A DNA stretch of 63,220 nucleotides, filler included, from Reticulomyxa filosa (Eukaryota; Protista; Foraminifera): NCBI GenBank assembly GCA_000512085.1. It is 15 parts of 15 records of this genome, joined end to end, with 100 filler letters (N's around TTAATTAATTAA, not from the genome) between each part and the next. Parts side by side here need not be neighbours in the genome. Positions count along the whole stretch, not along the records: positions 24,180 to 29,268 come from ASPP01027643.1; 14 more parts are not named here. One strand, 5' to 3'. A program made the translations under genes and the position numbers. Below, one piece after another: positions 1 through 63,220 of this stretch (positions are counted from its first letter, which is position 1; every line of letters starts with the position of its first letter). The notes under the pieces are model-generated. The model saw only the letters and a list, made by a program, of their open reading frames with translations. It was not told the origin of the DNA and did not search any database.

Positions 1-209
1 GTTGCTGGCATGGTTTTAATGTGACCAAAAGGGATAAAATAAAAATAAAAAAAAATAAAAACAATTGAAGAAGGAGCAATTTTTTTTTCTTGCATGTGCA
101 AAACACGTGGTCTTGATTGAAAAAAAAAAAAAAAAAAGATAACTGTTTTTTTGTTTGTAACGTATAAATACAATTTCATTAAGTATTTTCTTTGGTAGTT
201 TGAAATGCA

Positions 210-541
210 GTGTTTTATTGCGATGTGTATGTATGTGGTGTCGTAAAGTCGTCCTTGCCGCCGTTAGTAACGCGTGCGAGCTCAGAGGAAAGAAAGAGCT
301 TGGATAACGCGGTAAGCGAAAAAAGGCCAAGCGTGTCAACACGTGCTTTCAGACAGAGTAGAAAAAAACAAAAGTCCAAAGCCATGAAAAAGCTGCAAAA
401 CAAAAACACGGTTGTAAAAGTAGAAAATAATGAGAAAAGTAGCAGCTGTGACAGTAGTTGACTTTTCATTTTTATTTGTGTGTGTTTTTTTTTTTCCTTC
501 ATTTTGTTGTACATGAAAGAGAAAAATTAACAACTGATAAC

Positions 542-580
<39 letters not shown>

Positions 581-1823
581 TTACACAATAGTAAATGATT
601 TGATACCAAAGATAATACAGAATAGTAAATTGATAAAGCAATTCGAAACCAGTAAACAGTGGCTGAACAAAGAAAAGACAAAAAATTTGGAGGAGAATTG
701 GAACGAAAGTGGGAAAAAGAGGGAGACAAGGATGCCTGTCTCTGAAATAGAAACAGAGTCAACAAAAACAAAGCCGTTGAGTTGTAAAAAGAATACAGCT
801 GATGGAAATGAAGACGTCGAAATGATATCGAAAAACGACTATGTTTTGAAAAGTTCAGCACAATTGGCGGTGTTGCTTCAAAGTGGTGACAATAGTGTAA
901 AGACGACCCAATTGTTAGAGACATTGAGTGGGCCTGATATGACGTGCTTGCAATGTCAAAAGTCTTTTAAACAAAGAGCGCATCTGCAAAGACATGTCAA
1001 AGAACAGCACCTTGCAGACGAACCAGATCACGTCTGCACAATTTGCCACAGAGCTACGTGTGTTTTCATGTACACAAATTTATTTGCACTTTATATTTAT
1101 TTACATATACATATATATATATATATTTTTTTTTTTTTTGAACAAGTTTAAGGATGAGAGGACAAATAAAAAAAAAAATGGAAAACAAAAAAACAACAGG
1201 CCTTTCATCAAAAAGCAAATCTGATGTGTCACATGCTGACACATTTGAAAAACCGTATCTATACTCATCCGTTTAAATGTGTACTTTGCGAAGAGCATGG
1301 CTTGGATCGCAAATTTACGCGCAAATCGTCGTTGCGACGGCATGTGGAGAGTAAGCATCCGTCATGCAACAGAGACGCGCCGTGGATCGTCACACAACGA
1401 AAATCGAGGATCATAACTCAATTGTGTGATGAGCTGCACACCAGACATTTGATGGAAAAATATAATGCCAAAAAATGCTTCAAAGAAAGCACAAGTGATT
1501 CGGAGATTAGTCCTCCAGAACGTAGCCGCGACACGAATACCACGTTTCTTCATCCTCCTTCGCCAATCCCTCACTCCACTCCGCACGTTCATCAAGTTTC
1601 TCACTCTCAACTCAGCCAAATCTTTCCTGAGATTTTTTTAGTCCAAAATCCAGAGCTACTCCATCAATTCATGTTTTCCAGAGACAAACAGCTGTCGGTT
1701 GAGCTGATACAACACAATGGCAATCCTTCCGTCCCAGTGCTTGCTCCAGATAACCCATCTATACTTCCATTCATTGCGCAAGATGGCTTCATGGTGAAAA
1801 GCGAAAATGAACCAAAAAGATAA
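210..1823 (+). CDS. Multi-exon C2H2 zinc-finger protein (3 fingers)
   Basis: Fingers CLQCQKSFKQRAHLQRHVKEQH, CTICHR|AFHQKANLMCHMLTH (split by an intron at about 1053-1199) and CVLCEEHGLDRKFTRKSSLRRHVESKH. The 5' exon (210 to about 456) and the true start are uncertain. Confidence 0.8.
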
Positions 1824-2518
1824 AAATTTTTTTTTTTCTCTTCAAGAAAAAAAAAAGATTTAACGAGATTGGGCTGTAATTTTTTTTTTCATTTGACCGT
1901 GTTTCTTTTCTCTTTTTTGCTGGTTTTTTTTTTTCATGTTTAGTGAATTTTTATTTTTTTTCTTTTTTTTTTTGGCGACGTATTTTTTTGCTTGTAGGAT
2001 GGATCAATTTTGCCTGGTGTTTCCTTTTGTTTCTTTGTCTCTTCTTTACTGTAAATCATAACTCCGAAGCAATGGTAATGAAATTTTATACTCTTGTGTT
2101 CATTCGTTACCTGCAAACGGTAAAACAGTCCAGCAATCTTTTCAGCATCAAATTTCTTAATATTTTTTTACGGAAAAATTTAAAGTTTTTGTCTTTTTTT
2201 TTTTGTATGCTTTAAAACTGCAATAGACCTTTTTTTTGCAGAAAAGTGTCAGGTTGAAACTAACTTTTCGTTTACAATAGCAAAAAAAGGTTAAAATAAA
2301 ATTTTTATTTCCCTAATCTAATAAATCGAGGAGGTAAAACCTATTTCGGAATATAAACCAAGCAAAAACTAGCACAATTGTCGCAAGGATCTTTCATCTA
2401 CCATAAGAAGTCCGAAATTATCTTAAAGAAATCATCGATCCATCCAAGTCTTTTCAATTCACAATGAGCAAGCCAATAATACACCACGATGATAGCTTCT
2501 CTTTCGGTCTAAAAAAAA

Positions 2519-3538
2519 TCAGTGATAAGATACGTGAAGTACTTTCGAACAAATATATAAACACATAAAAAATTGTAAAGAGGAAAACAATGTATTAACA
2601 ATTCCAATGATATCTTTGACTTTGATTCTAAAGTGTTTGTCAGTGCGACGCATTCCATTATATCCACCAATGATGTGTATCCACTGGCCATCTTTAGTTA
2701 CTATTGCAAAACCGCTGTCGAGTGGAAAGGGTAACTTGTGAATGCATTGTACCCATTTATTTTTTTTTATAATGTACAGATAAATGGTGTCTGTTGGTTT
2801 CCTTGTTTGGCAGTTGTAGCCACCCAATAACACTACGAAACCATTAATGCAAATATACGAATAGCCCAATGTGTGTTGTAGTTCCAGACAAATAGTTAAA
2901 TTCTGGTACTCCAATGTGTTCTGCATTTCATCATAGCGGATACGTAGACCATTCTGGAGGCAAAACACAAACAGTCCATCTTCGTCTTGCACAAAACAAC
3001 TTCGATTGCCAAGTCTTAAAGAGAACAAGTTTACTTTTGCTATCTCTTGAAGTGTCTCTACATCTAATACAGTTATGTAGGTCGGATAGTTCAATACAAA
3101 CATGAATTGATTTTTGCTTCCGCCTATCAAACTACGTACAAAACCAAGGGAATGTGTTGGAGCGGCAATCTCTTTGGGAGCATCCCTCCATTCATTTTTG
3201 TTTTCGCTATTTTCATCCCATACGCTTTTATACTTCATTACCAATGTGTGTTTTTTATACCCTCCAAATGATATCAAAGTCGCCTCCTTTGAACTACCCT
3301 CGCATATGATTACGGAATGAGCGCGTGGTATATTTTTGAGATAGTTGCAAATAAATTTATATGCATCCTTTTTTATGTGATATGAATAACAGCCATCTAC
3401 GTCTACACCTCCGCAAATCAGAATTTCTTCTCCAAGCAGCACACATTGAGTCCAATTCAAGGCAACTGGCAGGTCGCACAAAAATTGACAGATTGGACCT
3501 GATGCTTCAGCTGAATCACTATCTTGTAAAGCTTGCAT
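2519..3538 (-). CDS. Kelch-repeat beta-propeller protein
   Basis: Repeated GG Kelch motifs (ILICGG, LISFGG, SLIGGS, VLLGGY, IHIIGGY). Clearly paralogous to the Kelch part of 26511-27756. The true 3' end is probably spliced. Confidence 0.8.
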   Translation of the reverse strand: MQALQDSDSAEASGPICQFLCDLPVALNWTQCVLLGEEILICGGVDVDGCYSYHIKKDAYKFICNYLKNIPRAHSVIICEGSSKEATLISFGGYKKHTLVMKYKSVWDENSENKNEWRDAPKEIAAPTHSLGFVRSLIGGSKNQFMFVLNYPTYITVLDVETLQEIAKVNLFSLRLGNRSCFVQDEDGLFVFCLQNGLRIRYDEMQNTLEYQNLTICLELQHTLGYSYICINGFVVLLGGYNCQTRKPTDTIYLYIIKKNKWVQCIHKLPFPLDSGFAIVTKDGQWIHIIGGYNGMRRTDKHFRIKVKDIIGIVNTLFSSLQFFMCLYICSKVLHVSYH

Positions 3539-3871
3539 TATTTATTTATCCTCTCTTTCAAAACGAAGGAGAATCTTAATCGAGAGTGTTTTTTATATTT
3601 CTTCATTAATACCTGATAGGCAATCTTGGCATCAAACTGATCGAAAAGAGTAAGTTTTCAAATCTGCGTAATATGAAACGAAAAGAGTGTTATTGATCAC
3701 TTTTAAAGTTTGCAGAAAATATTCTATTAATATATTAAGTATAAACATTTTTTTGATAGAATGATTGATTTATTTAGTTTAACTACAATTTTGCAAGATC
3801 TGTGGCAGATGTATTATAGTTAATTTTTTAGGACGAAAAAAAGGAAGAAAAAGCCACCTTTAAAAAAATGA

Positions 3872-5790
3872 ATGGGAGACGATCATTACGATCTATCGTT
3901 CCAACTTATCGCTGTTTTGTGGATACTTGTGAATTTTCTTTTATTTATTGTCATCAAAAAAAATTGTTTTGTCTGCAAACAAAAAGCGGCACCAGGAGTG
4001 AGACAGTTCGATTCAATCGAGTCTGTCGTCACGTATTACGAGCAAATTATCTGTCGCTTAAAAAAACTGGCGACGGATGCGACTCTAAAAAAATATCATC
4101 GTGTTGACGCAACAAGTTTTCGAAAATTGATCGAATGGGTGAACTTCAAAGAAGGCAACATCAAAGGTGGGTTTTTTTAAAATTATTGTCGCTTTTAATT
4201 TGAAATGCAAAACTAAAAAAAAACTACAAAAAATTGGATAAAAAAAACTAAAGTATTGGAAGATGCATGGACAGATCCTTGTTTTTGGCCTTTTTTGGAA
4301 ACAATGGAAGCAGCAAAATTGGTACAAGATGACCCTTCTCAATTAGTGATCCGTTTGTCGAATACACATCCTGGCACCATCACTGCAACGAGACTTGGCA
4401 AGGTTGTTTATAACGTATACTACTTGTGCTTTGAAGTACTTCTTTATTAGAAGGTTTATCTTTGTTTTGTTTTTCTTTTATTTTTATTGTGTGGGATGAA
4501 ATACCAGGCAATGCACGGAAAAGGCAAATACAAAAGATTTGAAGCACAGGTAAAACATAAGCGTTATGTAGTCAATAATGAAGGGACATTACTATTAATG
4601 AATGAAAATGACAATCAAGAAGTATCGTGGCAAGGGCTAATCCGTTATTTGTTGGTGTGCGAATGCAATATTTGTTTGCAAGAAATCCACAATGCCATGG
4701 ACAATACAATGTTGCCATGCAAACATTGTTTTCATAAGTTTGTTTTTTTTTTGGATTATTCATAGCTCCCTTCTCCCTACAAAAAAAAAAAAAAAAAAGA
4801 AAAAGAAAAGAAAAGAAAAGCATATGCGCACAAAATAAAAACATGATTGCGTTTGTGTGTTTGTACTGAATATGTTTTGAGGGGGCGAGTAGAACATGCT
4901 TGAGCTCATACCTGTTGTACCTGCGTCGCCTAGGCACAGAGAGGCAGTGCGCATGCTGTCGCCTTTCATTTCGAAAAATGAAATGGGGTGAATGTGCTAA
5001 CACGATCACACGCTCAGATTCAAATGGCTCAAAATCATTGAGTGATGTCTCTGCTGCAAACAAATGCATTGAAAATGTGCAAACTTTGGAAAGTCATAAA
5101 GCCGAGGTGTTATCGATGAAGTCCGACAAAGAAGAAGAAAAAAATGAACTTGAGGGAGAAGGAAAGGAAGAACTTGGTGAGGATTACGATGATGATAATG
5201 ATGATGATGATGATGATGATAATGATAATGATAATGATAATGACAATGACAATGACAATAATAATAACAATAATGATAATGACAATGACAATAATAACAA
5301 TAATAATAACAATAACAACAACATTAATAATAATGATAATAATGATGAAAAAAAGGAAGCATTTCCAATAACGGTCAACAAGGAATGTAAACAACAATCA
5401 AGTGGTCTGGAGAAGACGGCAAGTACTTTGCATTGGCATGGTGGTACTGAGCAGCCACTAACACATTTGCAAGTGACTTTCGCAGACGGCAATATCCAGT
5501 CCGGATGTGGTACGCATGGCACACCTTCACAACTCGAAGAAATGCGAAGATATCCACTCACTCAGGTACAGCAACACTTGCACCCCCAATGGCAGCCATT
5601 GCCAAAAAGCTTGCAACCGGATACGGTGAGAAATTCATCTACACATCTACCTGTGTCCAAGGATGGGCAACCAAGTCCTATTCAATCCTCGCCGCAGAGA
5701 CAACAAGCAAATTTGCTTCAAAGATTTGGATTCATCAAAAACAATCCAAAAAAAGATATTGAACCAACAGACTTAGCCAAAAAAATGTAA
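3872..5790 (+). CDS. Hypothetical multi-exon protein with N-terminal TM helix and Asp/Asn low-complexity tract
   Basis: Co-oriented ORFs 3872-4180, 4256-4450, 4487-4765 and 4900-5790 separated by poly-A/T GT..AG segments. No recognisable domain. Confidence 0.5.
5189..5345 (+). repeat. Coding trinucleotide repeat (GAT/AAT/GAC), poly-D/N tract
   Basis: Directly visible. Confidence 0.9.
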
Positions 5791-6611
5791 ATTGCGCACT
5801 TTGATCTTTTATTTTGTTTTTGTCATTTTTTAATTGTTGTTTGTCCTCTCTTTAATTTTTTTGGATTAAAAAAAAAAAAGAGGGAAAATGTTAGTTTGGG
5901 AAAGGGAAAAAACTAGTAAATTTTGGGTATGAAGTCTCAAAAGGTTTTGTAGTTGTTTATTTTTGAAAGATTTAAAGTTGCTCCCAACAATGTTAAAGGT
6001 TATCCAGTTCTCCTCTCAAACAACGATACTTTGTTTGGTTTTGATCGTTGTCAGGTGGCTTGTGTTTGGTTTGTTTTTCTTCGTCAGACAAATGTACATT
6101 TGTTGGGTGGACATATTTCTTTTGTGATTCACAAATTTCATAATGCACTAGTTTCATTACATCATTGTCGTACAACACCGTTTTTGATTGAATCATAGAA
6201 CTTGACAGTATAATCAATTGATAGCAATATATTTTGAAACTGTTAATTTCGTTTGAATTAATTTTCGTTATTTTGCTTTAGTTATTAATCATGAAATATA
6301 ACACCAACAAATGTAGAACTAGATTCTTTTGTTGTTCGTTGATTTATCTAATTTTTCATAACAATTTCCAAATATTTTACAATTGCATTTAGAAAAATAT
6401 TAGTTGTTGGAAATCACCATTTAGGATACACAGCAGAAATAGTTTTGGTGTTAGACTAGACTAAAAGTGTCAATGCTAGCGAAAAAAAGTGTTTACTTAT
6501 TTAATAATAGTCCTTTAGTTTATTAAATTGTGATTTATTTGCGACATGATGCCTTTCCTTTTTCATAAGGAAGAAAAAAAAATTTTGGAAAAGAATAACA
6601 AAATGGTCTCA

Positions 6612-9209
6612 TTATTTAAAATAGAGTTTTGATGAAGCTCGGTTTGGAAACAAAGCGAAATATTGAATCCAGGGCGCAAGTTTCAAGTCGAACCAGTCTG
6701 CGAAGGCTTGCATTTTTGAGTTGTAGACATTTTCATCATTACCAAAAGCCCATTTCATCAAGAGTTTGAAAATAAAGTCATTTGGAATGCGATCGAGGTC
6801 TGTCTTTGAAAAGGCGAGCACAATATCTTCGATTTGAGCATGATCTGCACCAACTTTTCCCAGCCACATTTTTCTCACAGTCATATCAATAAAATGGCGG
6901 AGGTGAAAAGAAACAATTTGTACTAATCCATTTTTTTGATATTTGTAATTGATCAACTTTAGTGAGTCATAAAATGTCATGTCACTTTGTCTCATTCCAA
7001 TATTAATACACCATATTCTAGCGTTTTCATTCTTCGGCCATTTTATGACTTTGAACAAAGTCGCTTTTTATTATTTGTTTGTGTATTATCCTTTCAACTG
7101 CCGAGTACGTGTATACCTCACCATAAAATGAATACATTGCTTATTTGTTTATAATTGATAACTTACAGCGAATTCGAAAGCCCACGATGAGATTGCATTC
7201 ACTTAAATCAATACAAATGTCATCGTTAATTCCGTTGATGGAGAGCCAATGAACAGTTTTTGGAATTTTAATAGTTATATAGGTTGGCACATGCCCAGAG
7301 ATATGAGAAAATGGAAGCATAGAACCTGATAAAGAATGTTTTTGTCCTTTCAAACGTAGTCCTTTTAATGGGACATTATTGGCGGCACAAACATCCAATA
7401 TATTTCGGATGATACTGTAAACAGTGTCTTTCGGTTCACCACCAGTTGATTTGAGAGCTGTTATCTGTGTCCAACCATGTCGTAACAGTGAATGTATGGA
7501 TTTCCGGTTCTTTGTAGTCGAAGAGAGGTCTTTGTGGAAGACTCCAAGCTCCAACAGAGTTAAGTTTTGAAAGCACTGGTGTTGAAAAAAACGCTTGGGT
7601 CCTGTTGCAATTGGCCTTCCATACGTACATGAATTACATTGGCAAATTTTGGATAATTCAATAATTGGTAGTTCAGTGGGATGCACTGGAGAAATTGCAA
7701 GGATCGAAAAAAAGAGCAAGCCAAGGTCAATGCTTTGACTATTTTTACAACACTGTCATTTGATTCGACGTCTTGAGTCAAACCTCTTTCCTTCTGTTCG
7801 ATCCGATAAATCAAACACAGTGACAAAGTGCAAACAAAGTACTAATTTTAATAATACTTGCAATAATAATAATAATAATAATAATAATAAGTAGTGTAAC
7901 TGTAGTCTTCTGTACTTTTTCGCCAGACTCTTTTTTTGGATTCGGACTTGGCACGACAAAATCAAATGCATCGCCTATATTAAGATTTTTGCTCCAATCA
8001 CTAGTGACTTGCGGTGGATCTTCCGTTTTGTCCACAGACCAGATATTGCTTTTTTTTTTTTTTTTGCGTTGAAACATAACAAAACAAATTTGTACAACTT
8101 CAAAACTTACCCTCTTTCCTTTTTCCTCCAAAAAAAAAAACATGCATCTTTTGCCTTATCGCTCTCAAATTAACTTGGCTCTGGCGGTTGATCAAACTCA
8201 AATGAAAATTGAGAGATCTCCCCCGTTTCGAGTTGAAATGACTGCGCGTCGGTGTTGATATCACTATTTTGGGCTTCAGTTGAGCAAAAATATAACAAAA
8301 TACGTACAATCACAAGCAAGTCAATACTAAAAAAAAATAATAAAAAAAAAAAAAAGCCTTTGATACCATTGATATCAGGAATTGTAAAGTTAGAATTGGC
8401 ATTCACCGTGCCATTTGAAAAGTCGAAGCCAATTTGCAAATCATTGCCATCAGAAGATCCCCAACCTTGTAGTTCTTCTCTGGTCTCGAAGGAGAAATAC
8501 TTGCTCTCCGACAATTTTTGTCCTATTTTTTTTTTTCTTCTCTCAAAAAAAAAAAAAAAAAAAAATGTATGTAATGTGCCGCACCTAAGATTTGACATTT
8601 TTTAAGACGATGCCATGGAAACGAGACACGAAAAGGATCCATCGAAGTTTGAATGTCGAAAGAAACCGACAATTTGACAAAGCATTCGTTGTGATCCACC
8701 TGGAATAGGAGGTCTCGCCCGATTGCATACGGTGTATCGATCAACTCATTAACCATCAACGTATAATGCTTAAACACACTTATGTCAGTAGTCATCACAC
8801 GATGTATCCTTTTCGACAGAATCGGTAAATACGCGTAGTGACAGGAATGCAAAAACGTTATAATGTAGGCCAAAATATGTGATGGCAGTACATCCTCTAA
8901 GCTCATCACATTGAAATATAGCCCAATAATTGAACAGTTCTGTTCCGGAACTGATCTTTGCTTGTTCCGAAAGACTTCCTCAATACGCATTTTTAATATC
9001 TCCTTCAGATAATCTACACCGTACAACATTTTCAAAAAAGGAATTAAATCGTTTAAATTTGATGCCTTCTGGCTTCTCTCGACAATTTGTTCGTACATGA
9101 AATACTCGCTTAATATTATCCTGTCCAATACGTCTTTTGAATCACTTTTTATCACTTTGTTTGTTTTTGAAGACATCCTGCCCACTCTATAACCACGAAG
9201 ATTTTTCAC
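6612..9209 (-). CDS. Putative multi-exon F-box-containing protein
   Basis: Exon 8523-9209 contains F-box-like LEDVLPSHILAYIITFLHSCHYAYLPILSKRIHRV. Further minus-strand ORFs run to 6612, separated by poly-A and (ATT)n introns. Joining them into one gene is inferred. Confidence 0.5.
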
Positions 9210-9699
9210 TAAACAGCACCTTGGCTCCTCTTAACAACACCAAATCCCTCTCCTCGTTTGGATGGGCCTTAACCAAAAATGTTCGATAATTGCAACGAGG
9301 AAAAAACCTCAGCTAAAAAGTCTTGTTGTGAACTAAGTTTACGACTTCTGCACCGTTTCCACAAGTGGTTTTGCAATAAGTTTGTGTTTATAAAAGAAAA
9401 TGTTAGTGTACTACCAACACTGGGCATTTTTGTGCCATTTAAGAAAAAAGCTAACAAATGTTGAACGGAACAAATTAGATTTTGATCAGAATTAATGTAT
9501 TTATATTCCAAATGGTTACTTAGCTCTTTCTATAAATGCAATAACGTAGTTATACTTTTAATTTGCGTTTCAACTTTTAAATGGAAACAGAGGCAACATT
9601 TTCTTGATTTCGATCCTCGTTAAAGAAGACAAACTTTTCTTGAACTGACGAAGAACTTTAGAAAAATTCCAATAAGGAAGAATTGAATATAGAGAAATC

Positions 9700-11283
9700 T
9701 TGAGGCAATACTACCATTTTCGGACGAGTCGCGACCCTCATCGCTCAAATGGTCGCAAAATACAAATAGGTGGAATTTTGCAAGACGAGGTCTCGACTCA
9801 ACCAGAGAATACGTTTTCTCGTCGTGGAGTTTCAATTCCAATCAATAGTGCATTGGACAATAAAGAACACACAGAAAGTGGTTTCTTAAAACAACACAAT
9901 TCCAAAACGTTGAAGCACATACGAAGACAGCTTTCAATCGCAATAAGACAACGTTGGTTATCCCTTCTACTTTTGGGACTAGGTGCATGTCTATTGATTT
10001 TTTTGCTGACCGGGCCAATTAATGTACATCCAGTATTGCATTTCCATACAAACGTCCCAAAAGGCTATCGCACCAATTTGCGTAGAACAAGTGAGTTGTT
10101 AGAAATTTTGCAAACGAGACAAACAAAAGACGACAAAGAGTATCTACCCAATTTAATTTCAGTGTACAAAAACAATTTTGCTAATCATACCAAAGTTTCT
10201 AACTGTAATAAGAATAGCAGTGCAGGGTTGTTGCACTGTTTTGAGAGCATGCCTCATGGGAATTTTTTATTGCCAATTGACAATAAAGCGCAAGTATTTC
10301 AAAGGTGTTTTTTTGTTGTTTTAAAATAGATAGGTAGCTAGGTACCCCCCCTCCCCCCCCCCCCCTTCCTCTTTAAAAAAAAAAAAAAATGAACCTAATA
10401 TCTGATCTCTTATAACATAATCCTTTTTCCTCACTCTTGCATCCACCTTCCCAAAAAAAAAAAAAAAAAAAGATGTAAGTTAAAACGGTATTTGGATGTG
10501 TTAAAACCGTCCTTTCGTGAACCGACAGAAACCAGCAATTTAACATATATTCACGTACACAAATGCGGTGGGACATCGATAATCGAACTGTATGAACATT
10601 TGTATGCAACAGGGAAGATTCCTTATTTGTATGCTCCCCACGACGTGGTGGAAGAGTTTTACACAATCACGCCAAGCAAACAAAAGTATTTGTACTACAC
10701 ATTTGTGAGAGATCCAATATCTCGTATGATCAGTAGCTATTTTGAAATCCATCGACGTGGTATTGGCCTCGACTTTGGACAAGGATTGACTGGACTCGGA
10801 AACTTGTTGTTGGATATGTACACACGCAAACACAAACACAATGAATTTCCTTGGCGGATCAATCATCATGTGTGGCCACAAATGTTATTTTTGGTTGACA
10901 AAATTGGTAATCCTTTGCCAATTGATTACATTGGCCGCATGGAATCTATGGAGGTCACGCTACCATATTTGCTTGAACATTTCACCAAAGGCAACAATGC
11001 TACACAAATTATTGAATATTTGGCCACCAATCAATTTCGTAGTCGTACCAAAGATTCTAATTATATCAACGAAATCATGGCAAAACCTGTTTTGCAAACT
11101 GATACTGCCATCACCATTGATCGCTTGACTGCTCAAATCATTTTGTTGATTTGTGATTTGTATTGGATTGACTTCTATTGTTTAGATTTGGAATTACCCC
11201 AACGTCATCAAACAGAGTGCCAGAAAATTATTGACACCAATTTGCAAAAATATGGTGAACAATTCAATGATTTTTCAAACTAA
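9700..11283 (+). CDS. Type II membrane sulfotransferase (Sulfotransfer_2 / carbohydrate sulfotransferase-like)
   Basis: 5'-PSB motif YIHVHKCGGTSI, 3'-PB motif FVRDPISRMISSYFE, plus HVWPQ and DYIGRME. Single TM helix (LSLLLLGLGACLLIFLLTG) in the upstream exon; intron at about 10304-10472. Start uncertain. Confidence 0.85.
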
Positions 11284-11799
11284 TAGCTCTTTTTTTTTTT
11301 TGGCAAATTAGCCTCAAAAAAAAAAAGAAAAAGACTGAACTATTTCTAAATTGTACATTGTTTGATGGCTGGCGCTTTTCCGCAACATCCATCCCCCCCT
11401 CACTCTTCACATAGGCTTTACATCTTAGCGCAAATAACGAAAAGATCAAACTTTTTTGTTGTTTGCACTTGTTACATGTTTGACACACAAAGTGAAACAA
11501 AAAAAAGTCCTTGCTTTTTGTTTTCCTTTTGGGTCGACTTGTTTGCAATACAACATTTTCCCATTTTTAACACTTTTCTCAGTAAATTCATCCATCTTTT
11601 GGCAAATTTCTACACACAATATTTGCCATCAAGAAAGAACTAACTTTAGTGATCCTAACCGGAAAGGTAGTACAGCGAACAAAAATATTTCCAATTATCC
11701 AATGACAAGAAAATTTCTGTGATTTTAGTGTGTCAGTAGTTTACCCAAAAAGTTCGAATTGTGATTTGTTTTATATCCCAAGAAGAATTTTAGCTAAAA

Positions 11800-13279
11800 A
11801 TGTCACAGACAACACATCTTCCATCTTATCACTATGGCAGAACATATGCCGGATCAATTATCTTCACCATAACGGCATTTTTAAGCGTGACAGTAACTTT
11901 TTTGGCTTGTGGATACACAATAAAAAATAATCATGTACCCAAGGGCGAAAGATAACTCGTTGAGTTGTGGATACAAAATTGCCAATTTGAGTGTAGTGGG
12001 TCTTTATTTCTTGTGTGCGCTGTCGCAAAGTTTGTGGATGGTAAACGCACAGTTGGACCAATGGCCTCCTGCAGTATATGATACACTACAAGGACTTGCT
12101 ATTATAACATGGGCAGCGGCAAGGATCACATTTTTTTTCATTTGGATTGACAGGCAATTTAAAAAATATATATATACATATAAGTATACACATGTACATT
12201 GTTCTGCCAGTATGACAAATTTTTTTTTTTTTTTTTTTTGATACAAGGGGGAAGGTATACGTATACATTTTTAACGTTGAACAAATTTGTTGATACTTTC
12301 AAAACAGATTGCATGAAATATGTCGAACAGCTCTGGATAAAAATTTTCAGTATCCAGCGTGGCTGTTTGCCTGTTTCAGAGGACTTTTAGTACTTTGTAT
12401 TTTTGCAGCATTTGCAGGTTGTATATTGTTGTTGATATTTGGAAGTGTCAGCACGTTCTTAATTTTGGGTGGTGTTTCTGTATTGTTTGATATTTTCCTG
12501 ACCTTAATGTTGATGTATTTATTTCAAAAAAAATTGCATCAGGTACGAAAAGCTACAAAAAAAAAAAAAAAAAAGAGGGGAGAGAAAAAAAGAAGGGGAA
12601 AAAAAAAAAAAAATACACAAAAAAAAAAAAAGTTAATAATCTCGCATAAAGTGCTGTCTACTACAAATACATTATCTAGTGGTGATCACAGAGTTATAAA
12701 AATGTTGGGCAAATTCACATTTCTGACCACACTTAGTTTTTTATGTAATTTGGTATTAGCAATCTCAACACTTGTGAGATTGGCCTCTGAAAACAACAAT
12801 AACCCCGATCCATTATTCTATTTTGTGGTATTTATGTTTGTCATGTGCTGCAGTGTCAATTCAATCGGTAAGAAAATGTTATTGTTTGTATACTTATATA
12901 CCTTTTTTGTATCTTATTTCTTTATTTTTTGGATATGTCTCCATTGTATTTTTAAAAAATAGTATTATTTATGCAATTTCGCTTTGCAGATGATTTCTAC
13001 CGCCGCTTGTGTAAACCTTGCTATTCATTGTTTTATCGCTTTGATACCACAAATACCTTAAACTTACTCGAAAGAGAACGTAATATGTCACAAACTATTC
13101 CTTCTGAGCTGCTACACTTACCCGATAAGCCTGTTCAGGAACCTGTTAAATCAACTGAGGAGACGACTAGCCAACTTTCTCTTTTCTATGGCATGCCTGA
13201 TCCTGAACGAAATCCACATTTTCATTCTGTCGATAGTACTTCTGTTATCAAAACTGACGTAACTCCGAATGAGGAGTGA
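11800..13279 (+). CDS. Seven-transmembrane (GPCR-like) protein, multi-exon
   Basis: Seven hydrophobic segments across exons from ATG 11800 (MSQTTHLP...), with a polar C-terminal tail. Needs a 1-nt correction in the A-run near 11922 plus several GT-AG introns. Confidence 0.65.
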
Positions 13280-13864
13280 TATTCAATCAATACTATTTGT
13301 TTTTTCTTTTGGTTTTTTGTTTCCTTCCCCCAACAGAAAAGGCATATCCATCCGCTTGCATGTTCATATTGTATTTGTATTTTCCTTGGGATGACATAAA
13401 GTCAAAACAAAAAACAATTTGATAAGGTTAAAGTTCATAGCTAAAAATTAAATCTTATGCAATTTTAGGTTTTCATTTTTTTTCATCTTTTTTTTCTACT
13501 TAAACACAAAATATGTTGTAAACGTTGAAATTTTTTAGGCACAACTTGGTCACAACAAAATTTTTTCATCATCTGCTTTCCAAGAAATTGTATTTGTTGC
13601 GTTTGTAAATATTTTGAGTGTGTTGGTTGGCGTGTTATTTCATTGTTCATATTTTCGTACGAAAATTTTGGTGAAATGTCTATGGATGGATTGAAACAAA
13701 CAAATAACGTTTCAGTAGTAATAAGAAGTAATGCAAGAAAAAAATTCTTTCAACTACAAATTAGGAGAAAGTTTCGTTTTCTACCAAGTAAGTGAATTTT
13801 GTTGTGCAAGAGCAAGTAGCTGTGTACCGAAAGTACTAAGTAGACCCTTTTTTTGATATAGACT

Positions 13865-15796
13865 TTGCAGGGCTGGCGAATGAAGAGTGAAAAAAAGAAG
13901 AAGAGGTCGTTGGATAAATGGAAAATGAATATAAAAACGACAAAGAAGAAAAAAGATGAAGAGGATTCAAGTGATCGAAAAGAGGATCAATTGTTAGGGA
14001 ACGAAGCAAAAGAAGAGGACGAATGGGGAATGGAAGATCATATGAGTGATGAGGATTACAATGGTGGTAATGGTTACCATAATTATTATAATGGCCACAA
14101 TGACAATAACAATATGAAGAACAATGAGAACGAAGATGGGAATGAGAATGATAATAGCAATGAGGAAGAGGATTTGAATGAAGATATGAGTAAGTATCAA
14201 AGCGAAAAAGAAAAAGAGAAAGAGAAAGAAGATGAAAAGAGCAGTGATAATAAGCAACATATATTGTGTTTGTGTTGGGAAAGTCAGTTACTTTGGTGCA
14301 TAATCCAAAGTGTATATTCGTTTGTGGTGACAAGGCCGAGGCTGTACTCGTTGTGTTTGGTGCTGCAAAGCACGTTGTTCCGAGGATTGGTGGTGGTGGA
14401 CGTTGTGACAGACACGAGAGTGGCGTTGTCTCTGTACAGCAACGGTGAAAGCGCAATGTGTCTATTTTCGACACTAATTATCTGTATACCATTTATTATT
14501 GTGTGGACAGCAAGTTTGAGGTTATCAATCTAACAAAACTTATTTATGTGTGTGTGTGTGTGTGTATGTGTTTTGATTGGGTCATTACAAATTTAAAAAA
14601 ATGAAGTAATTTAAATAAATAAATTTATGATTGATTGATTGATTGATTTTTTTTTTTTTTTATAATAAAAAAGACTGATCCAAAGATTATTATACGCATA
14701 CAACGAAGAACGGCGAATAAAGCGCGAATCGACGCAGAACAAGTTGGACTGGAGACAGTCGATTGGGATGAGACTGTGCGTGAATGGGAGTCTGTGGCTG
14801 TACTTGATCCCGCCCATTGGAGCGATAGCAGTGGGGGTGATCGAAGTGTTATGGGCGTGTGCGGATGTGATTGAGGGACTGTACACATTCTTTGCAGGCC
14901 GTGTGATCGCAGCGTCGTATCACACAAAGTGGCAAGGCCTACGCGACTTCCGTCGGTACGTGCATTTCTTTGGCGAAACGATTCCGCAGTCGGTGTTGCA
15001 GGTGTGGATGTTTTACAATCATATCCAAGTCAATCGTAACGCATTGATCATATCTTTGGTGGTATCATCTTTGAATTTAATCTACAATGTGATAGTGTTG
15101 CGCAGAGATAGTCACTTCCACGGTATGACATTGGTGGAGTATGCGATATCAGTAATGCAACTCAGTGAGATCCCACTGATCAAATTAATCCCAAGACTCC
15201 CTGCCGTTCAACGCGGCAAGGTGACGCAGGTCAACTACTCCAATTTCAAGTTCGACAAACAGTCGCTTGGACCTTTGCTCACTTCGCTCGGAGACAAACG
15301 CTGTCGTCTCAAAAAACTCAAACTCTCCATGACCAGCTTGAGCGAACTCGACTTCAACTCGTGCCAATACTTGGGCAGCTTTTTGCACGGCAAAAAAAAA
15401 GTTCAGATCACCATCTCTCGCGCGATGGACGCCCAGACCATTGTTGCCTTGTTCCAAGCTCTTGACATTGATGGCAATGGCTATCTCGATTTCCACGAGT
15501 TTTGTGTCGGCGTCAAACTCCTCAACCCCTCGGTGCATCCCGAATGGTATCGCACCTTGTTCGAACATTTGGCCATTCGAAGGGCGCCCACGTACGACCG
15601 CGTGTACTTCCCCGATTTTTATCAATCTCTTATCGCCTACCACTCGCCCCTCAACCAATTTGACATTTCTCAAATCGCTTTCCCTGTCCATTATATCGTG
15701 GCCACTTGTGTTGATTCCTTGCAAAGCGTGTTGGGCATTTCGCAGGTCTTTGATGACAATGATGATGACGATGATTATAATGGCAATATCAATATC

Positions 15797-15855
<59 letters not shown>

Positions 15856-16735
15856 CAATATTTCAACTCTTGCTCGCTTGAAAAATCAATTCATCCTATC
15901 TTTTGTTAACAAATCGAAATCTGAACAACTTTTAGATTCCAGCGAAAAAATGTTCTACTTTTGCATGGGAATGGGGCTGCATGAACAAATGCGCCAACCC
16001 AAATCGCAAAGCATTTTTATCACTATTGCTCAAAGTTTGTATACGTTGGTGCAACTACAACAATTCAAAACCAACTCGTTACTACTTTCCTCTGCGCCAT
16101 CGGCGCCGCTTGGGCCTTTGATACCTTCGATTGCCATCACCATTCCTGCGCCTGTGCCTGCGCCTGCGCCTGCGCCTGTACCTGCGCTCCCTACTACCTC
16201 CTCCCCAGACTCGCCCTCGGCCAAGGCAGGCTTGCCTGCTCCCGGTATTCCTGCATTTACTGGTCCCACCATCTCTGCCGGGGCGGCGTCCCCCTTCGTG
16301 TCGAGCCCCTTTCTCACTGGTGAACACGCCAGTTTGTTCGAGGAACACTATCGCTTCATTTGGGGAATTTGCAGGAAGATCATTGAGACTCCCAAGGTGT
16401 ACTTTTTATTGACGAAACGAGACGATGTGGTTTCTTTTATGGAAAAAAAGAGACGGCAAGAAAAAGGCAACGATGACGATGTAGACAATGACAATGATAA
16501 TGAAAAAAAAGAAAAAGAAAATGCTGATGAACATGCCAATGAAACTAAAAAATACAGAAAAAAGAATATAATAAGTCATCCCATTTATCAAAAGTGTTTA
16601 CAAGATGGACAAAACGGATTGAACAGTTTGGAATATTGTGTCATTTTCAAAGAAGCACGTCTTTTTGCTCATTTGTTAAACGCGCTATTGGAGCATAATG
16701 GCATGCCTGATTACAACAATAATTATAATCCTAGC

Positions 16736-16770
<35 letters not shown>

Positions 16771-17383
16771 TAATAATAACAACAATAGCAATAATAACAA
16801 CAATAATAACAATTACAATTACAATTACAATAATAATAACAATAATAACAATAATAATAATAGCAACAACAATTACAATAATGCCAACAATAATCCCACT
16901 CTCAACGACAAGAAGAATACCAATTCCAACTACATCAGCAACGACGAAAATCGCTTTGGCAATACTCTTTCCAGCGATCCGCAGCCTTTCATTAACACAC
17001 TTCATAACAATTATCAGCTCCAATTAAAGCCGTGGAGCAACAGCAGCGCGTCCAGCTTGTTTACTGGAGTGACCAATCCTGCGTCTCATATTGGACATCG
17101 CATAAGGCCTCCGGATATTGTCGTCAATAGTCCAAAGAGTCAAATCAACCCTACTGAGAACTTGAACCTCAACAAAATCAACAAAAACGTTCCCCTCGTG
17201 TTCAAATCTCCTCCACCGATTGTCACCTCCATTACAAGCACTCATTACCAAACACCGACTGGCTTAACTCCTGGTTTTTTTCTCTATTTATTTATTTATT
17301 TATCCATTTGTTTACAATGTCCATATATTCTCCAAAAAAAAAAAAAAAAAAAACGTATAAAAAAGACCCCTTTTTTTACTTAA
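13865..17383 (+). CDS. XK-related (Xkr) scramblase-like membrane protein with EF-hand; 3'-truncated
   Basis: VVDVVTDTRVALSLYSNGE resembles XK TM1, FFGETIPQSVLQVWMF resembles the XK ExxPQxxLQ motif, and DIDGNGYLDFHEF is a canonical EF-hand loop. Intron at about 14521-14674. Poly-N and PA repeats. Confidence 0.65.
15781..15855 (+). repeat. (AAT)n coding poly-Asn tract
   Basis: Directly visible; a second, longer tract lies at about 16712-16893. Confidence 0.9.
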
Positions 17384-17403
17384 CATAAAAAAAAAAAAAA
17401 AAA

Positions 17404-17503
17404 NNNNNNNNNNNNNNNNNNNNNNNNNNNNNNNNNNNNNNNNNNNNTTAATTAATTAANNNNNNNNNNNNNNNNNNNNNNNNNNNNNNNNNNNNNNNNN
17501 NNN
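17404..17503. other. Artificial contig spacer N44-TTAATTAATTAA-N44 (first of 14)
   Basis: Identical 100-nt spacers start at 17404, 20791, 24080, 29269, 30826, 35964, 38535, 45616, 49553, 53155, 54492, 58588, 59933 and 61122. The core places stop codons in all six frames. Confidence 0.98.
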
Positions 17504-18136
17504 AAAAAAAAAGAGGCTTTAAATTGGACACTTCAACAACATCAAAAGTATATAGATATTTGATTAGATTTTCTACTTCTTTTTCTTGTTTTCTTCACAA
17601 TACGTTACCAGATTTTCCACAGAGTAAATATGACCAATTTTACTGGTTTTGCCTTTCTTGCGGTTATTTTTTTCTTGTAATTTGCCGGTGAAGGGATCAA
17701 GTGGGTGAGAATAATCTGCCCGTTTTTTGTACGACAAAGAGCTAGGAGGTTCGTCGTCACTGCTGTCGTTTTGTGTAAAAGAAACACATTTAAGTTCACT
17801 TTTATCTGACCGGGATTTTACATTTGTGATTTCTGTCATGGAGAGCTTGCACACAACTTACGAATCGCAAGTTCAATATGTTCACAGCCACCCTTTTTGC
17901 CTTGTCTGGAACGTGACATTTCATGAAATATTTTAATTGCAAGATCTTGACTGACATTGATATTATTATGTCCCCGTTTGTTCAGTCTATACAGCTGCAC
18001 CTTTTTGAGGGTGCAGTCATCTTTGTAGTGATATATGTTATTGTGTGTATGCGTATGCATATTGTATTGGGATGTTTGGCTCAAAAGACAAAAGCAAGCA
18101 CACAGAACACATTTACAAATGGTCAATTGTAGGTTG

Positions 18137-19319
18137 TTATTTTGAACCGTCAGCAGATCCACTGGCTCGATTTCGTTTGACCTCTTTGATAGCTTGTTCT
18201 AAATCCACAGAGTGCTGAAAAGGGATGACTTCGTCTTCAGTACCATGAAACAATAGTATTTTTTGGCTTTTCATTTTTTCAACTTGCGCGAGATTGTTAA
18301 ATATGTCCAACTTCTCTTGCTTCCAATCGTTGTCATTGGCAATAGTATAATTAACTTGGTGTTCTGTCAATGGTATATCACTCACATCCCGATCCAACGA
18401 TACGTTCTTCTCTGCTGATTGCGCTTGTGATATACTGAAGACCCTTCTTGAAGAGTACCATTTCTTATCGCTTTTTTTCTCACTCGACGATAGGGGCAAT
18501 GCACTTGTGTCTGTCATTTCATTGGCCGCGCATTTGTCACCATCTCCCTTTTTCCTTTCTTCCTCTGACATAGTTTCTAATGAAATATCCTTGGCTTCAT
18601 TTTTTGCCGTGCCATCCAAATCGGTCAATATTTTTCCAAACCATTGTTTGCCAAAGGTTATCGTATAACGCTCTTGCGCCAATGCGGTTATACTCGTAAA
18701 TGGACTGATCAATATTAACATGTTGTGCTTTCGATGTGCTAAATGACACGCCACTCCTGTGCCTATGCTTTGTCCCATTATGATCAATTGACTCGGAGGG
18801 ATTTTCAAATCTTTCACTAAAAAATTATACACGTTTTCACTGTGTTTGATCGCTTGTTGCACGTTACAGCTACCCTTAAGTATACCATATCCAGGGTACT
18901 CAACTATACATAAATGTACTGCCAATGATCGAACCAATTCATTGTAGGCACTTGCGGTTGGTCCCAAATCCACACCATTTCCATGGAACAATAATATCAC
19001 ATGGCTTGGCTTATTCCGTTCACAACCTGGAACAAATAACATCAGACTACCCTTTTCCGCACATAACTTATTGTCTTTGTCAACGTATTCAGTCACGTCA
19101 TCTTTTCTATTTTCCTTTTTTGTTTATTTGTGTATTTTTTTTTTGCTGAATTTCTTTCACTCCACTTTTTTAAGGAGTATCACGATGAGGAACTTCGAAG
19201 GGGATATAAAAAAGATTGTCGTTGAACGAATGCGGAGTATAAGTCGAATTCTTGTCGTATTGGAGCGGGAACATGACCACGTTCGCCGCGTTTACAGCCA
19301 GATGACGTGAAAAACTCAT
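18137..19319 (-). CDS. Alpha/beta hydrolase, ABHD17/ABHD13-like
   Basis: LLFHGNGVDLG, VEYPGYG, nucleophile GQSIGTG, LISPFTSI and LLFHGTEDEVIPFQHS. Probable first exon from ATG 19319 (MSFSRHLAVN...). Confidence 0.85.
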
Positions 19320-20594
19320 CGAGAATGTAATTTGCGGAGGCTATGAAAATTTTTCCTTAGGGGACCAATTTTTCTGCTTGTAATTCTAAAGTTTTCAAAA
19401 AAGGTGGCGGGACTTCAGTATGGGGTTGATTCCTTGTTATCATATATCAAAATATCAAGTGAAATTGCAAAAATCAACAGTCGAAGCAGAAACAAACAAC
19501 ACTTTCGCGTCACTGTCAAATAAGCAAACAATGTCAAATTCAATACTCACGTGCTCCAAATAATAGCAACTGTTAAACTTTAATTTGCTTGTTTTGGCTT
19601 GCTTTAATTTGTTAATAAAAATTACTTGAAATTTCAATACTATTTTAGACTTCAGCAACTCGAAAACAACGCTTTTAAAAAAGATATCCATGAAAAATAA
19701 AAAAATTTTTATTTTGGTTTTTGCACGTTGTTTTTGTTTCAATGTTGAGATTAAAATAAATTTGTTGAAAATATAAATTGTGTCAATATTTTTTTTTGCT
19801 CGTAATCCAAGTTAATCAAAACATTCACTGAATACAATATATTACTATTTTATAGCTTGTTCTGTTTTCAATTAAAAGAATTGAAATTTTATTTCAAGTA
19901 GAATATGTTCATGTTATTTTATCAAATAATTTTACGCATTCGTTCGTTATAAAGGACTTCTGTTTTTTGATAGTTTAAATGTTTACCATACTATACTTTG
20001 GTAATATTGTAGATGTCCTAAAATGTCCAGTGAGCGAATCATATCAATGTCTTATATATCATTGTAATTTCTGCTTCTTCATTTTTAAATGCAACATTAG
20101 TGTTCACAAAAGTGATAGACATTGTCACAAGCATTTCTTTGTTGGCATTTCAAAGTGTCCATACAATTGAGTGGATCCGCTTTATATATGTGCATATTCG
20201 AATAATTTCTTCAAATAGTTTTTTTATACTTTGGTTTATTGATACAAACATTGTATTTTTAATAATTTTATCTTCTTCCATAAGTATTTTTACTTGTTTC
20301 AATTTTCCTCCAATTTGAATGCACATTGTTACATTTCCACCAATCAAATGGGCCACAGCTTATTTGTTTAATTATTTATGTTGTGCATCGCCGTGCTGTT
20401 TTTCAGGTTACTGCGACTTCAAAGTCACTTGTGACTATTTTGTAGACACAAATTCGAACTCGAGTGAATTTGTGATTTTTGTTTTTTAAAAAAAATGACA
20501 AAAAAGTACACAATTTGCACTGTTCTTTGTGTTAACAAGAACAACCTGCTTTAATGTCTCGGTGAAGCACTTTGTATTGGTAATCCTGCTAATA

Positions 20595-20790
20595 AAAGTT
20601 TTTGTCATTGCAAGGACGGGCAGCACTTCGAAATTTCGAGAATATTCGTTTTATCGTTATTTAGAAAGTTTGGGTGTGCCTGTTGTCAATTCGCCTATTG
20701 CAATAAATTATGCCAGCAATAAATTTCTTACATACACGCTTTTGGCGGAACAAAACGTGGCAGTGCCTAAAACAATTTTATTGAATTCTA
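20595..20790 (+). CDS. RimK-like ATP-grasp ligase, partial exon at contig end
   Basis: VIARTG...YLESLGVPVVNSPIAINYASNKFLTYTLLAEQNVAVPKT matches the RimK/LysX/RIMKL pre-ATP-grasp signature. Confidence 0.7.
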
Positions 20791-23700
20791 NNNNNNNNNN
20801 NNNNNNNNNNNNNNNNNNNNNNNNNNNNNNNNNNTTAATTAATTAANNNNNNNNNNNNNNNNNNNNNNNNNNNNNNNNNNNNNNNNNNNNAGTTTGGAGC
20901 GTAATGAAAACACATAATAAAAAATAATTGAAGGCTGGATTTAAAGAGAATATCGTTATTCGTGATTCCGGGTATTGTCTTGGCTATGCGTAAATTTGTG
21001 GTATTGAAGTGGTGGGTTCCTGTTTTGGTGGATACATCAGTCAGCTATCAGCATTTTATATACGTTGCTACGATGTCGATGAACAGTAGTAACATGGCGT
21101 GCGTAGGCGGGCCAATGATGGAATGCAAACCAGGACTAAGTCGACGACCACGACATTATTGTCCAATGTTTGCACGAAGTATCATTGTGCCATTAGGATT
21201 GCAGGATTGGTGGCAGAGTCCATCTGAGATGGACGTGGCAAATGTCTCCCCCTTTGTTACCGGTTGTGAGACCGTGTCAATCAAAGGTTCGAGAGATATT
21301 CATAATATTATAACGCCTACATCCCCTTCTGACTGATGACGGCCGTTGTGGATATGCATTGTATGGTTTGGAGTTACGCTTTACTGTCTTATATTCTAAC
21401 TTCAAATCTTTTAAAAATAACTTGTAATTTTTTAAAAAATAGATTCATGTGATTACCAATTGTTGTCCTGATCGATGATTATATTTGGTTGGATATATTC
21501 TCTTTCTTTTGTGGGAATATGTGTCCTTACGTTTTCTGCACTCTTTGCACATTTTCCCTTTTTTGTATTTTTCATTCTTTGCACCTTCTGCAATTCATTT
21601 TACTTACTTTTTTTATATGTGCTTTTTATTCTCTTGTAACGTTTTTTTTTCTTTTCAAAAGTTCATCTTTTGCATTTGTATTGGTCCATGTTTTTTTCAA
21701 TTAAATTTTTTTTCATTGACATTATTTATTTTTATTTTTTGGGGCATTTTAATGTGGTATCGATTGATGCATTTATTATATGGGTATGGTAATGATGATA
21801 TCTTTGTTCCAGCAACGTGGTGTGACATTCTTAATGTCGTTCTTGTGATATTTTGTGCACGCTTATGTAGATCATTAACGATGCAATAATTGCATCATTT
21901 GGAGTCTTAAGCCACCAATCCTGCAAAAGCGAATAGTCCACTGATGTGGACAAAAATCATATTGACTCCACTTGGCGTGGAATATCTATTTCAAAGTCAT
22001 TTGACTTGTGACAATAGATATCGACACGCATTGGGATGCTTTGACATCCCATCGAATATGATCTACATTTGGTCGATTTTGATATTTTGGAAACAACGAC
22101 CGTCAATGTATGATATTCTTCGATTTTATTAAGTTTAGGATATCTTTTCTATTATTTTGTTTAGTCATATAATTGCACTTAGAAAACGTTGGTTTTTTTG
22201 AATTGTATTTTGAATAGAATGGCATTAGCTCGTGTATTCATGTATCGTTATTCCAGGTCCCTGTTATCTTAATTTTTTTTAATTTTTTTTTTAAATAAAT
22301 TGATTTGTAATATTTAATAAATTAATCATTTAATTAATTTAATAAATGTTGATAATGACAATTCTCACATTCAAAATTATCTTCTTTTGATAAAATAGTA
22401 ATGCATTTGGGACTCCAAAATAAGAATAATTACTTACAATTTTGTCTCCATTTAAACAAAGAATATATCAATCACTTTATCTAGTTTTTGGAAAATATAA
22501 TAACCAAATGAATAAGATATATATGCACAAATACTTTCGCAATTAGATCTTGCCATATCATCAAAAGGGCATTATGACATTATGTATACTATTTAAATGT
22601 AAGATATACGTATATTTATACGCAAGTGTGCAAATTATAAGATGAAGAGACAAATCTTAATCACCGAACGATCAAAAGTGCTTCATTCCGAATGTAACAA
22701 AGTAAAATCGTTAATAAAAAGGAAAAATTCTATAAATATATCATATTAAAAAAATAACGTTTCTAACATCAGCAAATATGATTAATTATTCATTAGTTTT
22801 GTACACGTTCGGTGTGATGCAAACGTACAAACTGCATTATATAATTAATAATATTCAAACACAATTTCAATATAGTTGAATATAATAATAAGTGTTATTA
22901 ATTGATCATATTGCTTTGCTGTTTCTTTTTAAAAATATTTCATATGTTGCATTTTGAATATACATTAAACATTATATCTTGTGAATTGTCATGAGGATTT
23001 CTCCTATTTGTCATTTTGAATTATAGTCGAATTTTATCATCCTTGAATGAACTCGGAGAACATATATAGTTTTCCTGTGCTCTATACAGAGTGGTAATAA
23101 GTGTCACAACGCAAGAGTTTGTTACCTTAAAAGTACAAGATATTGTAACTTTTTTCTGTATTCGAAGAGATTAATCTTCGCTTAGCTAAAAATTCGGGAA
23201 GTTGGGTAGTTTTTAAGATCTAGAGAGTTCGATGATGCAGTGGTTTTTTCTATCTCAATTTTTGATTCTATAAAAAAGAGAATATGAGGTGAATGGATTG
23301 AAACATCAGAGAAAAAAGCAAAAAATCAAGCGAAAGGGCCAAAAGCAACAAAATACTTGAATCACATAGTTATTGCGATTTGTTTTCACAAAAGAAATTT
23401 TCATTCCTAAAAAGCTGTTCTTTTAAATATGTTAAAAACGTAAAGGAACATGAAATAAGACACAATTTTTGTTGTCCAAATCGGAGTAAATGCCGATTGT
23501 CATTGTTTTTCTTTTTGATTTATAATCAAAAAACAATTTTTTTTATTGAGATTGCAAATAAATGGTCCAAATCAAATTTTTTTATAAAAATGAAAAATAA
23601 ACATTATCAATGTATATGAAATATCATTGCATTTTATGCTTTCAGTTGACTTTTTAAATGTAGGTCATTTTCTTAAAATGACCCAGTTTTTTTTAAATAA

Positions 23701-24627
23701 ATAAAATAATATTTTTTTTATAAATAATAATTTGGTGATCTAGTTTCGTTTTTTGTTTATTTTATCAAATCGAAATTATATTTAAAAATTTAAAGAATGT
23801 GTTATAAAAAGATATACATATTTGAGGTATGTATATTTTTGATGGTATAGATATATTCAAAGTCTCTTCTTTAGTCATTTCCAATCATCTTCTGTCTTGC
23901 TTTGGTCTCATAAACACTCCAGGGCTTGTGTTCTTCAAAACGTTATAAGACTAAGTGAACAAAGACTATATTTTTCCTAAACTTTCAAAAAAACCTATTC
24001 TCAGCACCAATACAAAAAAAAAAAAGAAAAATTAAGTTTCCAAAAAACAACTCAAAAAGTAGATCAAGAATGACGTCTTNNNNNNNNNNNNNNNNNNNNN
24101 NNNNNNNNNNNNNNNNNNNNNNNTTAATTAATTAANNNNNNNNNNNNNNNNNNNNNNNNNNNNNNNNNNNNNNNNNNNNTGATTGCGTTTGTATAACCTT
24201 TTGGAGAGTTTTTGCACAATACTAAAACAATTACTCCAATTTTTTATCCTTTGTTTCATTTGAGATTATTTTAGTTTTTTATAATTCAAAACTGTTGTTT
24301 GAGTATTTTCTGTTGCATAAATCTTATTTATCATAATAATGCCATTGTATACACAATCAATGTACAAAATTTTAAATAAAATGTTAAATATTGAATTTCA
24401 GTTGTGGTTTGTATAGTGATACTTGAAAATAGAAAAAAGAATATAAGAAAATGAACGAAATGCGTACACCATTTCACTGATTGTAAGAACTGCGTTTGAA
24501 CAATAATCAAATTTTAAATGGAAAAATAGAGATGCTAGAAAAATATGATCAATTAGTAAGTGAACATTATTTCATTTAATTCACTCAAAACAACAAAACC
24601 ATTGAAGAAATTTTTATTGGAATGAGA

Positions 24628-26017
24628 CTATCCCCAAATATGAATTGGACCATTTTTTGAACTATAACATAAATTAATACCACAGCAATTATTGCTATTT
24701 CTGTCTTTTTCTAATTGTATAAATGTAAGACATAATATTCCACAATCTTTTTTCTTATCTCCATGAACCACATGCAATTCATATTTATTTGATCGAATAT
24801 CCCAAAAACGAATTGTATTGTCATATGATGCAGAACATATTACATTTGAAATACCACCAATTTCATTATTGTCTACTACAAATGGTGAATATTCAACAGC
24901 ATACACGTAACTTGTATGTCCATTGAACATTTGAATTTCTTTCCCAGAGCGAATATCCCACAAACAAACACTTTGATCTCTTGATCCAGATAATATTGTA
25001 TTTGCACCACCATTAATTCCTAATTCATTTGATCCATATTTTACACTTCTAACGCAATCAGTATGTCCTCTGAATAAGATCAATTGTTTTGTTGTTTCAA
25101 TATCCCATATACGAATGGTTCTATCATCTGACCCAGAACAAATAGTATAACCATTACCACCAATCAAACCAATAGCATTGCTTTTATTGCTATTATTGTG
25201 ACTTTGCAATGGTGAAAATTCTACACACCAAACCGCATACTCATGTCTATTAAGAACAGATAATGATTTGAATGTTTCGACATCCCACAAGCGAATAGTT
25301 TTATCAACTGAACCAGAACACAAATATTGGCCACCACTAAATGGTGAAAAGTTAATACCATAAACACCATTTGTATGTTCATTAAACATTTTTAATTGTC
25401 GATTACCTTTTATATCCCAAAAGCGAATTGTTTTGTCATATGCTGAAGAACAAATGACATTGCAACGACGATTATGATAATGGTATGGTGAAAATTTCAC
25501 ACAATACACAGGATCTGAATGCCCTTGGAATAATTTAATTTGTCTGCCGCTCTCTACATCCCAGATACGAACTGTTTTATCTTCTGATCCCGAACAAAGT
25601 AATTTATCACAACCAAATGCTGAATAATCGATACTCCACACATAATCATTATGTCCAGAGAAAGTTTTGGTCAATTTAGATGACGAACAAAATATATCAA
25701 GGAGGAAGATGTCAGTTGCCTATATTAAATCGTGATTGTGAATGATAACAACTAACACTTGATTGAGATTGAATGAAAATAAATATATAAAAAACATAAC
25801 ATAAGCCACAACAAGTTCGTCAAAATCAGGAATCCATCCCAATTTAATCTTTAGTATTCGGATCCAATGCCGAACAATTATTTGGGTTTCTTCTTCTTCT
25901 GACTGAATCAATCATATATAATAAATACAATAAAAAAAAAACAACTTTCTGAGAGCTTGAAATGAAGCTTACTAATTCTAGGTGAGTTGAAGTGTGTTTC
26001 TCATTAACAAGACTCAT
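24628..26017 (-). CDS. WD40-repeat protein (3 exons)
   Basis: About seven GH...SGSxDxTIRxWD repeats. Exons 26017-25973, 25902-25801 and 25719-24628 join in frame through GT-AG introns. Confidence 0.92.
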
Positions 26018-26510
26018 CTCTCAGCTTCTTTTGTCTTGAGATTGTCTTCGATAATGTACGATGAAAAAATAATTGAATTTTATATCAAAATCAATAAAGG
26101 GGTTGCATTTTATTGTTCTGTGTACTTGTTTACGAATATTTTTATTAAAAGAAGTTAGTGATATTGTTTCTTTTTGTTTAAAAAAATCCATGTAGTGCAA
26201 AGCACTACTGGTCATTGATAAGATCCAAGGAACTTAGAACTCCTTTATCAAAAACTCTCCCCAAGTAATTTATTGTTACGTAAAATCGCGTTTTTAAAAG
26301 TAATATTGCCAATTACAGCAACGCCACCGTATACACTATCAACTAGTTTTTCACTTAAACAAATACACTATATAAATGCTTTTAACAATAAAATTATATT
26401 GTTCCTAAAGAAACTGAAAACGCCACGAAATTTTTTATGTTTTTCAAAGGGGCCTTTTTTCCACATCTTCCCCTTTTTTCAAAAAAATTTAATCTTTACT
26501 CAATCTCAAC

Positions 26511-29202
26511 ATGGGTAATGAGAACGCGCCACAAAAAACCCTTGAAAGATCAGCTCCCTTTCAAAGCTTGGCGGATTTGCCCACTCCATTTTCTCAATCT
26601 CAATGTGTGCTACACAAACACGAACTCCTCATTTGTGGGGGTATTGATAGAAAAGGTTGTTATTCTTATCATATACTCAAAGACGAATACAAATTTATTT
26701 GTGAGTATCCAATCAATGTTGAGGTACAGGGACACTGTGTAGTCAAACTGGTAGAAAACAGCAAAGACAGCAATCAAACCACTTTGTTGTCTTTTGGTGG
26801 AAATACATATACAAAAAGACATACATTGATGATGAGATATGTAAGTGTTTGGAGTAATATATCAAAAAAATTAAACAAATCAAATGAATTCAACATTTAC
26901 AATGGATGGATTCCTTTCACAGATAATCGCAATAATCCAATTATCATTGGAAGAGATAATGATAATTATCTTGGATTGCGTGCAGTGATTGGTGGAAGTA
27001 ATAATCATTTGTTATTTATAACATATCCTTATAATAATATTAGTGTGTTTGATTTAAATACATTTCAATTTATTAAACACGATCGTTTACCAATTAATAA
27101 TTATGTGGAATATCATTGCTTTGTATCAAAGTCAGAAAATGGACAAGGACAGGAAATAATGAAAACAAATAAAAAAAAAGTAAGAGTAAAAAGAAAAAAA
27201 GGATGAAATGCTATTGTTTTATAGAAATGACGGATTATCAATTGAATATGATGAAAATAACAACTCTTTTCGATTTCATCGATTACTTGTTTGTGATGAC
27301 ATTGAGCCATTTGCATATTATGCATATGTGCGTATCAATGATATCATCTTGTTCTTTGGTGGATGGGATTGTGGATTAGATGATGAAAGTGTTATTTCAA
27401 AATCTGTGTACAAATATTCAATCAGAGAAAACAAATGGATGACATTTCAAAACATTTTACCCAGTTCATTGTTTCATCGTTTTGCAATATTGAGTGAAGA
27501 CAGCGCGTATGTGCATATTCTTGGAGGGTGGAATGGGAAGCAACAGGTCCCAACACATTCCAAAACGAAAGTGAGTGAATGGCTGAATGAAGCAGAAATG
27601 AAAAAAAGTGAGCCAATTGAAAATGGAAACAATGAAGGAGAGGAATCAGATGAAGAAGAGGGAAATGATAATGAAGATAAAAATAAGAATGGAGTGGACA
27701 ACATAGTAAAACAAGAGGAGAGTGAGAAACAAAATCAAGTGAAAAAAGATTCTGATGTTAAGTTTTACTTTTTTTGTTGGTTGTTATTATTTAAGGACTA
27801 CTACTTTGCTGCTATGCAAATGAAATTGATATTTTTCTTTAATTTTTTAAAAAACAAAAGCAATTACGAAAACACAATATATATTTAAATTATACAACTT
27901 TATTTTAAATAGAATATCATGGAAAAAGCAGAACAATATAAAAAATGGAAAAAATGGTTTATTCAAAGAGAACAAAAAGATAAATTAGAAATGATTGAGC
28001 ATTTTAAAACAATGTCAAATGAACAATTTCAAGTATGGCTATTGAATGAATGCAAATGGAAAAATGAAATTACAAAAGATGATATCAACTCTATTTGTGT
28101 TTTAATTGATGCTTATCTTGACTTTACTGCCGAAGATAAGAAAGGAGAGGAGGTTAACCAATTGTATTTTTTTACCCTTACTTTTTATGGAATAGCAATC
28201 ACAAATATAAAATAGCTAACAGCATACATAATAGTAAATGAAAGAAAAAACTTGATAAATATGGAAGAGTTGACATTCAAAGAACTTCTTCGCCAAAGTT
28301 ATTATTGTTTGGAAGCAACAGATTTCGAAAAGATAAATGAAAAAAATTTAAAACCACAATTACTTAATATAAAGAATGATATCATCGAAAAAGACGAAGA
28401 CGTTGAAAAAGAATTCAAAAATAATAAACCTACATTTAAAATTACTTGGATTTCATTTCAACATCCAGTAATACTTGGGAAAACAAAAATAATAAAAAAC
28501 GCATTGGTAATAATGATTGCAATCAGTGAATATATTGATAATACAATATGGAGCAATCTTCCAAATGTGAAGAGAAAAGATTTTGAGAATTTTAAACAAT
28601 TATTTGAACAAGAATTGAATTATGAAATGATTTGCAATTCATCTTCAAATATGACAAAGGATGATGTTCGAGATTTTATGGACGGAATAATTCTCAATTT
28701 CCAACTTCGTAAAAACACTAATAAATATGACGGTTTGATATTAGTTATTTGTGGACATGGAGAGAACGGAAACATGTTGGTAACAAGCGATGGAAAACAT
28801 GTATCTATTGATGAAATGCGTACATCATTTAATTGTGACAAAATGGAGTCTTTTAAAGATTTACCTAAAATTTTTATTATTGATGCTTGTCGTGGTGAAA
28901 ATATTCCAAAGTCTCATGAAATTGTAATGCGAGGAAACAAAGCATTATATGGACATAATGACGATGGATTTTTGATTATTTGGTCAACTACAAAAGGACA
29001 CCGAGTAGCTGATTTGTCATTATTGAGTGAATGTATGAAAAAAGTTGTCGTGTCAAAATATAAAAGTGGTTATCCATTCAAGCAAATGTTGCAAGATATT
29101 AGGACAGAAATTCGAAATAATAAAAGTAGCGAATGGTATTGTGTGGAAAGTCAAGACACAACTGATTATGATATCATTTTTGAATCAAAAAAATCTGTGT
29201 AA
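26511..29202 (+). CDS. Kelch-repeat / caspase-like (peptidase C14, p20-type) fusion protein
   Basis: Kelch propeller, acidic linker, small helical domain, then a caspase fold with ICGHGENG and KIFIIDACRG. Phase-0 GT-AG introns 27757-27912 and 28153-28215 join the ORFs in frame. One frame break at about 27180-27201. Confidence 0.85.
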
Positions 29203-29699
29203 ATTTTTTTGTGAAAATAATAAGTAATTCATTGAAATTTTTCAAAAAGCATCTTACAATCTTTTTTTNNNNNNNNNNNNNNNNNNNNNNNNNNNNNNNN
29301 NNNNNNNNNNNNTTAATTAATTAANNNNNNNNNNNNNNNNNNNNNNNNNNNNNNNNNNNNNNNNNNNNAAGAAAGAAAAAAGGTGGAAAAAAAAATGTAC
29401 TAATAAAAGAAAAAGAAAAAAATAATGATAAAAAAGAAAATAATTAATGAAAGAAAGAAAAAAAAAAAGAATAAGAAGGGTAATAAAGAAAATAATTAAT
29501 GAAAGTGAAAAAAAAAAAAAGAATAAGAATGAAAAAGTTATAATATAAATGTTTTTTTAAAAATTTTTTATTGAAAAAAAATAATTGATTTCCCTCTCAA
29601 GGATATCAATCAAGTTAAGTTATTTTTTTCCTCATTTGTGTTTGTTTTAAAAAAATTGAAATAAACTTATCACATTATATAAATAGATATCGGATCATC

Positions 29700-30620
29700 G
29701 TTGGCAAAGAAATTGGCAACGGTCAAGTATCCATTGGGACTAATGTGATTTGATTATTGGTAAGAAGTAAGGAATGAAATGGATATTATGATCGACAATA
29801 TTGTGTACATTAGATCCAACTTCTATTCAATCGCTCCACTTCTGTGCAACACCAACATCTTTGGCTTGACATTGCAGAAAAATAACGCACATTTGTTATT
29901 TGTATAAAGCTCCTATGCACATGTAATTCCATCCTTTAATTTCAACATTCAACAATACGCTGCCAACTCCTCTCGAACGCTATGCTCAAGCCCACACATT
30001 CACGGCAACCACAATCGCACCGTCCACAAACAAAATACATCAGATATTAGTTTGGACAAATATGATCAAATGGAAGTCAATTTGAAACACTTCCGAAAAT
30101 ATCTTGGAAGAGCGTGTTGTCCAAACAGTCCATTTTCGAACAGAAGAAAATTCGTCAATCTCGAGCAAGTATTACAAAGAATCGATACGCTTACCGTCAA
30201 TTCGAGCAAATATTCCATATTTTCGATAGCTGTACGCTTACGAGTTGAATATGATATCCAAGATCAAATCACAAGTGACTAAATATCGTATCAAAGAAGA
30301 AGATGACCGGTCTGTTAAATTAAATGGAACAAGTAGTTACCTCTATCTTTCTTTAATAATATACAATTGATGTGTTATTCTTGTATATGTACATAAATAG
30401 ATCTGAAAGAACAAAAAATATTGTCTGGAAGAAATCGTTGGAACTGATAAATAACTTGCCCAAAGTCGAGTCGGTATATTATACGTGGTCATGTTTTGGT
30501 TGTATTTGCACTGTCTATGATCAATATGAGCATCTCCAATAAATGGTGCTACTGGCAGACAAATAAATTGGAATCGGCTCTACAAATGGTCAATCGAAAT
30601 GAGAAAAAATTTACAATTGA
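29700..30620 (+). pseudogene. Degraded eIF3 subunit C-like pseudogene
   Basis: Collinear fragments recalling eIF3c: DYW*EVRNEM..IDNI, LDP/QLLFNRS, APMHM, LERYAQAHTFT, FDSCTLTS..NIVSK, LQ*MVLLADK. Many stops and frameshifts. Confidence 0.45.
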
Positions 30621-31049
30621 ATTGTCAAATATTAAAATATATCCAGTGTCATTTAGTCACCACCGAGGATGACAGAAACGATATTGATCCAATCTATTGA
30701 CAAAACGCAGTACATTACGTTGTTATCAAATTTGGTCTCTTTTGTATATCGCAATCAAAATTCAAAAGTTGATTGCTTTGTGGTAAGTTCACAAGTCAAT
30801 TCGCACAATTTGAAGTACACCAACANNNNNNNNNNNNNNNNNNNNNNNNNNNNNNNNNNNNNNNNNNNNTTAATTAATTAANNNNNNNNNNNNNNNNNNN
30901 NNNNNNNNNNNNNNNNNNNNNNNNNATATTCCACAATTTAGTAAAGAAATATTAATATATTTTTAATCATTGTCTTTATATTTCATTTTTTCTTTCAGAT
31001 TTTTGATATTAAATATGTTATTTTGCTTTTGGTTTTGTTTTCTTTTGGT

Positions 31050-32200
31050 CTTAATGATGATGTATGAAACGTGCAAATGCTGTTTTATTGATTACTTGTA
31101 AGGTCGCCATGCTTATTGCCTTTCCAAATCGTCCTGATGCAAATTGTCGCTTCTCCAGCTTCAACAACACATTTGGTCCAAGATTCAACTGGTCAATAGA
31201 TTTCATGCAGAAATATCATGTCCTGATCAAAGGAAACCATTATTGTTCTGCAATTTCTATCAAAATTTGCAGTGCAAGCGATTTAATATCCAAGCATTTG
31301 AACAAGGATTACGTTATGCTATGAAAATCACTTAATATGTTGTCATTGGAATGATCGTGATGATAAATGTAAATCTATTCGACATAATACTCCAGATCTT
31401 CCTGTTTCATTCCATTGATAAACATAAAGATACTGTAAATTATTCCTTCTTCTATCTAAATCCTTCCTGCAATAAATATATATGTTGCTGCTTCTGATGC
31501 ATAGACTGCTAATCATATATCTGCTTGAATATTGGTATTCACAATGTTAGTTTCATCTCTTGATCTATTTTCAATTCCCATCTGCATTAATTGTTGAAAT
31601 GCTGATTTATCTTGAGATTTTATCACATCAGATTCCTTATTTTGCTGCCTTTGATCTTTCTTTTATTCTTTTTTCTATTGGTCCTTTTCTTTGGTTTTTG
31701 ATGTCATTATTGTTTTCATTTCCATTTAATGTTTGCCCTTTGGCAGAATTCTTTGCTTGCTGCTGTACATTTGATTTGATTAAGATGACTTGATATTCTT
31801 TTTTCTTCAGAAATACATCTCCTTTGTCAATTTGATACCAAGCTTTTCTCTTGCTTTGCGAATCATATCACATCGCAATGAACCCACAATACTTACATAT
31901 TTTGAAATTACATTCACGAGTAATATAGTTCAATCTGTGGCATTTCCTGCATTGCTTGAAATGCACTTTTGGTCTTGATTTGCCTTTGTCAAATGGTTCC
32001 ACTTTCACCATTGAATATCCAATCTGAATATCATTGTCTTATAATATCTTAACAACATCTTCAGTCTTGAATAACATCACTTTAATAATTGATATCTTAT
32101 GGACTCGCTTTACTTCTTGTATTTGATTCCAATGTCCTTGACTTCACATTAGCTTTCGCGAGTTTATACTCATCTATTCACTTCAGGATTACTCACTGCT
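31050..32200 (-). mobile_element. Degraded non-LTR retrotransposon (gag-like ORF1 knuckles plus APE endonuclease remnant)
   Basis: Minus strand reads VHFKQCRKCHRLNYITRECNFKICKYCG near 31880-31965, then YLLQE and WNETGRSGVL near 31390-31480. Many stops. Confidence 0.55.
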
Positions 32201-34292
32201 TTTTTACGTTTTTTTTTTGTTTAGCAGCGAATGTCTTACAATAAATGTCACATCTCCGCTGCTTCACAGTTCTTTGTTTATCATCTTGATTTTCTTTTGT
32301 TCATTTTTGTCATTATTAAAAAGGAAATTAATTTAAATATCCTTCATCATCGAGATAAACTTTTGAAAAAAAAAGTTGTATTTTGGAGGAAGACAAGCAA
32401 AGAACAACAACTAGATACTGCAACATCTAGCAGTATCTGAAAGAAGTTCGAAGTTAATCTTCGATTATTAACAACGATTTTTGTCTTCAACAAGATCGTG
32501 GCGGAAACAGAAACAAAGACAAAGATACAAAGAAAATACTTTCAAAAATTTTTTTTTAACTAGTAAAATTTTTTATCGTGATAAAAAAATGTTTATACTA
32601 GTTGAAAATTTCATATGTCTGATCTTGCGATATTTTGTAAGATCAGATATCGAACAACGAGTATGCCAGCAAAATTTCTGAAAACAGCTGTTGAAACAGA
32701 ATATAAAGACCAAAAAAGCTTGCAAGCAAAAAATTGACCTCCCCAGGGAAGAGCCAAATTGTTTTCACATCAGTTGATTGATCTCAACGTTCAACTTTTG
32801 AAATTTACTTTGCTCTTTTGATATTTTAAATTTAATTAACACTTTAAATTGATATCTTTGCTTGTTATGTTGATTGTGAGTGAGTGTTATCAAATTTTGT
32901 AGATCTTTTCCTTTGTTTTGTTTTTATTTGACTGCGTTCCTTTTGGGATGATGTGCTCTTTTAACTAGGATTAGATCTCAACTTGCAGCTAAAAAAAATT
33001 CTGGGATCAGGCATATCAATGCTATAACCAATTACATTTCCAACCCATATCCATTTTCATTTCCAATGCCACCATGTTCGGAATGTCTGACTCTTTACTA
33101 TTAAATTAGATTATTGATCCATTTCCTTTGTCCCAGTATGGCTTGCGTCTGCCGTCCGATCGCCTTCATAAGCCTTGTTATCAGCTAGTGGATTTCGGTT
33201 TTGCCCGAGGTTCAGTAGATATTACCCGATCTCGAAGTTCTGACAAACGGAAAAAACAGTGTATTTGACTCGAGATTGCCAATTTCTTAAAGGCGTCGAA
33301 CACTCTTAAGGCAAGCAAGATTCGACCTTCTCCCGCAAGCAGCCCGTTTCCAGTAAAAGGGTTACTATCCCAGTTACCACCTTGTTACTCTTAAAGCAAC
33401 TGATGATAAGATACATTGAAAGTTTAAACCAGCACTTCCATCCACACACCACGCAGTTGCTGAACCGACGACAACCCCCGAAAATGAATTTCAACAAGAC
33501 GTTGCCAAAACAGTAACAATGGAAGAAGTCACACTTTGAGATTGTGCTTTTGCGGATGGAAGTTACAAATCAGACCCATGAAGCAAGATTGTCGTCCAAG
33601 ATCCATCCAGTCACAATTGAAATTTCCAATCAAATGAATCACCACAATGAATTAATTCAACAAGCATCGGAATATACAAAATGAAATAGTTGTAAGTTTC
33701 TGAATCGTATTCACATAAATTTACAATCAAAAACAATCACAACTCTCCTGAGATTTATTAGATTAAAGGACACTCTGGCATTCCCAAAATGAACGAGCAG
33801 ATGCTGTGTCAAAGATTGCAAGTTTTCAAGCAGAACTCTATTAGCCTGAGTTGTTTAGAAGACCAGGTCGAACAGCATTCCTGAATTGTAAATGGTGTGA
33901 AGATAAAGAAGAAACAGTGAAATATCCTAATGGAATGCGCGGGCATCAATCAATAATTTGTTGCCACACTTTGCAGCAAACTTCTCAGGTTCATATCTTA
34001 AATTCAAAGTTCATTGTTGCAACCGAAGGAAAACCTAAACTGTCCAATCTAAAATATTTTGAAGATTTTTGAACGTCTTTTTTTGTTTGTGTTTTGGGGA
34101 CGAGTTGTAATTATATTTTTCTTCCATGAACTTTTTTGATCCAGGCACTTTAACTTAATTTTGTTTGCACCTTCACGCCCTCCCGTGCAAAAGCTTTAAA
34201 AAAAAAAAGCAACCATCACTGCAACAATTTATAAGCACGCCATATGTTGTTGCAAGAAACAAAGATAATATTATTATGCAACTTTACCAAAT

Positions 34293-35000
34293 TTGGTAAT
34301 TACGCCAGTAAGAAGTGGCGCTGGGGTGAATAAGATTCTTAAAAATGAGAACTTATTTGTTAGTTACAGAAAGGCCAAATGTGAATTATTTGGCCCATTT
34401 CGTACTAGACATTTCAAACAATGTAAAAAATGTCGTCTCCTCAATCACGACGCAAAAGATTGCACGAAGAAAGTAATTTGCAAGTTTTGCTGCCTTAATA
34501 ATCATGACGCTGCAGATTGTAGACACAAAAATAATCGAAAGAAACACAGCTGTGTACTGTGTCGAAGAAATCATTCACAAGACTCGGAAAAACTCAGAAT
34601 CAAAACTACAATGAAATAAATAGTGACATTGAAAAAGCACAGCATAATACAATCGAAATCAAGCGACGAGATAATACATGCAACCAACAAAAGAATGTTA
34701 GTAAGAAATTGCGGAATGATACTATTCGGCAACAGCAAAAAGATAATCCGCAATTGAAAACAATTCCACAACAGAAAAGAAAAAGAAATAGCAGCAGAAA
34801 ACGAAACCACATTTTCAAAAGGATTTACCAAAGATGGAAAATGCCACCACAATCGGACAAATAGAGTTGGATTAAATAATCCTTCAAAACAGCATCCAAA
34901 GCAGAACAGTTAGAGCAAAATTTCAAGAACAAATAACATCATGTTTGTTTATTTCAATAAGGGTTCCGATCCAACAAGAGGGAAATCAATTATCAGTTCC
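34293..35000 (+). mobile_element. Non-LTR retrotransposon gag-like ORF1 remnant with three Cys/His knuckles
   Basis: QCKKCRLLNHDAKDC, CKFCCLNNHDAADC and CVLCRRNH, followed by a basic coiled-coil tail; frameshifted. Confidence 0.65.
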
Positions 35001-35418
35001 AGTTTCTCTTCAATTATCACTGTAGCGAAATAAGAAGAACATGAATACTGTATCGAAACATTCCAATCGAAGATTCTTTTCAAATCAATTTATTCTGCAG
35101 TTTCTATATAACATTCAAATGCAGTCCGTCATTTACGAAGATTTTTCAGTAAAGGAGAAAAAATTTGAAAAAGAACGAAAGAAGCGCTGAAAGTAACTTA
35201 GTTGGACAATATTATCGATCAAACTGGAGAAGCGTGAAAATTTTTTTGTAGCAAGCTAGAATATCATGAACAAGCAAAAATGGCAAAGAAAATTTAGTCA
35301 CTTTGCTACAAAACAATCAAATTTTGATTGTTTAAATTTTTTTTGTTGCTTTCTTTAATTTGTTGAAAGAAGTACTATTGTAGTATGTTCTTCATCATAA
35401 AAATTTTTTATACTACCA

Positions 35419-35772
35419 CAGTAGTTTGCAAAAAAAAAGTACACCAAAAAAAAGGGATGCTTTTATAGTATTTAACTTTATTGAAAAGAGCTAAAGTAAA
35501 AATTATTTTGTATACACATAGAACAAATCACATAATATCTTCCTCTATCTTATCTATTGCATTTATTTGAAAAGTTCTGCATCATTCTTTTTCATTAGTT
35601 GTTTGAAAAATTCAATTTATAAGATAACACAACATAGAGGAAAGATATTATGTGATTTGTTTACGCATATACAAAATAATTTTTACTTTGTGCTTTTTTA
35701 GTATTTGACTTGTATATCTTTATTGAAAAGAGCTACTTTTTTTGGCTGTACTGTTTTTTTTGCAAACTACTG
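35419..35772. mobile_element. MITE-like inverted-repeat element (CAGTAG...CTACTG termini)
   Basis: Ends CAGTAGTTTGCAAAAAAA and TTTTTTTGCAAACTACTG, an internal inverted pair (about 35494-35548 and 35635-35690), TA on the right flank, no ORF. Confidence 0.75.
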
Positions 35773-37149
35773 TATAAATGATTTTCAAATATTAAAAAAG
35801 TTTCTTTCTTGGTCTTGTTCGTTTGTTCATGAGCTGTCTTTACTTTGCGAAATTTCTTGAATATTTTCGTTTCGAAATCTCTACTCTCGACTTTCTAAAT
35901 GTCAAATTATCTTGCATCTTCACAAATTTTTCATGTGTGCAATAATATGATGTGTTACACAAANNNNNNNNNNNNNNNNNNNNNNNNNNNNNNNNNNNNN
36001 NNNNNNNTTAATTAATTAANNNNNNNNNNNNNNNNNNNNNNNNNNNNNNNNNNNNNNNNNNNNCTTATTTTGTAATTGCATTATAAAATTTTGATTCTAA
36101 CGTTTTCTACAAAGGGAGTAAATTATCAATATTTACGACAGCTATTTTTATCATAGCATTCAACTTATAAGGATATAATGTGTACTTGATAATTCTTTTA
36201 AACAAGTGTAAATTGAAGATAAATGCTCAAATATATATGTTAGTTAGCGGAGGAAATGTATTGCTTTTAGTTCAATCAAAAAGGATCAACAACTTTCTCT
36301 CTTTAGTTGTATTTTTTGCTGCTTCAAGAACATATAATGAATAGAACGAAAGAAATGAAGTTTTCCATGCCCAAGTGACAGAACGGGAACTTGGTGACGT
36401 TACCAAGCTGAGCAGCAAACCGACAATGTGTGCGAACCAAGGTAACAAGAAAACTGAATCTTTGGTGAGTGAAGACAACAAAGCACTAGCAACACCATGC
36501 GAATTTCAGGAAGTAAATTTTTCCGAGGAGACAATGCAGATAGATGCGACTTCACTGTACATGACAGAAATGCTTTACTAATACAAAGTGATGACAAAAA
36601 AAACTCCTCCGACGCACGCGTGCACCATTGCCACTACAGTTGCACTTGTACCAACATAAAATTATTTTTTTAATTTAATGACGGAGTATGGAGGGCTAAT
36701 CACTTTTCTTTTTTTTAATTTATAATCCACAAGATGTCAATTTGTTATATATTTTTGTTTGCAAAAAGAGGGGGAAGATTAATCAAATTTAAACTTATAC
36801 TAGTCTCTATCTTAAATGAAACAATTTCAAGAAGCATTTAGCACAATTAGGAAAGAAAATATCTAAAGGATATGGAACTTATGTAAGGTGAAAAAATCAC
36901 AATCAAATTTATTTATGATATTAAATTGATATTCATGTATTTGTATTTATTTTTATGGTCAAAAAATCATCATTAAAATTCAATGTCCATATCAATGGTA
37001 TAATGACCTTGATGATAACAATCATATTTGGCATATTAAAATATTTAAATAGAGATTATTCAATCATTTTCAAATGATACAATTGTTCAATTTTGCACTT
37101 ACAACGGTTCATTCAATCAATCCACATTCAATTGCATTGAAGATTACAA

Positions 37150-37740
37150 ATCTGAACATAATTACTGTCAATTCTTTAACAAGTGGATACATCATAACTA
37201 AAAATTGGCTTCCCAAATAATACCATTTGCTACTTTTGATACTTGTTTTAATATCATATAACATGTTCTTGAATGAATAGCTTTTATACTTTGACCTGAT
37301 TCGTGATTTTACTAAACAATGACAAACCATCAACATTATCTCTATTTGTAATCGAATGAATAATAAAAATTTTAGGTAAATCTTTGAATGAACTAATTTC
37401 ATTACAATTAAATAGTGACTGTATTTTGTTAATTGATACATTATTTACATCAATTGTAATAAGTTTATTCAACATATGCAATGTTTATAAATAATCAAAA
37501 TAAAAATATCATAGTTGTATTTATTTGTATGAAGTTTGTTGCCTATGATTGCTTCGAATAAAGAAAATTGTATTACAAACTTTAGGCAATTATTTGAACA
37601 AGAATTGAAATATAAATTTATATTCAATCACAAATAATGATTAAGTAAATTATCAAACATTTTTTTATTTTGAAAGATCATCACATGCTTTGATATTATC
37701 ATATTCATTTGCAATCATGATCATAAATGCATTTTTTATT
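37150..37740 (-). pseudogene. Decayed caspase-like gene (paralog of 28252-29202) with internal micro-inversion
   Basis: Minus strand: IKNAFMIMIANEYDN, KLHTNKYNYDIFILII, FNCNEISSFKDLPKIFIIHS, YSFKNMLYDIKT..KSSKWY. The catalytic HG and DAC motifs are lost. Confidence 0.8.
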
Positions 37741-38634
37741 GTTTTCATCACAACGATAGGCGGCGTCGTTGTTGGTGTCAATTTGAGCTTTCCAATGAGA
37801 TATGAAATGTATGTGTACGAGACTTTTCGCATCGGCGTCTCCTTCTTCAGGAGACTGTAACGTACTATAGATCAGACCCATGTGATGTTGCTGCGTCCAA
37901 TGCAGCTGCTTCGACGTGTAGTAGTCGTTTTCAATCTTTCACCAGTGAGTTGATATTCAGTGTAAATTCAAACCAACTGCTTTCTTAAATAACGATGACC
38001 ATATTACATTGTTTGTCTTTATCTTTGTCTTTGTGGTATTGTTTCTTCTAATCATACAAAGTGAGAAACATGCCGCAAATATGCTTGTCTGGTTCCAACA
38101 ACAAAAGGACTATTCCCAGAGCGGAACCACCGTCGACGGGCTGGTACATATACAAGCTAATGGAACATGCACGAGGATGATGGGGTTGCTTGTGTGATTG
38201 GCATTGGTGAAGATGCAAAGAAAACGACGAACATAGTCGTCCCAAATAAAATCCAAGAGCTTCGATGATGAAGAGGATCAGGATGAATAAGAAGAAGAAA
38301 GAGAATATACAAGTTGAGTGTGGTCATTACATGTGTGCAAATCCAATATTCGTCCATAATCGAATATGGCCAAACGGCCACTCTGACACTGTACTGCAAA
38401 CACATGAAATTGCAAGAACGAGTGTCTTTGAAATGTAAAGATAGGATCGTTTGGCACACCCAACATTCGATTGCAGACAATGTGCGGTGTGTTCATGTCT
38501 ATAGTGAAATTGGCCAGTACTCAGCAGTTGAAGANNNNNNNNNNNNNNNNNNNNNNNNNNNNNNNNNNNNNNNNNNNNTTAATTAATTAANNNNNNNNNN
38601 NNNNNNNNNNNNNNNNNNNNNNNNNNNNNNNNNN

Positions 38635-38756
38635 AAGCGTTTTAAGATTATTGCTGATCGGTATCGCAATAGAAGAAAGAGGTTTGGCCTACGTTTTAAT
38701 CTTATTACTGCTTTTTATAATTGGGAGCTGAAGTTATGAGTTTCGAAAGAAGTCTA
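38635..38756 (+). mobile_element. IS5-family (ISL2/IS1381-like) transposase 3' end and right end
   Basis: KRFKIIADRYRNRRKRFGLRFNLITAFYNWELKL* (stop 38737-38739) followed by GTTTCGAAAGAAGTCTA. Confidence 0.85.
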
Positions 38757-39184
38757 ATGAATCACGATACGCCACAAGATAAGTTTAATCGCACTTTAAT
38801 CAGAGTTGCTAAGGAAATCGATCATGTGTGACCGATCTATATAATTTAAGTCATGAGCTCGCACAGGAAAGTTTTAGCGCTGTGAGCCAACATGTTGTTA
38901 CGATAAAACGAGATTTTTCGGAAGCCAGCAAAAAGGTTTGGAACGAGTGCGTAAAACCATATGCTTCCTCAGTATCAAAAATATCTAAAGAAAATTTGGC
39001 AAAGATCAGAGGAATTTTAAAAGAAATTATCCCATTGGTTAAAAATGATATGAAGCTCATCTTAAGCACAGATAGTGAAATGCATCAGATTGATACGCAT
39101 GAATCTCATCAAGCCTTAAAGTTGAAAGCAGTTCATAAGAAATATGCAAAGAAGAAAAAAGAGGAAGATGAGTCTAAAGAGTAA
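38757..39184 (+). pseudogene. Hypothetical helical protein, frameshifted by a TG duplication
   Basis: The frame from ATG 38757 stops at CAT GTG TGA. Removing 2 nt joins it to ORF 38828-39184. Confidence 0.5.
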
Positions 39185-39196
39185 GATGGAGAATTT

Positions 39197-39703
39197 ATGG
39201 GAATAAATAAATTTTACAATAAAATTATGGGTAAAGTTGATGGTAAGCTCAAAGAGGCTGAACATGAAATCAATGATATTATCGATGAGTTAGGACTTGA
39301 TTCACCAGATGAGAGAATGGCTAGAAATATTGGAAAAATCGGTAATGATCTTCATCGTGGGGCTCAACAATTAGGTAAAGCTGCAGAAGCTTTAGCTGAG
39401 GGCGATGATAAACAAGTTCGTAAGAGCTTAATGTTATTAAAAGAAGAGGTAAATAGGGCTGGAGATAGGTTTTAAGAGGTAGGAAGAGATGCTATAAAAA
39501 TGGAAAATAGCGAAGCGAAAAGCGTCTTAAATAGCCTCAAAGAACTTTTGCAAAATATTATGGATAGTATTAAAAATCTATTCAAGCCTCAAGAAAAAGG
39601 TAAAGATTATCAAAAAGATGCCGAGCATAGAAAAGATCAAAGAGATGATATTAGAAAGAAATATAATCTAGACATTAAGGGATCAGGAAGAAATAGGCAT
39701 TAA
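39197..39703 (+). pseudogene. Hypothetical coiled-coil protein split by one in-frame stop
   Basis: ORFs 39197-39475 and 39500-39703 are in the same frame, separated by TAA plus 8 sense codons. GGAGA RBS-like site upstream of 39197. Confidence 0.55.
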
Positions 39704-39713
39704 TTATTGAAAA

Positions 39714-61121: not shown

Positions 61122-62947
61122 NNNNNNNNNNNNNNNNNNNNNNNNNNNNNNNNNNNNNNNNNNNNTTAATTAATTAANNNNNNNNNNNNNNNNNNNNNNN
61201 NNNNNNNNNNNNNNNNNNNNNGTTCCGTTAGTATTTAAGGATGTAATGTAGTGACTTTCCCTACAGGTTTGTTAATTTTTAAAAGTATTCGTTTCAATCA
61301 CTCACACAAATTTATCTTTGTTTTACTAAAAAGATATTATTTTTTACAATAATTTAAAACTGATCTTTACATTCGTTTATAAATTTGAAGTTCGTATTAA
61401 TATAACTCTCTTTTAATTTTAGCTTTTTTTGATCGCTGCAATAAAACAATTTCAAAGAGCCAAAATTTAAAATGACAACAAAAAATAGAAAACAAAAACA
61501 TAAATCGAACATATAAAAAAAATTAGTGTTAAATGTTTATTTTCACGAAGAAAATCTATTCTCTTATAGAGGTACCATTTAGATAAGTCAGTTTGCAAAA
61601 CATTCAATAAAACAAAAAAGCAAACAAAGCTTTTTGAAAAAGGACTTCGTTTATTTAATATCTTATTAGGGCGTAAATATTCATAATAATGACGAGATTT
61701 TGTGTGAATGGCATTTAAATCACTTTTCTAAATTTGTATGCTCTAAGAAATAAATTTGGTATATCTATTGTGTCAGGTTGTATTTTTTATTAAAGTACTA
61801 GTCTTTACGTGGACAAAGGAAAAACCAGCGTTAATTTTTAAATTATGCATAATTAAGTTATGTTTTGCACTAATGTTTCAGTATTAGAAAATATCAATTA
61901 CTTTTACTATTAGAATATAAACTTTGTTCTCTTTGAGAAAAATCAAAGTTTTAATGCACAATTGACGAAAGTGTAATTTGTGAATTGAGATTTATACTGC
62001 TTACAAAATTACTAAACAAATAAAAAATAAATAAAAATAAATGAAAAATACCTAATTAGTATTTTAAAAGTTGGACATAAAAGTCCGTTAAGAAAAACAA
62101 ACTTTGTCACAGTAAAAAAAAAAGACTTTACTGAAATTCCAGCATAATTTTTGTTACCTAAAGCAGTTTATTTGATATATTTGAACAAAATGTAAATATT
62201 ATTTCAAACACAAGCAATAATAGTATCACATTTTTTGTGGCTGACTTCCGTGTTGTTTGTTGGTGGGCTGTAATTTTGATATTAAAAATATTATTTTAGA
62301 AAGACTAAAATAGAACACACCAACTTTTGATCACCAAAATCCGTTCTCTATTTCTTACAAAACTTATTCTTAAAAAAAATGACGGAAAAAATAAATCTGA
62401 AGTCACAGTGTAGTATTTTAATTTGAGGAAAAAAACAAGCCAAAAATAAAAAGCAAACAAAAAATAATTGTGATAGAAACGTTATTAAAAACAAACAAAA
62501 ACCAAAAACAAACAAAAAAAGAATAACAATCAACCACAGAAAAAAGGACAACAATTCCAAGTTTTGAGCTTAGCAAAACAGTTTCATTTCTTGTCACCTT
62601 AAAAAAATAACCAAACCAAAGAAAAGCAAACCAAACCAACCAGATAAGGCAGAAGAAAAGAGCGGGGAGGAAAAAATAAAATAAATAAAAACCTCACAAA
62701 GACATAATTTGCAGACAAGCAAGATTTCACTTTTTTTCTCCTCCACAAAAATACTCGATCATAAGTTTTCGGTCATTATATTTCAAACATGCAAACTGAG
62801 ATGTTTGGTGTTCATTAAATGACATCTGACGAGAGAGGAGAAGAAGAAGAAGAAGAGAGAGGAAACATAAACGAACACAAGCACACGAAGGAAGTACAAC
62901 CAATCAAAAACACAACCAAAAAAAAAAAAGAAAGGTATTTACAAACA

Positions 62948-63052
62948 ATGTTGCATTCTATTATCAGGTTTGTTTTCATAACGTTATTTCAATGGTTTAC
63001 TTTTTTCCAGGCATATTACAACAAAACAACATCAAAGCTCAGTGGTCAAACA
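62948..63052 (+). CDS. Possible first exons of a gene (MLHSIIR|HITTKQHQSSVV...)
   Basis: ATG followed by a short GT-AG intron at about 62968-63010. Weak evidence. Confidence 0.25.
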
Positions 63053-63220
63053 GTAAAACAGGGAAAGCTGAAGGACCTTTGAAAAACAAATTTTTTTTTT
63101 TTTTTTTTTGCAACCAAATCGAATCAAGTCAAGCAAAGAAAAAAAAAGTCAATCAACAAAAAACAGCAGCAACAACAAAAAAAAAAAAAAAAAAAAAAAA
63201 AACAAAAAAAAAGAAAAAAA

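What the first reader, a model, noticed from the sequence alone, without database searches (positions are those of the whole stretch)
24628..29202. Head-to-head WD40 gene and Kelch-caspase fusion: candidate protist sensor/protease system
Seen: four ORFs join into one protein made of an MGN N-terminus (possible myristoylation), a Kelch propeller, an acidic linker, small adaptor-like domains and a caspase-fold protease with an intact His-Gly/DACRG dyad. Its ATG is about 490 bp from the ATG of a divergently transcribed WD40 gene on the same contig. Known: beta-propeller sensors coupled to caspases (Apaf-1, fungal HET-E-type NLRs) and divergent sensor/helper pairs (plant NLR pairs) act in non-self recognition. 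Caspase-like genes in Reticulomyxa have been noted before; I do not know of the pairing being described. Inference: an NTPase-free innate-immunity or cell-death module in which variable propellers sense ligands and activate the fused protease.
Basis: partly seen in the sequence, partly recalled or inferred. Interest (0 to 1): 0.8.

Follow-up and report, generated by a model that had tools for sequence, protein, structure and literature searches.

The report
Variable sensor-protease family in a foraminiferan
A giant freshwater amoeba carries a large family of proteins that join a fast-evolving binding surface to a caspase-shaped protease, which looks like an immune receptor built without the usual switch parts; the neighbouring WD40 gene is probably not a dedicated partner.

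Summary
The piece is a Reticulomyxa filosa contig (public models RFI_31452 and RFI_31453). The Kelch-caspase fusion is real as a family: at least 15 annotated paralogs share it, and two of its three joins are conserved introns. The third (27180-27201) is a frame break in an A-run, so this copy may be mis-assembled or dead; no reads were available.

New here: (1) the linker is a five-helix domain plus a PB1-like ubiquitin fold; (2) the protease has a caspase fold, but the Asp-binding residues are replaced by acids and a conserved R/K-G sits in the cleavable loop, predicting Arg/Lys specificity; (3) Kelch and WD40 propellers show positive selection on their binding face, the protease none; (4) public models also join the module to TPR, Ras, Hsp70, ARM and TRAF domains.

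The head-to-head pair is not supported as a unit. WD40 genes (family of at least 352) cluster near caspase genes but lie downstream as often as upstream (5/11 vs 4/9), partners vary, and 493 bp is ordinary spacing.

Verdict: a new variant of the sensor-adaptor-protease theme. Immune function is inferred, not shown.

The parts
24628..25719 (-). WD40 gene, last exon: seven-repeat propeller (363 codons plus stop)
   Evidence: Pfam WD40 E 3.7e-48; 352 relatives at E<=1e-90, all 120 listed from R. filosa; selected sites on the binding face
25720..25800 (-). WD40 intron 2 (81 nt, GT-AG)
   Evidence: same position in six paralogs
25801..25902 (-). WD40 exon 2: conserved 33-residue helical box of unknown family
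   Evidence: found in 64 proteins; invariant R, W, Y; no Pfam or PDB match
25903..25972 (-). WD40 intron 1 (70 nt, GT-AG)
   Evidence: sequence; similar short first exon and intron in paralogs
25973..26017 (-). WD40 exon 1 with inferred start ATG at 26017 (the public model starts further upstream)
26018..26510 (.). 493-bp divergent intergenic region; no homology to the other divergent intergenic regions except 29 nt next to the Kelch start
   Evidence: genome median intergenic distance 426 bp (PMC13746701)
26511..27179 (+). Fusion gene: MGN start and first part of the Kelch propeller
   Evidence: positive selection p=7e-6 after gap masking
27180..27201 (+). Frame break in A-runs: assembly error, real frameshift, or a non-conserved 22-nt intron (unresolved)
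27202..27594 (+). Second part of the Kelch propeller
   Evidence: Pfam Kelch_1 E 8.8e-5; same ORF as the first part in six paralogous copies
27595..27756 (+). Acidic low-complexity linker
   Evidence: sequence; no blastp match in paralogs
27757..27912 (+). Conserved intron (156 nt)
   Evidence: used by the public model; same kind of donor and acceptor in paralogs
27913..28152 (+). Five-helix domain of unassigned fold; tandem in some paralogs
   Evidence: model pLDDT 94-97 over its core; no sequence match; not folded alone
28153..28215 (+). Conserved intron (63 nt); the public model splices it differently and loses the first strand of the next domain
28216..28479 (+). PB1-like ubiquitin-fold (beta-grasp) domain
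   Evidence: VIA Z 8.7-9.1, rmsd 2.0 over 72 residues to MEKK2/MEKK3 PB1; Atlas features point to ubiquitin-like, PB1 and CIDE-N families
28480..29202 (+). Caspase-fold protease: His 28756-8, Cys 28888-90; acidic S1 candidates Asp 28579-81, 28882-4, 29011-3; conserved linker Arg 28930-2

Best explanation
The plus-strand gene belongs to a Reticulomyxa-specific family of one-chain receptor proteases: a variable binding domain, a helical plus PB1-like adaptor, and a caspase-fold protease. Proposed mechanism: (1) the Kelch top face binds a foreign or damage-linked ligand [variation shown, ligand inferred]; (2) binding clusters the receptors through the PB1-like and helical domains, which stand where death-fold domains and the STAND ATPase act in animals and fungi [fold shown, polymerisation inferred]; (3) proximity dimerises the protease, which cuts its own loop at the conserved R/K-G site and then targets after Arg/Lys [residues shown, activity inferred]; (4) the output is a defence response or local cell death [inferred]. 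The WD40 gene belongs to a separate, much larger variable-receptor family that lies in the same gene-family-rich regions; it is a neighbour, not a fixed partner.
For: Architecture repeated in at least 15 annotated paralogs with conserved introns. M1a/M2a tests: Kelch p=7e-6 and 0.011, WD40 p=9e-8, protease and PB1 p=1 with gap-adjacent columns masked (unmasked). Mean dN/dS 0.17 protease, 0.24 PB1, 0.42-0.45 propellers. WD40 binding-face positions chosen beforehand have pN 0.43 vs 0.17 elsewhere, reached by 0/200 random sets; they match the selected codons of fungal HET-E repeats (PMC1805685). PB1 domains top both fold searches. Caspase fold Z 25.8 to caspase-8, 21.5 to MALT1. Asp at the alpha1, L4 and L5 sites in 41, 43 and 37 of 44 sequences, the three sites that are acidic in MALT1 and Arg/Gln/Arg in caspases (PMC4357240). 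R/K in 95% at one linker position whose neighbours are variable, and no conserved Asp there. Interchangeable N-terminal domains. Neighbour statistics.
Against: No transcript, protein or activity data. This copy has an unresolved frame break, and many paralogs carry breaks or remnants. The selection test is my own implementation on 6-8 sequences with fixed relative branch lengths; gene conversion could inflate it. PB1 Z-scores (8.7-9.1) are only about 1 above other ubiquitin folds, and the canonical strand-1 Lys is missing. The L5 Asp assignment rests on ungapped register; HMMER put a gap there. Non-Kelch fusions are unverified gene models. Among recent paralogs all 8 informative 5' neighbours are divergent and 5 are WD40, which leaves some room for pairing.
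Confidence: 0.5

Rival explanations
1. Capture-and-cut effector rather than signalling receptor: the variable propeller recruits a foreign protein and the attached protease destroys it directly, while the WD40 proteins with their N-terminal box or TRAF finger send other targets to ubiquitin ligases. No downstream cascade or cell death.
For: Same selection pattern expected. WD40 relatives carry a conserved box or a TRAF-type zinc finger. No death-fold or NTPase domain in the fusion.
Against: A conserved self-cleavage-like site and an oligomer-type adaptor fit regulated activation better. The box has no F-box or SOCS-box match.
Confidence: 0.25
2. One reading: the divergent WD40 and the Kelch-caspase are a co-regulated sensor/executor unit, as in plant paired NLRs.
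For: Divergent WD40 sequence 5' of the module in the window, L008, L009, L011 and (remnant) L001; far above genome-wide chance (P 1e-3 to 1e-5). Monophyly of three WD40 partners is not rejected (AU p=0.13).
Against: 3' WD40 neighbours are as common (5/11 vs 4/9). Against the local background P=0.07-0.16. Partners form a clade in 0 of 200 bootstrap trees; the paired caspases are rejected as a clade. The L008 partner is a distant subfamily (28-37% identity). No shared intergenic sequence. About 96% of close WD40 relatives have no detected caspase gene on their contig.
Confidence: 0.13
3. The expansion is largely neutral birth-and-death debris, and this copy is a pseudogene frameshifted at 27180-27201.
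For: Frame breaks in about half of the copies examined, some outside homopolymers, and one in-frame stop in L006; many remnants; the catalytic dyad is lost or truncated in 9 of 44 models.
Against: Purifying selection on the protease (dN/dS 0.17) and site-specific positive selection on the propellers argue against neutrality for the family. This copy has no in-frame stop, an intact dyad, and its only break lies in A9/A5/A7 runs where 4 of 8 copies break. I put the chance that this copy alone is dead at about 0.3.
Confidence: 0.07

Closest known systems
Initiator caspases (caspase-8, -9; MEROPS C14A) with Apaf-1
   Same: Six-stranded caspase fold (best Z 25.8 and 25.4), His-Gly and Cys dyad, disordered cleavable loop, N-terminal adaptor domains, link to a beta-propeller sensor.
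   Different: The S1 Arg/Gln/Arg set is absent, the loop site is R/K-G rather than Asp, the adaptor is helical plus PB1-like rather than CARD/DED (the helical domain's fold is unassigned), and the sensor is on the same chain with no NB-ARC ATPase.
MALT1 paracaspase (C14B)
   Same: Acidic residues at the alpha1, L4 and L5 S1 sites (PMC4357240); activation by clustering proposed.
   Different: No Ig domains; the chain ends right after the last strand; structure and sequence are closer to caspases; a conserved basic site lies in L4, which MALT1 does not need to cleave.
Fungal HNWD NLRs (HET-E, HET-D)
   Same: Large family with pseudogenes; positive selection at the same WD40 binding-face positions.
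   Different: No NACHT or HET domain in either gene; repeats within the WD40 gene are only about 60-77% alike in DNA, so no concerted evolution of near-identical repeats.
Plant paired NLRs (RRS1/RPS4, RGA4/RGA5, Pik-1/Pik-2; from my own knowledge)
   Same: Head-to-head arrangement; possible integrated domains (Ras, Hsp70) in other family members.
   Different: Neither gene is an NLR; the partner is not conserved across paralogs; spacing is ordinary for this genome.
Reticulomyxa caspase-like proteins of Klim et al. 2018 (PMC5982838)
   Same: Same protease family, which they place on the animal caspase branch.
   Different: The passages I read discuss phylogeny only. I found no paper on the domain architecture, S1 residues, selection or family size. 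The 2014 genome paper was not available.

Membership tests
Caspases (C14A) | Caspase fold, six-stranded sheet | tested here: met
   model pLDDT 86, Z 25.8 caspase-8 vs 15-18 metacaspases
Caspases (C14A) | His-Gly and Cys catalytic dyad | tested here: met
   intact here and in 35 of 44 aligned models
Caspases (C14A) | S1 Arg (L1), Gln (L4), Arg (L5) for P1 Asp | tested here: not met
   no Arg in L1; Gln replaced by Asp in 43/44; no conserved Arg in L5
Caspases (C14A) | Conserved Asp cleavage site in L4 | tested here: not met
   no linker column above 43% D/E; R/K 95% at Cys+14
Caspases (C14A) | Asp-specific activity | not testable with these tools
   needs an enzyme assay
Paracaspase (MALT1 type) | Acidic S1 triad on alpha1, L4, L5 | tested here: met
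   D34 41/44, D135 43/44, D178 37/44; the L5 position is by ungapped register only
Paracaspase (MALT1 type) | Flanking Ig domains | tested here: not met
   stop at 29200-29202 directly after the last strand; no Ig hit
Metacaspase | Extended sheet, closest fold among clan CD | tested here: not met
   Z 15-18 vs 22-26 for caspases
Metacaspase | Calcium-binding site and activation | not tested
   not examined
NLR/STAND receptor (Apaf-1, HET-E) | NB-ARC or NACHT NTPase | tested here: not met
   no NTPase hit in any exon of either gene
NLR/STAND receptor (Apaf-1, HET-E) | Sensor repeats under diversifying selection on the binding face | tested here: met
NLR/STAND receptor (HET-E type) | Near-identical internal repeats (concerted evolution) | tested here: not met
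   60-77% DNA identity between repeats
Paired sensor/helper genes | Head-to-head arrangement | tested here: met
   493 bp between starts; genome median gap 426 bp
Paired sensor/helper genes | Same partner kept across paralogs, co-duplication | tested here: not met
Paired sensor/helper genes | Co-expression and functional dependence | not testable with these tools
PB1 domain | Beta-grasp fold closest to PB1 structures | tested here: met
   top rows (Z 8.7-9.1, rmsd 2.0)
PB1 domain | Acidic OPCA motif and strand-1 Lys | tested here: inconclusive
   D-x-x-D/N and S-D-E-D present, no strand-1 Lys, basic residues at the start of strand 2; motif definition from my own knowledge; no Pfam PB1 hit
PB1 domain | Front-to-back oligomerisation | not testable with these tools
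   needs biochemistry

The most novel reading that the evidence does not exclude
Reticulomyxa has independently built an intracellular immune system of more than 100 receptor proteases, in which a PB1-like filament replaces both the death-fold adaptor and the STAND ATPase, an Arg/Lys-specific protease of the caspase lineage is the effector, swapped-in Ras, Hsp70 or TRAF domains act as decoys, and hundreds of co-clustered variable WD40 proteins act as interchangeable sensors.
Probability: 0.25. Interest if true: 0.85.

Novelty: new variant of a known kind. Interest (0 to 1): 0.58.

Why it matters
Intracellular immunity in free-living protists is almost unstudied. This gives a concrete, testable candidate in Rhizaria with receptor-like selection. 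It also bears on caspase origins: the Reticulomyxa proteins are cited as evidence that caspases are as old as eukaryotes (PMC5982838) and are used as an outgroup for animal caspases (PMC10959488). If they cut after Arg/Lys, the caspase scaffold and its cleavable loop can exist without Asp specificity, and these enzymes would show a state between paracaspases and caspases. PB1-driven activation of a caspase-fold protease is a mechanism I did not find described.

Tried and rejected
It did not call the stretch human-like, and the sequence matches R. filosa. I searched the spliced model exon by exon by reference and left out any search with a joined sequence of my own; the public model P0052 was used only by id. 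The Glockner 2014 genome paper is not held. WD40 box as F-box or SOCS box: no match. Shared intergenic sequence among divergent pairs: none above shuffles except 29 nt beside the Kelch start. Terminal or long repeats suggesting a mobile element: none. Relatives outside Reticulomyxa: the large profile search gave 86 hits; 17 of 19 new ones checked are R. filosa and the other two lack the module. Foraminifera are poorly sampled, so absence is weak. Myristoylation as a family feature: rejected as constant (6 of 9).
Full report
Source. The protease exon found 47 relatives annotated as Reticulomyxa filosa and one metagenome protein. Two database proteins lie on a contig of exactly 5089 bases and match this piece at 98-100%: RFI_31452 (WD40, P0070) and RFI_31453 (Kelch-caspase, P0052). 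The piece is therefore a contig of assembly GCA_000512085.1 (101.9 Mb, 39,965 genes, N50 3.6 kb, median intergenic distance 426 bp; PMC13746701). The spliced model was searched exon by exon; the joined search was left out.

Gene structure. WD40 gene, minus strand: exons 26017-25973, 25902-25801 and 25719-24628, about 412 residues; both introns recur in paralogs. Fusion gene, plus strand: 26511-27179, 27202-27756, 27913-28152 and 28216-29202, about 816 residues by arithmetic. The introns at 27757-27912 and 28153-28215 recur in paralogs, the latter with a matching donor and acceptor in nine of twelve copies shown. At least 15 public models carry both Kelch halves and the protease on one chain. 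The fusion is thus well supported as a family trait. The first join is different. Six paralogous Kelch copies run in frame across it without an intron, while the window, L003, L010 and L011 each break frame in an A-run there. An assembly error in a homopolymer is the simplest reading, but other copies have breaks outside runs and many remnants exist, so this copy may be dead (about 0.3).

Linker domains. A model of a paralog's linker (mean pLDDT 89) shows a five-helix domain and a beta-grasp domain. The beta-grasp domain matches PB1 domains best: MEKK2/MEKK3, NBR1, Par6, PKC-iota and p62, Z 8.0-9.1, with CIDE-N and ubiquitin just below; language-model features agree. PB1 and CIDE-N domains form front-to-back oligomers (own knowledge; p62 and NBR1 filament entries are among the hits). 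An acidic motif is present but the usual strand-1 Lys is not, so I call it PB1-like. The helical domain has no match, was not folded alone, and occurs in tandem in some paralogs.

Protease. The fold is nearest to caspases (Z 25.8 caspase-8, 25.4 caspase-9, 21.5 MALT1, 15-18 metacaspases), and the best sequence hits are caspases. Caspases bind P1 Asp with Arg, Gln and Arg on L1, L4 and L5; MALT1 has Asp, Asp and Glu at similar positions and cuts after Arg (PMC4357240). Here the L1 Arg is absent, the Gln is Asp in 43 of 44 sequences, alpha1 has Asp in 41, and the position five residues after the L5 Gly, where caspase-3 has its Arg, is Asp in 37. The alpha1 Asp is also present in caspase-3, so it does not discriminate by itself, and HMMER placed a gap in L5, so the third assignment is by register. 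Independently, the disordered L4 loop is variable except for a Pro and one R/K-G site, R/K in 95%, mostly 14-15 residues after the Cys, with no conserved Asp; caspases have a conserved cleavage Asp in this loop. Both lines predict Arg/Lys specificity with caspase-style maturation. This is inference from sequence.

Selection. Mean dN/dS among paralogs: protease 0.17, PB1-like 0.24, helical 0.40, Kelch 0.42-0.45, WD40 0.43. WD40 binding-face positions defined in advance have pN 0.43 against 0.17 elsewhere; 19 of the 30 most variable sites in 120 proteins fall in this set against 2.8 expected. They correspond to the selected codon pairs in Podospora HET-E repeats (PMC1805685). Site models give positive selection for WD40 (p=9e-8) and Kelch (p=7e-6 and 0.011) and none for the protease or PB1-like domain after masking columns near gaps (unmasked). 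The flagged Kelch sites lie just before or after blade strands, where Kelch ligands usually bind (inference; no Kelch model was made). Caveats: own implementation, 6-8 sequences, possible gene conversion.

Family. About 68 R. filosa models came from the word searches and about 70 more from the profile search, many of them fragments. Of 19 new hits checked, 17 are R. filosa and two are chance. Besides Kelch, public models join the module to TPR, Ras, Hsp70, a TRAF finger and ARM repeats; these joins are unverified in a fragmented assembly.

The pair. Twelve paralog loci were fetched and scanned with DNA profiles, with no hits in a reversed control. Excluding the window, the 5' neighbour is a divergent WD40 in 4 of 9 (one a remnant, one a distant subfamily), a divergent Kelch, NACHT or unknown gene in 3, and a tandem gene in 2. 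The 3' neighbour is WD40 sequence in 5 of 11 (Fisher p=1). Opposite-strand neighbours make up 24 of 34 adjacent pairs. Against this local background the 5' count is unremarkable (P=0.07-0.16); against the genome it is enriched (P 1e-3 or lower), and four contigs among the window WD40's closest relatives carry a caspase gene where 0.4-0.6 are expected. The partners do not group in WD40 trees (0 of 200 bootstraps, though AU p=0.13), the partnered caspases are rejected as a clade (AU p=2e-7), and intergenic regions are not homologous. With at least 352 WD40 genes, most have no caspase neighbour. The families share genomic neighbourhoods; a fixed head-to-head unit is not shown. Loci were chosen for contig length, and ancestral pairing with frequent partner exchange is not excluded (0.13).

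Comparison and verdict. It works like an initiator caspase fused to its own sensor, with MALT1-like specificity and HET-E-like diversification, but fails membership of each family on a defining feature. Caspase-like genes in Reticulomyxa are published (PMC5982838; PMC10959488). I found no paper on the architecture, specificity or selection, but could not read the genome paper. New variant of a known kind; interest 0.58. The value lies in the receptor-protease family rather than in the pairing, and function remains untested.

Noticed in passing
L002:108-5228: A NACHT NTPase gene (E 2.9e-8) lies head-to-head, about 500 bp away, with a Kelch-less helical/PB1/caspase gene: a possible split NLR.
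   Followed up: partly
P0053, P0194, P0213, P0066, P0056, P0210, P0248: Public models join the module, or part of it, to Ras, Hsp70, a TRAF finger, ARM or TPR domains; these could be integrated decoys or gene-model artefacts.
   Followed up: partly
window 25801-25902 (-): A 33-residue box with invariant R, W and Y heads the WD40 family; no Pfam or PDB match. Possibly a ubiquitin-ligase adaptor motif.
   Followed up: partly
window 24413-24485 (+): Short matches to Kelch-caspase genes (52 nt at 83% to L010; 23 nt at 87% to the window's own protease), tail-to-tail with the WD40 gene. Possibly a decayed copy; not called by the DNA profiles.
   Followed up: partly
L004:6981-9359; P0180: WD40 family members with an N-terminal TRAF-type zinc finger.
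   Followed up: no
L011:3265-15204; L009:7429-14030: Alternating arrays of WD40 genes, WD40 remnants and caspase genes or remnants, with tail-to-tail gaps of 50-90 bp.
   Followed up: partly
window 26460-26489: 29-nt stretch just before the Kelch start shared with L011 (score 42 vs shuffled maximum 35); possible promoter or 5' UTR element.
   Followed up: no
P0048 (ENA metagenome, 4.4-kb contig): The only relative not annotated as Reticulomyxa (29% identity) also has DACR and an R-G in the linker; source organism unknown.
   Followed up: partly
window 26511, 28153-28215, 26017: Public models RFI_31453 and RFI_31452 use other start codons and another splice at the last intron than paralog comparison supports.
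   Followed up: yes
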